NCBI GenBank assembly: GCA_016929525.1 | Contig: JAFGIP010000008.1 | Span: forward strand, 34,749 to 98,748 | Direction of reading: 5' to 3' | Origin: Bacteroidales bacterium | GTDB lineage: Bacteria > Bacteroidota > Bacteroidia > Bacteroidales > UBA10428 | DNA length: 64,000 nt | In this document: positions 1 through 64,000 of the stretch, piece after piece | Numbering within the stretch: position 1 is the first letter of the stretch | Layout of the letters: each line of letters begins with the position of its first letter | Notes under the pieces: model-generated | What the model saw: the letters and a program-made list of their open reading frames with translations, nothing else | The model's database searches: none | Told to the model about the DNA's origin: nothing | Translations under genes and position numbers: made by a program

Positions 1-464
1 CCACCGAATGTTTTTTCCAGGTATTTGGCTCCTTCCTGGACAGAAAGTCTGCCGGCAATTTCACTCATGGGTTTCAGACAGGGAAGATGGCCTTCTTCGT
101 CTTCAATGGTTTCATAGGCTACTCCTTTTACTTCTTTCTCCAACAGAATATCGGTTAACTCGCGGCCTGCTGCCAGATGAAGATAAGTATACAGTATCTG
201 ATCTCTTCGCAGAAGCGGATATTCTTCGGGAACTGGTTCTTTCACTTTTATTATCATTTCACATTCGGCGAATATCTCCTTACTGATTTCGCGTATAGCT
301 GCCCCTGCCTGCCTATAAAGTTCATCTTCGAAACCTGCTGCCAAACCTGCATTCTTTTCAATAAATACCTGGTGACCGCGTGTGATATACGATTTTACAT
401 CGGAAGGAATGAGTCCTACGCGATATTCATGTTTCTTAATTTCTTTTACACAACCAACTTTCAT
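1..464 (-). CDS. ald: Alanine dehydrogenase, N-terminal part (runs off the window start)
   Basis: Manual translation from ATG at 464: MKVGCVKEIKKHEYRVGLIP...MIIKVKEP...YTYLHLAA...AYETI...LKPMSEIAGRLSVQEGAKYLEKTFGG, the classic AlaDH N-terminal motifs. Absent from the ORF track because it is truncated. Confidence 0.95.
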   Translation of the reverse strand, partial: MKVGCVKEIKKHEYRVGLIPSDVKSYITRGHQVFIEKNAGLAAGFEDELYRQAGAAIREISKEIFAECEMIIKVKEPVPEEYPLLRRDQILYTYLHLAAGRELTDILLEKEVKGVAYETIEDEEGHLPCLKPMSEIAGRLSVQEGAKYLEKTFG

Positions 465-660
465 AACTGTACAATTTTATGAATGCTGGTGAAAAAGTAA
501 TATTTTTTACAGAATTATGAATTGATTAAAGTCAGTATTTGGCTTTTAACCGACTGCACTGATCTTAAACATTTATTTTCAATATTCAGTTTCCAGTATG
601 CAGTGTAAACGTCATGCTATAGAAGATAAACAGTGCTAAAGAGCCGTGATAAAAGAATAT

Positions 661-2349
661 TTACTCCTTTGAATACTGACAACAGGGAGGTAACTTGTCA
701 TACACTTCCTGTGGTGCTGTTTCCATTTCAGTATCATGGCCGGCTTTCGCTATTGCTTTATGAATATTACCCAGTGATGCCTTATCCTTGTTATAAGAAA
801 GATGGATCCGTTTTGTATCGACATCCCAAAAGGCACTGTTAACACCTGCAACAGATTTTGCAGCTTTCTCTATACGATTCTTGCACATTTCGCAGTTGCC
901 GGATACCTTAAACATAGTGTGCTCAAGGCTTGCTGTCATCTTATGATCTGCATGCTCATCATCGGCGTTCATTTTTATCTCAGCATGATCAGAAAGATCT
1001 TCTTTCTTATCGCTACTCATATTCTTACCTTCATGATTATGCATGGTTGATACTGTGACTCCTTCAGACTTGTCATCTGAAGTTTTAACGGGAGATGGAT
1101 TCATCATACTGGGTTTTCCTTCCAGTTGTGAGGCAGCATCAATTTTAAACACCCCATTTACAGCAATTTCCTCACCTTCAGAAAGACCCTCTTTTACCAC
1201 ATAAAATTCCCCTGCTTCCGGTCCCGGAATTATTTCTCTGTATTTGAAAGTTGTTTGCTCACGTCCGGGAACCTTAACATATACAACAGAACGCTTACCC
1301 GTCCATAAAATAGCAGTCTTGGGTATTAAAAGATCCTTTTTGCCACCCGATGTCTTTGGTCTGATAACCCCGTTTGTAAACATTTCGGGTTTTAACTCAA
1401 GTTTTTGATTACTTACCTCAACTCTAACATTGGCCACCCTGGTATTTGGGTTGAGGAACGGGTCAATATAGGTTACTTTTCCTTTAAAGACTTCTCCCGG
1501 CAGCGATTGTACCGTGAATTCCACATTATCACCAATACTCAGCCATGGAAGGTCACTTTCATATGCTTCAAACATCACCCAAACCTTTCTAAAGTTGATT
1601 ACCTGGAACAGGACATTTCCTTCTTTTACATAATCTCCTACAGCAACATGGCGCATTGTGACAGTACCTGAGATAGGAGAAAGAACATCGAAGTAATTTT
1701 GAGGTTCACCTACATTTTCTATTCCATCAATCTGTTCTTCGGTTAAATCCCATAGTTTTAACTTATTTCGGGCAGCCCTGTAAAAAGCCGGATTTGTTAC
1801 TTTATAATCTATTGCTTCAAGTAACTCCTTTTGAGCAGTTACCAGTTCAGGAGAGTAAACGGTTGCCAGTTTCTCCCCTTTATTCACATTCTGACCGGTA
1901 AAGTTTACAAACAATTTTTCTATTCTTCCTCCAAAGCGGGCAGTGAGTTCAGCAATATTTCTTTCGTCAGGTTTTACTTTTCCAAGAAGGTGTACTTCTT
2001 TATTTGAGTAATCCCTTCTTACCTTCATCGTCTGTATTTCTGCTAATTTCATTGCTGATTCGCTCATCTGAATTTCATCCGGGTCAACGCTTTCATCGTT
2101 ATTTGACACAGACTTCAGCGGAATTAAATCCATGCCGCAAATAGGGCATTCCCCGGGTTCATCCTTCCTGATCTGAGGATGCATGGAGCATGTCCATATG
2201 GTTTCTTCGGCATGTTCCGTATGCTCGTGTAGTGCTTCTGTTTTTTCGTCAGAGTGGTGAAAAAATAACCAGCCGAATAAAAGTCCGATTATCAGTACTA
2301 TTGCATAATTCCTGATATTCTTTTTATCAATATTTATCTTAGTTTTCAT
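661..2349 (-). CDS. cusB: CusB-like RND periplasmic adaptor with N-terminal heavy-metal-binding domain and C-terminal HMA domain
   Basis: WTCSMHPQI...CPICGMDL metal-binding motif, membrane-fusion core (GRIEKLFV, YSPELVTAQKE, LKPEMF), His-rich linker, C-terminal GNCEMC HMA motif and terminal PPCC. Confidence 0.9.
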   Translation of the reverse strand: MKTKINIDKKNIRNYAIVLIIGLLFGWLFFHHSDEKTEALHEHTEHAEETIWTCSMHPQIRKDEPGECPICGMDLIPLKSVSNNDESVDPDEIQMSESAMKLAEIQTMKVRRDYSNKEVHLLGKVKPDERNIAELTARFGGRIEKLFVNFTGQNVNKGEKLATVYSPELVTAQKELLEAIDYKVTNPAFYRAARNKLKLWDLTEEQIDGIENVGEPQNYFDVLSPISGTVTMRHVAVGDYVKEGNVLFQVINFRKVWVMFEAYESDLPWLSIGDNVEFTVQSLPGEVFKGKVTYIDPFLNPNTRVANVRVEVSNQKLELKPEMFTNGVIRPKTSGGKKDLLIPKTAILWTGKRSVVYVKVPGREQTTFKYREIIPGPEAGEFYVVKEGLSEGEEIAVNGVFKIDAASQLEGKPSMMNPSPVKTSDDKSEGVTVSTMHNHEGKNMSSDKKEDLSDHAEIKMNADDEHADHKMTASLEHTMFKVSGNCEMCKNRIEKAAKSVAGVNSAFWDVDTKRIHLSYNKDKASLGNIHKAIAKAGHDTEMETAPQEVYDKLPPCCQYSKE

Positions 2350-2366
2350 TTTAATCTTTTTATACT

Positions 2367-3617
2367 TTAATTACCCATCAAATAATTTATAAATGCTATA
2401 GAAGCATTCAGGTCGCTTCTTGATTTTTCAAGTTCCAGGCTGTGCATCAGTACCTGTCTTTCCATTCGCAGGATTTCTTCGAAATTCTTAACATTGGTGG
2501 CATATTCCGATTCCAGAATTCTAAGTGCTTTTTGGGCAAGTTCAAGTTGCTTATTATGTAAGTCTAATCTTCTTTTGGAATCCTGATAATCTGTATTTGC
2601 CTGTTCGTATGCAGATTCCAGAATATTCATTTTATCAATCTTTTTATTGTGAGCTGCTTCCTGCATATAAACTGCCTCTTTTATCATTGAAGTATATTTT
2701 TTTCTGTACAGAGGTATGCTGATGCCAACCATTGGAAGAATAACGGCATCTCTGCCGGATTCATCTGGCGGTGTCATCCCGTTAGAAGACTTTCCTATAA
2801 AAATGTAGTCAAATCCTACAGTAAATTCAGGCTTGCCCATTTTTCTGGCTACAATTTGCTGATATTCATAAGATGCCTGCTGGAATTCAAGACTTAGTAT
2901 CTGGTGGTTATTCATCCTGATACTATCAAGCAATGCCCTGCGGTCCGGATTTAACTGATCAGTCATCAATAAATCAGGGATAACAACTTCTCTTGATTCA
3001 TCAACATTCAGCAGATTGTTAAAAGCGATCTTTTGTGAATTTAATTTATCCAGCAGCAGATAAAGCTGGTTTTCCATATCAAGGATTTCCATCTCTACCC
3101 TCAGTTCATCAACTGCAGATCCTTTCCCTGCTTCAATTTTTACAAGGGCAAGTTTTTGAAATGTGTTAAGTATATCTATATTTTCCCTTGTAATATCGAT
3201 GGCACGTTGCGTGAAATAGAGATTATACCACGTTGATTTTACATCGTAATATAGCCTGGACTTTGCATCCTCAAACAATTCAAATTTAGCTTTTGCCATT
3301 TCGGTTGCAACATCTTTACCGGCACCAAGGGTTCCAAACCAGGGAAACATCTGGCTCACACTTATCCTTGCCTGTTGCGGCCCAACCCTGGTTTCAACAG
3401 GTTGTATAAAGTATCCGAATGCTAATTTTGGATCAGGTAAAGATCCCGCCTGTGGTAATTTTTCCAGTGCAGCCATGTATTCATTAAACTTAGCCTGCAG
3501 TCCGGGATTATTCCCGGCAGCAGTTATGAGGTAGTTATCAAGCTCATTCTGTGCCGCAGAAGTGAGACTAAGAATGAGTATGGTACCTGTTATAATATTA
3601 TTCTTCATGTTTTTCAT
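2367..3617 (-). CDS. TolC/CusC-family outer membrane efflux protein
   Basis: Signal peptide, NNPGLQA, LPDP, SQMFPWFG, ISIPLY motifs; lies between cusA and cusB. Confidence 0.9.
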   Translation of the reverse strand: MKNMKNNIITGTILILSLTSAAQNELDNYLITAAGNNPGLQAKFNEYMAALEKLPQAGSLPDPKLAFGYFIQPVETRVGPQQARISVSQMFPWFGTLGAGKDVATEMAKAKFELFEDAKSRLYYDVKSTWYNLYFTQRAIDITRENIDILNTFQKLALVKIEAGKGSAVDELRVEMEILDMENQLYLLLDKLNSQKIAFNNLLNVDESREVVIPDLLMTDQLNPDRRALLDSIRMNNHQILSLEFQQASYEYQQIVARKMGKPEFTVGFDYIFIGKSSNGMTPPDESGRDAVILPMVGISIPLYRKKYTSMIKEAVYMQEAAHNKKIDKMNILESAYEQANTDYQDSKRRLDLHNKQLELAQKALRILESEYATNVKNFEEILRMERQVLMHSLELEKSRSDLNASIAFINYLMGN

Positions 3618-6600
3618 TTCTTAAAATATTTTTCACCTTTTTCTCTTGCCACATGCTATATAACACCGGGACCACGAATATTGTGAGTACCTGTATGATC
3701 ATACCTCCGAATGAAGGAATAGCCATAGGCACCATTATATCCGAACCTTTACCAGTTGATGTTAGAACCGGAATAAGAGCAATAATAGTTGTTGCTGTTG
3801 TCATCATTGCAGGACGCACCCTGATCTGACCAGCCTCGAGAACAGCGTTTCTCACTTCACTAACTGATGCCGGTTTATTTCTTTCGAATATCTGCATCAG
3901 GTACGTAGCTATTAAAACACCATTATCGGTTGCGATTCCAAATAGTGCTATAAAGCCCACCCAGACTGCAACACTTAAATTAATCGTATGCATCTGGAAC
4001 ATCTCACGAAGTCCAATTCCGGCAACATTGAAGTTCATGAACCAGTGTTGCCCGTAAAGCCAGATCATAATAAATCCACCTGTGAAAGCAACGATTATTC
4101 CTGTAAAGATCATAGATGATGTAGTGACCGATCTGAACTGGAAATACAAAATCAGAAATATTATAATGAGTGAAACGGGAACAACCAACATTAATCGTTT
4201 GGTTGCCCTGATCTGATTTTCATAATTCCCGGTAAAAACATAACTGACACCTTTTGGAATTTTGAATTCACCGTAGTTTATTTTTTCATTTAAATATTTC
4301 TGCGCATTTACAACAACGTCAACTTCTGCCTGACCTTCCTTTTTGTCAAAGATCACATAACTCACAAGAAATGTACCTTCACTTTTTATAAGCTGCGGAC
4401 CACGCACGTAAGTAATATCAGCCAGTTCGCCAAGAGGGATCTGAGCACCTGTCGGAGTTGGTATGAGAACATTTTCCAGATCGTCGGGATTATCCCTGTA
4501 CTCTCTTGCATATCGTGCCCTGATCGGGAAACGTTCTCTGCCTTCGACCGTAGTACTTAGTTTCATTCCTCCGATCGCCCCGCTTAAATAAGTATTCATA
4601 TCCTGAATTGTCAAACCATATCTTGAAATAGTTTTTCTATTGATTTTAATTTCAAGGTAAGGTTTTCCAACTACCCTGTCGGCAAATACAGAAGCAGGCT
4701 CAATGCCGGAAACCTGTTTAAGATAGTTTTCAAGCTTATATCCAACCTCCTCGATAGTCTTCAGATCGGGTCCAAAAACTTTAATCCCCATAGGAGCCCG
4801 CATACCGGTTTGTAACATGACCAGTCTAGTTTGTATAGGCTGTAACTTTGGTGCAGAAGTTAAACCCGGAACCTTTGATTTCTGTACAATCTCATCCCAG
4901 ATATCATCAGGAGATTGTATATGATCACGCCACTGACGAAAGTATTCACCCTTTTTATCTACAATTAATTGACTGATATCAATTTCTCTGAATTCATCGG
5001 TTTTCGGATTGTATGTTGATCCGTCTTTAAACATAAAGGATTCGTCTTTATCAACCTTAAAACGTAAGCGATGACCATTCTCATTGACCACGTACTCCGG
5101 TTTATAGTTGATAACATTCTCAAACATGGATATCGGAGCCGGATCAAGTGCCGAATTAACCCTTCCCCACTTGCCTACAACACTTTCTACTTCAGGAATA
5201 GAATTAACATTTAAGTCAACCTGCCTTATTACTTCAATATTTTCCCCGATACCGGAATGCGGCATCGTTGTGGGCATGAGCAAAAACGACCCTTCATCTA
5301 ATGATGGCATAAACTCCTTTCCTGTACCGGGAAAAACTTTTTCAAAGGATTGCCACGCCCTTAATGATTTTAATTTATCGGGTAAAAATCCAAAAAGCCT
5401 GTCTGCTCCCTGCCAGGTTAGTATTCCGAATAAAACAACTACAATCGGTATGCTTAAGAATTTCCATTTGTTATTCAGGCACCATTGCAAGATTCGCGTG
5501 TAATAACGTACAATCATCATTAGTGCCCCTAATACAACAGCGATGATCGCTACCACAAACAAGAAATTCATGAGCAAGCTGTTACCAGCACCAAGAGGCA
5601 TCCATTCACGAGTGAGAAAATACACAACAACCATTAACGTAACAGCTATGTTAATATAGTTGGTGTACTGTTTTTTACCATCAGGCCATTTGTAAGACAA
5701 GAAATTGTTAGCGGCAAGGACAATGAGCGCTGCCGGCAGTAATGAAGGTGTTATAATTATTGCCACCACACCAAAAACCGCTAACCCTGCACTTATATAC
5801 CGGATGGTCTTTTGCTTATTAAACTTTACCGAGAATATTAAATGAGCCAGTGTTGGAATGATTATCAGTCCAATGACTAATGCCGATAACATTGCAAAAG
5901 TCTTGGTAAAGGCCAGAGGTTTGAAAAGTTTTCCTTCAGCAGCCTGCATGAAGAATACGGGCAGGAAGCTCACTACTGTTGTGGTAAGTGCTGTTATTAC
6001 GGCAGATGCAACTTCAGTCACCGCATCATATATCACGATTAACAACTGCTTTCCTTTTACTCCGATATTTTGGGTCATATCCAGATGCCGAATGATATTT
6101 TCCGTGAACACGACCCCCACATCAACCATCACTCCTATGGCAATGGCAATACCCGACAAGGCAACAATATTGGCATCCACACCGAACCGGCGCATAATAA
6201 TAAAAGTCATTAGCACACCAATAGGCAACAGACTTGATATTAAAAATGATGCTCTCAGATTAAGTACCAGGATGATCACTACAATAATACTTATAAGTAT
6301 TTCCAGTGATAAAGCTTCTTCCAGTGTACCAAGCGTTTCTTTTATCAGTCCCGTTCGATCGTAAAATGGTACTACAGTCACTTTTGAAACAGTTCCATCA
6401 TCCAGAATCTTTGATGGCAGTCCGGGCTCAATTTCAGCAATTTTAGCTTTGACATTGTTAATTACTTCCAGAGGATTAGCACCATACCTCGCGACAACAA
6501 CACCGCCTACAGCTTCTGCACCATCTTTGTCAAGACCACCACGACGTGTTGCCGGGCCATAATTTACAACTGCAACATCCTTAATCCTGACAGGTACATT

Positions 6601-7410
6601 ATCTTTAACCGCGACAACGCTTTCTTCCAGATCACTGATATTTTTTATATATCCCAATGATCTTACCAGGTATTCAGCCCGGTTAAACTCTATTGTTCTG
6701 GCACCAATATCAAGGTTACTTTTTTTAACAGCCTGCAGTATCTGTGCAACATTAACTCCATATGCCTTCATGGCATTTGGGTCGATATCGACCTGGTACT
6801 CTTTTACAAATCCACCTATGGACGCAACTTCAGCCACACCTTTGGCAGAGGTTAGTGAGTAACGCACATAGAAATCCTGTATCGTTCTAAGTTCATGCGG
6901 GTCCCAGCCACCAGCCGGCTTTCCGTGTTTATCCCTCCCTTCCAGAGTATACCAGTAAATCTGTCCCAAAGCTGTTGCATCAGGACCTAGAGAAGGGTTA
7001 ACATCGTCAGGTAATGTGCCGGCCGGAAGTGAGTTTAACTTCTCGAGAATGCGGGTACGGCTCCAGTAAAATTCAATATTCTCTTCGAAGATGATATAAA
7101 TACTGGAAAGTCCGAAAATGGAATTGCTTCTGATTGTTTTTACACCAGGGATTCCTAGAAGGGCTGTAGTAAGCGGATAAGAAATCTGATCTTCGATATC
7201 CTGTGGTGATCTTCCGGGCCATTCGGTAAAAACTATTTGCTGGTTTTCTCCAATATCAGGAATAGCATCTACGGGAACAGGATCTCGTAGTATCAACCCT
7301 GATTCCCAGTTAAAAGGTGCATTAGCAATTCCCAACAGAATGAAGATGGAAAGCACTATAAATGTCACCAGTTTATTTTCCAAAAAGAATTTTATGATCT
7401 TATTCAACAT
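3598..7410 (-). CDS. cusA: CusA/CzcA-family heavy-metal RND permease
   Basis: VDAIPDIGENQQIVFTEWPGRSP, LGPDATALG, LSGIAIAIGVMVD, RVRPAMMT motifs. ATG at 7410 preferred over TTG at 7428. Confidence 0.93.
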   Translation of the reverse strand: MLNKIIKFFLENKLVTFIVLSIFILLGIANAPFNWESGLILRDPVPVDAIPDIGENQQIVFTEWPGRSPQDIEDQISYPLTTALLGIPGVKTIRSNSIFGLSSIYIIFEENIEFYWSRTRILEKLNSLPAGTLPDDVNPSLGPDATALGQIYWYTLEGRDKHGKPAGGWDPHELRTIQDFYVRYSLTSAKGVAEVASIGGFVKEYQVDIDPNAMKAYGVNVAQILQAVKKSNLDIGARTIEFNRAEYLVRSLGYIKNISDLEESVVAVKDNVPVRIKDVAVVNYGPATRRGGLDKDGAEAVGGVVVARYGANPLEVINNVKAKIAEIEPGLPSKILDDGTVSKVTVVPFYDRTGLIKETLGTLEEALSLEILISIIVVIILVLNLRASFLISSLLPIGVLMTFIIMRRFGVDANIVALSGIAIAIGVMVDVGVVFTENIIRHLDMTQNIGVKGKQLLIVIYDAVTEVASAVITALTTTVVSFLPVFFMQAAEGKLFKPLAFTKTFAMLSALVIGLIIIPTLAHLIFSVKFNKQKTIRYISAGLAVFGVVAIIITPSLLPAALIVLAANNFLSYKWPDGKKQYTNYINIAVTLMVVVYFLTREWMPLGAGNSLLMNFLFVVAIIAVVLGALMMIVRYYTRILQWCLNNKWKFLSIPIVVVLFGILTWQGADRLFGFLPDKLKSLRAWQSFEKVFPGTGKEFMPSLDEGSFLLMPTTMPHSGIGENIEVIRQVDLNVNSIPEVESVVGKWGRVNSALDPAPISMFENVINYKPEYVVNENGHRLRFKVDKDESFMFKDGSTYNPKTDEFREIDISQLIVDKKGEYFRQWRDHIQSPDDIWDEIVQKSKVPGLTSAPKLQPIQTRLVMLQTGMRAPMGIKVFGPDLKTIEEVGYKLENYLKQVSGIEPASVFADRVVGKPYLEIKINRKTISRYGLTIQDMNTYLSGAIGGMKLSTTVEGRERFPIRARYAREYRDNPDDLENVLIPTPTGAQIPLGELADITYVRGPQLIKSEGTFLVSYVIFDKKEGQAEVDVVVNAQKYLNEKINYGEFKIPKGVSYVFTGNYENQIRATKRLMLVVPVSLIIIFLILYFQFRSVTTSSMIFTGIIVAFTGGFIMIWLYGQHWFMNFNVAGIGLREMFQMHTINLSVAVWVGFIALFGIATDNGVLIATYLMQIFERNKPASVSEVRNAVLEAGQIRVRPAMMTTATTIIALIPVLTSTGKGSDIMVPMAIPSFGGMIIQVLTIFVVPVLYSMWQEKKVKNILRNEKHEE

Positions 7411-7518
7411 ATCTTTTGTATTTGGCAATTATTCTTTATTATGAAAATTGACTAAGATGAATATGCAACAGGGTAACAGATAATCATATTACCTTGCAAA
7501 ATCAGTTAAGCAGAATAA

Positions 7519-7893
7519 TTAACACAGAAACGTCTGGAAAAAGGAAAGAATGTTTTTAGAAATTTTTGCCGGAGGCGGATGTTTGTATTCTATAACAGAA
7601 TTTTCACTTCCCTGCAAATTAATATCGTTAAAAATGAAAAATACAGGAGTCAGCAGATCCTTCTCAACTATTTTACAGTCATCAGCAATTAAAGGCTCTA
7701 CATATTTATCTTTCACTTCAATGTGGAAGGTTATATCCTCACAGCAACCTACCATGTTACAACACGATCTTGTTTCGCTGTTAACGGATGCGGAAACCAG
7801 TTTCCCCCCACAATAATGCATAGATAGTGTTATTCCGGTAGTTGCTGCCAGAAGAAGAATAACCAAAACAATATGTATTGTTTTTCTAAGCAT
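7519..7893 (-). CDS. HYC_CC_PP family protein (small, metal-locus-associated)
   Basis: N-terminal hydrophobic segment, MHYCGG, two CC pairs, C-terminal HPPP; first gene of the heavy-metal efflux operon. Confidence 0.8.
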   Translation of the reverse strand: MLRKTIHIVLVILLLAATTGITLSMHYCGGKLVSASVNSETRSCCNMVGCCEDITFHIEVKDKYVEPLIADDCKIVEKDLLTPVFFIFNDINLQGSENSVIEYKHPPPAKISKNILSFFQTFLC

Positions 7894-8033
7894 TATTTTA
7901 TTGAAGCTTAAAATATAACGTTTTAGAAATTAAAATGTTTAAATCTGAATTAAATTAACACATATTTAACCCAGATTATTGAAAATATTTTTTTAATTAT
8001 ACTATAGAATATCTTATCAATTTCTAAATATTG

Positions 8034-9005
8034 TTAATCCCTTAGGCATCGCACTGAAAATCCATTCCATTTCTCTATACTGCCACGATATACATATTTG
8101 TAGCCATCGTCCATAGCCCTATACCAACCATCGTTTTCACCGTCTTCAGTAGAACTCCACCAGTAACCCTTTCTGTCTACGCCCCCGTATCCACCACCAG
8201 CACGACGGCCAGCAGGAAGAGCTGTAAATCCATAATCATCCGTCCCGCTATATCCATAGAGCCATCTGTTTTCAGCTTTTAGCGCTGTACCTTCAGTGCC
8301 TTCATGCCCATCAGCTGCAACGTATTCAATTAATTGAGTCCATTCTTCATCAGTTGGTACATGCCAACCTTCAGGACATAAATTGCACTCGCTAACCGCG
8401 TACCAGTTGTAAAGTGCCCCATATGAATCGTCATTGCTCGTCCCATAATAATGCCAACAAAAAGCTCCTGAAGTCGAGGTGTACCAGGTAAAGTCATCCA
8501 AATATTGATCTGTTGGATAAAAGACAGGGCCTGCAATAGGAGTACCATCCCTGTACTTGGTTGTTTTAAGATTTTCTTTTAACCATGACTGGTTTCCTAT
8601 TTTAACAATATGATATCCATTGCCATCAATATCTAATACTCCATCAAGAGTAACAAATGAAACAGCAGCGCCATAACCTGTACCAACATCGTTTGTTGCA
8701 TAGGCTCTTACATAATAATTTGTGTTGGGCTGTAAAGCGGTTAAAGTGCTGATAAATGCACCTGTTCCATAACCATCATTTGTTTTACTATCAGATATTG
8801 TAGGATTGGAGTTCGTACTCCAGCAAATTCCACGTTCATTAATCGGAGAACCTTCATCTGAAGTAATATTTCCTCCACAGGTCGCTGTATTTACGTCAAT
8901 GTTACTGACAGGCGAAGTTGTTATTGAGGGAATTCTATCATTCTTTTCACATGCAAAAATTGTCAGGATGAAACCTGTAACTAAAAATAGGGTCTTTATT
9001 TTCAT
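8034..9005 (-). CDS. Lipoprotein with FN3-like domain and Fibrobacter succinogenes major paralogous (FISUMP) domain
   Basis: Lipobox IFAC; YYVRAYATN; DIDGNGY..IGNQSWLKENL, YGALYNWYA, CPEGWHVPT, YWWSST, GFSVRCLRD. Confidence 0.88.
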   Translation of the reverse strand: MKIKTLFLVTGFILTIFACEKNDRIPSITTSPVSNIDVNTATCGGNITSDEGSPINERGICWSTNSNPTISDSKTNDGYGTGAFISTLTALQPNTNYYVRAYATNDVGTGYGAAVSFVTLDGVLDIDGNGYHIVKIGNQSWLKENLKTTKYRDGTPIAGPVFYPTDQYLDDFTWYTSTSGAFCWHYYGTSNDDSYGALYNWYAVSECNLCPEGWHVPTDEEWTQLIEYVAADGHEGTEGTALKAENRWLYGYSGTDDYGFTALPAGRRAGGGYGGVDRKGYWWSSTEDGENDGWYRAMDDGYKYVYRGSIEKWNGFSVRCLRD

Positions 9006-9944
9006 TGTTAATTATTTTTATGTAAGAAAATGTTAAGTTTATTATTGCTTACATCCCGTTATTTTCTACATGTATTTTAGTCAATGTTAAGTTATTAGAA
9101 ATTTTAATAACTGCGAAAATTACGAATTAATAGCAAATTAATAAAATATTTTAATTTTCAAATTAACTTACCTATCAGTTCTGAACTTAGACATGAATTT
9201 CATAATACCAGTAACTGGAAAAATCAGACTTTCCATCTGGTTTCTATACAGATATACTCAAAAAAAGGATCATTCTTTTATCATTTCTTCTGGTGCAATA
9301 AATCTGATTATCTGTTCGCCACCAGAGGTTAAGGTTAAAGTCATCCTGGAAAAGAAATTAGAAGGATATATTTAAATACTCCGCATCTGATAAAAGATAT
9401 AAAGTATATATATTATTTAAAAAAGAAACCACTTGAACAATTAATGAACATTCCCGCTGTGCTCTGTTGCAGTAACCAGTCATAGTGCATAAAACAGACA
9501 TACGGGGTATCAGGAATAATTATTTGTTTCGCCCCAGATCCTCGGGAGAGTAGTTTCAGCGCTCGCGGAAGGAGCGGGATATAATATCCTTTAAAAACCG
9601 TAAATATTTTAACCCGGAGGGCGGGTATGCATATCATTTTGTAGTTAATAGATAAAGAGAGGGAGTTTATGACCGCACATATTATTAATTTTTTCACGAT
9701 AATATACCATAACGTCGAATTGACAAAAATCCTTAACTTAACTTTTTTTTCATTATTTTTTCAGACTATCAAGTAATCCCATTTCACTATGAAGCATGTT
9801 ATTAAGTTTTTATTGGGAGCCCTGATTTTTTTTAATTTGAAAAGTTATATGCAGGATTGGGATAAGGTAGTAACAGGTTATAAAAGAGATGACTTCTAAA
9901 CATAAATAATCAATTTCATGATATTCTGAAAACAATTTAGGAAA

Positions 9945-12254
9945 ATGGGAAAAATAGCAGATAAATATTTTAAACTGGATCCCTGGGCAATTATCGAGGA
10001 AGGTTTTGATCCAATACACGGAAAAGTTGCTGAATCAATATTTTCACTGGGAAATGAATATATGGGGGCCCGGGGTTATTTTGAAGAAGGCTATAGTGGA
10101 CCAAAACATGTTGGCAGCTATTTCAACGGATTTTACGAAAGTTCAGAAGTATCTCATCCTGCTGTTTACAAAGGCTTTGTTCTTACCAATGTCGATCTTA
10201 CAAATTCTGTCGATTGGTTGCACGTTAGGATTTCCCTGGATGGTGAATTACTGGATATCGCCAAAAGTAAAATACAGAATTTCAAACGCAAACTGGAATT
10301 AAAAACAGGTACTCTAACACGTGAGTTTACCTGGAATACACAATCGGGCAAAAAAGTAAAAGTAGTATTCGAGCGTTTTACAAGCATGATTTGCAATAAT
10401 TTAGGCGGCCAGAAAGTTACTTTTGAACCCATTAATTTTTCGGGTAAATTAAAAATAATTTCCGGCCTTGACTTCTCAATACACGAAGAGAAACTTCCCG
10501 AAGGCAATATGGTCTGCCTCAGAAAAGAAAAACATGAGGATATATTTGCGGCGCTTGGACAAACCAGGAAAAGCAAATTGAGCCTTTTTTCAAGCTTCAG
10601 GATAGATGCTTCTGAGAAAATCAATCACAAGACTGTTCAGGATGACTTACGATTCGGGACAGAATTCACGCTGAACTTAAAAGAAGGTACTCCGTCCTCC
10701 TTCTCGAAAATAGTTATAAACTACGCTGATAAGAAAGAAAAGGCCGATGCTGATGAGGTGTGGAAAAAAGGTATGTCAGTTGCGGAAAAATACAAAACAA
10801 TTACATACGAAACTGCACACAAGGAACACATATCATTTTGGGAGGACGTTTGGAACAACTTCGATATTGTAATCGATGGTGACGATAAAAATCAGCAGGG
10901 AATACGATACTGTATCTATCAGATGCATCAGACTTATCATGGTCAGGACCCAAGTTTAAATATCGGTGCCAAAGGATTGACAGGCGAAGCATACGGAGGT
11001 AAGGCATTTTGGGATACCGAAGCGTATTGTCTTGCATTCTATATTTTCAATAATCCCACAGCCGCCCTTAACCTGTTAAAGTACAGATATAATTTCCTTC
11101 CGCAAGCTATTGCCCGTGCCAAACAACTCGATTGTAAAGGTGCATGCTATCCGATTGCCACCATCGATGGCCATGAAAATAGTGCGTTATGGCAACACAG
11201 CAGCATTCAGATTCATGTAAGTGGATCGGTAGCCTTTGGTATTTCGCAGTATGCCAGTGTAACCAAAGACAAAGAATTCCTTTATAAAGAAGGAATTGAA
11301 ATGCTGCTCCAGATTGCGCGTTTCTATGCAAGCAGGGCCCAGCAGGATCCTGAAACCAATGAATATGGCTATTATGGCGTAATGGGAGTTGATGAATTTC
11401 ATATGATGGTAAATAACAACTGCTTTGTGAACTATATGGGAAAGAAATCGATGGAATTCGCTCTCGATGTGGTTAATGAAATGAAAACTTCGGCACCTCA
11501 GAAATTAAAAGAAGTGGAAAAGAAAATCGATCTTCAGCTTTCTGAGCTGACGGAATGGGAGCAGATGTGTAAAAATATGGCAATGCCACAGGATAACGAA
11601 ACTGGAGTGTATGAGGAACACGATGGTTATTTCAGATGGCCGCACATTGATATTCATTCGATACCTGTTGAAGATTTCCCTTTGTACCATAACTGGTCGT
11701 ACGACAGGATATATCGTTACGATATGATTAAACAACCGGATGTATTGATGATGATGTTTTTATATAACCAGGATTTCAGTCAAAATATAAAAAAGGTGAA
11801 TTACGAATTTTATGAACCAAGGTGCATTCATGAGTCGTCGCTTTCACCATCGGTACATTCAATACTTGCGGCCGAAATCGGTAAACATGATGAAGCATCG
11901 GAATTTTTCGGATTTGCAACCCGGTTAGATCTCGATGATTATAACCGCAATACATTCGAAGGTTTACATTTAACATCGATATCAGCAGCCTGGATGAATA
12001 TTGTTTTTGGATTTGGCGGGATGCGTACAGATGGAGATATTCTCGTTTTTGCCCCCTCAATTCCTAAAACCTGGAAATCATTTTCTTTCCGCATTATATA
12101 TCAGGAAGCAACACTGAATATTACTGTTGATAAAACCAAGGCCCGGTTTAAAACCAATGGAACAACTGTAACGTTAAAAATATACGGCAAAACTTATTCT
12201 ATTGGCTCTGAAGAGGTAAGCATTGATATTCCTGACTTTTATATTGCTAAATAA
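9945..12254 (+). CDS. GH65 glycoside phosphorylase (maltose/trehalose/kojibiose phosphorylase-like)
   Basis: IGAKGLTGEAYGG..FWDTE, catalytic G(V)DEFH, KQPDVL and HESSLS motifs; adjacent to beta-phosphoglucomutase. Confidence 0.92.
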   Translation: MGKIADKYFKLDPWAIIEEGFDPIHGKVAESIFSLGNEYMGARGYFEEGYSGPKHVGSYFNGFYESSEVSHPAVYKGFVLTNVDLTNSVDWLHVRISLDGELLDIAKSKIQNFKRKLELKTGTLTREFTWNTQSGKKVKVVFERFTSMICNNLGGQKVTFEPINFSGKLKIISGLDFSIHEEKLPEGNMVCLRKEKHEDIFAALGQTRKSKLSLFSSFRIDASEKINHKTVQDDLRFGTEFTLNLKEGTPSSFSKIVINYADKKEKADADEVWKKGMSVAEKYKTITYETAHKEHISFWEDVWNNFDIVIDGDDKNQQGIRYCIYQMHQTYHGQDPSLNIGAKGLTGEAYGGKAFWDTEAYCLAFYIFNNPTAALNLLKYRYNFLPQAIARAKQLDCKGACYPIATIDGHENSALWQHSSIQIHVSGSVAFGISQYASVTKDKEFLYKEGIEMLLQIARFYASRAQQDPETNEYGYYGVMGVDEFHMMVNNNCFVNYMGKKSMEFALDVVNEMKTSAPQKLKEVEKKIDLQLSELTEWEQMCKNMAMPQDNETGVYEEHDGYFRWPHIDIHSIPVEDFPLYHNWSYDRIYRYDMIKQPDVLMMMFLYNQDFSQNIKKVNYEFYEPRCIHESSLSPSVHSILAAEIGKHDEASEFFGFATRLDLDDYNRNTFEGLHLTSISAAWMNIVFGFGGMRTDGDILVFAPSIPKTWKSFSFRIIYQEATLNITVDKTKARFKTNGTTVTLKIYGKTYSIGSEEVSIDIPDFYIAK

Positions 12255-12301
12255 TTTTAATTGACTATCAAAAATCATACACATAACGAACTGAAAAGTA
12301 A

Positions 12302-12365
12302 GACATTCCTGCGCAGGCAGGAATCCAGTCAAAATACCTGGATTCCGTGTCAAGCACGGAATAAC
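12302..12365. repeat. REP-like composite palindromic element
   Basis: ATTCCTGC-GCAG-GCAGGAAT hairpin, CCAG-N9-CTGG, then ATTCCGTG-TCAAG-CACGGAAT hairpin; GC-rich within an AT-rich intergenic region. Confidence 0.75.
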
Positions 12366-12454
12366 CCATAATATAGATGTAAATTATTCTTGAATCAATA
12401 CTAATTTATTTTATATAACCTGAAAAAGTAACAAGCTGATTAAATATATTTTAA

Positions 12455-13105
12455 ATGATTAAAGGAGTAATTTTCGATTTAGACGGAGTGATTGTTTCAA
12501 CCGACGAATTCCATTACCAGGCATGGCAACAGATGGCCGACGAAGAAGGTATTTATTTCGATCGTCATATCAACGAGCGTTTGAGAGGGGTAAGCCGCAT
12601 GGAAAGCCTTGAAATAATACTGGAAAGAGCAAGAAAACAGTATTCCGAAGATCAAAAAACTGAATTGGCAACCCGGAAGAACAATTACTATAAAGTATTA
12701 CTGGACACTCGTTTATCACCAAAAGACATACTTCCCGGAGTTATGAAAGTTTTAACCGACCTGAAGAATAGCAATATAAAAATTGCAATTGGTTCTTCGA
12801 GTCGTAATTCTCCGTCAATATTGAAACATATAGACCTGGAAGCATTCTTTGATGCCACAGCCGATGGCAATGATATCAAAAAAAGCAAGCCGGACCCTGA
12901 AGTGTTTTTAATCGCAGCTCAGCGATTAGGATTAGAACCTGATGAATGTGTAGTAGTAGAAGATGCCGAAGCCGGTATAACTGCGGCACTGAATGGCGGT
13001 ATGAAAGCGCTTGCTGTGGGTTCTGCTATCTCGGATAAAAGAGCTCATTTTGCTGCAAAAGATCTTGCTGAAATAACCATCGATCAAATCATCAACATTT
13101 CTTAA
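12455..13105 (+). CDS. pgmB: Beta-phosphoglucomutase (HAD superfamily)
   Basis: FDLDGV, HYQAW, LRGVSRMESL, SKPDPEVF, VEDAEAG motifs. Confidence 0.95.
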   Translation: MIKGVIFDLDGVIVSTDEFHYQAWQQMADEEGIYFDRHINERLRGVSRMESLEIILERARKQYSEDQKTELATRKNNYYKVLLDTRLSPKDILPGVMKVLTDLKNSNIKIAIGSSSRNSPSILKHIDLEAFFDATADGNDIKKSKPDPEVFLIAAQRLGLEPDECVVVEDAEAGITAALNGGMKALAVGSAISDKRAHFAAKDLAEITIDQIINIS

Positions 13106-13139
13106 TATTGTAATGTACTAAAGCTAATAACACTCTCAC

Positions 13140-14471
13140 ATGAAACAAAAACCCAATCTCACTTTCTGGCAGCTCTGGAACCTAAGTGTAGGATATATCG
13201 GAATCCAGCTTGGTTATTCCCTGCAGGGTCAGTCAAGTCGTATCTTTTCCATTTTGGGCGCTGAAGATCACAATTTACCCATACTTTGGTTAGGAGCACC
13301 ACTGGCCGGACTCCTCGTTCAACCGATCATCGGGTTATCAAGTGATAAAACCTGGACAAAACTCGGTAGACGTTTACCCTTCTTACTGGCAGGAGGTATT
13401 ATTGCTGTTCTGGCTATGATATTTATCGTCAATTCAGAATTAGCAGCTGTTCTGATGCCTGCCTATCTGTTTGCCGCTGTAATGTTACTTCTGATGGACT
13501 GTGCTTTTAATGTCAGCATGCAACCATTACGATCATTAGTCGGCGATATGGTAAACGACCAACAAAGGAACCAGGGTTTTTCCATCCAGATGATATTGTC
13601 AAATATTGGCGCTATTATCGGATTTGGTCTTCCGTTTATATTGACCAATGTGTTCGGTTTAAACAACGAATCAACAGATAGTCAAAAAATCCCGGCATCT
13701 TTATTATGGTCGTATTATATAGGAGGTGCTATATTAATTATCAGTGTTCTGTGGACAACTTTCCGTGTTAAAGAATATCCTCCAAAAGTATTTGCAGAAT
13801 ATAATAATCTCACGGAAGAAGATAAAAAGAAAGAATCTATTCTGAAAATTTTGAAGACCATACCACGTGTTATGTTCCAGGTAGCAATCGTTCAATTTTT
13901 CACGTGGTTTGCTTTATTCATACTCTGGAACTATATAGTAAACGGACTTGCAGAGAATGTATGGGCCATAACAGACAGATCATCTAAAGCATTTAATGAA
14001 GCCGGAGACTGGTGGGGTATAATGGGCGCTATGCAAAGTGTTTGTGCTTTTATATTTGCTTTTTTTATGGGGAAAATGGCCAACAATATAGGGCGTAAAA
14101 AGGTGTATTCCTTTTCGTTGTTTTTGGGTGCAATGGGCTTAATATCCGTGTATTTTTTCCACGATAAATATTTAATGCTTATATCAATGGCGGCTATGGG
14201 TATTGCAACCTCCGCTATGAATGCTATGCCTTTTGCTATTATCAGCGCTGCTATTCCTCCAACCAAAATGGGTGTATATATGGGAATATTTAATATTTCC
14301 ATTGTTATCCCGCAAATTATATTTGCTCTTATCGGAGGCTTTGTATTTAAATTTGTTGTCGGACTCGGAGGCAGCAATATTACTATGATTATCCTGGCCG
14401 GGGTATCAATGTTAATTGCCTCATTGGTTGTATTTATAATTAACGACAAAGATAGTTTAGTAACCGAATAA
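13140..14471 (+). CDS. MFS sugar transporter (maltose/sucrose-type)
   Basis: LWLGAPLAGLLVQPIIG..SD.TW..LGRRLPF and MGVYMGIFN..IVIPQI motifs; about 12 hydrophobic segments. Confidence 0.88.
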   Translation: MKQKPNLTFWQLWNLSVGYIGIQLGYSLQGQSSRIFSILGAEDHNLPILWLGAPLAGLLVQPIIGLSSDKTWTKLGRRLPFLLAGGIIAVLAMIFIVNSELAAVLMPAYLFAAVMLLLMDCAFNVSMQPLRSLVGDMVNDQQRNQGFSIQMILSNIGAIIGFGLPFILTNVFGLNNESTDSQKIPASLLWSYYIGGAILIISVLWTTFRVKEYPPKVFAEYNNLTEEDKKKESILKILKTIPRVMFQVAIVQFFTWFALFILWNYIVNGLAENVWAITDRSSKAFNEAGDWWGIMGAMQSVCAFIFAFFMGKMANNIGRKKVYSFSLFLGAMGLISVYFFHDKYLMLISMAAMGIATSAMNAMPFAIISAAIPPTKMGVYMGIFNISIVIPQIIFALIGGFVFKFVVGLGGSNITMIILAGVSMLIASLVVFIINDKDSLVTE

Positions 14472-14554
14472 AAAGCTGATTGAAAGGCCGGATTGAAAGA
14501 ACTTTTTATCAGAGACAGGGATAGACCTTTGTAAAACTCAGTAAGGTTATTATA

Positions 14555-14715
14555 GAATAACGGTCGGGTGTATGATGTCGATGGCGCCTGTCTGTTCATA
14601 AACCGGCAGGCAGGTTGCATTGCATTGTTTCTGATTAGCAAGATAAGAAAAAAGCCACTAATGCTCTTATCCGCCGTAACACAAACCCGCCTGTGACTTA
14701 TATTGGCTGTTAGAC
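14555..14715 (-). repeat. attC-like imperfect inverted-repeat element
   Basis: Minus strand begins GTCTAAC (fits RYYYAAC) and ends GTTATTC; plus-strand arms TAACGGTCGGGTGTA / TATATTGGCTGTTA pair using G:T wobbles. Confidence 0.5.
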
Positions 14716-14890
14716 ACTGGCGGTTTATATTCTCAATCAATTTATCTATCAGGATTACACCTCATTTCAATCTGGCGTTGGAATGGGAAGGGTGAAAAGG
14801 CTCCTGCCACAAATTTGGATTGTGAGCGGACTTGTGCGTTTGCGGCATGTGCCTTGCAACGAAGAGATGGCAGGTTGGCCTGAATGGCTG

Positions 14891-15380
14891 CTATTTGTTT
14901 TTAATGCTATTGTATTCTTCATCGGTGACAGGTTCCAGCCAAACTGCCCCTCCTTCATCAGTATTAAGGCTAATGGCAATATGTGAGAATTCACTATCGG
15001 GAGTGGCACCATGCCAATGTACAACGTTTGGCGGAATCCACATAATCACCCTTGCGCAATAATCGGGCAGGCTGGTTTTTTGCCTGGTAATACCCCTGGC
15101 CTTCAGTTATAAAAAGGATTTGACCACCCGGATGCAAGTGCCAGTTAGTTCTTGCTTTGAGTTCGAACGTTACATTGCCAAACCTGGCATGTAATGTGCT
15201 ATCGTTGGCTCCCATCATGTTCAACCACACGGTACCGGTAAAATTAGTGCTGGTTATTTTTTCTCCCTTGGGAAAACCAGGTACGCTTTGCCGGAGTGAT
15301 TCGTCTGTTTTTTTCTCTATATTGCATGCGGCCATCAGTATTATTATAAAAAGCAGACTGTATTTAAAATTGTATTTCAT
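14891..15380 (-). pseudogene. Cupin-domain lipoprotein, frameshifted near 15038
   Basis: ARTNWHLHPGGQILF..KGDYV continues in another frame as IPPNVVHWHGATPDSEFSHIAI..VWLEPVTDEEYNSIKNK, stop at 14891-14893. Confidence 0.8.
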
Positions 15381-15438
15381 CGTTGGTTCATTTATAATTT
15401 GTTTATTTCAGTTATTGTTTAGAGAATTATCTTCTTAC

Positions 15439-16185
15439 TTAAAGTTGTTGAGATTGCCTGTTTTTGATCACTTCATTTAAAACTGCCTGTGCATCTCTGG
15501 CTTCTTTCTCACCGACAGCTGATTTGATTATGTTTATGAATTGTTGTAATTGTTCCGGTGTATAACCCTGATAAATGCAGATATTTAAATGAGAACGTAA
15601 CATGGGTTCTGCGCCACCAATGCTGCTGAGTACCGATACGGTTACCAACTCTCTTTCGGAGTAAGTTAATACATCCCGATCAAAAATATCAGCAAACAGA
15701 TGTTCTTTCAGAAATATTTCAATTGTGGGTGCAAATTCAGCATAACCTATTTGAGTACCGGTGAGTGGCATGCCAATTAATTTTTCCAGATTCTCCCTGC
15801 CCCGTTCATATTTGCTTCGGTTATCATTTATCGGCGTAGCATCTTTACCCATTTCATCAGTTATACCATTTGCTTTGCGTTCCTCGAGAACTTCCATAAA
15901 AGTTTGCAACCCTCGAATACTTCGAGGAAATCCGCAATACGCATACAGATGGACAATCACTTCTTTTATTTCATTAATGGTCAATCCGGCATTTAAACCA
16001 TCATTCAGTGCAGATTTTAACAGCTGTAATTCTCCATTTGCCGTGTATGCAGCAATCGGAATAATATTTTGTTGCTTTGTACTTAAGGAATTATCAGGTT
16101 CTGCCATGTTTTGCGCATAAAGGCTTCCGATTAGGCAACAAATAATAGCCAATCCGTTGAATATTCTAAAAATCAACTTTTTCAT
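15439..16185 (-). CDS. Carboxymuconolactone decarboxylase (CMD/AhpD-like) family protein, two domains, signal peptide
   Basis: EIKEVIVHLYAYCGFPRS and HLFADIF.RDVL...RELVT motifs. Confidence 0.85.
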   Translation of the reverse strand: MKKLIFRIFNGLAIICCLIGSLYAQNMAEPDNSLSTKQQNIIPIAAYTANGELQLLKSALNDGLNAGLTINEIKEVIVHLYAYCGFPRSIRGLQTFMEVLEERKANGITDEMGKDATPINDNRSKYERGRENLEKLIGMPLTGTQIGYAEFAPTIEIFLKEHLFADIFDRDVLTYSERELVTVSVLSSIGGAEPMLRSHLNICIYQGYTPEQLQQFINIIKSAVGEKEARDAQAVLNEVIKNRQSQQL

Positions 16186-16357
16186 CCGTATTTAATTTTA
16201 TTTTTATGGTCGGATGGAACGCTCGATGAATTTTAATCATTTTCGTGTGTGTATTTTAAAATATTAAAATTCATGTTCGTTTCATCTGCTTAATTTTTAA
16301 TTATCAATTGCTCTCTCGTAAATCTTTGATCCGATTTTTTCTTTTTTATTTTCATGG

Positions 16358-18004
16358 TTAAATGCCGCCACGTGATTGAATACGAGCCCTAAACCTGAAA
16401 GCCTTTTCAATCACATCCAGTCTTGCTTTCCTGGGATCGGGCTTTCCGACAATTTTACCATCTGGCTGGATATCGAGTATCTCTTCATTTTCAGTGTTGT
16501 AATCGGGCCAAAGCGGCAGCCCTTTACCATTGGGATCACCGGTTTTGGCAAAGTTAACCCAATAGGCGTTCAACATTTGTGCTACCTTTTCATCTTCAGG
16601 TGTTGTTTCAGGGGCACCCCAACGTGCATCGAGATTGTTAAATACGTAGGTGATTTCTGACCCGTGTCCGGCGCCAAACTGCATCCGCTCCTGCATTGCG
16701 GCGGGGACATAACCATAATGGTAGATGAAAGCCGGTTCTCCATTGGCGACAATAGCCCTTGCGGCAAAACGGGCCGGTTCAGCCCATACCCAGTCTGTGT
16801 TAAACCTGGTGATTATTTCAGCAAACTCTTTGTCTCCATCAGGATCATAGGCAGTTTTTGCCTCATCCTCCAGTTCGCCGAACAGTGAAAACAGTTCTTC
16901 TTTTGAACTGCTGGAATTAACAAAACTTCCACCTATTTCGGCACTACAATTTCCGATTATTAGCGGAACCTTTGCCTGCCTGCCTGCCTTGTATGCACTC
17001 TCAGCAGTTTCTACAACAAGTTTACCATCGAGAATCGGGCCTGAATAAATACGCGGACCTCCCTGACCATCAGTTTCCTGACCTCCGTCCACAATCTCCT
17101 CTGCGCTCAGGGCGCGAAGCTTAGCCAGTGCGGCTGCATCCGTATCCTCTATACCATGTTTGCCGGCAAAATTTACTCCGATTGTTTCGGCTGAAACGGG
17201 GTAAAGAGGATCAGCATTTTCTTTATTCATCGACCTACCTGTAAGAACACCATCCCTGCCACCTCCGGATTCACTGATTGCTTTATGGAAAAGGCCTTTG
17301 GCATCAGGTATGGTCATGAGTGAATGTACTGATACGCCACCGGCAGAGAAACCGAAAATAGTAACATTGTTCGGGTCACCACCGAATGCGGCAATGTTTT
17401 GCTGTACCCAACTGAGTGCTGCAATCTGGTCCATAAAAGCATAACTACCCTTTGGTTCATCAGGATATTCCTCGCTTAAGGCCGGAAATGCAAAATGACC
17501 GAGACGTCCCAAACGATAGTTGAAAGTCATTAAGATTACACCTTGTTTGGCAAATTCTTCACCTGATGTAGCTGGTCCTGCCCCGCTACCCCCTAGAAAA
17601 GCGCCTCCATGAATCCATACCATAACAGGAAGCTTAGCTTTTGGCTTGGTTCCGGCAGGGATCCACAAATTAAGGTACAGGCAATCCTCTGATGAGCCTT
17701 CCGTAATTGACCCGGGAGCTGCTCCCCATCCTGCCTGCGCACAATTGGCTCCAAACTCGGTGGCATTCCGAATGCCTTCCCAAGGAGTTACAGGTTGCGG
17801 AGGACGCCAGCGAAATTCACCTACAGGAGGAGCAGCATAGGGAATTCCTTTATAACTCGTAACTTCTCCTTCAGTTATACCTTTAACGATTCCGGAGGCA
17901 ATGCTTACTATAGGCAACGATTCCGGAGTATCATTATAAATTGATTGCTGTGCAAATAAATTGCAACCGGTAATAATGACTAAACTCGTTAGAATTTTTT
18001 TCAC
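16358..18004 (-). CDS. Type-B carboxylesterase/lipase, secreted (GTG start)
   Basis: GIPYAAPPVG..RWRPP, SEDCLYLN, WIHGG, FGGDPNNVTIFGFSAGG nucleophile elbow, AGHGSE. Confidence 0.92.
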   Translation of the reverse strand: MKKILTSLVIITGCNLFAQQSIYNDTPESLPIVSIASGIVKGITEGEVTSYKGIPYAAPPVGEFRWRPPQPVTPWEGIRNATEFGANCAQAGWGAAPGSITEGSSEDCLYLNLWIPAGTKPKAKLPVMVWIHGGAFLGGSGAGPATSGEEFAKQGVILMTFNYRLGRLGHFAFPALSEEYPDEPKGSYAFMDQIAALSWVQQNIAAFGGDPNNVTIFGFSAGGVSVHSLMTIPDAKGLFHKAISESGGGRDGVLTGRSMNKENADPLYPVSAETIGVNFAGKHGIEDTDAAALAKLRALSAEEIVDGGQETDGQGGPRIYSGPILDGKLVVETAESAYKAGRQAKVPLIIGNCSAEIGGSFVNSSSSKEELFSLFGELEDEAKTAYDPDGDKEFAEIITRFNTDWVWAEPARFAARAIVANGEPAFIYHYGYVPAAMQERMQFGAGHGSEITYVFNNLDARWGAPETTPEDEKVAQMLNAYWVNFAKTGDPNGKGLPLWPDYNTENEEILDIQPDGKIVGKPDPRKARLDVIEKAFRFRARIQSRGGI

Positions 18005-18024
18005 ACTTAATGCATTTTATGAAT

Positions 18025-18471
18025 TTAATGACCGCCAGGTGTCATCAGTCTGGTGAACGAGAGCGAACCTAACTTCCAGCTTTCACCCTGTTTAATATAT
18101 ACTTCTGTTACCTCAAAAGGATTAGTTACCTCGTTGCCTCCAACTTCTGCCAATAAGGTAATTCTATTCAATAAAATGGCCGTATTGTCAATGATATTCA
18201 CCGAAACTTCATGGATATCGGCTTTCTTGTACCAAATTCCTCCACTCTTGATTATGCCTAGTTCCTGTTCGGTACCCCAGGAACCACCCATATGCACAAA
18301 CATGGCTTTTTCATGAAAGAGGTAATTCAATGTATCAGCATTCTTATCTGCCATCCATTGCCACTTTTCTTTGGATAGATTAATAATTTCATTCTCAGCG
18401 TCAGTATTTTGTGCGAAGGACAATTGCGCACAGAAGATAATTAGAAGTAATCCGGGAATTGTCGTTTTCAT
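18025..18471 (-). CDS. Nuclear transport factor 2-like (DUF4440) protein, signal peptide
   Basis: KWQWMADK..LFHEKAMFVHMGG..NPF.VTEVY..WKL pattern of SnoaL/NTF2-like fold. Confidence 0.75.
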   Translation of the reverse strand: MKTTIPGLLLIIFCAQLSFAQNTDAENEIINLSKEKWQWMADKNADTLNYLFHEKAMFVHMGGSWGTEQELGIIKSGGIWYKKADIHEVSVNIIDNTAILLNRITLLAEVGGNEVTNPFEVTEVYIKQGESWKLGSLSFTRLMTPGGH

Positions 18472-18498
18472 AATATTGTTTTAATTAATTATTAATTA

Positions 18499-19551
18499 TT
18501 ATAAATATTTCCCAAAGAACTCATTGAGTTTATTTATCGCCTGTTCAACATATTCAGGAACATAATAGGTTTGTATGTGTGTAGCACCATCAATCAGGAA
18601 TAATTCCTTCTCATTTGTGCCTGTTGCAAGATTGAATGCATTGTCGGTCATGTAATAGGTGTCGGCTTTGCTTCCCGCCATCATCAACAAGGGCTGATTG
18701 ATCAAATCCATGTTGGTGGTCGCGTCAAATGCCATCAGATCGAGCAGACTGCTCATGGTGTAACGGAATGTGGAATTGGGGTGCGTATGGGTTCTGTTGT
18801 AATAATAATGACCTTCGCGATACAGATCAAACGGCATTTTGTCTGCCATTTCATCGGTTATTTCTGTATCGGCAGCATAGCGAATTTCACCACCGGCAGC
18901 TTCCAGTGCACGGGCTTCAGAGGCTTGTTCCAATCGCTCCTGAATGGTTTCTAATTGAGAGTCTCGGAATCCATTTCGTCTGACTAAACCTGAATTAAAC
19001 ATACTTAAGGTAGCCACAGCCTTAAAGCGTTTATCGGTTTGAGCAGCAGCTAACGAATAGCCCCCACCACCACAAATGCCTAATAAACCAAGTTGTTCTT
19101 TATTAACACCTGCATATTGGGTAATAAAATCGGCCATTCCCCGAATGTCCTCGATACGAAAGGCCGGCTTATCCACATTACGCGGCTCTCCGCCACTGGC
19201 ACCCTGATAAGATGCATCGGCAGCAATAGTAATGTAACCTGATTCAGCCAAACGCTGTGCGTATAATCCGGCCACCTGCTCTTTAACTCCACCGTTGGGG
19301 TGGGCCACCACAACCGCCGGATATTTCTTTGACGGGTCAAAGTTGGCAGGTGTGTATACGTTGGCAGAGATATGAATACCATTTAGTTTATAAGTTACCG
19401 GATGAATATTCACCTCGCCAGACACATTATCTGTAATGACATCCTGATAAACCAGTCCAAAAGGGTTGTTAATCTTGGTTTGACCGGAAGAAATGATGCT
19501 TGTTGTCATAAACATAATTATCAAAATATGATTTCTAATTATTCTTTTCAT
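18499..19551 (-). CDS. Alpha/beta hydrolase (YcjY/dienelactone hydrolase-like, Cys nucleophile)
   Basis: HPNGGVKEQ..GLYA, DASYQGASGG.PR, GICGGGGY, IDGATH motifs. Confidence 0.85.
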   Translation of the reverse strand: MKRIIRNHILIIMFMTTSIISSGQTKINNPFGLVYQDVITDNVSGEVNIHPVTYKLNGIHISANVYTPANFDPSKKYPAVVVAHPNGGVKEQVAGLYAQRLAESGYITIAADASYQGASGGEPRNVDKPAFRIEDIRGMADFITQYAGVNKEQLGLLGICGGGGYSLAAAQTDKRFKAVATLSMFNSGLVRRNGFRDSQLETIQERLEQASEARALEAAGGEIRYAADTEITDEMADKMPFDLYREGHYYYNRTHTHPNSTFRYTMSSLLDLMAFDATTNMDLINQPLLMMAGSKADTYYMTDNAFNLATGTNEKELFLIDGATHIQTYYVPEYVEQAINKLNEFFGKYL

Positions 19552-19604
19552 TTTTTATCTCCTTCTTTTTAGTTTTATTCTTTTTGAATTAGCTTAAATC
19601 CCTG

Positions 19605-20738
19605 TCAATTATCCAATCCCTTCTCTTTTAACCATTCCGACAATAAGTCGGCAATTTCTAAATTGTTTAAATCCGAAAACGGGAAATGGGTATTCCCTTT
19701 AATTCCAATTTCAGGCAGATGCACCATTGTAACATCGCCTCCGTGGCCGTTTACTGCATCTCTCCACAATTTTGCCATTTCAAGACGCACACGCCATCCG
19801 TCCTGGCCAGGATTGGGATTGGGTTCATCAGGAATAAAATCGCCATAGTAAATAACAATTGGAATTTTAGTCAACTTCATAAAATCTTCCATGGGTACTC
19901 CAACCGCATGTAATGTGCCACCCGAACTTGGTTTGGGTGCAGGTACTTCGCCTTCAGGGAACAGAAATCCGCTTCCGGGTTCATAAGATACAATAGCTAT
20001 AATATTTTCGTTCTTAACAGCGGTATGCCAACCCATACCACCTGAATGTGAATGTGTAACTAAAATCCCCGGACCAATTTTATCGAAAAGTGCTGATACT
20101 GCTGTTGCATTCACATCAATATCAATAGGTCCAATACCGGGTGTCATTGCTCTGAAATACTGTTCAAGTGTAGCTGAGTCGCGTGCAAACTGAACCCCTT
20201 CGAAATAGTCGGGCCAAATTCCGATTCGGAAAGTACCGAACCATTCCTGTTCATCGGGATTAGGTTCAATATTGGCAGAAACTGTACTGCGACCTGCATC
20301 GCCTCTGCGAGGCTGGTCTATAACATATACAGGAAATTGCCTGCGTAAAAAGATATTTTGAAAACCTTCCCGTCCGTCGGGTGTGGTTTCCCAAGTTTTT
20401 GAAAACTGCCCGAAACCATGCCACATTACTAAAGGATATTTTCTGGCATTGGCCGGAATTTGATAAAAAACATAAGCATGATCGCCATGAAAAGTCTGTC
20501 CTGACGGAGTTGGATTATAAGGATCAAATGTACCTGGTATTGAAATCACAGTTCCACCAACTGCAAAACTACCTTGTTCACTTATAATCAGTTGATTTTC
20601 TTTTTCAGTAACGCACGATAAAAAACTTACTACTATAATTAGCGATAGAAGGGTATTCCTCGATCTTAAATGATTTTTAAACATTACTGTGACATTGAAA
20701 AAATGCACCAGTTTGTAGCTAATATTTCCAAGTTTCAT
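19605..20738 (-). CDS. Alpha/beta-fold hydrolase, probable lipoprotein (start uncertain)
   Basis: QGSFAVGG, HGDHAYV.YQIP, WETTPDGREG, IDQPRRG, THSHSG nucleophile, GNTHFPFSD; lipobox FLSC. Confidence 0.82.
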   Translation of the reverse strand: MKLGNISYKLVHFFNVTVMFKNHLRSRNTLLSLIIVVSFLSCVTEKENQLIISEQGSFAVGGTVISIPGTFDPYNPTPSGQTFHGDHAYVFYQIPANARKYPLVMWHGFGQFSKTWETTPDGREGFQNIFLRRQFPVYVIDQPRRGDAGRSTVSANIEPNPDEQEWFGTFRIGIWPDYFEGVQFARDSATLEQYFRAMTPGIGPIDIDVNATAVSALFDKIGPGILVTHSHSGGMGWHTAVKNENIIAIVSYEPGSGFLFPEGEVPAPKPSSGGTLHAVGVPMEDFMKLTKIPIVIYYGDFIPDEPNPNPGQDGWRVRLEMAKLWRDAVNGHGGDVTMVHLPEIGIKGNTHFPFSDLNNLEIADLLSEWLKEKGLDN

Positions 20739-20761
20739 TTTCGATTATGTTTTGTATTATA

Positions 20762-20874
20762 CAAATGTAAATCCTTACAATTTAGTATTTTGTATACGAA
20801 GTACTGTTTTGTATACCATTTTTACTGAATTGACTTTTACATTGGAAATTGCTACTCGGAAATGCCTAAATTTG
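20762..20874. promoter_or_regulatory. Divergent Bacteroidota promoters with candidate AraC direct-repeat sites
   Basis: TACATTTG (minus, 20762-20769) and TAAATTTG (plus, 20867-20874) match TAnnTTTG; TTTTGTATAC repeated at 20788 and 20807, each followed by TACTG. Confidence 0.55.
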
Positions 20875-20895
20875 TAATAGAAATACAATACAGAT

Positions 20896-21807
20896 ATGGA
20901 AGGCATATTTCATTTTGCTACTGTAAAAGAATACAATGATTTGAATAACCATGAGACTTTTCATCCCCTGGTTAGTATTATTAATTTTTCAAAGGCCAAT
21001 CCAAGAACCTGGGGTAAAGAAAGGAATGTTAGAATTAATTATGGATTGTATTGCATTTTTTTGAAAGATATAAAGTGTGGAGATTTAAAATATGGCTGTA
21101 ATTATTATGACTACCAGGAAGGCACGTTGGTTTTTGTTTCACCGGGACAAGTAATGGAAATTGAAAATGACGGTAATGTGTATCAACCCAAGGGGCACGC
21201 ATTGGTTTTTCATTCTGACCTTTTAAAAGGAACTCCTTTAGCCCAAAACATTAATAAATACAACTTTTTCAGCTACAATACGAATGAAGCATTGCATTTA
21301 TCCGAACGTGAAAGACAGATTGTTTTAGATCTGTTTTCAAAGATTAATTATGAACTACGGCAGAGTGTTGACAAGCACAGTAAAAAACTCATTGTCTCGT
21401 ATATTGATTTATTTCTGAATTACTGTGAGCGCTTCTACGATCGCCAGTTTATTACCAGAGATAACGTTAATAAAGGGATCTTAGAAAAATTCGAAGAACA
21501 ATTAAATAGTTATTTTTTATCGGGAAAACCACAATCAATAGGTTTACCATCAGTTGCATACTTTGCAGATGGACTTCATTTATCGGCCAATTACTTTGGA
21601 GATTTGATTAAAAAAGAAACTGGAAAATCAGCAAAAGAATACATTCAAAACAAAGTAATAAATATTGCTAAAAACAAAATATTCGATTCAAATAAAACAG
21701 TAAGTGAGATAGCAAGTGAATTAGGTTTCAAATATCCGCAACATTTTAGCCGTATGTTTAAAAATGTAACCGGCTATGCGCCAAATGAATTTAGAAATCT
21801 GAATTAA
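20896..21807 (+). CDS. AraC-family transcriptional regulator
   Basis: YDYQEGTLVF N-domain; C-terminal LSANYFGDLIKKETG and IASELGFKYPQHFSRMFK..G..P.EFR. Confidence 0.95.
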   Translation: MEGIFHFATVKEYNDLNNHETFHPLVSIINFSKANPRTWGKERNVRINYGLYCIFLKDIKCGDLKYGCNYYDYQEGTLVFVSPGQVMEIENDGNVYQPKGHALVFHSDLLKGTPLAQNINKYNFFSYNTNEALHLSERERQIVLDLFSKINYELRQSVDKHSKKLIVSYIDLFLNYCERFYDRQFITRDNVNKGILEKFEEQLNSYFLSGKPQSIGLPSVAYFADGLHLSANYFGDLIKKETGKSAKEYIQNKVINIAKNKIFDSNKTVSEIASELGFKYPQHFSRMFKNVTGYAPNEFRNLN

Positions 21808-21835
21808 GTGTATTATCCCAAGGTACGTCGGCAAT

Positions 21836-21904
21836 AAAACAGCACATTCCGCAAAAAAAGGTTTTGAGCGTTTGGCTGTGCTTTTTTGCGGGATATGCTG
21901 TTTT
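21836..21904. terminator. Long stem-loop downstream of the AraC gene
   Basis: AAAACAGCACATTCCGCAAAAAA / TTTTTTGCGGGATATGCTGTTTT, about 23 bp with one mismatch and one wobble. Confidence 0.55.
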
Positions 21905-22094
21905 GTGCGGTGGGGTTTCTCGAAGTCTGCGCGTGGGGAGAAAAACAAAATAAATTGCTTTCAGCGGGCTCATTCTTCGTCCTCGGTTCCGATCAAGTTG
22001 TCCCTACCTTTCAACAGATCTCCAATCATTCCGCCATTTTTATACATAATTTGCTACGTGTTGTGCAGCCTTTTTTTAGGACGGGTCACACTTG

Positions 22095-22229
22095 CATGCA
22101 AGGGTTCAGTATAAGTGCAGTGCGGGATTACGAAGCGATTACTTGTCCAGATACAACTTAATTACTTTACGAGCTTTAACCTTTGAACACTGCCCAGACC
22201 CGTATGCGCTCTACCATTTGTTGGTGAAA
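22095..22229 (-). repeat. attC-like element downstream of the vapBC module
   Basis: Starts TTTCACCAAC (minus) 5 nt after the vapC stop; internal stem AGTGCA-G-TGCGGG (22114-22126) pairs with CCCGTA-TGCGCT (22199-22210) with one bulged G. Confidence 0.55.
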
Positions 22230-22234
22230 GTACA

Positions 22235-22448
22235 CTAATGTTTATCTGTCCAATTTTCGATCTTAATATTTTCCATCCTCTCGAATTCCATAACGTTTCG
22301 AGTTACTAAGGTCATATTATAAACTATTGCAGTTGATCCTATGAATAAATCTAAATCACTTATAATAGTTCCTCTCGATTTCAATCTGGCTTTTTCTTTC
22401 CCATAAACTCTTATCGATTCAAATATTGGTATCCAGTAAATAGTCCAT
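22235..22448 (-). pseudogene. vapC: VapC/PIN-domain toxin with internal deletion
   Basis: MDYLLDTNI then stop; a second frame gives PIFESIRVYGKEKARLKSRGTIISDLDLFIGSTAI..LVTRNV.EFERM..IENW. Start overlaps the upstream stop (TAATG). Confidence 0.85.
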
Positions 22449-22687
22449 TAGAATTCTTCAATATCTAAATTATTTACACTATCCCTCTGGATATCACCAA
22501 TGATTTTATCAGCGCTCCTTACATCATCCCATGCACCAAAACAAGATGAAAAATCTCGCTTGTCATCAGATTTATCATTTATTGACTGAGTCAATTTATT
22601 AATCATATCTTTCTTTGATTCAGCATCCCAGTTTTTCATTAATCTAAAATAACTGTTTACTTTATTATTTTTCGGGCCAATGTTCAT
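22448..22687 (-). CDS. Probable antitoxin of the VapC module
   Basis: 79 aa with FGAW.D.RSA..II..I motif, translationally coupled to vapC; own TATCTTTG promoter at 22703-22710 favours the ATG at 22687. Confidence 0.7.
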   Translation of the reverse strand: MNIGPKNNKVNSYFRLMKNWDAESKKDMINKLTQSINDKSDDKRDFSSCFGAWDDVRSADKIIGDIQRDSVNNLDIEEF

Positions 22688-23093
22688 TCGACTACTTTTA
22701 TTCAAAGATACAAATTATCGGAATGTTTCAATTTACTTGATTGCATGCCGTATTTTCACCAACTAGTTAATAAACGCAACTCATTTTGTTAAATTATTTC
22801 GATTATCACCCCATATATTTGGAGATAAACAAATTTAATTGCTCCGTTTATCATATCCTTATATTCCTCTTTAATAATTCCCTACTTCAAATTACAATTT
22901 TACGCTATAAAATCAAATTCAGATATTCTCCTTTCGCCTTCCCAACTGCTCCTGTTAAGTTTTCACGAAGGAATAATGTGAAGAAATAAAGCTTAACAGG
23001 AAGATCATGGTATTGTATCAGGTATACTTGTAATTAAACAGGAAAGCCTCCGGGATCCACAGGAAGAATTCCGGGGGCTGTTCCCGTTAATAT

Positions 23094-23124
23094 AAAAAAA
23101 AGCCAGACTGACAAGCCCGGCTTT
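23094..23124 (-). terminator. Intrinsic terminator of the GH97 gene
   Basis: Minus strand AAAGCCGGGCT-TGTC-AGTCTGGCTTT followed by a U run. Confidence 0.7.
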
Positions 23125-23151
23125 CTTTATTATATTTTCTTTTGAAAATTA

Positions 23152-25182
23152 CTATTCCTCTTCCTCCACAACCTTCTCTGCAACAAATCTGATTGCCTGT
23201 CCGCCGCCCGGAGCAAGGTATACCTGTATGCTGTCTTTCGAGGTTACAATTTTATCGTAAATATTTATAGAGTATGGATTTGTCTTCCAGTCTGCATCCT
23301 TTCCATCGGCATAAATTTGCGCTATATACTGTATATCTTTATCAAGAAATTTGAGTGAATATGCAAGCTGCCGGGGTTCTTCATTTGTGATACTTCCCAG
23401 ATACCAGTCATTGCTGTTACGGTCTTTTCTGACGATGGTAACAAATTCACCTATCTCACCATCCAGTGCTTTGGTGTCTTCCCAATCACAGACTACATCT
23501 TCAATGAATTTAAATGCAGGATTGCCCTCGTAATTTTCCGGCAGGTCGGCAGCCATCTGCAGAGGGCTGTAAATTACCACGTAATATGCCAATTGCTTTG
23601 CAAGGGTTGTATTAACCTGGTTATTCGGTCGTGACGGTAACATCATTTCAAAGATACCGGGAGTGTAATCCATCGGAGATGCAAGCATTCTGGTAAATAC
23701 AAGAACAGGTACGTGCGATGGTGCATTTCCGCCTTCACCGCCCCACACATTGTATTCCATACCCCGGGCTCCTTCACGGGTCATCAGGTTTGGCCATGTC
23801 CGTCTTAAACCACAGTCTTTGACGGGTTCGTGAATATCCATCATTATCCTGTATTTAGCAGCCATCTCAACAGTATTCTGATAATGTCTCACTCCGGCTT
23901 GTCCGTGGTGCCACTCATCTTTTTCAAGCTTATCACTAACATAACCTGTTTTTAGGTATCTTATACCAAGATCGTGATAATACTTGTAAGCATCTTCCAT
24001 CTGATCTTCATAATTCAGGTGTGCACCATAAGTTTCATGATGCCCGACTATCTCAACACCCTTCGAATTAGCATATTCAACAACTTTTTCAAGATTGAAA
24101 TCAGGGTATGCTTCTGTAAAACTAAAAACTCTGCCATCGTCAAGCCATTCACGGTCCCATCCCTGGTTCCAACCTTCAACTAGTACACCTTTTATACCAT
24201 GTTTGGCTGCAAAATCGATGTATTTTATTGCATTTTCGGTGGTGGCACCATGCTTCGGTCCCGATTCCCATGTACTTATACCCAGGTGCATCATCCACCA
24301 TATTCCAATATATTTGGCAGGTTCAATCCAGGAGACGTCTTCTATTTTACTGGTATCATTTAAATTTAAGATCAGATAATTTGTTATCAGATCTGCAGGT
24401 TTCTCACCAACGGCGATCGTTCTCCAGGGTGAATTGAACGGAGTCTTCACATATGCTTTAATTCCGTTTTTCCAGGGAACCAGATCACATGCCAGAATAT
24501 TGGTATCTGTTCTGAAAATTGTCATACTTGGATAATCGTATAACGCTGCTTCGTGTATACATAAATAAAGTCCATCTTTCGTTTCAATGGTTAACGGCGT
24601 ATGTACGGTATCCATTTCAGCAAGAGAAGTCTTTTTATGAACATACTCATAACGTTCCCGCCTGTATGCAGGGATCCACCAGGCATTCTCATTGGCTTTG
24701 GTGATGAACTGGGTTTTTTCGTCAATAACCTGAAATTCTTTTAAATTATCCTGCTCGGGAAACTCATAGCGAAAACCTAGGCCGTCGTTATATAAGCGAA
24801 AAGTTATATTTAATTTTCTTTCCAGACCCGACTTCTCTTTAAGAAAGACCGTAAGCTCGTGATATTTATTTTCTATTTCACGTACTTCACCCCATGGTTG
24901 TTCCCATGTTTCATTAAATTCTCCAATTTTATTATCTGCCAAAATAAAATTTGAATCGAGATCATCCATTTCATTCAAAACAAACCCCAGGGCTGACTTT
25001 CTTATCACCGGTGATCCGTTCCTGTTCAGTTTATAATATGGAACTCCCCCATATTCGAGGTTAAATATCAACTGTAATCTATAATCCGGAGAACTGATTG
25101 CAATCTCATCCCACTCCCTGGTGCAACTCACAATAATTATTGTAACTAACGCACCGGTTAAAATTTTAAAAACATACCTCAT
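23152..25182 (-). CDS. GH97 glycoside hydrolase (SusB-like alpha-glucosidase), lipoprotein
   Basis: GIWW.MH, HGATTEN, VLVEGWN.GW, GHHET (inverting-type base), REGARGME, PMDYTPG, SPLQMAAD. Confidence 0.93.
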   Translation of the reverse strand: MRYVFKILTGALVTIIIVSCTREWDEIAISSPDYRLQLIFNLEYGGVPYYKLNRNGSPVIRKSALGFVLNEMDDLDSNFILADNKIGEFNETWEQPWGEVREIENKYHELTVFLKEKSGLERKLNITFRLYNDGLGFRYEFPEQDNLKEFQVIDEKTQFITKANENAWWIPAYRRERYEYVHKKTSLAEMDTVHTPLTIETKDGLYLCIHEAALYDYPSMTIFRTDTNILACDLVPWKNGIKAYVKTPFNSPWRTIAVGEKPADLITNYLILNLNDTSKIEDVSWIEPAKYIGIWWMMHLGISTWESGPKHGATTENAIKYIDFAAKHGIKGVLVEGWNQGWDREWLDDGRVFSFTEAYPDFNLEKVVEYANSKGVEIVGHHETYGAHLNYEDQMEDAYKYYHDLGIRYLKTGYVSDKLEKDEWHHGQAGVRHYQNTVEMAAKYRIMMDIHEPVKDCGLRRTWPNLMTREGARGMEYNVWGGEGGNAPSHVPVLVFTRMLASPMDYTPGIFEMMLPSRPNNQVNTTLAKQLAYYVVIYSPLQMAADLPENYEGNPAFKFIEDVVCDWEDTKALDGEIGEFVTIVRKDRNSNDWYLGSITNEEPRQLAYSLKFLDKDIQYIAQIYADGKDADWKTNPYSINIYDKIVTSKDSIQVYLAPGGGQAIRFVAEKVVEEEE

Positions 25183-25369
25183 TGCATCTTCAAATGTAGT
25201 TAATCGATAGTGCTGATAAAGTAATGAAAAAAAAAGCTAAGTAAAAAACCTACTTTTCAAAACATATAGAAATCAATTTTGTTTATATAACCCATTAACA
25301 GCAAATTAGCCTATCCGGTATTTAAGATTTTTCTAAACACGAAATAGAAAATCCTGTAAATAAACTAAA

Positions 25370-26554
25370 TTAAATAAAGGTGATCTTTACTTTTTTCAGG
25401 AATTTTTCCTCAAGGATCAGCGCTATTCTTTTAACTACAGTTCTGCGTATTTCAAGTTCTACTCCCAAATCAGGATTCTGATGTGCCAGGTTAATTCGTG
25501 TTCCTATCAGAAACATTATCTCATTACTCTCAATTATATGTTTTACAATAAGGTCGGCAGGTCCTTTCCCCGGAGCATAGTTGTTGTTATACTTCATCAG
25601 AATCTTTTCAACCTTGCTGAGTGTAAGTATGCCTTCCGTATACAAATCAATTCCTTCCATATACGAAAGCGGTGGCAGATCGCGATCTGTGATCTCCTGT
25701 CCATTTTCGATCTTGATATTCAGTTCGCGTGCAATAATATCACCCGTTGTGGCACCCATTATAATTTTCTTCCCGCTAAATTCTTTCACCTGTTTTGCCA
25801 TTGCCGAATCACGAGAGTTATCATATGGTGGTCCGGTGCAAATTAACAACTCCCGGGGTTCTCTTAAATACACAATTCCGCATGATGTGTCGTCTTTTGC
25901 CTGAAAGCCGTCGTTTCTCAGAGAAGTATTTACTATTCGTGATGCCAGTTCATTTGCCGATATCTTCGGATTCCGTTTTGTCATGTCAATTGCAAAACGC
26001 GCTACATTATCGTTTCCCCAGCCAAAAGGAAAGCGCGGTGTACCTAATCCCGACTGAGTAACACCATCGGTAGTAAATATCAAGCGGTCATCCTTTTTAG
26101 CCTGGAAGCGTGCAACCCGCAGTTTCTTACCTGCATTGGATTCACCTTCAAGAATGATATTCCTGCGCCCGATTTCCATAACTTTCTTATCCCTGATAAC
26201 AATACACTCCGGATTATCATATTCCAGTATATTCGTAGACCCATCATAATCAATTTCGATAATTGTAAAGGTCGAATAATTCATTTTTCTTTCTCTGCAC
26301 TCCGGCAAAGTCTTCATAATTATTTCGGCTGTCTTCTCCGGTTCTTTATGTTCTTTGGTAAAATTCAGTGCCATTTTCGCAGTTAGTGTTGCAAGCACGC
26401 TGGCTTTAATTCCATGCCCCATCCCGTCGGATAATACGAGTACTATCCTGTCTTGCTCACGTACCCTTCCCGTAAGGAATACATCTCCGCATATACGTTC
26501 GCCATCATGATTTTTTTGCTGGCAATCTACCTCTATAAAAAACCTTTCCTGCAT
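25370..26554 (-). CDS. SpoIIE/PP2C-type Ser/Thr phosphatase (HfsC-like)
   Basis: ERICGD, LSDGMGHG, TDGV and DDTSC metal motifs; C-terminal GPP...TEGILTL domain; downstream of the hydrogenase-like sensor. Confidence 0.88.
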   Translation of the reverse strand: MQERFFIEVDCQQKNHDGERICGDVFLTGRVREQDRIVLVLSDGMGHGIKASVLATLTAKMALNFTKEHKEPEKTAEIIMKTLPECRERKMNYSTFTIIEIDYDGSTNILEYDNPECIVIRDKKVMEIGRRNIILEGESNAGKKLRVARFQAKKDDRLIFTTDGVTQSGLGTPRFPFGWGNDNVARFAIDMTKRNPKISANELASRIVNTSLRNDGFQAKDDTSCGIVYLREPRELLICTGPPYDNSRDSAMAKQVKEFSGKKIIMGATTGDIIARELNIKIENGQEITDRDLPPLSYMEGIDLYTEGILTLSKVEKILMKYNNNYAPGKGPADLIVKHIIESNEIMFLIGTRINLAHQNPDLGVELEIRRTVVKRIALILEEKFLKKVKITFI

Positions 26555-26561
26555 TTTTTTG

Positions 26562-26647
26562 TTGTTAAATTGTTGAACTGTTGAATCGTTAATTTATTTT
26601 GTCATCCTACATTAATTAAACAATAACACAGTTAAACAATTACACAT
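26562..26647. repeat. Two degenerate 8-mer tandem arrays in roughly inverted orientation
   Basis: TTGTTAAA TTGTTGAA CTGTTGAA TCGTTAAT (26562-26593) and TTAAACAA TAACACAG TTAAACAA TTACACAT (26616-26647). Confidence 0.6.
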
Positions 26648-26648
26648 T

Positions 26649-28502
26649 TTATTTAGGTTTATCCTGCTCATAGAACTTAATCACCGAATTCAGCATTTTT
26701 TCTATATCCGAAGCTCCTTCACCCATAAGAAATCCTATCTGCTGAACCATTTCAAGGTTTTTATCGATGACTTCCGAAACACGTTTAATCACTTCTGCTC
26801 TCTGAACCTCGGGAGCTTTCATATCCCGAACAATACCTCCGGCTAACTGATTTTCGACTATCGGAAAGATTGAAAGATTCAGCAAAGAATCATTATGAAT
26901 TACATCTCTGGTATCAATAGGTTCGGAGTTCGTTATTACGAATGAAAACAGGTTATATATCTCTGGTGAGAAGAGTTTTTTCAAATCAGCACCAACAAGT
27001 CCGGGAATAACTTCATTAATTTCCCTGGCCTCCTCACCAAGTATTCTGCTAAATGTATTGTTGGCTTTAACAATTTTCAGTTGATAATCAACAACCACAA
27101 TGCCAGCTCTTAAATTATCAAGAATTGCATTTGTGAGTTCCTGTGCCTGATGTGCTGAATCATGCTCCGAACGTACCTTTTCTTCCGACTCCTGAAGTGC
27201 CTTTCTTGTTTTAGTAATTTTCTCGTTAAGTTCTTTAAGAGATTCATCGTAGTTCTTTGTATTTCGTACAGCATATGCGTGGCACATTTCAGGTACTACG
27301 ATGCCTTTTGCCATATCAACAGCAAATTCTTCACAGGTCGAATATCCGCATTGCTGACAATTAGAATAATCATCATCCTTTTTACCAAGTATCTGCAGAG
27401 CTTCTTCTATCTTTTCTTTGGGGGGGGGTGGCAAACGTTGGTCATTGGCCTTATAAGAACGTTTAAAATCTAATGAACCATATTCATCCAGGTCGTTATA
27501 CCACTCGGCACGGAAAAAGTTTTTGATCCGTTTATTTGCATATTTTATTATGAGATGTTCTTTAAGAAGTTTATTCCCGCGACTGGTAATCCCCGGCCCG
27601 GATAAAGCATTTCCGTATGTTACATGTAAATGCCGGTGAATTACTTTGACATTATTTTCGAATTCACGAATTGATTCAAGCATAGCTGTTTTACCTTCGA
27701 CACTAATAACATGTGTAGTAAGCAGGTTCTCGTCAATATCTGCTGCCTGAATAAGTCCGTTTCTTAATGGATAAAGTGAACCTTTAAAACCCAGGGGTGC
27801 ATCAAAATCTGAATAATCTACTATGTTTTCATCTATATTAAATTCCTTGAAAAGTTTTCTCAGTTCTGGAAATATAATCATGCAGTCGATTTTACCATCA
27901 TCATTATATAATAGAATCTCATCCTTATCAGCGATATTTGAACCTATGTAAATAATTTTAGCTTTGTCACCATGCTTCTTATGAATAACTTTAGCCATTG
28001 CTATTTTAGGTGAAATAAAAGGAGTAAGATTATTGATCAGATTAGGATGGTACTTTTCTATATAATTCACTACAACAGGGTCAAAAGAAGTTATGTAATA
28101 TCTGCCCTTAAAATCACTAAATAAATTAAGGTACTTCATTGCAATCAGGTCGGCACCGAATGAAAGTTCGTAAACATGAGCGATGCCTAATGATTTAATC
28201 ATTTGCACAAACTTGCGATAATCGGTTATATCATCAAATTCGGCTGCTATACCTGTTGATACAATTGCAGCAACTTCCTTGTTCAATTTCAGGATATTCT
28301 TTGCCTCTTCTATCGATGATCGGTATTCGATTGCATTTGGAGCGCAAGAATCAACACAAGCCCCGCAACCTATACACCTGTTTATATTGATCTCCGGAGA
28401 TAATCCATTCGGAACTGCCCTTATTGCTTTTACCGGACAAATTCTGACACAGGTAAAACAGTTGGTACATTTATCGGGTAATATTTCTACTAAAGGTTTC
28501 AA
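26649..28502 (-). CDS. Sensory [FeFe]-hydrogenase-like (HydS/HfsB-like) PAS protein lacking H-cluster cysteines
   Basis: 2x[4Fe-4S] motifs (CTNCFTCVRICP, CIGCGACVDSC), hydrogenase large-subunit scaffold (FGAD, YIEKY.P.L, SP), FeS motif CQQCGYSTC..C, coiled coil, PAS. Confidence 0.85.
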   Translation of the reverse strand: MKPLVEILPDKCTNCFTCVRICPVKAIRAVPNGLSPEININRCIGCGACVDSCAPNAIEYRSSIEEAKNILKLNKEVAAIVSTGIAAEFDDITDYRKFVQMIKSLGIAHVYELSFGADLIAMKYLNLFSDFKGRYYITSFDPVVVNYIEKYHPNLINNLTPFISPKIAMAKVIHKKHGDKAKIIYIGSNIADKDEILLYNDDGKIDCMIIFPELRKLFKEFNIDENIVDYSDFDAPLGFKGSLYPLRNGLIQAADIDENLLTTHVISVEGKTAMLESIREFENNVKVIHRHLHVTYGNALSGPGITSRGNKLLKEHLIIKYANKRIKNFFRAEWYNDLDEYGSLDFKRSYKANDQRLPPPPKEKIEEALQILGKKDDDYSNCQQCGYSTCEEFAVDMAKGIVVPEMCHAYAVRNTKNYDESLKELNEKITKTRKALQESEEKVRSEHDSAHQAQELTNAILDNLRAGIVVVDYQLKIVKANNTFSRILGEEAREINEVIPGLVGADLKKLFSPEIYNLFSFVITNSEPIDTRDVIHNDSLLNLSIFPIVENQLAGGIVRDMKAPEVQRAEVIKRVSEVIDKNLEMVQQIGFLMGEGASDIEKMLNSVIKFYEQDKPK

Positions 28503-28576
28503 TAATTCTGAAATTTAATGCTCCATTAAAGTTATTTTAATTCTTACTCGGTGCAAGATTTAATTATTATCGGTTA

Positions 28577-28837
28577 TTATTGTTTTATATACTCTGCTAA
28601 TCCCGTATCAAGTATTTTTTCTATGTTTTCACTCGAAATTTTCTGAAATAACCGTGTCCCGATGAACAGGTTTGGCCCCTCGCTGCAGTTGCCGCTGCAA
28701 TGATCTCCTTTAAATTCGACTTTATCTTCAAGTTGTCTTACTTTAATATATTTTTGAATCCGGGCAATCATTTGCTGATTACCCCTTGCAAAACAAGAGC
28801 TGCCTAAGCAAATTGTGATCTTAACTTTACGCAACAT
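28577..28837 (-). CDS. Thioredoxin-like [2Fe-2S] ferredoxin (NuoE/HfsA-like)
   Basis: ICLGSSCFARGN...HCSGNCSEGPN; all four Cys ligands present. Confidence 0.88.
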   Translation of the reverse strand: MLRKVKITICLGSSCFARGNQQMIARIQKYIKVRQLEDKVEFKGDHCSGNCSEGPNLFIGTRLFQKISSENIEKILDTGLAEYIKQ

Positions 28838-28970
28838 TATATTAATGTTTGGAAGTTCTGAATATAACCAATTTTAGTGTTTAAAAAAATACTGCCCTGA
28901 AAATCCATCCAATTTCCAATAATAACTATTTTAGTCGAACGAAAGCAATTGCTTTTAGTTAAACTCTGCA

Positions 28971-29594
28971 ATGAAAAAACTACCTGAAAAAACCGTCGAG
29001 AGACTTAGCGAATACCGGAGAACATTATATCAATGTCTTGATGAAGGGAAAACAAAAATTTATTCTCATGAATTGGCTGATCTGCATAACATTACAGCTG
29101 TTCAGGTGAGGCGCGATATTATGTTTATCGGATACTCAACCAGGCAGCGTAAAGGGTACGACGTTGAAGAGCTCATCAATGTTATCAGCAAGATTATTGA
29201 TACCCGGGAAGAGATGAACGTAGCAGTTATAGGATTAGGAAACCTTGGCAAAGCCATTTCAACTTACTTTATTGGCAAACGTGCCAAGCTAAATCTGGTT
29301 GCAACATTCGATCTTGATCCCAAGAAAATTGGCAGTAAAACAGGTGAAGTTGAATGTTATTCCATCGACCGGCTCAGAGAAATTGTAGTAAGTAAGAACA
29401 TTTCAATTGCAATTCTGACAGTTCCGACCTACTCGGCTAAGGATGCAGTTAAAGCATTAGTACAAACAGGGATAAAGGGAATTCTGAATTTTACTACTGT
29501 AAATCTTAATGTACCAAAAGATATTTACCTTGAAGAATATGATATGATAACTTCTCTTGAAAAAGTGGCTTATTTCGTTAAGCATATTAAATAA
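28971..29594 (+). CDS. rex: Redox-sensing transcriptional repressor Rex
   Basis: LPEKTVERLSEY, S.ELA..QVRRD..G...GY.V, VIGLGNLGKA Rossmann motif, GIKGILNFT. Confidence 0.92.
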   Translation: MKKLPEKTVERLSEYRRTLYQCLDEGKTKIYSHELADLHNITAVQVRRDIMFIGYSTRQRKGYDVEELINVISKIIDTREEMNVAVIGLGNLGKAISTYFIGKRAKLNLVATFDLDPKKIGSKTGEVECYSIDRLREIVVSKNISIAILTVPTYSAKDAVKALVQTGIKGILNFTTVNLNVPKDIYLEEYDMITSLEKVAYFVKHIK

Positions 29595-29600
29595 TTAACG

Positions 29601-30077
29601 ATGCCGGGGTTAAATTTCTGCTCTACTGTAATCTTTGTAAAGAATATTGAAGCTTCCATGAAGTTTTATATTGAAATATTAAATCAGGTAATTAAACATG
29701 ACTTCGGATTGAATATCATGTTTAAAAGCAATCTTTCTTTATGGCAGATCAGCGATTCTCATGAGATAAGTTCAGTTGCAGGATCAAGTAATAAAGAAAA
29801 CAAGTTTGAACTTTATTTCGAGACAGATGATATTGATAAGGAAGCTTCCAGGTTAAAACTCCAAAAAGTTAAATTCTTTCATGATATTAAAACCGAACCC
29901 TGGGGGCAGAAAACGATCAGATTCTTCGATCCCGACAGCCACCTGATAGAAATCGGTGAAGAATTCAGTATTTTCCTTCGGCGTATCTTTCTGGAAACCG
30001 GCTCTCTAAAAGAAACATCTAGAAAAACAGGAGTTCAGGTGAATCTGATAAGAGAAACCCTGAAGCTTTCAAAATAA
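29601..30077 (+). CDS. VOC/glyoxalase family protein
   Basis: VKNIEASMKFY, ELYFE, EPWGQKTIRFFDPDSHLIEIGE. Confidence 0.85.
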   Translation: MPGLNFCSTVIFVKNIEASMKFYIEILNQVIKHDFGLNIMFKSNLSLWQISDSHEISSVAGSSNKENKFELYFETDDIDKEASRLKLQKVKFFHDIKTEPWGQKTIRFFDPDSHLIEIGEEFSIFLRRIFLETGSLKETSRKTGVQVNLIRETLKLSK

Positions 30078-30095
30078 AGTATACCAATTACGACT

Positions 30096-30416
30096 CTAAT
30101 TCTGCAGGACTCCTCCTCTTTCAGTAATTTCCTTAACAAGAAGCTCGTTTGTAATCAATTCCGGATCGACCGTAAATACTGCTGTGCAATCAGTTTTTGA
30201 AAGAATCAGTTTATCGACACCTTCAACCTGGAAAATTATTTTCCATATTGAATCGGTAATAATGCTGTCCTGTAATCCAATTACTTTGTATTTGTATGAT
30301 ACAAGTCCATCAGGTTCCTGGATTGCAATGGTCCCGGCTTCAGATTTGTCCTTTTTACCAATGTTGCAGGCAGCAAGTGTAATTACGGCTAATACGATTA
30401 AGCAAAGTTTTTTCAT
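30096..30416 (-). CDS. Small lipoprotein with HMA-like fold lacking CxxC
   Basis: MKKL..LAAC lipobox; YKVIGLQDSIITDSI..VEGV..AVFTVDPELIT.E.L..EI..G follows the HMA pattern. Confidence 0.55.
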   Translation of the reverse strand: MKKLCLIVLAVITLAACNIGKKDKSEAGTIAIQEPDGLVSYKYKVIGLQDSIITDSIWKIIFQVEGVDKLILSKTDCTAVFTVDPELITNELLVKEITERGGVLQN

Positions 30417-30433
30417 TTTCAAATAATAATTCA

Positions 30434-31156
30434 TTATAATCCCAGAAATAAAATCCCAATTCCGCTTAAAAGCAACATAGCCCCTGCTAAGACATGGGTA
30501 TATCTTTCAAGCTTTTTGAGGTTGACTAAGTTAATACCTTTTTGAAGTAAAAAAACAATGGTAAGCATTGTAATTATTGTTACAACTGAAAAAACCACAG
30601 AAACAATTATTGCCTCTGAAATGCTCCCGCGTTCCTCAACAACAGGATAAATAATGACCGGAATTAAAGGTTCGCAAGGACCCAGTACAAAAATAATGAA
30701 AAGTACCCAGGGCGTAATATTTATCGCTTTCTCCCCTGAGTGCAAATGATCATGTTCGTTTGCATGCGAATGCATATGCTCATGAACTACTCCTCCGTTG
30801 TGCAAATGTAAATGCTTATGTGGTCTGCGCTGGTAAGCCCTGTAAATACCCCATGCCATATAAATGAATCCGAACAGTGCGAATGCCCATGCCGCCCAGT
30901 CACCTCTTATACTTTCAATATCAGTAAGCTTTGTTACACCTATTCCGAGTGCTATACCTGCAAAACCCAGGGCTACAGAACTGACTACATGACCAACCCC
31001 GCAAACAGCTGTTATCGATAATGTCCTGGTCATGGACCAGTTTCTGGCTTTTGACATAAATACAAACGGAATATAATGGTCGGGACCAAGGAAAGTATGA
31101 ACAAAGCCTAAAAGTGCACCTGTGGCTGAAAAATACACAATCTGATCTGTAATCAT
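30434..31156 (-). CDS. UreH/HoxN-like nickel/cobalt transporter family membrane protein
   Basis: HTFLGPDH motif, CG.GHV, His-rich loop HKHLHLH..HEHMHSH..HDHLH, LGPCEP. Confidence 0.75.
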   Translation of the reverse strand: MITDQIVYFSATGALLGFVHTFLGPDHYIPFVFMSKARNWSMTRTLSITAVCGVGHVVSSVALGFAGIALGIGVTKLTDIESIRGDWAAWAFALFGFIYMAWGIYRAYQRRPHKHLHLHNGGVVHEHMHSHANEHDHLHSGEKAINITPWVLFIIFVLGPCEPLIPVIIYPVVEERGSISEAIIVSVVFSVVTIITMLTIVFLLQKGINLVNLKKLERYTHVLAGAMLLLSGIGILFLGL

Positions 31157-31165
31157 GCGAATAAG

Positions 31166-32017
31166 TTATTCGTAGTTATATTTTATATATTCTAATATCT
31201 CTCCATAAAGATTATAATTTACCTCTCCAAGCAGTAAACCCATGTCGGAATATCTGCATTCGTAATGTGTCACTTCTCCTCCGGAACTAAATTTACGTAT
31301 AATCGATTTCAGATTGCCCTTTGGAGAATATTCATAATCAAAAGTGTAAACCAGTTTATCATCAGTATTAAATAAATTTTCTTTCTTTATCTTTTCATTT
31401 TCATTTCTGTAAACTAATTTTTTATACTCCGGTTTATTTTCTCCTGAAAAATATAATTCCTCTTCAATTTTCCCATTATACAGATCCGAGTATTTATAAA
31501 TTACTGCCCACTCAACACTGTCCGGGGTGTGCATGCATCTTTCGGTTACCGTATTCAAAACAGTGTCTGTCTGATAATAATTCTTCGAAATAATATATTC
31601 GAAGTTATTGTACCATGTAATTTCTTTCAAAAAACCCGATATAGTATAATTATAAACAGTTTTACCAACCAGTTCACCACTGGGTAAAAATTCAATTTCT
31701 GCAGCAGGTATATTAACAACATTGTATTCATATACCTTTATTGACTGTTTATTTCCTTGCTGATCGAGGAATACGGTTTCTGATTTTCTCCCATGCTGAT
31801 CATACTTAACAATCCGATCGATGTATTTCTGATCAGATACATTTCCATCGATAATTATATACTTCCATTCTGTCCTTTTCTTAATATTTAGACTTTTTAT
31901 TATATCCATCTTCTCCTGTAGTTCATCCCGATCTGCCGGAACCATAATATAATTCTGAGCAGAAATATCTGTAACAACTAAAAACGATATAATCAAGAAA
32001 TAACAATACTTTGGCAT
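31166..32017 (-). CDS. Hypothetical secreted protein with YD-like repeats
   Basis: Signal peptide and recurrent Y.Y/YD..G beta-hairpin motifs; operonic with neighbours. Confidence 0.6.
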   Translation of the reverse strand: MPKYCYFLIISFLVVTDISAQNYIMVPADRDELQEKMDIIKSLNIKKRTEWKYIIIDGNVSDQKYIDRIVKYDQHGRKSETVFLDQQGNKQSIKVYEYNVVNIPAAEIEFLPSGELVGKTVYNYTISGFLKEITWYNNFEYIISKNYYQTDTVLNTVTERCMHTPDSVEWAVIYKYSDLYNGKIEEELYFSGENKPEYKKLVYRNENEKIKKENLFNTDDKLVYTFDYEYSPKGNLKSIIRKFSSGGEVTHYECRYSDMGLLLGEVNYNLYGEILEYIKYNYE

Positions 32018-32212
32018 GCTCCGGTGTATATATTATAAAGTGTATTCATTGAAAAATAACCTTTTTAAATTAATAAATTTTGTAATCAACATTTACACTT
32101 GTACCAGATCAAATTATTTATGTATTCTTAAATATATTTTCGTAGTGTTACGATTTTTAAATTTGTGTTACAAATATAAATGTTTTAAGATGCGATGCAT
32201 AAAAAAAATGTA

Positions 32213-32665
32213 TTATAAATACTTTTCTTTTAGAAGTTTTAAAACATACTGGTCAACAGGGAAAGTCAGTTCTGATGGATTAATCTCATTCAAAGAACGA
32301 AAACGAAATGATATTGGCTCCTCATCATAAGTATTGAATGAAAAAGGAACCTTTGATATTTTAAAACGGATTTCATCAATGAAGTCAAAATAATAATAAA
32401 TACTGATCAGTTGATGATTCTCATGAAAATATGATTTCTGATAAAAATCGGTGGTATAAAAATGACTAAGAACTTTAATTTCCTGTCCGAATTCCTCGAC
32501 TGCTTCCCTTTTTAAACACTCAATTGTTCCTTCCCCATATTGAAGTCCGCCCCCGGGGAATTTTGTCATTTTGATTCCAAAACGTTCCTCATCGCATAGC
32601 AATAATTCATTGCCTGCATTTTTATAAATTCCATAAACCCTAATATTAAATAAATTCTGAATAAT
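32213..32665 (-). CDS. NUDIX hydrolase (start codon uncertain)
   Basis: FNIRVYG, KFPGGGLQYGEGTIECLKREAVEE Nudix box, HFYTTDF.Q.S; the longer ORF overlaps miaA. Confidence 0.8.
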   Translation of the reverse strand: MIQNLFNIRVYGIYKNAGNELLLCDEERFGIKMTKFPGGGLQYGEGTIECLKREAVEEFGQEIKVLSHFYTTDFYQKSYFHENHQLISIYYYFDFIDEIRFKISKVPFSFNTYDEEPISFRFRSLNEINPSELTFPVDQYVLKLLKEKYL

Positions 32666-32672
32666 CAGCAGG

Positions 32673-33578
32673 TTAAAGTCCGGTTTGTATTTTAATATAG
32701 TCAAGTATAGTCTGAAGCTGATCCGGCTCAAACCATTTAATAGAGTTATCACGCCTGAACCATGTAATTTGCCGGCGTGCATATGCACGACTATGATCTT
32801 TGATTTTCTCAATAGCTTTTGGCAGAGAAAGTTTGTTATCAAAATAATCGAACAACTCCTTATATCCAACAGTATTTAAAGGAGATAGATGTCTTTTTGT
32901 ATATAAACTGCGAGCTTCCTCAATAAGTCCCTGTTCAATCATTCTGTCGACCCTTTCGTTGATTTGGTTGTATAGTTTTTGCCGATCCGTATTGATGCCT
33001 ATTTTGAGTATATTATAAGGTCGGTATTTATTATTATTTTTTAAGAATGATGAATATTTCTCGCCAGTCATTTCGTAGACTTCAATAGCTTTTTGCAATC
33101 GTTTTGGATTGTTTTTGTCCACCCTGTTGTAATATTCCGGATCAATTGTCTCAAGTTTTTCTTTTAAAGTATCAATTCCTTCATTCACATATGTATTGTG
33201 CCATTTCTCTCTTATTTTTCCATCGATAGCAGGTAGTTCATCAATGCCCTTACAAACTGCATCGATATACAATCCTGAACCGCCTTCCATTATTGCCGTG
33301 TTGGAATTTTCAAAATATTGTTCCAGAAAAATATTTACCTCCTGTTCAAACATACTGGCATTATAGTACTCATCTATGGAACGTGTATGAATAAAAAAAT
33401 GAGGAACCTGTTCAAGTTCTTTTTTACCGGGAACAGAGGTTCCTATTTTCATTTCCCTGTAGATCTGTCTGGAATCGCAGGATATTATTACCGACTTAAG
33501 TGCATTTGCTACATTGATTGCAACTGACGTTTTCCCCACCCCTGTCGGGCCGCATATAACAATTAAGTGTTTTTGCAT
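32673..33578 (-). CDS. miaA: tRNA dimethylallyltransferase
   Basis: GPTGVGKT, DSRQIY..M.IGT, GGSGLY, TVGYKE, YARRQITWF. Confidence 0.96.
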   Translation of the reverse strand: MQKHLIVICGPTGVGKTSVAINVANALKSVIISCDSRQIYREMKIGTSVPGKKELEQVPHFFIHTRSIDEYYNASMFEQEVNIFLEQYFENSNTAIMEGGSGLYIDAVCKGIDELPAIDGKIREKWHNTYVNEGIDTLKEKLETIDPEYYNRVDKNNPKRLQKAIEVYEMTGEKYSSFLKNNNKYRPYNILKIGINTDRQKLYNQINERVDRMIEQGLIEEARSLYTKRHLSPLNTVGYKELFDYFDNKLSLPKAIEKIKDHSRAYARRQITWFRRDNSIKWFEPDQLQTILDYIKIQTGL

Positions 33579-33609
33579 TTGTCCAACAGAATTTATTACT
33601 TATTATTCA

Positions 33610-35877
33610 TTATAAAACATCATTTTGTTTACGTATCAGGTTTAAAGCAGACCCGGCTTTAAACCATTCAATCTGGTTCTCATTATATGAATGCGAAACC
33701 TCAATTTCATCATCTGAACCATCGGAATGACGTAAGGTTACTATCAGGTTTTTACCCGCTGTAAATTCCTTTAGTCCTTTTATATCTATGATGTCGTCTT
33801 CCCTGATCTTATTGTAATCTTCTTTATCTGCGAAAGTCAAAGCAAGCATACCCTGTTTTTTTAAGTTTGTTTCGTGTATTCTGGCAAATGATTTAACAAT
33901 AACCGCTTTCACTCCCAAATGTCTTGGTTCCATAGCAGCATGCTCCCGGGAAGAACCTTCTCCGTAATTTTCATCACCTGCCACTATAGTACCAATACCC
34001 TGTTTCTTATAATTACGCGCTGCAGCCGGCACTTCACCATAGATGCCAGTAGTAAGGTCCTTAACTGAATTTGTTTTATCATTAAAAAAATTTACTGCTC
34101 CTATTAACAGGTTATTCGAAATATTGTCCAGATGTCCTCTGTATCTCAGCCAAGGTCCAGCCATGGAAATATGATCGGTCGTGCACTTACCCTTTGCTTT
34201 TATTAAAAGTCTTAAGCCATTAAAATCTTTTCCATCCCAGGATTCAAAAGGAGTGAGAATTTGTAAACGTTCAGAGTTAGGATTTACCACTACCTCTATT
34301 TTCTTACCATCACTTGCCGGTTCCTGAAATCCTGCATCCCCTACCGAGAAACCTTTTACCGGCATTTCCATTCCTTTAGGTTCTTCAAGCTTAACCTGTT
34401 TACCATCTATATTAGTTAGTGTGTCTGTTACAGGATTAAAAGTGAGATCGCCTGCAATGGCAAATGCTGTTGTTAGCTCAGGAGATGCAACGAAAGCGTG
34501 AGTATTTGGATTTCCATCGTTACGCTTGGCAAAATTCCTGTTAAAGGATGTCATGATTGAATTCTTCTCATGTTTATCGGCACCATACCTTGCCCATTGT
34601 CCAATACAAGGGCCGCAAGCATTTGCCAGAACAACTCCTCCCATTTTTTCAAATTTTTCCAACAAGCCATCCCTTTCGGCGGTAAATCTTACCTGCTCCG
34701 AACCAGGAGTAACCGTATATTCCGATACAACTTTTAATTTTTTTGAAATGGCCTGATCGGCAATAGATGCTGCTCGTGTAAGGTCTTCATACGATGAATT
34801 AGTACAAGATCCGATTAATCCAACTTCAAGTTTTTCAGGCCATCCGTTCTTTTTTACTTCGCCGGCAAATTTAGATAACGGAGTAGCCCGATCCGGTGTA
34901 AACGGTCCATTGATGTGTGGTTCCAGTTCAGATAAATTGATTTCAATAATCTGATCGAAATATTTCTCCGGTGATTCATAAACTTCTTTATCACCTGTTA
35001 ATTCTTCTGCAATCTCATTTGCCTTATCAGCGACTTCTTTTCTACCGGTACCTCTCAGGTATTCTTCCATTTTATTATCATAACCAAATAATGAAGTTGT
35101 AGCACCAATCTCGGCCCCCATATTACAAATTGTACCTTTCCCGGTGGCCGATATTGAATGAGCCCCATTACCAAAATATTCAACAATATAACCAGTACCA
35201 CCTTTCACTGTAAGAATTCCGGCTACTTTTAGTATCACATCTTTTGCTGAAGTCCAACCACTTAATTTTCCTGTAAGTTTAACACCAATTAATTTTGGGA
35301 ATTTCAATTCCCAGGGCATACCTGTCATCACATCAACAGCATCGGCGCCGCCAACACCAATCGCAACCATACCCAACCCTCCGGCATTTACAGTGTGTGA
35401 GTCAGTACCAATCATCATTCCTCCGGGAAAAGCATAATTTTCCAGAACAACCTGGTGAATAATACCTGCGCCTGGTTTCCAGAAACCAATACCATATTTG
35501 TTGGATACTGAACTAAGGAAATCGTATACTTCTTTATTGTTATTACCGGCAATTGAAAGATCCTGCTTAGCACCCAGTTTTGCCTGGATCAAATGATCAC
35601 AGTGCACTGTAGATGGAACAGCTGTTCTTTTCTTTCCACCCTGCATAAATTGTAACAATGCCATCTGGGCTGTGGCATCCTGCATCGCGACTCTGTCCGG
35701 CTTAAAATTTACATAATCGACACCTCTTTTATAGGCTTCTTTGGCAGGTGTATCTAAATGCGAATACAATATCTTTTCTGTAAGTGTTAGTGGCTTTTTT
35801 GTAATCTCTCTGGCATAATTTACCTTCTGCAGGTATTCTGTGTATACTATTTTAATCATATCAATATCGAAAACCAT
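33610..35877 (-). CDS. acnA: Aconitate hydratase (mitochondrial-type)
   Basis: [51 protein letters not shown]. Confidence 0.96.
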
Positions 35878-36123
35878 AACACTACTTAATTTAATTGTTA
35901 CTCATTTTTAAACGGCTGCGCAAGATACTAATTTATCCAAAAATGTTAGAACGAGAAAAGCAAGAATATTGCTTCACATAGATTAGTTTATCATTTGTAT
36001 TTACTTAACAGTTGTTAATTATACCTGTTCATAACCTTCCTTATTTTTAATCAAAAAATCGTATCTTTAGCACGAAGAACCGGGCTATTTAGCTTTGATT
36101 AATTTACAGCCTTTCAATAAGAT

Positions 36124-36501
36124 ATGAAAAAGTTAGTAATAGAAAAAAAAGCAAACACCCCGTCAGTAAACTTTGATCAGCAGACTGGTTTGTTAAAAAT
36201 AGAAGGACGATCTATTCCGGAGAATCCAGGTGAATTTTATGATGAACTTATTGACTGGGTAAAAGAATATTTTAATCACCCACAGGAAAAAACGATTTTT
36301 GAGCTCAACCTTGAATATGTAAACAGTGGTTCTTCAAAGCACCTGCTGGGTATTTTCAGGGTAATTAAAGATCAGATTCAAAAGGGAAGAGATATAACAG
36401 TAAACTGGTTTTATGAAGAAGATGATGAAGCAATTTTAAATCTAGGAGAACATTATAAATCGTCGTTAAAAATACCATTCAATCTTATTGAATTTATATA
36501 A
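36124..36501 (+). CDS. SiaC family (DUF1987) regulatory phosphoprotein
   Basis: TPSVNFD..G.L.IEGRSIPEN...FY, LEYVNSGSSK, VNWFYEEDDE...LGE.Y. Confidence 0.85.
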   Translation: MKKLVIEKKANTPSVNFDQQTGLLKIEGRSIPENPGEFYDELIDWVKEYFNHPQEKTIFELNLEYVNSGSSKHLLGIFRVIKDQIQKGRDITVNWFYEEDDEAILNLGEHYKSSLKIPFNLIEFI

Positions 36502-36553
36502 ACAACTATTAGGCATTATTCTCTTCCTAGTGTATTTTTCAAGAGAATAAAAG

Positions 36554-36582
36554 AAAAGCCATCCGTAAACGGATGGCTTTTT
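36554..36582. terminator. Bidirectional intrinsic terminator
   Basis: AAAAGCCATCCG-TAAA-CGGATGGCTTTT between convergent siaC-like and gap genes. Confidence 0.85.
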
Positions 36583-36604
36583 ATTTATAATTGGTTGCTT
36601 CAGC

Positions 36605-37624
<1,020 letters not shown>

Positions 37625-37802
37625 TTATTGCTTATTATTAAATTTAATTCTTCCTGAAAAATGAAGTGCGAAGATATTAAAATATATCAAAATCAACAAG
37701 GTGTAATTAAGATGGAGGTTATTATTGTGAAAGGGATAACAGGATACTTACGATAATCTTCACTCTAAGCAATGTTTATTTTAAATAAATAAACATCTTC
37801 AT

Positions 37803-38597
37803 TTAATCCGTAAGCATCTCATCAACTTTTGTTTTACGTCTTTTAAACTGTGAATCTATTATTTTCCCAAAACGATAGTTTAAAAAAAATCCGGGAAATA
37901 ACCAGTGATTTTGGTCATTGGCCATTATTGGAATTTCCTTAACGAATGCATCGACAATTATACCCGTTTCAAGGGCCCTATAAGTCCCGCCTTTTTTGCT
38001 GTACTCAAATGAAAAACCAAATTTAAAATACCCCCCTGGGACAACTGATAACTCATTGAATCCAATGTAAAAGGGAGCTTTTCTGTCTATCAACAGATGA
38101 TCTTCAAATTTCATCCTTTCGATCTGGAAAACCGGTTGATCTCCAATATACCCTTGTAAAACCCACACCTCATAATATACAGGTTTTTGTAAACCAATGA
38201 CAGGCCCAAAATTATAGAAGTAACGAATTGATATACCACCTTGATCTTCTTTTCTGAAAATCTCACGTTGAAAGCCAATACCACCATATAATGTATAAAG
38301 GGAATTCAGCTTGCCATAAACATAACTACCACCAATCTGTTGCGTTTGGGAAGTTGTTATTTTAAATTCCTTCTCATGTTTCATGAAATTAAATCCGGCC
38401 TCGTATGTAGTTTTACGAAAAGCATCGAGACGCTTTGCATAACGAAAATTAAATCCAAAGCCTGTTGAAGCTATGGTTCCTGCAAAAGTACGTTCGTTAC
38501 GATAAAAGATTTTTTCTTCATCATCAATTTCTCCCTGTGCTTTTAGTATTGCAAAAGTCACAGACATCAAACATAGTATAGCCCATATCTTTTTCAT
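37803..38597 (-). CDS. Hypothetical outer-membrane beta-barrel-like protein
   Basis: Signal peptide; alternating aromatic strands GFGFNFRY, YFKFGFSFEY, FFLNYRFG. Confidence 0.6.
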   Translation of the reverse strand: MKKIWAILCLMSVTFAILKAQGEIDDEEKIFYRNERTFAGTIASTGFGFNFRYAKRLDAFRKTTYEAGFNFMKHEKEFKITTSQTQQIGGSYVYGKLNSLYTLYGGIGFQREIFRKEDQGGISIRYFYNFGPVIGLQKPVYYEVWVLQGYIGDQPVFQIERMKFEDHLLIDRKAPFYIGFNELSVVPGGYFKFGFSFEYSKKGGTYRALETGIIVDAFVKEIPIMANDQNHWLFPGFFLNYRFGKIIDSQFKRRKTKVDEMLTD

Positions 38598-38672
38598 ACG
38601 ATACCGGCTAAATTAAAACAAACTGAGTATTATTCCAGAGGATATATCCGGAAAAATGACCGAACTTATTGC

Positions 38673-38804
38673 TTAACTTCTTAAATCTTCCTGCTGTTCA
38701 TGTGAAGCATTACCATATGCAGGACAGTTTTTTGAAGCACTACAAGAGGTAACTATTAGTCCAAGTAATAAACAGACAGCAAGAATAATAGCCTTAATTT
38801 TCAT
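38673..38804 (-). CDS. 43-aa lipoprotein with CPAY motif (not in ORF track)
   Basis: MKIKAIILAVCLLLGLIVTS-CSASKNCPAYGNASHEQQEDLRS*; basic N-region, hydrophobic core, lipobox. Confidence 0.8.
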   Translation of the reverse strand: MKIKAIILAVCLLLGLIVTSCSASKNCPAYGNASHEQQEDLRS

Positions 38805-38864
38805 AATATTATTTTGAATGAGACATGTAATTACAGAGAGCATGAATAATTAAAACCAAAACTC

Positions 38865-38999
38865 TTAGCTCCTCTCAACATCGCCAGCTTGTTCTGATGA
38901 GTTATCTTCTGAATATGCAGGACAAATGTAATTACTACATGCCATTGCAAACATGGCCAATAATAATATTGCAGAAATAAATTTTACAACTCTTTTCAT
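38865..38999 (-). CDS. 44-aa lipoprotein with CPAY motif (not in ORF track)
   Basis: MKRVVKFISAILLLAMFAMA-CSNYICPAYSEDNSSEQAGDVERS*; same layout as the adjacent ORF. Confidence 0.8.
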   Translation of the reverse strand: MKRVVKFISAILLLAMFAMACSNYICPAYSEDNSSEQAGDVERS

Positions 39000-39248
39000 C
39001 TTTATGGTTTTTTCTCTCTCTAATTTATAAATTATTCGTTAATTTCCGAAATTATACGACATAAATAAAGTGTTGTTGCGTTTTTTAAATTTATAATTTG
39101 CCGGACTGCATTTCAAACTCATCAAATACAACGGAAACTTTTATTCGTATATTATTATAACTATGTTAATAATTTAATTAATTCGTATAATACTTCGAAA
39201 CATAATTAAATTAATAGTTTTGCTTCCACATAATAAACCAATGGTTCT

Positions 39249-39998
39249 ATGATTGAAACAATATATCAGCATCGTTCAATTCGTAAATTTTCAAACCAGC
39301 CGGTCAGTTCGGATATATTGAAGAAAATCTTACATGCAGGTACACGTGCCTCTACCACAGGTAATATGCAGGTATATAGTTTGATTGTAACTATTCAGAA
39401 TGAACTTAAAAGAAAACTTTGGGAAGCTCACTTCAGGCAGGATATGGTTTTAGAGGCTCCCATCATCATTACTTTCTGTGCCGATTATAATCGATTTGTT
39501 AAATGGTGCAAGCAGCGTAAAGCGAACCCCGGATACGATAATTTTCTTTCTTTCTTTACAGGTGCAATTGATGCATTATTGGCAGCTCAGAATGTCGCAC
39601 TTGCTGCAGAATCATTCAGTCTTGGGATTTGCTATCTCGGTACAACAACTTATATGGCGGAAAAAATTATCGACATACTTGATTTACCAAAACTAGTTGT
39701 ACCTGTTACCAGCCTTGTAATAGGTCATCCAAATGAGTCTCCTGGATTAACAGATCGACTTCCAACGGAAGGTATAATTCACTATGAAAAATATTCAGAT
39801 TATAATGCTGAAGATATTGACAGGATATACGCCGACAAAGAACAATTGGAGCTAACAGCGGAATTATTAAAAGAAAATAACAAAGAAACTTTGGCGCAGG
39901 TATTTACTGATAATCGTTATACAAAAAAAGACAATATTTACTTCTCGAAGGAACTATTGAAAGTTCTTAACAAACAAGGATTTATGAATAATGAGTAG
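39249..39998 (+). CDS. NfsA/NfrA-like nitroreductase (flavin oxidoreductase)
   Basis: HRSIRKF, ASTTGNMQ.YS, DALLAAQN, LGICYLG, DRLP. Confidence 0.9.
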   Translation: MIETIYQHRSIRKFSNQPVSSDILKKILHAGTRASTTGNMQVYSLIVTIQNELKRKLWEAHFRQDMVLEAPIIITFCADYNRFVKWCKQRKANPGYDNFLSFFTGAIDALLAAQNVALAAESFSLGICYLGTTTYMAEKIIDILDLPKLVVPVTSLVIGHPNESPGLTDRLPTEGIIHYEKYSDYNAEDIDRIYADKEQLELTAELLKENNKETLAQVFTDNRYTKKDNIYFSKELLKVLNKQGFMNNE

Positions 39999-40077
39999 AA
40001 GACTTTATTGTATCATTTATTTTGGTTAGGTTCGAAATAAACTCTGGATAATATGTACACTTTTCAAAGGGCTTTCC

Positions 40078-41154
40078 TTATTTTATCTCGAAGTCAATCT
40101 GCAATTTATATGCTATCTCCTTAAGATCTCTTGCAATATTTGGAATTATGCTGATGCCTTCTTTCGATATTTGTTCTTCTTTTTCACGTTCGATATCACC
40201 CGGAATTTTAACGGCTGGGTTACCCGGGGCACTTTCAGCATTTCTGAATGTTGTAATCCACTCGTCCATTTTTCTCTTAAATTCAGCTGCCGGTTGAAAT
40301 GCATCAATACGCATTGCTCCGAAGAAATGGCCGGTCCCCTCTCCGACCTTTTCCTCTAGAACGGGAAGATATGCTACCGACGGCGGCACAAAAGGACCGA
40401 AGTTAGCTCCGGAGAGCACTGCACTAAAAATATCAACAATGGTGCTTAAGCAATAACCCTTATGACTTCCATGCGCATAATCACCTCCAAGGGTAAGCAT
40501 TGAACCTCCTTCTTTTAAAATTGAAGGCTCATCACTGGGATTACCATTCTTGTCCTGTACATATCCCAATAATGTTTTTTCACCATTTTTTTCTGCCACA
40601 GCCAGTTTACCTCTTGCAATCGGTGTAGTAGCAAAATCAGCAACAAAGGGTGGTTGTTTATCAGCGGGAATTGCAACAGCAATTGGATTTGTTCCCAGTA
40701 ATCTGCTTACTGAAAAGGTCGGAGCCACAAGAGGATTTGCATTGGTCATTGACATACCAATCATATCATGTTCAAGAGCCATCATCGCATAATAACCGGC
40801 AATACCATAATGATTTGATCCACGAACCGACACCCATCCTGTTCCTGATTTTTCTGCCTTTTCAATAGCGATCTCCATAGCTCTTGTAGCTGCGATCATC
40901 CCAATAGCCCCGTCACCATCAACAACAGCGGTACTGGGCGATTCATGTACAATGCGAATATCCGGTGATGTATTAATTCTTCGGGCTTCCCAAAGCTGAA
41001 AATAATCTTTAATTCTGATCATCCCATGTGATGCAAGCCCTCTTAACTCTGCTGCAAGGAATACTTTCGATGCCATGGACGCATGTTCATCGCTGCATCC
41101 CATTTTGACAAATATCTTTTTTGTAAAATCAAACAGATAATTATATGAATACAT
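40078..41154 (-). CDS. Ldh_2 family oxidoreductase (type 2 malate/L-lactate dehydrogenase family)
   Basis: LRG..SHG..R, SNHYGIAG, LGTNPIA, HKGY.L, V.IPGD.E. Confidence 0.9.
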   Translation of the reverse strand: MYSYNYLFDFTKKIFVKMGCSDEHASMASKVFLAAELRGLASHGMIRIKDYFQLWEARRINTSPDIRIVHESPSTAVVDGDGAIGMIAATRAMEIAIEKAEKSGTGWVSVRGSNHYGIAGYYAMMALEHDMIGMSMTNANPLVAPTFSVSRLLGTNPIAVAIPADKQPPFVADFATTPIARGKLAVAEKNGEKTLLGYVQDKNGNPSDEPSILKEGGSMLTLGGDYAHGSHKGYCLSTIVDIFSAVLSGANFGPFVPPSVAYLPVLEEKVGEGTGHFFGAMRIDAFQPAAEFKRKMDEWITTFRNAESAPGNPAVKIPGDIEREKEEQISKEGISIIPNIARDLKEIAYKLQIDFEIK

Positions 41155-41338
41155 AATATATTTATTAGCAGTTTATTTATCAGTGTTTAAATTTCGAACG
41201 CCAAAAGTAAAAAATTAAAGCTTCTGAAAAAGAAGTTTTAAAAGGCTTTTTCTTCTTTTTCCAAATTCCTCAATTTGGCTTTAACAAGAAAAATACTATT
41301 TTAGGCCCTGATTCGTTTCTTGTATAAATCTGCTGAAT

Positions 41339-42088
41339 TTGAAAAAAAGACACATTTTATTACTCCCGCTTATTGTGGTACAGTTGTTCTGCTTTAGTCA
41401 GAAACCTAAAGTAATGAATGATCCCACCCATGATGACAGGCCAATACATTTTGGATTTTCGGTTGGTGTCAATTTTATGGATTACAGAATTGAACACTCT
41501 GAAGCCGCAGATAACGCAGGAGTTTTTATAGGTCTGGAAGAAGTTTTACCCGGATTCACTGTTAACGCAATAGTTAACCTCAGAATAACGGAAAATTTTG
41601 ACTTTCGCACATTGCCGGGCATTTCATTTGGTGAAAGACATCTGTATTATATTGACAGCAGCGGATATGGAAATTCAATCTATCCCGAGCCCGGATCGGG
41701 CAGAACATCTTATTATAAATCCCCTTCATCATATATTGAAATTCCCGTTTGCTTAAAATATAAGGCAAAAAGATTAAATAATTTCAGACCCTATCTTATT
41801 GGTGGCGCTAATTTCAGATGGGATCTGACTATTAAAGATTCCTACGATGATGAGGATCAATTGATCATGACAGACGTGTTTAATGCTTTTGGCGAAGTTG
41901 GTACAGGAATGGATTTCTATATGACCTATTTCAAATTAGGGATTGAGATAAAATACTCTTTTGGCCTGTGGAATATTTTAAACAGAACGAACAGCAAAGG
42001 AGAGATCGACGAAGAACTTGCCCATTTTACCGATTACATAGATAAAATTACCGCACACATGGTAGTTGTTTCATTCCATTTTGAATAA
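41339..42088 (+). CDS. porT: Type IX secretion system outer membrane protein PorT/SprT
   Basis: D.RPIHFGF.VG.N, R.LPG.SF.ER, Y.EIP..LKY.AKRLNN.RPY, G.G.DFY..YFK; terminal HFE; next to trmH-tamL. Confidence 0.85.
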   Translation: MKKRHILLLPLIVVQLFCFSQKPKVMNDPTHDDRPIHFGFSVGVNFMDYRIEHSEAADNAGVFIGLEEVLPGFTVNAIVNLRITENFDFRTLPGISFGERHLYYIDSSGYGNSIYPEPGSGRTSYYKSPSSYIEIPVCLKYKAKRLNNFRPYLIGGANFRWDLTIKDSYDDEDQLIMTDVFNAFGEVGTGMDFYMTYFKLGIEIKYSFGLWNILNRTNSKGEIDEELAHFTDYIDKITAHMVVVSFHFE

Positions 42089-42856
42089 TCAACGTTGTTG
42101 CCTGCGAAATTCGGAACAAATAATCGAAGCAGCCATTGCAATGTTTAATGATTCTGATCTTTCGGATGAGTTGCTATTGCATGGTATTGTAATCTGTTCA
42201 TCTAAATAAGGAATCAGATTTTTGCTTATACCATTTGCCTCATTTCCAAATACTATCAACAACGGGCCTTTCAGATTTGATTTATAAAGATCTTTACCAC
42301 GAAGAGTAGTTCCGAAAATTTTATTACCACTCTTTTTATAATTAATAAAGAATTCCTGAAGGCTTGTATAAAAAACAGACGTGCGAAATATCGCCCCCAT
42401 ACTTGCCTGTACAACTTTGGGATTATAACAGTCAACCGAATCGTCCGAACAGATAATATTCCGGATTCCAAACCAGTCGGCCAGTCGAATAATAGTCCCC
42501 AAATTCCCGGGATCTCTTATCTGATCAAGCACCAATGAAATATTTGTATTTGAAATTTCTTCGATACTCAGTTTTTTGTCAGGCATCTTTAAAATTGCCA
42601 GAATTCCCTGTGGATTCTTTTGAGATGAAATTTTAATATACTCCTTTTCTGTTATATCATTCCATTTATCATCCTGTATGTAAAAATCAGAAATATTCAA
42701 GTTCTGTGTATAGTATAACTCCTTAATTAATTCACGATATGCATAAGTTATCTCTCGAACAATTTTTTCACCCTCAACAATAAACAGCTTCTCTCTAACA
42801 CGATATTTATTCTGATGTAACTGGTTTATAAATTTTATCTTCTGTTTGCTTATCAT
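42089..42856 (-). CDS. TrmH-family (SpoU) RNA methyltransferase
   Basis: IRDPGNLGTIIR.ADWFG, FGNEANG, ESLNIAMA. Confidence 0.92.
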   Translation of the reverse strand: MISKQKIKFINQLHQNKYRVREKLFIVEGEKIVREITYAYRELIKELYYTQNLNISDFYIQDDKWNDITEKEYIKISSQKNPQGILAILKMPDKKLSIEEISNTNISLVLDQIRDPGNLGTIIRLADWFGIRNIICSDDSVDCYNPKVVQASMGAIFRTSVFYTSLQEFFINYKKSGNKIFGTTLRGKDLYKSNLKGPLLIVFGNEANGISKNLIPYLDEQITIPCNSNSSERSESLNIAMAASIICSEFRRQQR

Positions 42857-42981
42857 ATTATAATTTTCCTGTTCAAAATAGTACTAACAGCACAAACAAA
42901 TAGAATTAATGTATACATTTTGCTGCTGTGTATTTTCAAAAATATATCTTTGAACGAATGTAAGAATTAAGTGCGAACAAA

Positions 42982-45243
42982 TTGAAGAATATATCAATAT
43001 CAATATTAAAAAAATTATCGCTTTACATCTTGTTACCAGCGCTTATAATGTCCTCTTCCTGTTCGCCGACCAGAAGAATTCCCGAAGGTGAATATCTTCT
43101 TGATAAAACCAGGGTTAATATCGATTCAAAAAAAATTGACAGGAAAAATATTAAACGTTTCGAAAGGCAAAGTCCAAACAAAACAGTTCTAACCTTTAAA
43201 TTTCATTTATGGCTTTATAATCTGGCCTCTCCTAAAAGAGAAAAATTTCCCAGTTCGTGGTTTCGAAAAATTGGGGAGCAACCCGTTATATGGGATCCTG
43301 TTCTTACTGAACAAACTACACAACAATATATCAAATATTTAGAAACCAAAGGCTATTACCACTCGGTTGTTGAAGATACAGTGAAGCTAAAGCGAAAAAA
43401 AGCTGTTGTTGCCCATAATATAACACTTAATGATCCTTATATAATAAATGGATTAAAATATGATTTTGAAGACCAGAACCTTGTTGAACTGATTTATTCT
43501 GATACAGCAAACAGCTTAATCAGGATTGGTGACAACTTTGATAAAGATATATTGCAAAAAGAAAGGCAAAGAATTGAAGAACTATTAAAAAATAACGGAT
43601 ATCTAAAATTCAACAAGCAATTTATTTTTTACAATGCAGAGGAGAGTAAAAAACCGAACAGAGTTGATCTGACTATACTAATTAAAGAAAATGTAGAAGG
43701 ATATCCCGATCCGGTTACTAAAATCAGAAGGCATTATAAATATAAAATTGACAATACTATAATTTATCCAAACTTCTCGAGAATTGGCACAAGTGATTTA
43801 AAATCTCGGATATCTGCAGATACAATAAGAAAAGATCAAAATTTAATTATTTATGCCAACGGAAAGAATATTAAACCCGATGCTGTGCTCATGCCAAATT
43901 TATGCACCCCGCAAAGTATCTATAGCCTTAAAAACACACAAAAAACATACAGTAACTATTCATCACTCGAAATAATAAGAATTGTAAATATTCAATATAA
44001 AGAGCAATACAAATCCATACCTGATTCAATGGGGTTCAAGAGTGTTGATTGTCAGATTGAATTAACACCTCGTAAAAAACAGGATTTACAATACGAGGTC
44101 TTTGGTACAAATTCATCGGGTGACTGGGGCGGTCAGATTAACCTGCTGTATAATAATTATAATTTATTGCATGGTGCAGAATATCTTCAAATAAAGCTGA
44201 CAGCAGCAAGAGAAAGTATGAGAAAACGGTATAACGCTTCACCGATGTTTGAGGTGGGTGTTGAGACTACATTAACACTGCCAATGTTTCTGGTACCATT
44301 TAATGCAAGAAGTTTCACCAGAAAATTTAATCCAAGGACGTTAATTAATATTTCTTATAGTTATCAGGACAGACCAGACTACACCAGAACAATCGCAAAA
44401 ACTTCCTTTGGATATAAATGGAAGGGAAACAGATTTAATTCACATTACTTTATACCTGTAGAGTTTAATTATGTCAGAGTTCCCGGAGGAATTAAAGACG
44501 ATGAGTTACGTGAGGATATTGTAGGTTCACCTCTTGAGAATAGCTTTAATGATCATACCATTGTAGCTATGAGATATGTGTTTGAATACTCAAACCAGGT
44601 GGTTGAGAAGAATCGGGATTTTGTATTTATAAGAGTTATGCCCGAAATTGCCCTTACTTATGTAAAAGGCGATATTGACGTCAGATATAATAAACAAATA
44701 ACCCCGGATAACAGGATAGTATACAGACTTTTTACCGGAGTCGGATACCCTATCAGAGACTCGGAAACACTCCCGTTTGAAAAAATGTATTTCAGCGGTG
44801 GTCCTTTTGGAATAAGAGCCTGGAGTACACGTGACCTGGGGCCTGGTTCGGATACATCCTCCACGTCCAGGTATGCCAATAGTCTGGGTGATATAAAAAT
44901 TGAGGCAAACTTGGAATACAGATTTTCTTTATTTTGGAAAATGGAAGGAGCTCTGTTTATCGATGCTGGTAATATATGGCTGTTTAATGAATATCCGGAA
45001 AGACCAGGAGCAGAATTCAAATGGGACAGGTTTATTGATGAACTGGCAGTTGGGACGGGACTTGGTTTACGATTCGATTTCAACTTTTTATTGATACGTA
45101 CCGATTTTGGTTTAAAACTTAGAGATCCGGCAATCCTGGAGGGAAGTAAATGGATCGACCGCAATGAAAATATTAAATATAACTTTAGAGAATTCATCAG
45201 AAACAGATGTACATTTCAGTTTGGTATAGGATACCCATTCTAA
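42982..45243 (+). CDS. tamL: Omp85-family translocation and assembly lipoprotein (TamL-like)
   Basis: Lipobox SSC, POTRA-like GY motifs, F.GG..IRAW..R.LGPG, G.G.GLRFDF.F..IR.D, C-terminal FGIGYPF. Confidence 0.85.
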   Translation: MKNISISILKKLSLYILLPALIMSSSCSPTRRIPEGEYLLDKTRVNIDSKKIDRKNIKRFERQSPNKTVLTFKFHLWLYNLASPKREKFPSSWFRKIGEQPVIWDPVLTEQTTQQYIKYLETKGYYHSVVEDTVKLKRKKAVVAHNITLNDPYIINGLKYDFEDQNLVELIYSDTANSLIRIGDNFDKDILQKERQRIEELLKNNGYLKFNKQFIFYNAEESKKPNRVDLTILIKENVEGYPDPVTKIRRHYKYKIDNTIIYPNFSRIGTSDLKSRISADTIRKDQNLIIYANGKNIKPDAVLMPNLCTPQSIYSLKNTQKTYSNYSSLEIIRIVNIQYKEQYKSIPDSMGFKSVDCQIELTPRKKQDLQYEVFGTNSSGDWGGQINLLYNNYNLLHGAEYLQIKLTAARESMRKRYNASPMFEVGVETTLTLPMFLVPFNARSFTRKFNPRTLINISYSYQDRPDYTRTIAKTSFGYKWKGNRFNSHYFIPVEFNYVRVPGGIKDDELREDIVGSPLENSFNDHTIVAMRYVFEYSNQVVEKNRDFVFIRVMPEIALTYVKGDIDVRYNKQITPDNRIVYRLFTGVGYPIRDSETLPFEKMYFSGGPFGIRAWSTRDLGPGSDTSSTSRYANSLGDIKIEANLEYRFSLFWKMEGALFIDAGNIWLFNEYPERPGAEFKWDRFIDELAVGTGLGLRFDFNFLLIRTDFGLKLRDPAILEGSKWIDRNENIKYNFREFIRNRCTFQFGIGYPF

Positions 45244-45395
45244 TAATATAGAGTCTTTCTGTAACATTAATTTTGCCTGCAGTGAACATATTAATGCATA
45301 ATTTTCTTTTGAATAAAATTATGCGTGGTTAATTTTTATAAATTTGCCACTCATTTTAACAGTGAATCATACAATAATCAATAAACTAATTAAAA

Positions 45396-46469
45396 ATGAA
45401 GGTTTTAGATAAAATCAAACCAGGAGTTGTTACTGGTAAAGATTTACAGGAATTACTTAAGATTGCTAAAGATAATCAGTTTGCATTACCTGCTGTAAAT
45501 GTGGTAAGCTCTGGTTCAGTCAACGCTGTATTGGAAGCTGCCAAAGTTGTAAACTCACCGGTAATGATCCAGTTCTCAAACGGTGGTGCTGCTTTCTATG
45601 CGGGTAAGGGGCTTTCTAACGAAAATGAAAAAGCTGCTATTGCCGGTGGAATAGCAGGTGCACAAAGCATTCACCTACTTGCTGAATTATATCAGGTGCC
45701 GGTTGTAGTTCATACCGATCATGCCGCTAAAAAACTTCTTCCCTGGATCGACGGTCTTTTAGACTCCGGTGAAAAATATTACAAAGAGAACGGTAAACCG
45801 CTTTTCAGTTCGCACATGTTAGATCTTTCCGAAGAACCGCTGGAAGAAAATATTGCAATCTGCAAGAAATACCTTGAGCGAATGAGTAAAATTGATATGA
45901 CACTTGAGATTGAACTTGGTGTTACCGGTGGTGAAGAAGACGGCGTTGATAATACTGATGTAGACAATGCCCTATTATATACACAACCCGAAGAAGTAGC
46001 ATATGCATACGAACAGTTAAGAAAAATAAGTCCGAACTTTACAATAGCCGCTTCATTTGGAAATGTCCATGGTGTTTACAAACCCGGTAATGTAAAACTT
46101 ACTCCGAAAATCCTTGATAATTCACAAAAATACATACAGGAAAAATATGGAACAGCTGTAAAACCTGTGAATTTTGTTTTCCATGGTGGTTCAGGTTCAT
46201 CACGTGAAGAGATTCGCGAAGCTATATCTTATGGTGTGATAAAGATGAATATCGATACCGATACACAGTGGGCTTTCTGGGATGGTATACGCAAATATGA
46301 AGCATCAAATCATGACTATCTGCAAGGTCAGATTGGAAATCCCGAAGGAGAAGACAGACCCAATAAGAAAAAATACGATCCGAGAGTTTGGTTACGTGAA
46401 GGAGAAAAATCAATGATTGAGCGTCTTAAGATCGCTTTTGAAGATCTTAATTGTCTGAATAGAAACTAA
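45396..46469 (+). CDS. fbaA: Class II fructose-bisphosphate aldolase
   Basis: HTDH, SSHMLDLS, GVTGGEEDGVD, FGNVHGVYKPG, FHGGSG, KMNIDTD. Confidence 0.97.
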   Translation: MKVLDKIKPGVVTGKDLQELLKIAKDNQFALPAVNVVSSGSVNAVLEAAKVVNSPVMIQFSNGGAAFYAGKGLSNENEKAAIAGGIAGAQSIHLLAELYQVPVVVHTDHAAKKLLPWIDGLLDSGEKYYKENGKPLFSSHMLDLSEEPLEENIAICKKYLERMSKIDMTLEIELGVTGGEEDGVDNTDVDNALLYTQPEEVAYAYEQLRKISPNFTIAASFGNVHGVYKPGNVKLTPKILDNSQKYIQEKYGTAVKPVNFVFHGGSGSSREEIREAISYGVIKMNIDTDTQWAFWDGIRKYEASNHDYLQGQIGNPEGEDRPNKKKYDPRVWLREGEKSMIERLKIAFEDLNCLNRN

Positions 46470-46550
46470 GTGATAACATTTATTCATAGAGGATACGGCT
46501 GATAGCATCAGAAAAAACTTGTTGTTCAAATCCTCTGCGTTACAATAATT

Positions 46551-46581
46551 AAAGGTGTCTGATAAATCGGACACCTTTTTT
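46551..46581 (+). terminator. Intrinsic terminator after fbaA
   Basis: AAAGGTGTCTGAT-AA-ATCGGACACCTTT followed by a T run. Confidence 0.8.
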
Positions 46582-46634
46582 ATTTGTTTTTTAATAATAT
46601 TGTGATCTGAGGATTAAAATCAAATCATATAAAT

Positions 46635-48026
46635 ATGTCAGGTTCCAGAAAAAGCAGGGCACTCTTCACAAGCAGGTTCGGCGTTATTGCAGCAGCAGCC
46701 GGATCGGCTATCGGATTAGGAAATATCTGGAAATTTCCATACATCACAGGAGTTTATGGAGGAGCTGCATTTCTTTTTGTATATCTTGCCTTTATCCTGG
46801 CCATCGGACTCCCGATAATGCTTTCCGAATTAATAATCGGACGTAAATCACGTAAAAATGCATTTGGCGCCTTTAAAAAACTTGCCCCCGGAACACCATG
46901 GAGATTCATTGGTTCATTTGGTGTTGGTGCCGCTTTTATAATTCTTTCGTTTTATGGTGTTGTGGCAGGTTGGAGCATACGATATATTGTGTTTTCGTTA
47001 ACCAATCATTTTCATAATTCCAGCCCCGAAGCAATTAGCAGTACGTTCAATGCTTTTATAACCTCACCAGGCGAACCATTGGTATATCAAATAATTTTTA
47101 TGCTGATGACAGGAGCTATTATAATGATTGGTGTACAGAAAGGAATTGAAAGATATTCAAAAATATTAATGCCGCTATTACTCACTCTGATACTGATCCT
47201 GGATATAAGAGCTGTAACATTACACGGGGCTTATGATGGCCTGAGGTTTCTTTTTAAACCTGATTTCTCAAAACTTACTTACGAGGGAATTCTCAGTGCA
47301 TTAGGTCATGCTTTTTTCTCATTAAGTTTAGGAATGGGAACACTCATCACGTATGGATCATACGTGAGAAAAGAAAACAACCTTGTACAGACTGCCATAC
47401 AAGTAACCGCTGCAGATACAATCATTGCCATACTTGCCGGTATAGCAATTTTCCCTGCAGTTTTTGCATTTAATATAGAGCCCGGCGAAGGTGTAGGACT
47501 CATATTTATTACACTCCCAAATGTATTTATGCAAATGCCCGGTGGTTATATTTTCTCAATCATGTTCTTTGTGCTGTTAACTATTGCGGCATTAACATCA
47601 GCTATTTCAATACTTGAAGTTGTGGTCGCATATTTCTCTGAAGAGTTAAAAATGAAGAGAAATGTGGCAACTGTTTTTGCCACAATTCTTATTACTCTTT
47701 TAGGTATTATTTGTTCACTTTCCCTGGGCATTTTTTCTGATGTTATTGTTTTCAACAGAAACATCTTTGATCTGCTTGACCACATCTCGGCCAATATACT
47801 ATTACCTCTTGGAGGAATGTTCATTGCATTATTCATCGGTTGGATCTACGGAAGATACAAGGTTCTAAGAGAGGTTGCCCATGGTGGAAAATTAAAAGGA
47901 CAGTTCCTTAAAATATTTATGGTACTCGTGAAATTTATTGCCCCTATAGCAATTTTCATTGTTTTTCTTAAAGGAATAAAAGTATTGGATTTCTTAGTTA
48001 CATTCATTAAAACAGTTATTTTCTAA
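46635..48026 (+). CDS. Sodium-dependent transporter, NSS/SNF family
   Basis: GSAIGLGNIWKFPY..G..GG.AFL, AFFSLSLG.G..ITYGSY. Confidence 0.93.
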   Translation: MSGSRKSRALFTSRFGVIAAAAGSAIGLGNIWKFPYITGVYGGAAFLFVYLAFILAIGLPIMLSELIIGRKSRKNAFGAFKKLAPGTPWRFIGSFGVGAAFIILSFYGVVAGWSIRYIVFSLTNHFHNSSPEAISSTFNAFITSPGEPLVYQIIFMLMTGAIIMIGVQKGIERYSKILMPLLLTLILILDIRAVTLHGAYDGLRFLFKPDFSKLTYEGILSALGHAFFSLSLGMGTLITYGSYVRKENNLVQTAIQVTAADTIIAILAGIAIFPAVFAFNIEPGEGVGLIFITLPNVFMQMPGGYIFSIMFFVLLTIAALTSAISILEVVVAYFSEELKMKRNVATVFATILITLLGIICSLSLGIFSDVIVFNRNIFDLLDHISANILLPLGGMFIALFIGWIYGRYKVLREVAHGGKLKGQFLKIFMVLVKFIAPIAIFIVFLKGIKVLDFLVTFIKTVIF

Positions 48027-48052
48027 TAGATAGAACGACCTGATAAATTGCA

Positions 48053-49492
48053 ATGAATCTTACTGACAGAATAAATGAAGTTTTTGCTCCGGCAGTAGAA
48101 TTATTAGGAAAGATTGTTTTTCTCGATCTGGCAAAGGTTTTTGGATTGGAACTTCCATATCAGGTTCCGTTGGTGGTTGTCTGGCTGATTTTTGGAGGAA
48201 TTTATTTCACCATCCGGATGCGTTTTATAAACATAAGAGGATTCAAACATGCTATTGAACTCGTTCTTGGGAAATATGATAAACCTGGTGAACCCGGTGA
48301 AGTTTCACATTTCAGGGCTCTTGCAACTGCTCTTTCAGCAACTGTAGGATTAGGCAATATTGCCGGTGTCGCCATAGCAATTTCTGTCGGAGGTCCCGGT
48401 GCTACTTTTTGGATGATAGTTGCCGGAATACTGGGAATGTCATTAAAATTCTCTGAATGCACACTTGGTTTAAAATACAGGAAAATATCCGATAAAGGAA
48501 TCGTTTCGGGCGGGCCAATGTATTATCTCGAAGAAGGACTGCGTAAAAGAAAAATGAAATACTTCGGAATATTTCTGGCCGTATTATACGCAATACTGAT
48601 AATACTTGCATCCTTCGGTGGAGGTAACATGCTGCAATCAAACCAGGCTTTCGCTCAGCTGGCAGCAGCTATACCTTTTTTCAAAGGGAAAGGTATATGG
48701 ATCGGAATTATTTTAGCCTTCCTTGTTGGCCTTGTAATCATTGGTGGATTAAAAAGTATTGCACGTGTCACAGCCAGAATTGTACCTTTCATGGCTATAA
48801 TATATATTCTTGCAGCTCTTGTTATAATAAGTATAAATTATCGGGATATAGATAATGTTTTTATCCTTATCATCAGAGAAGCTTTCACTTTACATTCTGT
48901 ACAAGGAGGCATAATAGGAGTTATGATAATGGGATTCAGACGCGGAGCCTTTTCAAATGAAGCAGGTATTGGATCGGCTTCTATTGCACACTCGGCAGCC
49001 AGAACGAATACACCTGTTCGGGAAGGACTGGTGGCTTTACTCGAACCATTTATCGATACCGTCGTAATTTGTACAATGACTGCCCTGGTCATAGTCTTTT
49101 CAGGAGTATATCAAACCAGTACTCAGGTTGAAGGAGCACCGCTAACCTCCGAAGCTTTTACAACTGCCTTTAGCTGGTTTCCGTATCTTCTGGTTCTTTC
49201 AATATTCCTTTTTGCATTTTCGACAATGATTTCCTGGTCGTATTACGGACTTAACGGATTTTTGTATCTTTCAGGTAAATTATTTAACAGTAACAGGGTT
49301 CCGGCTTTAGTTTACAGGTTATTATTTTTATTTTTTGTTATTTTAGGCTCTGCTACTCAGTTGAAAGACGTTATCGAATTTTCAGATATGATGATTCTGG
49401 GACTTGCATTCCCAAATATTCTGGGATTGCTTATTATGGCAAAAGAAATTAAAACTGACCTTGATGTATACCTATTAAAAAGAAAAAGCTGA
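48053..49492 (+). CDS. Alanine/glycine:cation symporter (AGCS family)
   Basis: ALSATVGLGNIAGVA.A...GGPGA.FWM, GGPMYY, FSNEAG.GSA, EPFIDT..IC. Confidence 0.93.
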   Translation: MNLTDRINEVFAPAVELLGKIVFLDLAKVFGLELPYQVPLVVVWLIFGGIYFTIRMRFINIRGFKHAIELVLGKYDKPGEPGEVSHFRALATALSATVGLGNIAGVAIAISVGGPGATFWMIVAGILGMSLKFSECTLGLKYRKISDKGIVSGGPMYYLEEGLRKRKMKYFGIFLAVLYAILIILASFGGGNMLQSNQAFAQLAAAIPFFKGKGIWIGIILAFLVGLVIIGGLKSIARVTARIVPFMAIIYILAALVIISINYRDIDNVFILIIREAFTLHSVQGGIIGVMIMGFRRGAFSNEAGIGSASIAHSAARTNTPVREGLVALLEPFIDTVVICTMTALVIVFSGVYQTSTQVEGAPLTSEAFTTAFSWFPYLLVLSIFLFAFSTMISWSYYGLNGFLYLSGKLFNSNRVPALVYRLLFLFFVILGSATQLKDVIEFSDMMILGLAFPNILGLLIMAKEIKTDLDVYLLKRKS

Positions 49493-49577
49493 CTGAAAAT
49501 TATCAAAGATGTAATAAAGTTACGATCATCATAATTTTCAATTAAAAAAATACAGCGTTATTGGAAATAAAATTAAC

Positions 49578-50444
49578 ATGAGATTAAGAAACAATTTAAA
49601 TGCTTTATTCGCGTATTCCAGATCTGAAATAAGAGGTATAATTATTTTGATATTAATAATATGTGTATTGCTTTTTGTAAGATATGAAATTCGATCCAGG
49701 GCAGAACCGTTAATCTTAGATGAACAGGAATATACTCATCAAATAAATAATACTTATAATACCAACAGACCGGAATCCGACTCAATAATATCAATGTATA
49801 ACTCAAACTCTTTAACTACCGACCCCAATACTGCCACATATCATGAACTTGTAACAGTAGGATTTTCAAGTGAAATTTCAAATCGGATTATTAAATACCG
49901 AGAAACAGGAGGATGTTTTAATTCAACCGATGATCTGCTGAAAGTATATGGCTTCGACAGACAAAAACTTGAAGTGTTAAGAAAACATATAATTATTAAA
50001 TCAGCTAGAAAATCCATATACCCTGGAAATGAAAGTATAACAAAATGCGAGCTAATAGAAATAAACAGTGCCGATACAGCTGAGTTTATGCAGTTGGCAG
50101 GAATAGGAAAAGTACTTTCTGCAAGGATTATAAAATACCGCTCCGTTCTTGGTGGATTTTATAATACAAAACAACTTATCGAAGTATTTGGGATTGATGA
50201 TAGTCTGTATACCACAATATCAAACAGGCTTATTGCAGATACACTGGCAATACAAAAAATTAATATTAATCTGGCAGATTTTAATGATCTAAAAGCACAT
50301 CCATATATAACATACAACCAGGCTAAAGCTATCCTAAGTTATCGTCGTATTATGGGTCAGTTTAACCAAGTAAATGAGCTGCTGAAATTTAATCTGTTAT
50401 CTGAAGAAAACTACCTGAAAGTACTGCCATACCTGTCTTTTTAA
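49578..50444 (+). CDS. ComEA-like helix-hairpin-helix DNA-binding protein
   Basis: N-terminal TM; repeated DPNTA / INSAD..L.GIG..L..RIIKYR..LGGF / ININ.A..L..HPYI modules. Confidence 0.85.
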   Translation: MRLRNNLNALFAYSRSEIRGIIILILIICVLLFVRYEIRSRAEPLILDEQEYTHQINNTYNTNRPESDSIISMYNSNSLTTDPNTATYHELVTVGFSSEISNRIIKYRETGGCFNSTDDLLKVYGFDRQKLEVLRKHIIIKSARKSIYPGNESITKCELIEINSADTAEFMQLAGIGKVLSARIIKYRSVLGGFYNTKQLIEVFGIDDSLYTTISNRLIADTLAIQKININLADFNDLKAHPYITYNQAKAILSYRRIMGQFNQVNELLKFNLLSEENYLKVLPYLSF

Positions 50445-50602
50445 GTAACTGTAATTTTTATTAAGAATTCCATTTAAAAGCATTCTATTCTTAAAAATAA
50501 TACTTAAATTTAAAGGTGAATTTTTATAAAAATCATTTATTAATAAGGAGTGCCGGTATCAAAATAAAACTCCCGGATTATATTAAATATTTTTATTTTT
50601 TA

Positions 50603-50634
50603 TTTGGTAAATCCAAAACGCTGTAATAAATTTG
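50603..50634 (+). promoter_or_regulatory. Bacteroidota primary-sigma promoter of rpsU
   Basis: TTTG (50603-50606), 20-nt spacer, TAAATTTG (50627-50634). Confidence 0.75.
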
Positions 50635-50664
50635 CGGCTCGTTTTACAAAAACATCTGAATACT

Positions 50665-50856
50665 ATGATTATAGTTCCAGTAAAAGAAGGAGAAAACATT
50701 GAAAGAGCTCTAAAGAAATTCAAGAGAAAATTCGAGAAGACAGGTGTTATTAAAGAGCTTAGAATTCGTCAGGCTTTCAAAAAACCTTCAGAAGAAAGAA
50801 GGGAAGTAGTTAAACGCGCTATATACGTACAACAGATGCAGCAAAGCGAAGAGTAA
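50665..50856 (+). CDS. rpsU: 30S ribosomal protein S21
   Basis: MIIVPVKEGENIERALKKFKRKF..LR.RQAF.KPS. Confidence 0.96.
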   Translation: MIIVPVKEGENIERALKKFKRKFEKTGVIKELRIRQAFKKPSEERREVVKRAIYVQQMQQSEE

Positions 50857-50924
50857 TATCCATTTTCAGGGGATAATCCGGGGAGACAAGATACCGGCCT
50901 GTTACCACTAAATTATCCCTAAGC

Positions 50925-51812
50925 ATGGAAGGACTCAGAACATTTGTTGAATATATTAAGACAGAGAAACGTTATTCCGAACACACCGTCCGCGCGTATT
51001 CCGACGATCTGAATCAATTCTTATTTTTTATCAACAGGGAAGATCCTAACGGGTCATTGTTAAATGTATCTCGTTCCGACATCAGAAACTGGATCATGTA
51101 TCTGGTTAAAAAAGGTTGTTCATCCCGCACATTGAGGCGTAAACTGGCTTCATTAAAATCTTTCTATCATTTCCTTTTGCAACGTAAGTTAATCGAAATA
51201 GATCCATCAGAAGGAATATTGTTACCGAAGCTTGACAAGAAAATACCCGATTTTATAAAAGAATCTTCTATCGATCAGCTATTTAATCAAAACCTGTTTG
51301 CACAGAATTTTTCCGGTTTAAGAGATAAGGTTGTATTAGAACTTTTTTATGCAACAGGTATGAGACTTTCTGAACTTACAAATCTTAAAAAACTGGATAT
51401 TGACCTGAATAAAGGTGAGGTGAAAATTCATGGAAAACGAAGTAAAGAAAGAATTGTTCCTCTTACAAAAACAGTAAAAACATTACTGTATAAATATTTA
51501 TCACATGTTCAAAAACAGTTTAATAATTTAGAAACAGATAATCTTATTTTAACAAATAAAGGAGAACCGGCTTATCCGAAAATGATCCAGCGTTTGGTTC
51601 ACAAATACTTACTGCAGGCAACAACTCTTGAGAAAAAGAGTCCGCATATGTTACGACATACATTTGCTACACATATGCTGAATAAAGGTGCTGATCTGAA
51701 TGCTGTTAAAGAATTGCTTGGACATGCAAACCTAGCAGCAACTGAAATATATACACATAATACATACGAGAAACTTAAATTAATATATAAACAAGCTCAT
51801 CCCAGAGCATAA
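50925..51812 (+). CDS. xerC: XerC-like tyrosine recombinase
   Basis: YATGMRLSEL, GK..KER.VP, SPHMLRHTFATH, LLGHANL.ATEIY, HPRA; conserved rpsU-xer-hpf context. Confidence 0.88.
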   Translation: MEGLRTFVEYIKTEKRYSEHTVRAYSDDLNQFLFFINREDPNGSLLNVSRSDIRNWIMYLVKKGCSSRTLRRKLASLKSFYHFLLQRKLIEIDPSEGILLPKLDKKIPDFIKESSIDQLFNQNLFAQNFSGLRDKVVLELFYATGMRLSELTNLKKLDIDLNKGEVKIHGKRSKERIVPLTKTVKTLLYKYLSHVQKQFNNLETDNLILTNKGEPAYPKMIQRLVHKYLLQATTLEKKSPHMLRHTFATHMLNKGADLNAVKELLGHANLAATEIYTHNTYEKLKLIYKQAHPRA

Positions 51813-51831
51813 AATTATGGAGGGTTTTATT

Positions 51832-52131
51832 ATGAACATTCAAATTAATTCGGTAAAATTTTCACCCACCAAGCAATTAGAAAGCTTTGTAGAAGGAAAA
51901 GTAAGAAAGTTAGGACAATTTTATGAAGATATCATTGGTGCCGAAGTATTTCTTAAATTGGAAAATAATCAAAACCTCAAGAACAAAGTTGCAGAAATAA
52001 AGATTGAAATACCTGGAAACGACTTGTTTGCGAAGAAACAAAGTAGGTCATTCGAAGAATCAACAGATAATGCAATAGATGCTCTCAAAAAACAAATCAC
52101 AAAACACAAAAAAAAGCGTAAGATCGCGTGA
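51832..52131 (+). CDS. hpf: Ribosome hibernation promoting factor (HPF/RaiA)
   Basis: MNIQINSVKF..KV.KL..F...I..AEVFL..NK.AEI...PG..LFA..SFEE; alternative start at 51817. Confidence 0.92.
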   Translation: MNIQINSVKFSPTKQLESFVEGKVRKLGQFYEDIIGAEVFLKLENNQNLKNKVAEIKIEIPGNDLFAKKQSRSFEESTDNAIDALKKQITKHKKKRKIA

Positions 52132-52159
52132 TTCAGCCATCTTAAAAAATAAAAATTAT

Positions 52160-52192
52160 TTTGTGATATAAATAAAATATTTTATACATTTG
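52160..52192 (+). promoter_or_regulatory. Promoter of the tRNA-tuf operon
   Basis: TTTG (52160-52163), 21-nt spacer, TACATTTG (52185-52192). Confidence 0.75.
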
Positions 52193-52247
52193 CGAACCGA
52201 TTTCGGAGGGTAACTTTCGAAATCGGTGTTCTTTTAAGGGTTTATCT

Positions 52248-52321
52248 GCCGGTGTAGCTCAGTTGGCCAGAGCAGCTGATTTGTAATCAGCTGGTCGGGG
52301 GTTCGAATCCCTCCATCGGCT
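52248..52321 (+). tRNA. tRNA-Thr (TGT)
   Basis: Cloverleaf; anticodon arm GCTGA-TTTGTAA-TCAGC; GTTCGAATC. Confidence 0.96.
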
Positions 52322-52326
52322 CAGAA

Positions 52327-52409
52327 GGGGAGATACCAAAGTGGCCAACTGGGGCAGACTGTAAATCTGCTGTCGTATGACTTCGGAGGTTCGAATCCTC
52401 CTCTCCCCA
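52327..52409 (+). tRNA. tRNA-Tyr (GTA)
   Basis: Acceptor GGGGAGA/TCTCCCC; GCAGA-CTGTAAA-TCTGC; long variable arm. Confidence 0.96.
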
Positions 52410-52601
52410 CATCGACCGCCATTGCCTTAGCAAAGGTGGTTATCGACCGACGAAGCTTTCTCCGACGACAAAAGACTTGCTCTTAAGTCGTAGCCGACTG
52501 CAGCGCAGGTGCATGTGAAGGATGTAACAAAGTCGGTCAATGATGTATAAGCTAAAGCTTTGGTGATTATGCATGCCTTCGCTAAAGCTGCGGCATACGA
52601 T

Positions 52602-52677
52602 GCGGGAGTAGCTCAGTTGGTAGAGCATAACCCTTCCAAGGTTAGGGCCGCGGGTTCGAATCCCGTCTCCCGCTCCA
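52602..52677 (+). tRNA. tRNA-Gly (TCC), CCA encoded
   Basis: Acceptor GCGGGAG/CTCCCGC; TAACC-CTTCCAA-GGTTA. Confidence 0.96.
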
Positions 52678-52808
52678 GAATGAGTTGGTGCTTTGGTTTG
52701 GATGCTGTTTATTTGGATGAGGTTGATACACTTTTAATTTTAAAGTTTATAAATTAAAAGCACATCTGAAAAAGGATTTGAAAGGCGCCTCTGCTCATAC
52801 TCTGATAA

Positions 52809-52880
<72 letters not shown>

Positions 52881-52939
52881 CAAACATTAAATAAATAATA
52901 ATACAATAAAAACCGTAATATTTTAATATCCTACTAATT

Positions 52940-54127
52940 ATGGCTAAAGAAAAATTTGAAAGGTCGAAGCCTCATGTTAACATAGGTACTATTGGTCACG
53001 TTGACCATGGTAAGACAACTCTTACCGCAGCAATTACAATGGTATTAGCAAAACAAGGGCTTTCGGAAATCAGAGATTTTGATTCTATTGATAATGCTCC
53101 TGAAGAAAAAGAGCGTGGTATTACAATTAATACCGCTCACGTAGAATATCAAACCGCGAATCGTCACTATGCACACGTTGACTGTCCTGGTCACGCCGAC
53201 TATGTTAAGAACATGGTTACCGGTGCTGCCCAGATGGATGGTGCAATTCTTGTGGTAGCGGGTACCGACGGTCCTATGCCACAAACCCGTGAGCACATCC
53301 TCCTTGCTCGTCAGGTTAACGTTCCTAAAATTGTTGTTTTCCTTAACAAAGTTGATATGGTTGACGACGAAGAACTCCTTGAGCTGGTTGAAATGGAGGT
53401 TCGCGAATTACTCGATTTCTATGAATTCGACGGAGAAAACACACCTGTTATCCATGGTTCGGCACTGGGAGCTTTGAATGGTGAAGAAAAATGGGTTGAA
53501 AAAGTTGTCGAATTGATGACAGCTGTTGATGAGTGGATTCCAATTCCTCCACGTGATAAAGATAAACCATTCCTGATGCCTGTTGAAGATATTTTCTCAA
53601 TTACAGGACGTGGTACTGTTGCCACTGGTAGAATAGAATTAGGTATTGTTAACACAGGTGACGAACTTGAAATTATTGGATTAGGAGCAAAAGGAAGAAA
53701 AACAGTTTGTACAGGTGTTGAAATGTTCCGTAAAATTCTTGATACAGGTGAAGCCGGCGATAACGTTGGTTTGCTTCTTCGTGGTGTTGACAAGAACGAA
53801 ATTAAAAGAGGTATGGTACTTGCAAAGCCAGGTTCCATAACCCCTCATACAAAGTTCAAAGCTGAAGTTTATATATTGAAAAAAGAAGAAGGCGGACGCC
53901 ATACTCCTTTCCATAACAAATATCGTCCACAGTTCTACTTAAGAACTCTTGACGTAACTGGTGAGATTCATCTGCCTGAAGGAACTGAAATGGTTATGCC
54001 AGGTGATAATGTTACAATCACTGTTGAGCTTATTACACCTGTTGCAATGGACTTAGGTCTGCGTTTTGCAATTCGTGAAGGTGGCAGGACTGTTGGTGCC
54101 GGTCAGGTAACCGAAATATTAGAGTAA
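52940..54127 (+). CDS. tuf: Elongation factor Tu
   Basis: [26 protein letters not shown]. Confidence 0.99.
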
Positions 54128-54190
54128 AAATTAATTAATATATGTTTTATAGGTAAACCTGAGTTTTTCAGGTTTATCTTTGCATTATTA

Positions 54191-54302
54191 ACGGGTGTAG
54201 CTCAGTCCCGAAAAACCAGAAATCTAAAGATTTCATTGTTTTTCGAGGATCCTCGAAAATCTAAAACAGCACAGCTGTTAAGATTTTCGGGATTGGTAGA
54301 GC
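54191..54302 (+). pseudogene. tRNA-Trp 5-prime fragment interrupted by an 87-nt palindromic insertion
   Basis: ACGGGTGTAGCTCAG + [TCCCGAAAA...TTTTCGGGA] + TTGGTAGAGC reconstitutes the first 25 nt of the tRNA-Trp at 54363. Confidence 0.8.
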
Positions 54303-54362
54303 GACCCTCACACAGAATCTGATAATGATGTTTAACTAAAATGCTATTATAAACATTGAAAT

Positions 54363-54435
54363 ACGGGTGTAGCTCAGTTGGTAGAGCACTGGTCTCCAAA
54401 ACCAGGTGTCGGGCGTTCGAGTCGCTCCTCCCGTG
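54363..54435 (+). tRNA. tRNA-Trp (CCA)
   Basis: CTGGT-CTCCAAA-ACCAG anticodon arm; position between tuf and secE; one U-U mismatch in the acceptor stem. Confidence 0.94.
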
Positions 54436-54453
54436 CAAATACATAAACCGAAA

Positions 54454-54645
54454 ATGAAATTAATTGTTTACTTCAAAGAAGCCTACAATGAATTAATTCA
54501 TAAAGTAACCTGGCCATCGTGGGAAGAATTGCAAGGTAGTGCAATTGTGGTAATGATTGCATCTTTAATAATTGCACTGATAATTGCGGGAATGGACATT
54601 ACTTTTAAAAATATAATGGAAGGTATATACGGCTTATTTTATTAA
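54454..54645 (+). CDS. secE: Preprotein translocase subunit SecE
   Basis: EL.HKVTWPSW.EL followed by a single TM helix. Confidence 0.95.
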   Translation: MKLIVYFKEAYNELIHKVTWPSWEELQGSAIVVMIASLIIALIIAGMDITFKNIMEGIYGLFY

Positions 54646-54667
54646 TTGATCTGTTGCAAAAGAGTCT

Positions 54668-55216
54668 ATGGAAGAGATTGAAAAAAAATGGTATGTGTTA
54701 AGGGCTATTGGTGGTAAAGAAAAAAAAGCCAAAGAATATATTGAAAGTGAAATAGCCCGTTTAAATCTGCAGGAATATGTTTCGCAGGTTTTAATACCTA
54801 CCGAAAAAGTATATCAGATCCGGAATGGTAAAAAAATTAGTAAAGAAAGAAATTTCTTTCCCGGATATGTATTGATTGAGGCGGCCCTGGTTGGTGAAAT
54901 ACCTCATATTCTTTCTAATGTGCCGCACATAATAGGATTTCTTGGTCAGAAAGGTACCGAAGATCCGATACCGTTGAGAATGTCTGAAGTAAACAGAATA
55001 TTGGGTAAAGTAGATGAACTGGCTGCTGGTGACGAAGAATTAAATACACCTTATTATGTAGGCGAATCGGTTAAAGTGATCGATGGACCTTTTAATAGTT
55101 TTACTGGTATAATTGAAGAAGTAAATGAAGAAAAAAAGAAGCTTAAAGTAATGGTGAAAATTTTCGGAAGAAAAACACCTTTGGAATTAAGCTTCATGCA
55201 AGTAGAAAAAGAATAA
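54668..55216 (+). CDS. nusG: Transcription termination/antitermination factor NusG
   Basis: KWYV, FFPGYVL, KOW motif [19 protein letters not shown]. Confidence 0.97.
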
Positions 55217-55310
55217 TGGAAAATACAAATTAGATCGTTGCGAAACCCTAATGCTTCCTGAGTGACAGTCTGATTATGTATCTCAATAATTAATCGGAAA
55301 TATATAAAAA

Positions 55311-55751
55311 ATGGCAAAAGAAGTTGCTGGACTGATTAAGTTGCAGATTCGTGGTAGTGCCGCAAATCCGTCACCTCCCGTAGGGCCTGCACTTGGTGCA
55401 AAAGGCGTGAATATTATGGAATTCTGTAAGCAATTCAACGCTCGCACCCAGGACAAAGCAGGTAAATTGTTGCCGGTTGTAATTACTGTTTATTCCGATA
55501 AGTCTTTCGACTTTATCGTAAAAACACCTCCGGTAGCTGTCCAGATACTCGAAGCCACTAAAACAAAGAAGGGCTCATCCGAACCCAACCGCGATAAAGT
55601 GGCATCGATAACATGGGATCAGATTAAAACAATTGCCGAGGATAAAATGCCAGACTTAAATGCATTTACTATTTCATCGGCAATGAAGATGGTTGCAGGA
55701 ACTGCCCGAAGTATGGGAATTACAGTAAAAGGTCAATTCCCTGCAGTGTAG
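55311..55751 (+). CDS. rplK: 50S ribosomal protein L11
   Basis: [27 protein letters not shown]. Confidence 0.98.
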
Positions 55752-55778
55752 TTAATTTTTTAACACTACAAGAACAAA

Positions 55779-56474
55779 ATGGCTAGACTTACAAAAAATC
55801 AAAAAGTAGCAATAGAAAAACTTGAGCCTGGTAAACAATACAACGTTTCTGAAGCAGCTGGTTTAGTAAAAGATATAAGCTTTACCAAATTCGATGCTTC
55901 AGTTGATGTTGATATCCGTTTAGGTATCGATCCCCGAAAAGCAAACCAAATGGTACGCGGTGTGGTTACTTTGCCACATGGTACCGGAAAGCAGATCAGG
56001 GTATTGGTATTGTGTACACCGGACAAAGAAGAAGAAGCCAAGCAAGCTGGAGCCGATTATGTTGGTTTAGATGAATATATCGATAAAATCAATGGAGGAT
56101 GGACCGATATAGATGTTATAATCACAATGCCATCAGTAATGGGTAAGATCGGTAAACTGGGGCGAATTCTTGGACCCCGTGGTTTAATGCCTAATCCGAA
56201 AAGTGGTACTGTTACAATGGATATCGGAAAGGCTGTTACTGACGTTAAAGCCGGAAAAATCGATTTCAAAGTCGACCGTTTCGGAATAGTGCATGCATCA
56301 GTAGGAAAAATCTCTTTTTCTGCAGATAAAATTGCCGATAACGTTCGAGAATTCGTACAGACAATTGTCAAACTTAAACCAGCTGCTGCTAAAGGAACGT
56401 ACATAAAGAGTATATACCTCTCAAGTACTATGAGTCCCGGTGTTCGGATCGATTCAAAAGCTATTGATGAATAA
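55779..56474 (+). CDS. rplA: 50S ribosomal protein L1
   Basis: [35 protein letters not shown]. Confidence 0.98.
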
Positions 56475-56496
56475 TTAAAGTAAAGACTTAAGAATT

Positions 56497-57015
56497 ATGA
56501 CTCGAGACGAAAAGCAAAAGGTTGTAGAAAGCCTGGCTCAAACAATAAGCGAATCAAAACATTTCTATCTTACAGATATCTCTGAACTAAATGCTGAAGA
56601 TACCAGTTTCTTAAGAAGAAAATGTTTTGAGAAAGATATCAAGTTGGTTGTTGTTAAAAATACACTTCTGAAAAAAGCTCTTGAAAAATGCGAAGGTCAA
56701 TATGATGAGCTATATGATGTAATTAAAAATTCCACATCGGTAATGTTTACCGAAACAGGAAATGCACCGGCAAAACTCATCAAGGAGTTCAGAAAAAAAC
56801 TCGACAAGCCTTTGTTAAAAGCAGCGTATGTTGAAGAAAGTATTTATATCGGTGATGATCAGCTTGAAATGCTTTCAAGTATCAAATCGAAAGAAGAACT
56901 TATCGGAGATATAATAACTCTGTTACAATCTCCTGCTAAGAACGTTCTTTCTGCTCTACAGTCAGGAGGTGTTACTCTTGCTGGTATTATTAAAACTCTT
57001 TCAGAAAAAGAATAA
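56497..57015 (+). CDS. rplJ: 50S ribosomal protein L10
   Basis: LRRKC...VVKNTL, SKEELIG....LQSP; position between rplA and rplL. Confidence 0.96.
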   Translation: MTRDEKQKVVESLAQTISESKHFYLTDISELNAEDTSFLRRKCFEKDIKLVVVKNTLLKKALEKCEGQYDELYDVIKNSTSVMFTETGNAPAKLIKEFRKKLDKPLLKAAYVEESIYIGDDQLEMLSSIKSKEELIGDIITLLQSPAKNVLSALQSGGVTLAGIIKTLSEKE

Positions 57016-57051
57016 ATAATAAGTAAATCATAAATTAAATAATTCATAAAA

Positions 57052-57432
57052 ATGGCAGATTTAAAAGCGTTTGCTGAACAGCTCGTAAATCTTACAGTCA
57101 AAGAAGTAAATGAACTGGCTGACATATTAAAAGAAGAATATGGAATTGAACCTGCAGCAGCAGCTGTTGCTGTTGCTCCGGGAGTAAGTAGTGGTGCCGA
57201 AAGTGGTGAATCACAGGAAAAATCAGCATTTGATGTTATCCTGAAAGCACCAGGTGGCGCTAAACTTCAGATTGTAAAACTTGTAAAAGAGCTAACAGGC
57301 TTGGGTCTTAAAGAAGCAAAAGCAGTGGTTGACTCTGCTCCTGCACCTTTAAAAGAAGGTGTTACTAAAGACGAAGCTGAATCACTTAAAAAGCAACTGG
57401 AAGAAGCAGGAGCCGAAGTTGAGCTTAAATAG
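57052..57432 (+). CDS. rplL: 50S ribosomal protein L7/L12
   Basis: [34 protein letters not shown]. Confidence 0.98.
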
Positions 57433-57459
57433 AACTCCACTTCGCCATAAAGGCTTTAT

Positions 57460-57520
57460 AGGTTTAATCCCATCCAGTCCCGATAGCTATCGGAACCGGG
57501 ATTCGGGGTTAAGCCTTTTT
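57460..57520 (+). terminator. rplL-rpoB terminator/attenuator-like hairpin enclosing a REP-like palindrome
   Basis: Outer stem AGGTTTAATCCC / GGGGTTAAGCCT plus T run; perfect palindrome CCGATAGCTATCGG at 57480-57493. Confidence 0.65.
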
Positions 57521-57563
57521 GTCGTTAATTATAACTAAAGTTCAATACTTTATTTTTTATATA

Positions 57564-60500
57564 ATGTCGAACAATAATATTTCACCGCGGATATCTTTCG
57601 CATCAACAAAAAATCAACTGGAATATCCTGATTTTCTTGAAGTTCAATTGAAATCGTTTCAGGATTTTTTCCAGTTAGACACAACCCCTGAGCATAGAAA
57701 AGAAGAAGGATTATTTAAAGTATTTAACGAGAACTTCCCGATATCCGACACAAGAAATAATTTTGTGCTCGAATTCATCGACTATTTTATCGACCCACCT
57801 CGATATTCAATTGATGAATGTATCGAAAGAGGCCTAACATACAGCGTTCCGCTTAAAGCTAAGCTTAAGCTTTATTGTACCGATCCGGAACACGAAGATT
57901 TTGATACCGTAATTCAGGATGTATACCTGGGTACAATTCCATATATGACTGAACGTGGACTTTTTGTAATCAATGGCGCCGAGCGTGTTGTTGTATCTCA
58001 ACTCCACAGGTCACCCGGCGTTTTCTTTGGCCAGAGTCTGCATGCTAATGGTACAAAATTATATTCTGCACGCATTATTCCTTTCAAAGGATCTTGGATC
58101 GAATTTGCTACCGACATCAACAATGTGATGTATGCTTATATCGATCGTAAAAAGAAATTACCTGTAACCACGCTTTTACGTGCTATTGGCTACGAAAGCG
58201 ATAAAGATATTCTTGAAATATTCAACCTGGCCGATGAAATAAAAGTTTCAAAATCGGCTTTGAAAAAACTTGTTGGAAGAAAATTAGCAGCTCGTGTTTT
58301 AAAATCATGGGTTGAAGATTTCGTTGATGAAGATACCGGAGAAGTTGTATCTATTGAGCGTAACGAAGTAATTATCGACAGGGAAACAGTCCTCGAAGAT
58401 GAGCATGTCGATGAGATTATGGATTCCGGAGCCAAAACAATTTTATTGCATAAAGAAAACCAAAATCAGTCCGATTTTGAAATTATATACAATACACTCC
58501 AGAAAGATCCGTGTAACTCGGAGAAAGAAGCTGTATTGCACATCTATCGCCAGCTACGTAACTCAGAACCACCAGATGAAGCAACTGCGCGTGATGTAAT
58601 CGACAAGCTTTTCTTCTCCGATAAACGTTATGATTTAGGTGAAGTAGGTCGATACAGAATTAACCGTAAACTCGGCCTTGAAACCGATATGGATGTTAAA
58701 GTATTAACCAAACAAGATATCATTGAAATCATAAAATACCTCATTGAGCTTATTAATTCTAAAACCGATGTTGATGATATCGACCACCTGAGTAACAGAA
58801 GGGTACGTACCGTTGGTGAGCAGCTTTACAACCAGTTTGGTGTTGGGCTGGCTCGGATGGCACGTACCATAAGGGAAAGAATGAATGTCAGAGACAACGA
58901 GGTGTTTACTCCGATCGATCTGATAAATTCAAAAACTTTATCATCTGTTATCAATTCTTTCTTTGGTACAAACCAGCTTTCGCAGTTTATGGATCAAACC
59001 AATCCGCTTGCCGAAATGACTCATAAAAGAAGAATGTCGGCTTTAGGCCCCGGAGGTTTATCGCGTGAAAGAGCAGGTTTCGAAGTACGTGACGTGCATT
59101 ATACCCACTATGGAAGGTTATGCCCGATTGAAACACCAGAAGGTCCGAATATCGGTCTTATATCATCACTTTGTGTATATGCGAAGATCAATAGCCTGGG
59201 TTTCATTGAAACTCCATACCGAAAAGTAAAAGAAGGTCAGGTTGATCTTACGAACAAAGGTGTTGTATATCTGAGTGCTGAAGAAGAAGAAGGCGATATC
59301 ATAGCACAGGCAAATGCACCTATCGATGATGAAGGCAAGTTTATCAATCCAAGAATTAAATCACGACTTGAAGCCGACTATCCGTTAGCATCACCCGATG
59401 AAGTTGAACTAATGGACGTTGCTCCAAACCAGATTGCATCTATTGCAGCCTCTTTGATTCCTTTCCTGGAACATGACGACGCAAACCGTGCTCTTATGGG
59501 ATCCAATATGATGCGACAAGCGGTTCCTCTTATTTCACCGGAATCACCTATAGTGGGTACAGGTATAGAAGGTAATGTCGTACGTGATTCCAGACTGCTG
59601 GTTGTTGCAGAAGGTGATGGCGAGATAGAATATGTTGACGCAAATGAAATTGTTGTAAGGTACGATCTTACTGATGAGGATAAATTCGTTAGTTTCGAAG
59701 GAGAACTAAAAAGATATAAACTTCCAAAATACAGAAAAACTAACCAGAATACATGCATTAACCTTAAACCTATTGTTCATAAGGGAGATAAAGTTTCAAA
59801 AGGACAGATACTTACAGAAGGATATGGAACCGAAAATGGTGAGCTTGCACTCGGAAGAAATCTGATGGTTGCTTTTATGCCCTGGAAAGGATACAATTTT
59901 GAGGATGCTATAGTAATTTCTGAAAGAGTTGTTCGTGAAGATGTTTTCACGTCTATCCATATTGATGAATACCTGCTTGAAGTTCGCGACACAAAACGCG
60001 GACTCGAAGAACTAACATCCGATATACCGAATGTTAGCGAAGAAGCTACAAAAGATTTGGATGAAAACGGCCTCATCCGAATTGGTGCAAATGTTACTCC
60101 CGGTGATATTCTAATTGGTAAAATAACTCCTAAAGGAGAATCAGATCCCTCACCGGAAGAAAAACTTCTTAGAGCAATCTTTGGTGATAAAGCCGGTGAT
60201 GTTAAAGATGCTTCCTTAAAAGCATCTCCTTCACTTTACGGAGTCGTTATCGATAAAAAATTATTCTCACGATCTGTAAAAGACAGGAAACTAAAAGCGG
60301 CAACAAAACCAATTCTTGATAAGATAGAAGAAGAATTCAGCCGACAGTCAAATGAATTAAAAGGCAGACTGGTTGATAAACTATTTGCACTAACTAACGG
60401 GAAGACATCACAGGGAGTAAGAGATTATCTGAATGTTGATTTTATACCAAAGGGGACCAAGTTCTCACAAAAAATTCTTCAGGATATAGAATATCTGGAA

Positions 60501-61376
60501 ATCAATCCTAATAAATGGACTACGGATAAATCAAAGAACGAACTTATTTATAAACTTATACACAATTATATAATAAAGTTCAAAGAGATTGACGCAATTT
60601 ACAAGCGCAAAAAATACAATGTGACAATCGGCGATGAACTACCGGCAGGTATTGTTCAGCTTGCTAAAGTCTATATTGCGCAGAAACGTAAGTTAAAAGT
60701 TGGTGATAAAATGGCCGGACGTCACGGTAACAAAGGTATTGTTGCCAAAATTGTCCGCCAGGAAGATATGCCGTTTCTTGAAGACGGAACACCTGTAGAT
60801 ATAGTTCTTAACCCGCTTGGTGTGCCATCGAGGATGAACCTGGGACAGATCTATGAAACTGTTCTTGGCTGGGCAGGAAAAGAGTTGGGATTAAAATTCT
60901 CATCACCTATCTTCGACGGTGCAAAAATCAGCGACATCAACGAATACACTACAAAATCCGGAATACCTGATTATGGTAAAACTTATCTGTATGACGGAGG
61001 AACAGGAGACCGTTTCGATCAGCCTGCAACAGTTGGTGTAATTTATATGCTGAAACTCGGGCATATGGTCGATGATAAGATGCATGCCCGTTCTATCGGA
61101 CCATACTCCCTAATTACACAACAACCACTTGGTGGGAAAGCACAATTTGGCGGACAGCGATTTGGTGAAATGGAAGTTTGGGCACTTGAGGCATTTGGTG
61201 CTGCCCATATTCTGCAGGAAATACTTACAGTAAAATCAGATGATGTCATTGGACGTGCTAAAACATACGAATCAATTGTAAAAGGTGAACCACTGCCTAC
61301 TCCCGGAATACCGGAATCATTGAACGTGCTCCTGCACGAATTGAGAGGTTTGGGTTTAAGTATCAACCTGGTATAA
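57564..61376 (+). CDS. rpoB: RNA polymerase beta subunit
   Basis: [40 protein letters not shown]; ATG at 57564. Confidence 0.99.
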
Positions 61377-61429
61377 TTCAGGGAATTTTAAAAGGTTCAT
61401 TAGTTTATCAGAATTTTAATTAACTGTAT

Positions 61430-64000
61430 ATGTCATTCAGAAAAGACACAAAAGTAAAAAGCAATTTCTCTAAAATTGCCATTGGATTAGCTTCTCCTGA
61501 AGAAGTGCTTGAACGATCAAGCGGTGAAGTGTTAAAGCCGGAAACTATTAATTACAGAACATATAAGCCCGAGAGAGACGGCCTGTTCTGTGAAAGGATT
61601 TTCGGCCCGGTCAAGGATTACGAATGTCATTGTGGCAAATATAAGAGGATAAGATATAAAGGAATTGTATGCGACAGGTGTGGTGTTGAAGTAACAGAGA
61701 AGAAAGTACGTCGTGAAAGAATGGGACATATCTCCCTTGTTGTTCCTGTGGCTCACATCTGGTATTTCAAGTCACTGCCAAATAAAATTGGCTATTTGCT
61801 TGGGTTGCCTACTAAAAAGCTCGACTCAATTATATATTACGAAAGGTATGTGGTAATTAATCCCGGTATTAAAGCTGCCGATGGAGTTAATTACCTCGAT
61901 TTTCTGACTGAAGAGGAGTACCTCGATATTCTGGATACACTTCCAAAAGAAAATCAGTACCTCGATGATGATGATCCTGATAAATTCATCGCTGATATGG
62001 GAGCCGATGCTTTGTATAAATTGCTTTCACGTCTTGATCTTGACGATATGTCGTATTCACTTCGTCATAAAGCAAATACCGAAACTTCTCAACAAAGAAA
62101 AAACGAAGCATTAAAAAGATTACAGGTTGTTGAAGCATTTCGTGCCTCAAAAGGTGTTAACCGGCCTGAATGGATGATTGTTAAGGTTGTTCCGGTAATT
62201 CCTCCTGAACTAAGACCTCTGGTACCTCTTGATGGTGGCCGATTTGCAACATCCGACCTCAACGATCTGTATCGTCGAGTAATTATCAGGAATAATCGTC
62301 TGAAAAGACTTATCGAAATAAAAGCTCCCGAAGTGATTCTTCGAAATGAAAAAAGAATGCTTCAGGAAGCTGTTGATTCATTATTCGATAACTCGAGAAA
62401 AGCCAATGCAGTTAAAACTGATGCAAACCGTCCCTTAAAATCACTTAGTGATAGTCTGAAAGGAAAGCAAGGTCGCTTCCGTCAAAATCTGCTTGGTAAA
62501 AGGGTTGACTATTCAGCACGTTCGGTAATCGTTGTTGGTCCCGAACTTGATTTACACGAGTGTGGATTACCAAAAGATATGGCAGCGGAATTATACAAAC
62601 CATTTATCATCAGGAAGCTGATTGAAAGAGGTATTGTTAAAACAGTAAAATCTGCAAAGAAAATAGTCGACAGGAAAGATCCTGTTGTTTGGGATATTCT
62701 CGAAAATGTTCTGAAAGGTCACCCGGTTCTGTTAAACCGTGCCCCAACTTTACACCGCTTAGGTATACAGGCATTTCAGCCTAAACTTATTGAGGGTAAG
62801 GCTATTCAATTACATCCACTGGTTTGTACAGCGTTTAATGCCGACTTCGATGGTGACCAAATGGCTGTTCACCTGCCTCTTGGTAATGAAGCCGTGCTGG
62901 AAGCACAACTGTTAATGCTTGCTTCACATAATATACTGAACCCGGCAAACGGTGCACCTATCAGCGTACCATCACAGGATATGGTACTTGGTCTATATTA
63001 TATTACCAAAGCCAAAATAAATACCACAACAGAAAAAGTTAAAGGTGAAGGTATGACATTCTATTCACCTGAAGAGGTTAACATTGCATATAATGAAGGG
63101 CGTGTTGATCTTCATGCAATGGTTAAAGTAAAAGTAAACGACATTGAAAATGATGTTGTTGTACAAAAAATAATTGAAACTACTGTTGGCAGGGTTATCT
63201 TTAATGAAGTCGTTCCGGAAGAGGTCGGATACATTAACGAACTTCTTACCAAAAAGTCACTCCGTGAGATTATCAGCAAAGTTCTTAAAAAGTCAGGCGT
63301 TGCCCGTACTTCGAAATTCCTAGACGATATTAAGAACATCGGATATCACATGGCATTCAGAGGTGGTTTATCATTCAACCTTGATGACGTAATTATACCA
63401 GATGAAAAGAATGACCTTGTAAAAGAAGGTTATGAGCAGGTTGATGAAGTAATGAATAACTACAATCTTGGTTTTATTACAAATAATGAACGTTATAACC
63501 AGATTATTGACATTTGGACACATACAAATGCAAAGCTTACACAGACACTGATGAAGCAATTATCTTCTGACAGACAAGGCTTCAATGCAGTATATATGAT
63601 GCTCGATTCTGGTGCGAGGGGTTCTAAAGAACAGATTCGTCAGCTGTCAGGTATGCGCGGTTTAATGGCTAAACCACAGAAATCGGGTTCAACTGGGTCT
63701 GAAATTATTGAAAACCCGATACTTTCGAACTTTAAAGAAGGCCTTTCCGTGCTAGAATATTTTATTTCAACGCACGGTGCCAGAAAAGGTCTCGCAGATA
63801 CAGCACTTAAAACTGCCGACGCCGGTTATCTGACCCGCCGTTTGGTTGATGTATCGCAGGATGTAATTGTTACTGAAGAAGATTGTGGTACACTGCGTGG
63901 TTTGGTGGCAACAGCCATTAAAAACAACGAAGAAGTTGTTGAAAGCTTATCAGAAAGAGTACTTGGCCGAACTGCAGTACATGATATCTACCATCCAATG
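61430..64000 (+). CDS. rpoC: RNA polymerase beta-prime subunit (runs off the window end)
   Basis: Manual translation from ATG at 61430: [37 protein letters not shown]; NADFDGDQM near 62837. Confidence 0.99.

What the first reader, a model, noticed from the sequence alone, without database searches (positions are those of the whole stretch)
22095..22860. vapBC module built like an integron gene cassette, with no integron integrase nearby
Seen: the TA pair is bracketed by a perfect 10-bp inverted repeat, GTTGGTGAAA (22220-22229) and TTTCACCAAC (22754-22763). On the coding strand the unit starts GTTGGTG and ends CACCAAC 5 nt after the last stop, followed by a roughly 135-nt imperfect hairpin with a bulged G. 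The module has its own TATCTTTG promoter. Upstream is a non-hairpin site (minus strand GAGTTGCGTTTATTAACTA-GTT, plus a GATAAAC/GTTTATC repeat at 22824-22852). Established: complementary core (GTT) and inverse-core (AAC) sites at cassette ends, attC hairpins and self-promoted TA cassettes are integron hallmarks, described mainly in Proteobacteria. Inference: a divergent Bacteroidota cassette system, with an attI-like site near 22763 and the recombinase lost or encoded elsewhere.
Basis: partly seen in the sequence, partly recalled or inferred. Interest (0 to 1): 0.8.

Follow-up and report, generated by a model that had tools for sequence, protein, structure and literature searches.

The report
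Decayed gene cassette of Bacteroidota integron-like system
The small antitoxin/broken-toxin gene pair is a real, now decaying, mobile gene cassette of an integron-like gene-capture system that is widespread in this bacterial order and appears to be run by a recombinase lacking the domain thought essential for integron chemistry.

Summary
The inverted repeat is real (14 nt, 1 mismatch). It is the end-complementarity left by recombination at G|TT. In 66 neighbouring cassettes from five genomes, the cassette start matched its own hairpin site at 7 or more of 9 bases in 41 cases, against 1.6% of mismatched controls.

The 22096-22226 element belongs to a ~130-nt hairpin family with strong covariation that folds better on the non-coding strand. 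This copy is decayed: 7 of 22 pairs are broken and the core is mutated. vapC is a pseudogene that has lost about 62 codons.

The upstream site matches the docking site beside a tyrosine recombinase on contig C120 of the same genome. That enzyme is Xer-like and lacks the ~41-residue IntI insertion. Its relatives head co-oriented arrays in five of five loci examined, including 88 sites over 275 kb in a complete genome. None of the five family genomes searched has a canonical IntI.

The hairpin family was found in 55 of 60 other genomes of the order and 43 of 150 of the phylum, and once beside a canonical IntI.

I found no published description in eight searches. Earlier notes of this scan describe the same kind of system on other DNA. 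Recombination activity is inferred, not shown.

The parts
22757..22785 (-). attI-like docking site. The minus strand reads GAGTTGCGTTTATTAACTA|GTTGGTG, with the cassette junction at 22764|22763.
   Evidence: It has the same GTTTAT...ACTA|GTT layout as C120, 85 nt after the recombinase stop, and as C44:23231-23244. The junction matches the reverse complement of the cassette's own R'' at 12 of 13 bases; the second-best match is 7.
22750..22763 (-). 5' end of the cassette: the far half of its own recombination site (GTTGGTGAAAATAC on the minus strand).
   Evidence: It shows the same end-complementarity, with the same A/G mismatch at position 11, as the 66 array cassettes.
22704..22711 (-). TATCTTTG motif just upstream of vapB. 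It is a possible Bacteroidetes-type -7 box (consensus recalled from memory, not tested).
   Evidence: Sequence. No RNA data were available.
22448..22705 (-). vapB-like antitoxin ORF, intact. The likely start is the ATG at 22687.
   Evidence: 33% identical over 79 aa to the antitoxin of the intact vapBC paralogue on C33. No Pfam or NCBIfam hit.
22419..22448 (-). First 9 codons of vapC (MDYLLDTNI) followed by a stop. The ATG overlaps the vapB stop.
   Evidence: Compare the start of the paralogue, MMKYLLDTNI....
22235..22426 (-). C-terminal remnant of vapC (PIN domain), in a different frame from the start.
   Evidence: 59% identical to residues 72-130 of the 133-aa PIN protein of C33. The paralogue scores PF01850 at 4.3e-14. 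About 62 codons are missing.
22096..22226 (+). attC-like hairpin site of the cassette. The folding (bottom) strand is the + strand. This copy is decayed.
   Evidence: Model R1 scores 48.7 bits, E 5.3e-11, full length, with 7 of 22 pairs broken and core AAG in place of AAC. It is 92% identical over 103 nt to C120:952-1054. It does not fold better than shuffles.
22869..22934 (-). Block conserved upstream of the docking site. It resembles a Bacteroidetes promoter (TTTG...TAATTTG) reading towards the cassette.
   Evidence: 85% identical to C44:23336-23400 and C43:5785-5837 (alignment). The promoter reading is inference only.
22035..22088 (-). 54-nt remnant identical in kind to the start of an IS3-OrfA-like gene. 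It lies 14 nt beyond the hairpin.
   Evidence: 94% identical to C44:21178-21230, which sits at the same distance from that locus's hairpin.
14555..14715 (+). Second attC-like hairpin of the same family, lying between convergent MFS and cupin genes.
   Evidence: R1 scores 60.1 bits, though this copy was in the training set. BLAST links it to C44:21254-21309. No complementary cassette start was found.

Best explanation
The unit 22763-22096 (minus strand) is a single gene cassette of an integron-like gene-capture system. The cassette was once a circle carrying vapB-vapC and one ~130-nt hairpin recombination site. It recombined at G|TT with a docking site (22764|22763). As a result, the first bases of the integrated cassette are the far half of its own site and pair with the near half at 22220-22233.

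The docking site here has no recombinase of its own. The cognate enzyme is most likely the Xer-like tyrosine recombinase on contig C120, which I call IntX. IntX has a 175-aa N-terminal extension and lacks the IntI insertion. It sits directly upstream of an equivalent site and a cassette array.

The sites are read as folded single strands of the non-coding strand. Conserved G.T wobbles stabilise that strand only.

The window copy is now a fossil: vapC has lost ~62 codons, and the distal arm and core of the hairpin are mutated, so it probably cannot move again.

Shown: family membership, structure and covariation, end-complementarity, and recombinase adjacency. Inferred: that IntX catalyses the reaction, single-strand chemistry, and promoter function.
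For: - Hairpin family. A MAFFT alignment of 7 copies gave 22 pairs, 88.2% paired against 74.3% in shuffles (0 of 500 shuffles as high) and 34.5-50% when the pairing was slid. In 76 hits from array loci of 5 genomes, 95.1% were paired against 69.8%, and 17 of 22 pairs had compensatory changes; that alignment was fitted to the model.
- Strand asymmetry. G.T pairs occur at three positions in 67-75 of 75 sequences. The non-coding strand is more stable in 64 of 76 elements.
- Circular-permutation signature. In 66 adjacent pairs the mean match was 6.38 of 9, with 41 of 66 at 7 or more. Non-own controls gave 2.88 and 1.6%. Same-site controls gave 3.19 and 4%. The window pair is 13 of 14 with the same mismatch.
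- Same property elsewhere in this genome. The hicAB cassette on C120 matches at 15 nt with 1 mismatch.
- Docking site. The first cassette starts 40-162 nt after the IntX stop in 5 of 5 arrays. The window, C44 and C120 sites share GTTTAT..ACTA|GTT.
- IntX heads co-oriented arrays: G005 (88 sites over 275 kb), G019, G031, G129 and G075.
- No canonical IntI was found in G000, G005, G008, G019 or G031.
Against: - No recombination event was observed. Read data gave no joints, and only assembled contigs were available.
- This copy's hairpin folds no better than shuffled sequence, so the case rests on homology with intact copies.
- One of the three docking-type loci in this genome (C44) shows no end-complementarity. 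The 14555-14715 copy has no identifiable cassette start. C26 matches only 9 of 13 bases, by eye.
- The same hairpin family lies beside a canonical IntI in G075, so a canonical IntI could also act on such sites.
- IntX monophyly is weakly supported (47/32).
- The G000 assembly is 97.7% complete, so a missing gene cannot be excluded for this genome alone.
Confidence: 0.8

Rival explanations
1. These are ordinary integron attC sites served by a canonical IntI. The window cassette is a lone attC relic, and the Xer-like gene next to arrays is incidental or secondary.
For: R1-type sites follow four consecutive genes 3.8 kb from a canonical IntI (429 bits, above the 265 cut-off) in G075. Canonical IntI is present in 3 of the 5 genomes of other classes that have hits. 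Length, AAC/GTT cores, an extrahelical T and bottom-strand bias all resemble canonical attC (features recalled from memory).
Against: - None of the five family genomes searched has a TIGR02249 match over the cut-off. These include a complete single-contig genome with an 88-site array.
- IntX lies at the array head, co-oriented, in 5 of 5 arrays, with the first cassette junction 40-162 nt after its stop.
- In G075 the canonical IntI lies at the distal end of the array, in neither known geometry.
- In G075, G129 and G069, IntX-type genes also sit upstream of hits.
Confidence: 0.12
2. The sites are recombined as double-stranded DNA by a Xer-type mechanism, as with dif/pdif modules. The hairpin potential would then be a by-product of dyad symmetry.
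For: The recombinase is closest to XerA and XerD. It lacks the insertion that, according to PMC7790495 (passages read), lets IntI recognise single-stranded substrates.
Against: Conserved G.T wobbles on one strand only (67-75 of 75 sequences at three positions) and the better fold of that strand in 64 of 76 elements are not expected for a duplex site. The ~85-nt variable loop and the conserved bulged base also fit a folded substrate.
Confidence: 0.06
3. The inverted repeat is a chance repeat around a decaying toxin-antitoxin pair, and the flanking repeats are unrelated intergenic repeats or terminators.
For: The 1.4-kb region holds 33 inverted repeats, several of similar length. This copy's fold is not significant.
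Against: The repeat sits exactly on the family's recombination cores. It shows the family's specific mismatch. It also coincides with a covariance-model hit that was not used in training.
Confidence: 0.02

Closest known systems
Integrons, especially sedentary chromosomal integrons of the 'inverted integrase' layout (IntI, attI, attC cassettes)
   Same: - Cassettes are bounded by ~130-nt imperfect hairpins with AAC/GTT cores and crossover at G|TT.
- The non-coding strand folds preferentially, with an extrahelical T.
- The docking site lies next to the recombinase.
- Long co-oriented arrays occur, with many toxin-antitoxin cassettes.
   Different: - The recombinase lacks the ~41-residue IntI insertion and falls outside the IntI clade.
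- It carries a long N-terminal extension.
- The hairpin has a 4-nt one-sided bulge next to a 5-bp core helix instead of a two-sided unpaired spacer (canonical form recalled from memory).
- Strand choice is reinforced by conserved G.T wobbles.
CALIN / single attC sites lacking an integrase (IntegronFinder categories; names from PMC9024848 and recall)
   Same: The window has hairpin sites and a cassette with no recombinase within reach.
   Different: The two sites in the window are 7.4 kb apart and do not form a cluster. One of them sits at a docking-type site rather than next to another attC. Whether IntegronFinder's attC model recognises these sites could not be tested.
Xer-dependent dif/pdif modules and IMEXs
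   Same: A Xer-like enzyme is involved. Small modules, often toxin-antitoxin pairs, are bracketed by inverted recombination cores.
   Different: The sites here are ~130-nt structured hairpins with strand asymmetry, not 28-bp duplex sites. The recombinase is dedicated and array-linked, not the housekeeping XerC/D, which is present separately at window 50925-51812.
VapBC type II toxin-antitoxin modules
   Same: The antitoxin gene lies upstream, overlapping the toxin start (TAATG). The toxin remnant is of the PIN family.
   Different: The toxin lacks residues ~10-71 and is frameshifted. Only the antitoxin is intact.

Membership tests
Integron (IntI-attI-attC) | Integrase carries the IntI-specific additional domain (I2 helix) around patch III | tested here: not met
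   Against VchIntIA (2a3v), the query has 22 residues where IntI4 has 64. Between GKGxKDR and HxxRH, 3 of 3 canonical IntI have 120 residues, 8 of 8 IntX have 78-79, and the 3 Xer have 81-85. TIGR02249 scores 192.9, below the 265 cut-off.
Integron (IntI-attI-attC) | attC: imperfect inverted repeat with AAC/GTT cores that folds as a single strand, bottom strand preferred, with extrahelical base(s) | tested here: met
   The window copy itself is decayed.
Integron (IntI-attI-attC) | Cassettes are circularly permuted units: the cassette start is complementary to the near core of its own attC | tested here: met
   41 of 66 cassettes match at 7 or more of 9 bases, against 1.6% of controls. The window cassette matches 13 of 14.
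Integron (IntI-attI-attC) | attI docking site adjacent to the integrase gene | tested here: met
   For the system, the junction lies 40-162 nt after the IntX stop in 5 of 5 arrays. For the window, an attI-like site is present but no integrase.
Integron (IntI-attI-attC) | Integrase-catalysed attI x attC and attC x attC recombination | not testable with these tools
   No joints were seen in contig-level read data.
Integron (IntI-attI-attC) | Recognition by the standard attC covariance model (IntegronFinder) | not tested
Rfam gave no match.
CALIN (cluster of attC sites lacking integrase) | Two or more attC sites close together with no integrase nearby (threshold recalled from memory) | tested here: not met
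   There are only two R1 hits in the window, at 14555-14715 and 22096-22226, 7.4 kb apart.
VapBC toxin-antitoxin | Intact PIN-domain toxin | tested here: not met
   No Pfam hit for the remnant.
XerC/XerD chromosome dimer resolvases | Scores above the curated XerC/XerD cut-offs and groups with XerC/D | tested here: not met
   IntX scores XerD 196.7 against a cut-off of 329.6, and XerC 184.4 against 335. It lies outside the XerC/D clade, which has 97/98 support. It does pass NF040815, 'XerA / integron integrase', at 238.5 against 220.

The most novel reading that the evidence does not exclude
A Xer-like recombinase without the I2/additional domain carries out integron-type recombination of folded single-stranded hairpin sites. 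It builds arrays of up to at least 88 cassettes across an order of Bacteroidota. The I2 domain would then not be required for integron chemistry. These enzymes would be either a surviving pre-IntI stage or an independent solution, with strand choice encoded in conserved G.T wobbles of the site.
Probability: 0.45. Interest if true: 0.9.

Novelty: new variant of a known kind. Interest (0 to 1): 0.78.

Why it matters
Integrons are described as rare in Bacteroidetes. PMC9024848 (passages read) reports one complete integron, in Salinibacter, and otherwise lone integrases. PMC7790495 and the preprint 10.1101/2022.02.06.479319 (passages read) present the IntI extra domain as the innovation that allows single-stranded attC recombination.

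Here a family of hairpin-bounded cassettes with the full circular-permutation signature fills up to 7% of a genome and is headed by an enzyme without that domain. If the enzyme is active on these sites, the origin of integron chemistry becomes directly testable. A large pool of mobile cassettes in environmental Bacteroidota, many of them toxin-antitoxin pairs, would also become visible to annotation tools.

The window itself shows the end state of such a cassette: stranded at an integrase-less docking site, with toxin and recombination site both decaying.

Tried and rejected
- Rfam found only tRNAs in the window and nothing on the C120 sites.
- A generic AAC...GTT hairpin scan of the whole genome was too noisy to use: 436 hits, mostly background.
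- I first read the window hairpin as truncated by an IS. The model alignment shows it is full length with a decayed arm.
- R1 found nothing in the 9 loci brought in by the recombinase search. The Vibrio and Photobacterium loci turned out to hold phage-type integrases and no repeat arrays, so they were no test of canonical attC sites.
- The synteny test for an empty site failed. Genus relatives are only ~68% identical, and the AraC-GH97 neighbourhood is not conserved.
- Sequencing runs gave little. Only the probable source run holds the locus, as contigs. No RNA holder is listed. No joints were seen.
- I checked whether IntX is part of an attC-homing IS91-type element. Its upstream neighbours are ordinary genes in the 2 loci checked.
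- Eight literature searches found no paper describing Xer-like-headed cassette arrays in Bacteroidota. Supplementary tables of the IntegronFinder papers, which may list CALINs in Bacteroidetes, could not be seen.

Full report
**What is in the window**

The region lies between an AraC-family regulator gene (20896-21807, + strand) and a GH97 glycosidase gene (23152-25182, - strand). The small genes are on the minus strand.

- The vapB-like ORF (22448-22705) is intact. It is 33% identical to the antitoxin of an intact vapBC pair on contig C33 of the same genome.
- vapC is broken. Its ATG overlaps the vapB stop and nine codons (MDYLLDTNI) run into a stop. The rest of the gene resumes in another frame at 22426-22235.
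- That remnant aligns to residues 72-130 of the 133-residue PIN protein of C33 at 59% identity. About 62 codons of the toxin core are gone.

**The inverted repeat**

The repeat is real: 14 nt with one mismatch, at 22220-22233 and 22750-22763. Within two mismatches the 14-mer occurs nowhere else in 64 kb, where 0.36 matches are expected. On its own this is only suggestive, because the 1.4-kb region holds 33 inverted repeats.

**The hairpin**

Folding 22095-22229 on either strand gives energies no better than shuffled sequence (z +0.92 and +1.44). BLAST against the organism's own genome changes the picture. Window 22120-22222 is 92% identical to C120:952-1054, where the full element has long complementary arms flanked by AAC and GTT.

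I aligned seven such elements from five contigs with MAFFT and found both conserved sequence and a consensus fold on the non-coding strand. The fold consists of:

- a 5-bp core helix (yAACG / TGTTr);
- a 4-nt one-sided bulge;
- a 12-bp helix;
- a bulged T;
- 5 more base pairs;
- an ~85-nt variable loop.

On that unfitted alignment 88.2% of cells pair, against 74.3% in shuffles (0 of 500 as high) and 34.5-50% when the partners are slid. Ten of 22 pairs show compensatory changes.

A covariance model (R1) finds 15 matches in the own genome. Eleven have E of 3.4e-9 or lower: the seven training copies plus C103, C7, a third site on C73, and window 22096-22226, none of which was used in training. 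The window copy is full length but has seven broken pairs, and its core reads AAG instead of AAC. It is a decayed member of a real family.

**Are these cassette boundaries?**

In ten loci from five genomes (144 kb) the model finds 76 sites. Within each locus all sites lie on one strand, and each follows a gene or gene pair.

The decisive test is. For 66 neighbouring sites, I compared the 9 nt after GTT at the start of a cassette with the reverse complement of the 9 nt before AAC of that cassette's own site.

| Comparison | Mean match (of 9) | Share at 7 or more |
|---|---|---|
| Cassette start vs own site (66 pairs) | 6.38 | 41 of 66 |
| Cassette start vs sites of other cassettes | 2.88 | 1.6% |
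| Two cores of the same site (75 sites) | 3.19 | 4% |

This is the circular-permutation signature of integron cassettes: the crossover at G|TT leaves the far end of a cassette's site at the cassette's own 5' end.

The matches typically fail at position 11, A against G, which is a T.G wobble on the folding strand. The window pair, GTTGGTGAAAATAC against GTTGGTGAAAGTAC, shows exactly this. The hicAB cassette on C120 behaves the same way (15 nt, one mismatch).

**Strand asymmetry**

G.T pairs occupy three model positions in 67-75 of 75 sequences (on an alignment fitted to the model). The non-coding strand is the more stable one in 64 of 76 elements, with a median difference of 2.65 kcal/mol. The sequences are related, so these are not independent trials.

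**The recombinase and the docking site**

The best match to the integron-integrase model in the genome is a 447-residue tyrosine recombinase on C120. On the same strand and downstream of it lie, in order:

- the motif ...GTTTATTACATATATATACTA|GTTATGTAC, 85 nt after the stop codon;
- three genes;
- a hairpin site;
- hicAB;
- a second hairpin site;
- the contig end.

The window motif (...GCGTTTATTAACTA|GTTGGTG) and one on C44 (...ACGTTTATATACTA|GTTGTGC) share this layout.

In five of five arrays headed by a homologue of this enzyme (G000, G019, G031, G129, G075), the start of the first cassette lies 40-162 nt after the recombinase stop. I located that start as the complement of the first site's near core, matching 10-12 of 13 bases. 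In the window the same test gives 12 of 13 at 22763. C44 gives no match.

**What kind of enzyme it is**

- It passes NF040815 ('XerA / integron integrase', 238.5 against a cut-off of 220). It fails TIGR02249 (192.9 against 265) and the XerC and XerD models.
- Its closest solved relatives are the archaeal XerA structures 4a8e and 5hxy, then XerD. VchIntIA aligns in two pieces, leaving 22 query residues opposite 64.
- Between the GKGxKDR and HxxRH motifs, three canonical IntI of the phylum have 120 residues. Eight IntX have 78-79 and three Xer have 81-85.
- In a 16-row tree the IntI clade (100/100) and the XerC/D clade (97/98) are each well supported. IntX falls outside both, but its own unity is weakly supported (47/32).
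- At least 3840 database proteins match at E of 1e-30 or lower. They are annotated as XerD, as tyrosine recombinase, or as 'site-specific tyrosine recombinase/integron integrase', and come from Bacteroidales MAGs, Saccharicrinis and Polaribacter.

**Distribution**

R1 hits 55 of 60 other genomes sampled from the order, including 36 of 36 in the family, and 43 of 150 sampled from the phylum at E of 1e-6 or lower.

In a complete single-contig genome of the same genus (G005), 109 of 150 scored candidates match. Of these, 88 lie on one strand between 3,682,248 and 3,956,786, with a median spacing of 2.0 kb. The IntX homologue sits at 771-1838, just across the contig origin and co-oriented with the array.

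None of G000, G005, G008, G019 or G031 has a canonical IntI above the cut-off.

Against a simple story: in other classes of the phylum, three of five genomes with hits do have a canonical IntI (429-432 bits). In G075, four R1-type sites follow four genes 3.8 kb from one. The hairpin family is therefore not exclusive to IntX.

**Reading of the window**

The vapB / broken-vapC unit is a genuine cassette sitting at a docking-type site that has no recombinase of its own. Upstream lies a block shared with C44 and C43 that resembles a promoter. The toxin and the distal arm and core of the hairpin have decayed, so the cassette is probably fixed in place. That IntX acts on these sites, and that it does so on folded single strands, is inference from adjacency and from site asymmetry.

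**What is known**

- PMC9024848 (passages read) reports very few integrons in Bacteroidetes.
- PMC7790495 and the preprint 10.1101/2022.02.06.479319 (passages read) treat the extra domain as necessary for attC recombination.
- PMC8138268 (passages read) notes that the insertion is 'not fully conserved' in its integron-like recombinase subgroup.
- Eight searches found no description of such arrays. Supplementary tables could not be seen.
- Earlier notes of this scan describe the same kind of system in Roseivirga, flavobacteria and phages. I saw them after reaching my reading, and they are not independent evidence.

Noticed in passing
window 22035-22088; C44:21178-21230 (L009): The same 54-nt sequence lies exactly 14 nt beyond the hairpin's distal arm at two different cassettes. 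In both, the GTT core is replaced. In C44 the sequence begins an IS3-OrfA-like gene, MYKNDGIARRYS..., with no transposase ORF after it. Related stretches occur in G021, G015 and G022. It may be a site-specific insertion into the recombination core.
   Followed up: partly
window 21822-22027: This stretch of non-coding sequence contains a 23-nt inverted repeat (21836-21858 / 21882-21904). It matches short stretches inside or near cassette arrays of relatives at 74-89% identity, for example G005:C1:3868416-3868502 next to a hairpin site, and G019:C2, G004:C57 and G010:C126. It may be the remnant of a second cassette.
   Followed up: no
window 22990-23075; C44:23400-23700; L008 6740-7290: Runs of ~21-nt repeats built on CCTGCAGGAA / GCATCCGAGCAA motifs lie upstream of the docking-type loci and upstream of the C120 recombinase. 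On C120 a 69-aa fragment duplicating the recombinase N-terminus (L008 6439-6648) lies between them.
   Followed up: no
L052 (G075:C1:1198000-1213000): A canonical IntI (12233-13333, + strand) lies at the distal end of four co-oriented cassettes with R1-type sites. This matches neither the classical divergent layout nor the 'integrase first' layout.
   Followed up: partly
G008:C2 and G031:C4: Five or more near-identical copies of 274-aa or 289-aa tyrosine recombinases are present. Several lie inside the G031 array region (2.10-2.16 Mb). They look like a multicopy mobile element living in the arrays.
   Followed up: no
L055-L057 (G005 array): One ~441-nt cassette (start GTTACAGCCAAG) recurs at least 9 times among the 66 neighbouring pairs examined. 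This gives the repeated 570-573-nt spacing between sites.
   Followed up: no
L025 4319-5075 (C26): Another lone toxin-antitoxin cassette in this genome: a ParE-like toxin with its antitoxin, followed by the best-scoring hairpin site (117.9 bits), directly after a GH31 gene. Its start matches its own site at only 9 of 13 bases.
   Followed up: partly
window 22489-22639: Two soil-metagenome runs from other studies each hold a 151-nt contig differing by 1 base from this part of vapB.
   Followed up: no

Follow-up and report, generated by a model that had tools for sequence, protein, structure and literature searches.

A HydS-like sensor protein that has lost its H-cluster ligands in a family of uncultured Bacteroidales

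Group C3 of the [FeFe]-hydrogenases is defined as a set of phosphatase-linked putative sensors (PMC5037454). Members of the phosphatase-linked HydS/HfsB family are considered putative sensors of H2 (PMC5037454, PMC8924675, PMC5707799), and genetic evidence for a regulatory action of the hfs genes has been described (PMC5707799). HydS of Thermotoga maritima and Ruminococcus albus and HfsB of Thermoanaerobacterium saccharolyticum, all group C3, are the closest known counterparts of the protein analysed here, which is encoded in a 64,000-nucleotide stretch of Bacteroidales DNA (the window). We found no description of a HydS-derived sensor without H-cluster cysteines in the literature.

Layout of the locus

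The locus comprises the sensor operon and a divergent rex gene:

26649..28502, minus strand: HydS-derived hydrogenase-like sensor, 617 aa from a TTG start, lacking H-cluster ligands (ORF and Pfam)
28293..28502, minus strand: N-terminal F-domain of the sensor, residues 1–70, two [4Fe-4S] motifs (Fer4 x2, Pfam)
27468..28292, minus strand: H-domain, residues 71–345, hydrogenase fold without cluster ligands (PF02906, E 1.3e-27)
28077..28094, minus strand: L1 remnant ITSFDP (translation)
27918..27944, minus strand: L2 remnant GSNIADKDE (translation)
27591..27620, minus strand: L3 remnant TYGNALSGPG (translation)
27282..27365, minus strand: C-terminal Cx2Cx4Cx16C [4Fe-4S] motif, C382/C385/C390/C407, containing CQQCGYSTC (PF04060)
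27117..27281, minus strand: long helix, residues 408–462, likely a coiled coil or signalling helix (AF2 model)
26652..27116, minus strand: PAS domain and conserved C-terminal helix, residues 463–617 (PAS_8)
28577..28837, minus strand: [2Fe-2S] ferredoxin, thioredoxin-like, 86 aa, operon gene 1 (PF01257, E 1.3e-10)
25370..26554, minus strand: SpoIIE/RsbU-type PP2C phosphatase, 394 aa (PF07228)
28838..28970, no strand: intergenic region separating the sensor operon from the divergent rex gene
28971..29594, plus strand: Rex paralog (RexA), 207 aa, divergently transcribed (Rex domains in Pfam; NF003995)

The intact frame of the sensor gene and the domain layout of its product (two [4Fe-4S] motifs, CxxCGYxxC and PAS) had been proposed in a sequence-only reading of this DNA, and both are borne out by the ORF, the translation and Pfam; the wording of the three H-cluster motif remnants is likewise identical in our translation. 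Pfam places Fe_hyd_lg_C at residues 76–282 (E 1.3e-27), FeS (PF04060) at residues 380–407 and PAS_8 at residues 458–502. The three [4Fe-4S] motifs retain all of their 12 cysteines, those of the N terminus being C12, C15, C18 and C22, and C43, C46, C49 and C53. In the AF2 model (pLDDT 88.6; H-domain mostly >90) residues 408–462 form a single continuous helix, and the best among the Foldseek matches listed are [FeFe]-hydrogenases (8zqd_A, E 1.7e-20). Scores against the NCBIfam hydrogenase models fall far under the cut-offs (TIGR04105, 128 bits versus 450). The C-terminal module is marked in the alignment by an invariant block, IGF..GEGA...E..LNS.

The partners also retain the motifs read earlier from their sequences. 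The [2Fe-2S] protein has four cysteines (C10, C15, C47 and C51), and a homolog lies upstream of the sensor, on the same strand, in all 59 further family loci. The phosphatase consists of a SpoIIE/RsbU-type part (residues 1–231), whose metal-site aspartates D24, D43, D163, D221 and D222 do not vary among 35 homologs, and a fused 160-aa C-terminal domain. In its AF2 model (pLDDT 86.6) the PP2C part matches 3pu9_B (Z 25.3) and 5ucg_A (Z 23.8), and the modelled C-terminal domain (residues 233–394) resembles the C-terminal fold of NuoG (7awt_G; Z 10.2, r.m.s.d. 3.0, 117 aligned residues).

In the genome that contains the window there are 12 phosphatases of the SpoIIE type and a single RsbW-like kinase, the latter distant from the locus. 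For the output path, we count this against a redox-sensor function.

Loss and conservation of the ligand positions

Cys is absent from all four positions of the sensor that would supply H-cluster ligands. Its 'tsfdp' aligns under the 'tsccp' of solved hydrogenases and its 'gs...niadkde' under 'mpctakkfe'; in the alignment to its nearest intact relative (P0122, 48–49% identity) the four ligand columns hold D141, N189, G297 and a gap or A299. In L1, Asp141 replaces the ligand and Phe140 the preceding, proton-transfer Cys; in L2, Asn189 replaces the ligand, with Lys193 and Glu195 kept. In L3, Gly297 takes the place of the first ligand, and the second either falls in a one-residue deletion or lines up with Ala299, rather than with Ser301, a correction to the sequence-only reading.

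An ortholog search, which that reading had proposed, found the Cys-less L1, L2 and L3 to be common to 132 related sequences. Cys occurs at columns 141, 189, 297 and 299 in 0/132 of these versus 47/47 intact sister sequences. The L1 column is Asp in all 132, and in 59/59 family loci; the L2 ligand column is Asp in 63, Glu in 44 and Asn in 25; and the first L3 ligand column is Gly in 98%. Nor is the site filled by a conserved Cys from elsewhere. C207, the sole Cys of the sensor's H-domain, falls in a column that is Cys in 27% of the 132, the Cys share of any H-domain column is at most 45%, and in 14 sequences the H-domain is entirely devoid of Cys. Judged from these sequences, the sensor can no longer bind an H-cluster and hence would have no reaction of its own with H2.

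Ligand loss is a trait of a whole family-level lineage of uncultured Bacteroidales and is not private to one genome. A checked Cys-less ortholog is present in 60 of the 77 species genomes of the family, the window's own genome included, spanning seven of eight genera. The 59 further orthologs are 55–72% identical to the window's sensor; all are Cys-less, and 58 have no stop in the alignment (the exception is L146). In the tree, the Cys-less rows branch from within a radiation of Bacteroidales HydS-like proteins that are intact; support for the main Cys-less clade (16 rows) is 100%. The FeS-motif columns are 96–100% conserved as Cys in the 132 Cys-less sequences, and the C-terminal four-Cys motif is 100% Cys in both these and the four-Cys set.

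Purifying selection acts on the gene, and the H-domain shows no additional relaxation. dN/dS is low wherever dS escaped saturation; for the pair L020–L022 it is 0.035 overall and 0.038 in the H-domain. The ratio of H-domain dN to whole-protein dN is 0.79–1.02 in seven Cys-less pairs versus 0.91–1.40 in ten intact pairs. An intact frame, specific replacements throughout the clade, low dN/dS and retention of the other FeS motifs together uphold the earlier judgement that the changes are not random decay: close orthologs are themselves Cys-less, with a constrained H-domain.

Ties to hydrogenase and rex genes

The genome encodes a PHP-2Fe2S-hydB-hydA-hydC cluster and the maturation genes hydE, hydF and hydG, which the sequence-only reading had suggested looking for, on the same contig as the sensor; its operon lies ~35 kb from hydCBA. 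HydA is canonical (TSCCPGW, MPCLAKKYE and EIMACPGGCIGGGG). An intact HydS paralog, sought for the same reason, was not found in this genome. Within the family, HydA is present in 55/61 sensor-positive versus 2/16 sensor-negative genomes, although these genomes are related, not independent, and co-loss with HydA may represent as few as two events. HydG is found in 47/61 sensor-positive genomes and gave no match in the other 14, some of them 96–100% complete; 14 of the 16 sensor-negative genomes have neither HydA nor HydG. The sensor is kept almost only alongside HydA and HydG, which suggests that its input has been repurposed but probably not its subject, which would still be the control of hydrogenase and redox state.

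The operon's divergent neighbour has been swapped. Most intact relatives have hydC-hydB-hydA in this position (hydC-hydB lies upstream of the sensor in 33/47 intact and 16/17 three-Cys loci), whereas the Cys-less clade has a dedicated rex paralog, on the opposite strand upstream of the sensor in 15/15 main-clade and 54/59 family loci. The [2Fe-2S] protein, the phosphatase and the divergent rex are conserved neighbours of the Cys-less sensor, in line with the cluster read from the single locus. RexA matches NF003995 with 204.3 bits (cut-off 126) and is one of three Rex paralogs in its genome.

A palindrome, TTGTTAW-N4-WTAACAA, occurs in 202 copies in the 77 genomes, versus 56 for a reversed control. 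It resembles the Rex operator TTGTTAA-N4-TTAACAA. The window's genome has a single perfect TTGTTAT-type copy, with the hyd operon starting 291 nt downstream of it; block shuffles yield 0.03 perfect copies on average. A link between Rex and the hyd operon through this candidate box is possible, but the box is not assignable to the adjacent Rex because the genome has three paralogs.

In the rex–sensor spacer (28838–28970) no TTGTTAT-N4-ATAACAA box was found, the best match having four mismatches, and a Rex-type box at one mismatch or fewer occurs in just 8/54 family rex–sensor spacers. We count this absence and rarity against a redox-sensor function linked to Rex.

Proposed function and relation to known systems

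With all H-cluster-holding residues lost, the protein most likely reports the redox state of the cell and not hydrogen. We favour, with a probability of roughly 0.55, a functional, H2-blind, FeS/PAS-based redox sensor that descends from a group C3 phosphatase-linked HydS/HfsB-type sensory [FeFe]-hydrogenase and has kept its tie to the control of hydrogenase. Its FeS relay would be reduced or oxidized directly by low-potential carriers, either ferredoxin or the partner [2Fe-2S] protein, in place of H2 at an H-cluster, and the redox state would be relayed via the helix, PAS domain and C-terminal module to the phosphatase, which would then dephosphorylate a target. Rex is a sensor of NADH/NAD+, and the pathway and the adjacent Rex paralog may together set how far the electron-bifurcating HydABC is expressed or active, and fermentative redox balance. 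We infer the signal, the phosphatase contact, the target and the role of Rex; that the sensor controls the phosphatase, with Rex in the same pathway, is suggested by synteny and by what is known of HydS. For TamHydS, a group D sensor, the C-terminal cluster is described as having no response to H2, and its authors express doubt that this cluster signals redox changes (PMC13104023); an FeS-to-PAS relay is hence an assumption even for intact sensors.

The TamHydS description also fits an unlikely alternative, in which the protein is a signal-blind adaptor, a fixed scaffold that keeps the phosphatase, and possibly its [2Fe-2S] partner, in a single state; regulation, if any, would enter via the PAS domain or transcription. 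Of the five parts of the protein, the PAS and C-terminal one shows the lowest dN in 6/7 Cys-less pairs (in L018–L019 the H-domain and coil are lower), and systematic differences from intact sensors are few: nine sites are conserved in both sets with differing residues. A pure scaffold would, however, carry the cost of 12 conserved FeS cysteines and an ever-present [2Fe-2S] partner, and its H-domain is as constrained as that of intact relatives. This undiminished constraint, the non-random acidic or amide replacements in L1 and L2 and the adjacent Lys193 and Glu195 could instead point to a former H-cluster pocket that now binds and senses another metal ion or small molecule. We regard this as improbable, since the fixed polar side chains number just two, with Gly at a third position and a deletion or variable residue at the fourth, and the acidic residues could merely pair with Lys193, filling and stabilizing an empty cavity. 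Indirect H2 sensing, in which the protein would dock to catalytic HydABC or exchange electrons with it, would accord with the co-occurrence with HydA, the HydC/NuoE-like nature of the [2Fe-2S] partner and the NuoG-like phosphatase domain; it is very doubtful given that the sensor operon has moved off hydCBA in the Cys-less clade. A decaying pseudogene or assembly artefact, as the stop in L146 and the origin of the window from a metagenome-assembled genome with 3.9% contamination might suggest, can be dismissed: it is contradicted by the conservation data, with intact frames, the same replacements in 132 sequences from many samples and dN/dS of ~0.04 where measurable, and a public-run DNA contig covers 26748–29594 with zero differences, although that run may be the source sample.

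The proposed H2-blind redox sensor shares with group C3 its domain order (2x[4Fe-4S], H-domain, Cx2Cx4Cx16C, PAS) and a SpoIIE/PP2C phosphatase in the operon. Its nearest intact relatives are 48–51% identical over the full length and adjoin hydCBA. Unlike the group C3 proteins, it has none of the four H-cluster ligands, one L3 residue is deleted, its divergent neighbour is rex and its operon has no kinase gene. The phosphatase has the fold and catalytic Asp of the partner-switching PP2C proteins RsbU and SpoIIE, but there is no STAS or kinase partner nearby, and its extra domain is C-terminal and NuoG/FhcB-like where N-terminal regulatory domains are usual. Work by Ravcheev and colleagues in 2012 is said to have described Rex regulons with hydrogenase genes in Clostridia and Thermotogae. 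A Rex gene and a similar palindrome upstream of hyd operons are found here too; the difference is that, of the three Rex paralogs, one has become the fixed divergent neighbour of the sensor operon, and the box is a candidate site. Nar1/NARF/IOP1, named as the known case of hydrogenase-like proteins in another role, likewise combine the hydrogenase fold with loss of H2 chemistry (PMC8924675). By description they are set apart from the window's sensor as eukaryotic cytosolic FeS-assembly factors, with neither a PAS domain nor a phosphatase or Rex partner. Nar1/NARF/IOP1 keep FeS-cluster-binding cysteines at the former active site.

Loss of the H-cluster ligands

The sensor locus (window 25370–29594) comprises an operon of three minus-strand genes and one divergent gene, with a further gene directly 3′ of rex, as in the closest relative (locus L015).

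Genes of the sensor locus and the adjoining gene
25370–26554, minus strand, SpoIIE-type PP2C phosphatase, 394 aa (ORF and PF07228)
26649–28502, minus strand, hydrogenase-like protein, 617 aa, TTG start (ORF and Pfam)
28577–28837, minus strand, thioredoxin-like [2Fe-2S] ferredoxin, 86 aa (ORF and PF01257)
28971–29594, plus strand, Rex (RexA), 207 aa (ORF and Pfam/NCBIfam)
29601–30077, plus strand (that of rex), glyoxalase-family gene

The domains named in the sequence-only reading were each matched by Pfam and NCBIfam. Pfam places two Fer4 motifs, Fe_hyd_lg_C (PF02906; residues 76–282, E 1.3e-27, 97.5 bits with the cut-off at 22.1), the PF04060 FeS motif (residues 380–407) and PAS_8 (residues 458–502) in the 617-aa protein. 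This is the layout of group C3, the phosphatase-linked putative sensory [FeFe]-hydrogenases (HydS/HfsB): N-terminal 2×[4Fe-4S], a C-terminal four-Cys motif and PAS. The PP2C gene lies 95 nt downstream of the sensor gene on the same strand. The 86-aa protein scores 41.7 bits against 24.8 for PF01257, with a match confined to the model's C-terminal half, and the four cysteines attributed earlier to this [2Fe-2S] partner are indeed present as C10, C15, C47 and C51 (ligand pattern Cx4C...Cx3C).

In hydrogenases, the [4Fe-4S] part of the H-cluster is held by four cysteines, which also provide the bridge to the [2Fe] part. The best-scoring hydrogenase subfamily model of NCBIfam gives the 617-aa protein 128 bits where 450 would be needed, and curated models accordingly reject it as a hydrogenase. 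The remnants of L1, L2 and L3, the three H-cluster motifs, translate as the sequence-only reading gave them. HMMER alignments to solved hydrogenases set 'tsfdp' of the query under 'tsccp' and 'gs..niadkde' under 'mpctakkfe'. Compared with P0122, the nearest intact (four-Cys) relative, which is of equal length and matching architecture at 48–49% identity, the first three ligand columns hold Asp141, Asn189 and Gly297, and the fourth falls on a one-residue deletion or, in some alignments, on Ala299; Phe140 takes the place of the Cys just before the L1 ligand. None of the four H-cluster cysteines (L1 CP, L2 PC, L3 C..C) is found in the query, and Cys occurs at those columns in 0 of 132 clade members. 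The motifs of the catalytic HydA in the same genome are canonical (TSCCPGW, MPCLAKKYE and EIMACPGGCIGGGG).

The importance of these cysteines for cluster binding and [2Fe] insertion is the subject of PMC5855289, to judge from the available part of its text. With all four ligands missing and one position deleted, the 617-aa protein is predicted from its sequence to be unable to carry an H-cluster and hence to be H2-blind at that site. Because the defining ligands are absent, it is better not classed as a hydrogenase. C207 is the only Cys of its H-domain, and 27% of relatives share a Cys there; conservation of H-domain cysteines across the 132 Cys-less sequences ruled out a takeover of the ligand role by other cysteines.

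An AlphaFold2 model of the sensor (91 homologs) had a pLDDT of 88.6, with most of the H-domain above 90. Its best Foldseek match was 8zqd_A (E 1.7e-20, 430 aligned columns), followed by HydA of the electron-bifurcating hydrogenase HydABC, DdH and CpI. In the predicted structure, the hydrogenase fold is retained without the cofactor site.

The Cys-less clade and selection upon it

A word-indexed search returned 1055 proteins at E ≤1e-5 among 8000 scored candidates. The ligands are missing in all 120 of these 1055 matches that were listed (the query and 119 proteins at 56–72% identity, mostly labelled Bacteroidales). Among the best 150 of an exhaustive search of 50%-identity representatives, Cys-less motifs occur in four (P0121 and the partial P0124, P0135 and P0168), and most of the others are intact sensors. 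Eighty loci from species-representative genomes comprise 14 of the main Cys-less type, 2 of a second Cys-less type, 17 three-Cys and 47 intact loci. In a maximum-likelihood tree (quick search, LG+G4; deep branches weak), 18/18 Cys-less rows fall in one group (SH-aLRT 87), within which the 16-row main clade (100% support) branches from among intact Bacteroidales HydS-like proteins; the group C3 placement is taken from this tree. Clade members are labelled at NCBI and JGI only as '4Fe-4S binding protein' or 'iron-only-hydrogenase-like'.

Within the window's own GTDB family, 63 of 77 species genomes have a match at E ≤1e-30, and 59 loci, each of at least 55% identity, were fetched. All 59 have Asp in L1 and Asp, Glu, Asn or Gln in L2, and their L3 ligand positions are free of Cys; orthologs sharing the Cys-less motifs, for which the sequence-only reading had proposed a search, are thus found clade-wide. 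One genome (G072) holds the sensor as a 98-aa end fragment only. Another (G039, 8% contamination) contains, besides its Cys-less copy, a four-Cys paralog fragment at 44% identity (L186, contig G039:C53).

The three-Cys type, also made up of HydS-like proteins from Bacteroidales, has Asn or Asp in place of the first L3 Cys ('FY[ND]EGC') and keeps the three other ligands. These loci adjoin hydC-hydB-hydA, the small [2Fe-2S] gene is missing upstream, and 16/17 fall in one clade with 100% support. The three-Cys form may ligate a cluster through Asp, or may be an intermediate on the way to ligand loss. The second Cys-less type, sister of the main clade (SH-aLRT 87), is without an adjoining rex, and one of its two loci still lies beside hydCBA.

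Loci of the three-Cys and second Cys-less types
L032, L033, L036, L044, L047, L053, L061–L063, L076, L078, L081, L086, L088, L090, L093 and L094: three-Cys, sensor at about 6001–7850 in most
L054, 6001–7854, and L089, 6001–7848: second Cys-less type, with L1 Asp, L2 Val/Leu and L3 'FYNE-YLMG'

The replacements are fixed in kind: among the 132 Cys-less sequences, L1 has Asp in 132/132, L2 has D in 63, E in 44 and N in 25, and L3 has Gly in 98%. The Cys-less and intact sets differ in their conserved residue at only nine columns. Because most Cys-less pairs have saturated synonymous sites, relative dN by domain was used instead; where dS is unsaturated, dN/dS is ~0.04 (for L020–L022, 0.035 overall and 0.038 in the H-domain). 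The ratio of H-domain to whole-protein dN is 0.79–1.02 in seven Cys-less pairs versus 0.91–1.40 in ten intact pairs; hence the H-domain is not relaxed. These results bear out the earlier view that the loss is not random decay, and a pseudogene is excluded, a stop inside the alignment occurring in just one of the 59 family orthologs (L146, genome G045). The 12 FeS-cluster cysteines are 96–100% conserved across the same 132 sequences, and of the five parts compared, PAS together with the C-terminus shows the lowest dN in 6/7 Cys-less pairs. That the protein persists as a signal-blind scaffold is unlikely.

Gene neighbourhood, Rex and a probable link to the hydrogenase

For the neighbour survey, ORFs of all loci were clustered and representatives scanned against Pfam. 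Upstream of the sensor operon and divergent from it, 33/47 intact loci carry hydC (NuoE-like) and hydB (NuoF-like), then H-domain proteins; 8 of the remaining 14 are cut by contig ends. The same divergent hydC-hydB precedes the sensor in 16/17 three-Cys loci and 1/2 of the second Cys-less type, and rex takes its place in 15/15 main-clade Cys-less loci. PP2C and the [2Fe-2S] gene are retained throughout. In the family set, an opposite-strand rex and a same-strand PP2C are each present in 54/59 loci, the five exceptions in either case being due to contig ends. Five loci of one subclade (L020, L022, L023, L024 and L026; about 9100–13000) have a redox module 3′ of the Cys-less operon, consisting of a conserved unnamed 156-aa gene, ETF beta and alpha, and a 4Fe-4S dicluster protein.

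RexA has a winged-helix N-terminal domain and a Rossmann NAD(H) domain (PF06971 and PF02629), scores 204.3 bits against 126 for NF003995, contains the GLGNLG motif and is 64–80% conserved among orthologous loci. It is one of three Rex paralogs in the genome, the other two being 45% and 35% identical to it.

Further Rex paralogs of the window's genome (G000)
Contig C112, 33158–33775: Rex paralog near HypB-like nickel-hydrogenase maturation genes
Contig C113, about 17264–17392: Rex paralog

A candidate operator, TTGTTAT-N4-ATAACAA, was first seen in the rex-sensor spacers of some relatives. Across the 77 family genomes TTGTTAW-N4-WTAACAA occurs 202 times, versus 56 for a reversed control (3.6-fold). 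This box probably resembles the Clostridial Rex operator, and it is not assignable to any one Rex paralog. The single perfect TTGTTAT-type copy in the window's genome, TTGTTATCTAAATAACAA (G000:C112:26519–26536), lies upstream of the window on the same contig, 291 nt upstream of the start of the hyd operon PHP-2Fe2S-hydB-hydA-hydC; block shuffles of this genome gave a mean of 0.03 perfect copies. A one-mismatch box is located upstream of hydG (G000:C112:6257–6274). Among the matches listed (150 of 404), which cover 17 of the family's 57 HydA-positive genomes, a box lies 3.0–6.9 kb on the N-terminal side of a HydA H-domain in 10/17. Of the intact-sensor loci, 8/66 have a box at ≤1 mismatch, always in the hydC-sensor spacer.

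The window's own rex-sensor spacer contains no TTGTTAT-N4-ATAACAA at ≤3 mismatches, and only 8/54 family spacers have a box at ≤1 mismatch; we therefore do not claim Rex control of the sensor operon. The whole window has 17 copies at ≤3 mismatches versus 12 expected. The Firmicute-type operator TTGTGAA-N4-TTCACAA was rejected, with nine copies at 3 mismatches in the window versus 8.0 expected and none in the spacer. A perfect 14-bp palindrome, AAAGCAATTGCTTT (window 28943–28956), is found 15 nt upstream of the rex start codon and was not seen in the related spacers inspected.

The genome (97.7% complete) encodes two H-domain proteins, the sensor and HydA, whose operon is found on the same contig at a distance of ~35 kb, with hydE, hydF and hydG beyond it. 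The search for an intact HydS paralog and hydEFG, also proposed earlier, accordingly found the maturation genes and no such paralog in this genome. Of 61 sensor-positive family genomes, 55 have a HydA-grade match and 47 a HydG match, and neither is found in 14/16 sensor-negative genomes (a whole genus of 8 genomes and 5 from the window's genus among them). This co-occurrence, seen in related and hence non-independent genomes and perhaps reflecting as few as two co-losses, argues that the sensor's job is still tied to the hydrogenase system. HydG matches are absent in 14 sensor-positive genomes (among them G029, G030, G085 and G091), several of which are 96–100% complete with one or two HydA genes, pointing to either a missed gene or an odd maturation. 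Many Cys-less-sensor genomes also have a 450–476-aa ORF with a weak H-domain match (64–90 bits) about 5–6 kb from hydA (for example G003:C168:12621–13310 and G008:C38:80513–81202); the window's genome has none.

Phosphatase, signalling and known systems

PP2C (PF07228, 62.9 bits) has a mean column identity of 71% across 35 homologs. D24, D43, D163, D221 and D222 are invariant among them, in agreement with the metal Asp motifs recognized by the sequence-only reading. Its model (pLDDT 86.6) matches RsbU/SpoIIE-type phosphatases (3pu9_B, Z 25.3). The C-terminal domain belongs to no Pfam family.

C-terminal domain of the phosphatase
25370–25861, minus strand, PP2C residues 233–394, 160 aa

Its model matches the C-terminal part of NuoG (7awt_G; Z 10.2, rmsd 3.0, 117 aligned residues), as well as FhcB and molybdopterin-oxidoreductase domains (Z 7–8.5); an Atlas search with it returned only unnamed clusters (0.89–0.91), with stand-alone proteins of 151–179 aa. 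This moderate structural match serves as a lead only, suggesting that FeS proteins might dock at this domain. Complex prediction for sensor residues 346–617 with PP2C scored 0.01 against a mark of 0.32, which is neutral as to contact between the two. Two metatranscriptome runs of one study likewise yielded no contig for the locus, a result neutral as to its expression. The genome encodes 12 SpoIIE-type phosphatases and, elsewhere (C108), one RsbW-like kinase, which was rejected as a lead to the PP2C target since it lies among YbeY, an M23 peptidase and GidA, and no STAS gene is nearby.

The sensor descends from, and probably works like, the group C3 HydS/HfsB sensors, and all other defining parts of that group are kept and selected. 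That a large clade keeps everything but the H-cluster under selection indicates that the FeS, PAS and phosphatase machinery has a function independent of H2 chemistry. In the simplest mechanism, the remaining FeS relay would sense directly how reduced ferredoxin or the [2Fe-2S] partner is, and the signal would travel to PP2C via the helix, PAS and the C-terminal module. Acting alongside the NADH-sensing Rex paralog, the sensor would then control the bifurcating hydrogenase, which uses ferredoxin and NADH, the carriers that sensor and Rex would read. The sensory role of sensory [FeFe]-hydrogenases is called putative in reviews (PMC8924675, available sections). The C-terminal cluster of TamHydS is unresponsive to H2, and its role is questioned in the newest work (PMC13104023, accessible text). 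This cuts both ways: it weakens the assumed relay, and it also suggests an H2-independent role for the C-terminal cluster.

In a more novel reading, the empty H-domain could be a new receiver, its Asp and Asp/Glu/Asn pair binding a metal or metabolite or locking the fold in one signalling state, with the FeS relay reading the ferredoxin pool and PP2C acting on the dedicated Rex paralog or its partner, such that the module joins the ferredoxin and NADH pools to set the level of bifurcating hydrogenase. We consider this quite improbable; if true, it would, together with the three-Cys clade (Cys to Asn/Asp), document how an H2 sensor turned step by step into one for redox state. Sensing through a new ligand site at the same pair is likewise improbable, and so is indirect H2 sensing via HydABC.

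The four-Cys, three-Cys and Cys-less forms (48–51% identity to the query) offer natural comparison sets for biochemistry, and the finding is of interest to the hydrogenase and anaerobe-regulation fields. In metagenomic surveys, domain-based counts of 'sensory hydrogenases' in Bacteroidales would include proteins predicted to be unable to bind H2.

Full-text literature searches, with paywalled papers and supplementary tables outside their scope, returned no description of bacterial Cys-less HydS homologs. The available portions of PMC12578642, 10.64898/2026.10.06.756941 (a Kiritimatiellia preprint), PMC11216029, PMC5037454, PMC13104023, PMC5707799 and PMC8924675 likewise contain none. Greening 2016, Poudel 2016, Calusinska 2010 and Zheng 2014 fell outside this scope and may list or exclude such sequences.

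Nar1/NARF, a eukaryotic CIA factor that keeps FeS-binding cysteines at the former active site, serves as an analogy only. Among hydrogenase-like proteins, the accessible text of PMC8924675 gives eukaryotic NARF proteins as the sole ones lacking H2 function.

Follow-up and report, generated by a model that had tools for sequence, protein, structure and literature searches.

The motif C-P-A-Y is shared by two very small putative lipoproteins, pepA and pepB, and by the C-terminal end of PorG, a type IX secretion (T9SS) protein of the same genome. This identity, which was absent from an earlier sequence-only reading of the DNA, is the strongest lead of the analysis. The genes are located in a window of 64,000 nucleotides from a Bacteroidales bacterium (contig JAFGIP010000008.1), upstream of a gene for a predicted outer-membrane barrel. 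The lipopeptides might serve as lipid-anchored cysteine tails in trans, bonding to PorK or exchanging disulfides there, possibly for the Cys-free barrel; this proposal is plausible, but it is put forward tentatively.

The micro-lipoprotein genes

The two short ORFs with a lipoprotein signal and CPAY, on which the sequence-only reading had been built, are present on the minus strand. The ORF of pepA (38865..38999), as seen in the sequence, encodes a 44-aa lipoprotein precursor, MKRVV...AMFAMAC-SNYI-CPAY-SEDNSSEQAGDVERS. The precursor of pepB (38673..38804) has 43 aa from a MKIK start, and ends as ...LIVTSC-SASKN-CPAY-GNASHEQQEDLRS; its frame stays open to a further ATG upstream at 38843. In the sequence of both, a lipobox of the form [LVI][ASTG][GAS]-C is preceded by a positively charged n-region and a hydrophobic h-region (MKRVVK...LLLAMFAMA-C in pepA and MKIK...LGLIVTS-C in pepB). 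The predicted mature form of pepA comprises 24 aa, C-SNYI-CPAY and then an acidic tail, with a spacer of four residues. That of pepB comprises 23 aa, C-SASKN-CPAY-GNAS and then an acidic tail; its spacer of five residues is the class-wide type. A-type orthologues are found upstream of the barrel gene in relatives, and B-type orthologues both in relatives and class-wide. The commonest lipobox (positions -3 to +1) in 107 unique Bacteroidales relatives is LSSC, followed by FSSC, SFSC, SVSC, ISSC and LGSC.

Neither peptide reached the cut-off of any Pfam or NCBIfam family, and the Pfam scan at E<=1 returned DUF4969 alone (E 0.03-0.09, below its cut-off). The family profile A1 recovered both genes from their own genome (pepA, E 8e-18; pepB, E 1.3e-16). 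Translated in all six frames, the 4.06-Mb genome contains CPAY 28 times, against 15.6 occurrences expected from composition, and the chance expectation for C-x(4-5)-CPAY is about 0.9 genome-wide. A looser scan, which required C-x(2-12)-C-x-[AG]-[YFW] to follow a Met and a hydrophobic segment, gave 10 rows, corresponding to 9 distinct ORFs; CPAY together with a Lys/Arg-rich start and a lipobox was found in pepA and pepB only.

Conservation in relatives, a check that the sequence-only reading had named, was clearly found. CPAY is kept in all 41 peptide ORFs adjoining barrel orthologues, and its four codons are all synonymously variable: TGT 31 and TGC 10 for Cys; CCT 22, CCG 17, CCC 1 and CCA 1 for Pro; GCA 16, GCT 16, GCC 7 and GCG 2 for Ala; TAT 29 and TAC 12 for Tyr. 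The same pattern of an invariant motif with varying codons was seen in the 107 unique Bacteroidales peptides, and the signal peptide, the lipobox and the stop position are kept across the class. As judged from these sequence comparisons, the motif is under strong purifying selection, and pepA and pepB are genuine translated lipoprotein genes.

Clustering at 90% identity divides the micro-lipoprotein family into at least 433 clusters, and the relatives in public protein collections are labelled 'hypothetical protein'. The mature peptide is predicted at 20-27 residues class-wide, and the conserved Cys lies 5-6 residues past the lipid Cys. One variant, CKSTCPKF, is reduced to 8 mature residues. 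A search for longer or fused forms brought up, in 8000 scored candidates, a single 88-aa protein, a weak indication. A 216-aa lipoprotein of another genome (G210), starting with ...SCSQKKICPAYQSS, matched no Pfam or NCBIfam family at the cut-off. A literature search found no paper combining CPAY with a lipoprotein, and, judged from titles and opening abstract lines, none of the papers listed for small outer-membrane Cys lipoproteins and GldK of Bacteroidota deals with such peptides.

The neighbouring barrel and its linkage to the peptides

The barrel gene (37803..38597, minus strand) encodes a 264-aa protein of an undescribed family, with a signal peptide. Its single Cys is residue 9, within the signal peptide, so that the mature part is free of Cys, as had been noticed from the sequence; 30 of 41 barrels likewise have no mature Cys. 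The protein had also been described as rich in β-strands, and the AlphaFold2 model (mean pLDDT 84.3) agrees, with ten long strands. VIA-align matched it to generic small outer-membrane barrels (Z 15-16.6), and the model points to an outer-membrane barrel of about 10 strands, which carries a conserved KH-x-KE loop and a C-terminal helix. The Foldseek search against pdb also returned only generic small outer-membrane barrels (TMq <= 0.44); no specific function follows from such generic matches. No Pfam or NCBIfam match was obtained for the barrel or for 5 distant homologues, and the ESM Atlas returned 'hypothetical' clusters only. The family is large: a search of 1.84 billion representatives at E<=1e-3 gave 1583 clusters (50% identity).

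The barrel resembles PorG (DUF6089, NF052316) in its last strand (NHWLFPGFFLNYRFGK against NDWYSFFGIFITYKF) and in being a small outer-membrane barrel of Bacteroidota; however, it has about 10 strands instead of 8, has no Cys in a C-terminal tail, and matched neither PF19573 nor NF052316. The idea that it is a PorG/DUF6089 relative that has lost the tail was rejected as unproven, since hhalign against an alignment of 25 PorG sequences gave a probability of 17.6% over 14 columns, which cover the last strand only.

The linkage between the peptide and the barrel gene extends well beyond this genome, which had been another suggested check. Besides the own locus, the peptide lies upstream of the barrel in 27 of 29 loci of relatives. 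Upstream peptide ORFs were found at 77 of 80 Bacteroidales barrel loci, as one copy in 45/80 and as two tandem paralogues in 32/80; at class level, genomes with a single-copy peptide prevail. Draconibacterium is represented among the loci. In the class sample of one genome per family (n=60), with divergent copies included, 44 genomes have both genes, 8 the barrel only, 2 the peptide only and 6 neither. The two genes are on the same strand and at most 3 kb apart in 28 of 41 genomes of this sample that have both. These distributions indicate that the genes of the micro-lipoprotein and the barrel are a pair conserved within Bacteroidia. The peptide is probably not strictly a barrel subunit, because some genomes keep it without the barrel (G037, G057 and G364). 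The peptides of the barrel-negative genomes G034 and G037 were found with a better profile, A4, and in G282 no barrel lies beside the peptide.

The operon proposed by the sequence-only reading stands only in part. In this window the genes are co-oriented, with gaps of 60 nt between pepA and pepB, 75 nt between pepB and the barrel gene, and 190 nt between the barrel gene and the GAPDH gene. In most other families, however, peptide and barrel are separated by an OsmC-like gene on the opposite strand (seen in 10 of 12 gaps inspected at class level), and the operon arrangement is therefore not general. The sigma-70-like promoter scan gave 16 sites, which is not above the shuffled sequences (12.5 +/- 3.2). 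The Bacteroidetes -7 promoter motif is TAnnTTTG, and its occurrences here are confined to coding sequence. No terminator was listed in the intergenic gaps from pepA through the GAPDH gene; the sole match in this stretch is a weak 6-pair stem (38043-38029) within the barrel coding sequence, and a bidirectional hairpin lies past GAPDH (36553-36582). The sequence was listed for a sediment-metagenome DNA run only, which may be its source, and for no RNA run; two metatranscriptome runs from that study contain almost none of its sequence words.

Cysteine tails of the T9SS barrels and PorK

The periplasmic Cys tails of PorG and SprF in F. johnsoniae and P. gingivalis were shown in 2025 to form disulfide bonds with one exposed Cys of the track/ring lipoprotein GldK/PorK (GldK Cys343 and PorK Cys356), and these bonds are essential for the T9SS and for gliding (Liu et al. 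2025, PMC12635249; Nat Commun 2025;16:7735, PMC12365241). The AF3 contacts given there are restricted to residues near the disulfide (PMC12635249, PMC12365241). The route by which a single-Cys PorG is oxidized onto PorK is a question that Liu et al. leave open in their discussion (PMC12635249).

The own PorG of this genome (NF052316, 173 bits; cut-off 130) ends in ...KFAADCPAYN, and all 18 PorG tails of the genus have C-P-[AVT]-Y. PorG tails of other families, such as CPAYGNAKS, CPAYDGK and CPAYHK, resemble the peptides past the four residues. Moreover, of the 13 own PorP/SprF paralogues, 5 have just one Cys in the tail, which in 4 of them belongs to a C-P-x-hydrophobic sequence; the tail motifs include CPTY, CPEF, CPDL and CPDI. 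The tail Cys is invariant in the DUF6089/PorG alignment (25/25). A literature search found no paper for DUF6089. The own GldK/PorK (588 bits) contains the loop ...NKEGC(323)FLANFKP, which matches the loop of the reactive PorK Cys356, R-G-C-F-L-G-N-F-K-P (PMC12365241, PMC12635249).

At class level, the CPAY of the peptides is nearly invariant; the best-hit PorG tails vary (CYANY, CYAR, CVVPH, CDMPH, CSKM and others), and the pattern C-[PYAD]-x-[YF] describes only 12 of the 25. Strict co-variation between PorG tail and peptide was not retained: in families of the order outside the genus, PorG tails with CP-x-[YF] occur in 6/9 genomes with the peptide vs 0/4 without it, which is weak (Fisher p=0.07, kinship ignored).

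The pair is absent from many genomes that have PorG and GldK (G025, G040, G071, G052, G062 and G371), and is therefore not a core part of the T9SS. These include the twin-Cys genomes checked (G025 and G040) and the Flavobacterium-like G052 and G062, with PorG tails ...CYCAE and ...CYCAF; neither peptide nor barrel was found in these four. Five genomes without GldK and PorG (G030, G475, G473, G660 and G352) also have neither peptide nor barrel; however, 4 of the 5 are small (0.5-2.4 Mb), and general gene loss confounds this count. With so few genomes, and with GldK found in 294 of the 301 genomes sampled from the class, such a test of T9SS dependence has little power.

Proposed mechanism

The favoured chemistry is that of a free Cys forming an intermolecular disulfide. 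After export, the precursor would be lipidated and cleaved at the lipobox Cys, as its sequence suggests, to give a lipopeptide of about 23 residues with one free Cys, located 5-6 residues from the lipid anchor and within C-P-A-Y. An acidic signal after Cys+1 leads to surface export of lipoproteins; from its absence in the peptides, the lipopeptide would be expected to face the periplasm. The prime candidate for a partner is the own PorK, through a putative bond to Cys323.

Three outcomes of such a bond could be considered. It might tie the Cys-less barrel to the PorKN/GldJKN track, so that peptide and barrel make up a PorG-like unit in two pieces. The lipopeptide might instead act as a donor or resolving thiol for the single-Cys tails of PorG and SprF, or it might cap the many PorK cysteines unoccupied by PorG. 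The more specific version, in which free lipid-anchored tails bond PorK/GldK and could supply the donor or resolving Cys for PorG/SprF or harness the Cys-less barrel to the track, is possible but rather doubtful.

Like the PorG/SprF tails, the lipopeptide would have one functionally conserved Cys in a short unstructured stretch near an outer-membrane anchor, and it would share their periplasmic facing; its motif is identical to that of the own PorG and close to those of the own PorP/SprF tails. Their anchors are different: PorG and SprF are held by a β-barrel, whereas the lipopeptide would carry an N-terminal lipid on a peptide of 20-27 residues. Many T9SS-positive genomes, twin-Cys (C-x-C) lineages among them, also lack the lipopeptide family, which is coupled to a separate, Cys-free barrel family. 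The bond of the lipopeptide to PorK is a proposal.

Alternative explanations

An accessory role without any T9SS link is less probable. The lipoprotein might dock on or in the neighbouring barrel, as LptM or LptE does with LptD, and help it to assemble, gate it or plug it, with CPAY as a structural contact motif. The synteny and co-occurrence at class level are consistent with this, and the CKSTCPKF variant suggests that the anchor-proximal core suffices. The layout is also reminiscent of LptM (YifL), with which the peptides had been compared. According to Yang et al. (2023, PMC10567701), LptM is likewise a very small lipoprotein with a short conserved motif right after the lipidated Cys and a poorly conserved, variable tail; it is linked to an outer-membrane β-barrel (as the peptides are by gene linkage) and tied to the disulfide maturation of its LptDE partner. 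However, LptM is reported to be essentially proteobacterial (PMC10567701), and it has no conserved second Cys; its partner is the 26-strand LptD instead of a barrel of about 10 strands, and lptM is not adjacent to the partner gene. The peptides gave no match to PF13627 at E<=1; membership of the LptM family was thus rejected, which leaves LptM as an analogy. The invariant Cys of the peptide is not explained by a disulfide to the barrel, since most barrels have no mature Cys. Moreover, the peptides persist in the three barrel-less genomes, and the identity with the PorG/SprF tail motifs would be a coincidence under an accessory role.

A periplasmic lipopeptide for thiol-redox chemistry, heme binding or metal binding seems improbable, although it would suit the oxidative-stress neighbours found in other families. 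Besides the frequent OsmC-like gene, a gene for BrxC (monothiol bacilliredoxin) follows the peptide at four loci (L036, L038, L052 and L098; Pfam-confirmed in L038 and L098 only), and these redox neighbours hint at another functional theme. Cys-Pro is also a heme regulatory motif. However, OsmC and BrxC are proteins of the cytoplasm, and the OsmC-like gene is read from the other strand, so that their proximity to the peptide gene may reflect nothing more than gene order. In this window, neither of the two genes adjoins pepA or pepB. Such a lipopeptide would give no role to the barrel, and would leave the match to the PorG/SprF tails unexplained.

It is more doubtful still that the peptides act mainly as disulfide-linked dimers (A-A, A-B or B-B), an idea compatible with the other explanations. 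Each peptide has one free Cys and the tandem paralogues would allow such pairs, but a single copy is found in the majority of Bacteroidales loci and of class-level genomes, and heterodimers are therefore not the general function. Finally, the ORFs are shorter than the usual gene-calling lengths and the coding assignment rests on sequence, but chance ORFs, leader ORFs or an RNA element regulating the barrel gene are very unlikely, given the invariant amino-acid motif with synonymous variation at all four codons, the class-wide signal peptide, lipobox and stop position, the opposite-strand gene that separates peptide from barrel in many families, and the Rfam search, which gave no match at E<=1.

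Implications

The analysis defines two large families without a database description, the micro-lipoprotein and the outer-membrane barrel. It also shows that ORFs under the usual gene-calling cut-offs can rank among the most conserved envelope genes. A class-wide lipopeptide with a PorG-like C-P-A-Y near the membrane is a candidate answer to how the single-Cys PorG is oxidized onto PorK. If they bond to PorK/GldK as proposed, the CPAY lipopeptides would represent a new class of ligands for the secretion and gliding track of Bacteroidota.

Organization of the locus of the predicted CPAY lipoproteins

Two tiny ORFs encode predicted lipoproteins on the minus strand: pepA (38865-38999, 44 aa) and pepB (38673-38804, 43 aa). 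Each starts with a Lys/Arg-rich stretch, followed by a hydrophobic core and a lipobox. PepA has the lipobox AMA-C, a 4-residue spacer, the CPAY motif and an acidic tail; PepB has VTS-C, a 5-residue spacer, CPAY and an acidic tail. As the sequence-only reading had described, they lie in the same orientation upstream of a 264-aa ORF (37803-38597, minus), here called the barrel, with gaps of 60 nt (pepA-pepB) and 75 nt (pepB-barrel). The sole Cys of the barrel falls within its signal peptide, and the mature protein is Cys-free, also as described.

The GAPDH gene lies 190 nt downstream of the barrel ORF and is closed by a bidirectional terminator hairpin (36553-36582), just past which a SiaC-family regulatory phosphoprotein is encoded (36124-36501, plus; PF09345, E 3.5e-39). 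An A/T-only inverted repeat (atgtttattt...aaataaacat) immediately 3' of the barrel stop codon (~37770-37795, minus) gave no call in the G+C-based terminator scan. On the other side, a nitroreductase gene (39249-39998) and an Ldh_2 dehydrogenase gene (40078-41154) lie between pepA and the type IX secretion (T9SS)/gliding gene PorT/SprT (41339-42088, plus; NF052311, 194 bits), 2.3 kb from pepA.

In the six-frame translation of this genome (4.06 Mb, 122 contigs, 36% GC), CPAY was observed 28 times against 15.6 expected from composition, and the genome-wide expectation for C-x(4-5)-CPAY is about 0.9. A more permissive search, for C-x(2-12)-C-x-[AG]-[YFW] behind Met and a hydrophobic stretch, gave 10 rows, representing 9 distinct ORFs; among these, only pepA and pepB combine CPAY with a preceding Lys/Arg-rich start and lipobox. 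Judged from these sequence statistics, their occurrence 60 nt apart is not due to chance.

Conservation of the peptide family

Using the single barrel protein as query, orthologues were found in 33 of 41 related genomes (this one included), comprising 22/24 in the genus and 10/16 in other families of the order. In 27 of the 29 loci from other genomes, the barrel is immediately preceded, on the same strand, by one or two lipobox-CPAY ORFs; the other two are truncated contigs. Met1, the lipobox Cys and CPAY are kept in all 41 peptide ORFs. The codons of the motif vary freely at synonymous sites (Cys: TGT 31, TGC 10; Pro: CCT 22, CCG 17, CCC 1, CCA 1; Ala: GCA 16, GCT 16, GCC 7, GCG 2; Tyr: TAT 29, TAC 12), which indicates that selection acts on the peptide rather than on DNA or RNA; Rfam gave no match in the region. 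By this codon evidence, the family is one of translated, conserved genes. A search for sequencing runs that contain the locus listed no RNA data set.

Scanning one genome per species recovered 116 relatives of the barrel; 80 loci were retained, all from uncultured Bacteroidales or Bacteroidota MAGs and one Draconibacterium MAG; they overlap partly with the 41 related genomes, and the counts are not independent. A peptide lies upstream of the barrel in 77/80 loci (two copies in 32, one copy in 45; median gap 97 nt), and two of the three others have less than 300 nt of upstream sequence. The conservation that the sequence-only reading had proposed to search for, with synteny to the barrel, is borne out. 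The motifs comprise 106 CPAY, 2 CPTY and 1 CPVY. Among 107 unique peptides, the mature length is 20-27 residues (mode 21; outliers of 33 and 43), the inter-Cys spacer is 4 residues in 59, 5 in 25, 6 in 10, 7 in 4 and 8 in 9, and a semi-conserved stretch, [SAG]-[KQD]-[ANV]-[DS]-[TV]-E, follows the motif.

A peptide profile search of 5.8 billion proteins (clusters at 90% identity, 22-83 aa, E<=1e-3) found 433 clusters. The best 120 of these have no Pfam domain, and their names, where given, are 'hypothetical', save LpoB and BamE, which are evidently automatic. CPAY was matched directly in 117 of the 120; in the remaining three the pattern had caught an earlier CNNY.

Distribution across the class and phylum

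PorG, the peptide and the barrel were searched in the same 60 genomes of the class, roughly one per family; peptide matches were accepted at E<=1e-4 with the motif covered and a small frame. The profiles detected the peptide in 43/60 genomes, a single-copy barrel in 52/60 and both in 41/60, of which 28 have the two co-oriented and no more than 3 kb apart. Inspection of the sequence preceding the barrel gene in the 11 genomes scored as 'barrel-only' revealed divergent peptide copies in three: ...CGHRKQACAAYDR, ...CKGSCPKFSIDW, and ...CKSTCPKF followed by a stop (mature peptide of 8 residues only). The minimal variants are at ~nt 2018 of locus L259 (G347) and nt 1898 of L260 (G390), one being CKSTCPKF and the other CKGSCPKFSIDW.... 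With these copies included, 44 genomes have both, 8 the barrel only, 2 the peptide only and 6 neither. The class consensus of the mature peptide is C-K-[ST]-H-E-[RK]-C-P-A-Y-[GST]-K, then a basic tail. The pepB type (spacer of 5) is ancestral, and pepA, whose spacer has 4 residues, appears to be a duplicate specific to its lineage.

The phylum-wide draw of 301 genomes gave about 17 motif-covering matches, all from 'same class' or 'same order' genomes; most remaining matches covered the signal peptide only, and two weak, motif-only candidate matches fall in 'same phylum' genomes (G313, G239; E 0.006-0.008). A 216-aa lipoprotein of G210 (L042, 1477-2124, plus) opens with the same module (...AVSCSQKKICPAYQSS...). 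No family matches it above the Pfam and NCBIfam cut-offs, and it may be a fused or extended form of the peptide.

The barrel family

The AlphaFold2 model of the barrel (24 orthologues; pLDDT 84.3) has ten long strands, in line with the earlier description of a beta-strand-rich protein. The motifs KH-x-KE and PIMA are conserved in long loops on one face, and the helix at the C-terminus is specific to this order; barrels outside the order end in ...FGKKWF, a classic beta-signal. Fold searches returned only generic small outer-membrane barrels (OmpA, OmpX, Ail, NspA, OmpW, PagL and a Legionella porin; Foldseek TMq <=0.44, VIA-align Z 15-16.6). Neither Pfam nor NCBIfam matched the barrel or five distant homologues, and the matching Atlas clusters are all 'hypothetical'. 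The exhaustive profile search gave 1583 clusters at 50% identity (E<=1e-3), 1305 at <=1e-10 and 795 at <=1e-30; the best 150 of the 1583 are mostly 240-290 aa. No Cys occurs after residue 25 in 30/41 aligned barrels. A PorG-like nature of the barrel was considered, but the likeness is not demonstrable (hhalign probability 17.6%, last strand only).

Cysteine tails of PorG and SprF

A third secreted CPAY of this genome, a lead absent from the sequence-only reading, occurs on another contig, where it lies at the extreme C-terminus of an outer-membrane barrel of 211 aa (...FITYKFVKFAADCPAYN). This protein is the T9SS component PorG (DUF6089; PF19573, E 9.8e-27; NF052316, 173 bits against a cut-off of 130). 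All 25 aligned class PorG sequences have an invariant Cys in a short tail past the last strand; it is single in 23/25, C-[PYAD]-x-[YF] occurs in 12/25 and CPAY in 5/25. The genus tails read FKFAxDC-P-[AVT]-Y in 18/18, and those of other families of the order include QCPAYGNAKS, CPAYDGK, CPAYHK, CPAYLNY, CPAFKG and CPAYARRH; their likeness to the peptides (CPAYGNAS, CPAYGK) reaches past the four motif residues. Five of the 13 PorP/SprF paralogues of this genome (contigs C115, C37, C69, C11 and C86) also have a single C-tail Cys, in four as C-P-x-hydrophobic (VPCPDL, VPCPEF, DCPTYDKSK, IKCPDI) and in the fifth as IPCERY. These tails suggest that C-P-x-hydrophobic is the general track-attachment motif of this lineage. 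The copy on C11 adjoins a GldJ-like gene.

According to two reports (Liu et al. 2025, PMC12635249; Nat Commun 2025;16:7735, PMC12365241), the cysteines in the periplasmic C-tails of SprF and PorG are disulfide-bonded to a single exposed Cys of the lipoprotein GldK (Cys343) or PorK (Cys356); the PorK residue sits in an R-G-C-F loop that faces the membrane. The bond is needed for gliding and type IX secretion, and AF3 contacts are restricted to the residues around it, with a gap of ~20 Å between PorK and the membrane. By the same reports, the twin-Cys 'donor disulfide' strategy is inapplicable to PorG with its single Cys, and how that Cys becomes oxidized is left open there. In alignment with the published GCFLGNFKP peptide, the GldK/PorK of this genome (588 bits) reads ...NKEGC(323)FLANFKP. 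On contig C92 (8276-10564, plus), its gene directly follows a PorP/SprF gene lacking a tail Cys, in the porP-porK order.

Possible functions of the peptide-barrel pair

The PorG/SprF tails are the closest likeness to the peptides in their presumed working; the anchor of the former is a barrel whereas that of the peptides is a predicted lipid, so they are not members of these families. A lipid anchor, 4-5 residues and C-P-A-Y would place a free thiol at about the same membrane distance, and in the same C-P-A-Y context, as the PorG tail Cys, which follows the last strand by ~6-7 residues. PorK Cys323 would be the prime candidate partner of the predicted lipopeptide, and the Cys-free barrel could be the body served by the peptide tail, giving a two-piece PorG-like unit. 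Alternatively, the peptide might act at PorK as a donor or resolving thiol, or as a cap.

GldK is present in 294/301 sampled genomes, a tally that alone includes the two unpublished genomes G589 and G525. Both peptide and barrel are missing in 5/5 tested genomes without GldK/PorG (G030, G475, G473, G660, G352), a count confounded by general gene loss because four of the five are small; G660 is 4.1 Mb and 99% complete. The two twin-Cys genomes checked, G025 (CKC) and G040 (CNPC), also lack both, as do the Flavobacterium-like G052 and G062 (tails ...CYCAE and ...CYCAF). Absence from the GldK/PorG-negative and twin-Cys genomes is consistent with a role of the peptides as track tails. In the families of the order outside the genus, PorG tails of the CP-x-[YF] type are present in 6/9 genomes with the peptide versus 0/4 without (Fisher p=0.07, uncorrected for relatedness); a stronger co-variation (6/7 versus 0/6) was overturned once peptides had been detected in G034 and G037 with a better profile. 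Observations against this role include the following: at the class level the peptide CPAY is nearly invariant and best-match PorG tails vary widely, and the peptide occurs without the barrel in G037, G057 and G364. The G037 peptide (L161) lies between Ldh_2 and GAPDH, repeating the gene order of the window minus the barrel; at the G282 locus no barrel lies beside the peptide.

A redox theme is conceivable from the neighbouring genes. In most other families a conserved OsmC-like gene of ~140 aa intervenes on the opposite strand between the peptide and the barrel; it was seen in 10 of the 12 intervals inspected (L095, L096, L099, L103, L104, L107, L113, L120, L044, L045; PF02566 confirmed for L095). 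In L098, L036, L038 and L052 the gene after the peptide encodes a BrxC-like monothiol bacilliredoxin (PF11009 confirmed for L098 and L038). The putative operon of the sequence-only reading accordingly holds in this order and fails in most other families. Its comparison with LptM, a small LptD-associated lipoprotein, is formal only, as PF13627 gives no match to the peptides.

No description of the CPAY peptides or of the barrel family was found in the literature searched. Several PorG/GldK-positive genomes lack the pair (G025, G040, G071, G052, G062, G371), which indicates that it is dispensable for T9SS and also counts against the track role. The peptide and the barrel are a real, class-wide and undescribed gene pair; that the peptides would serve as Cys tails of the T9SS track is a specific, testable hypothesis, to which we give less than even chances.
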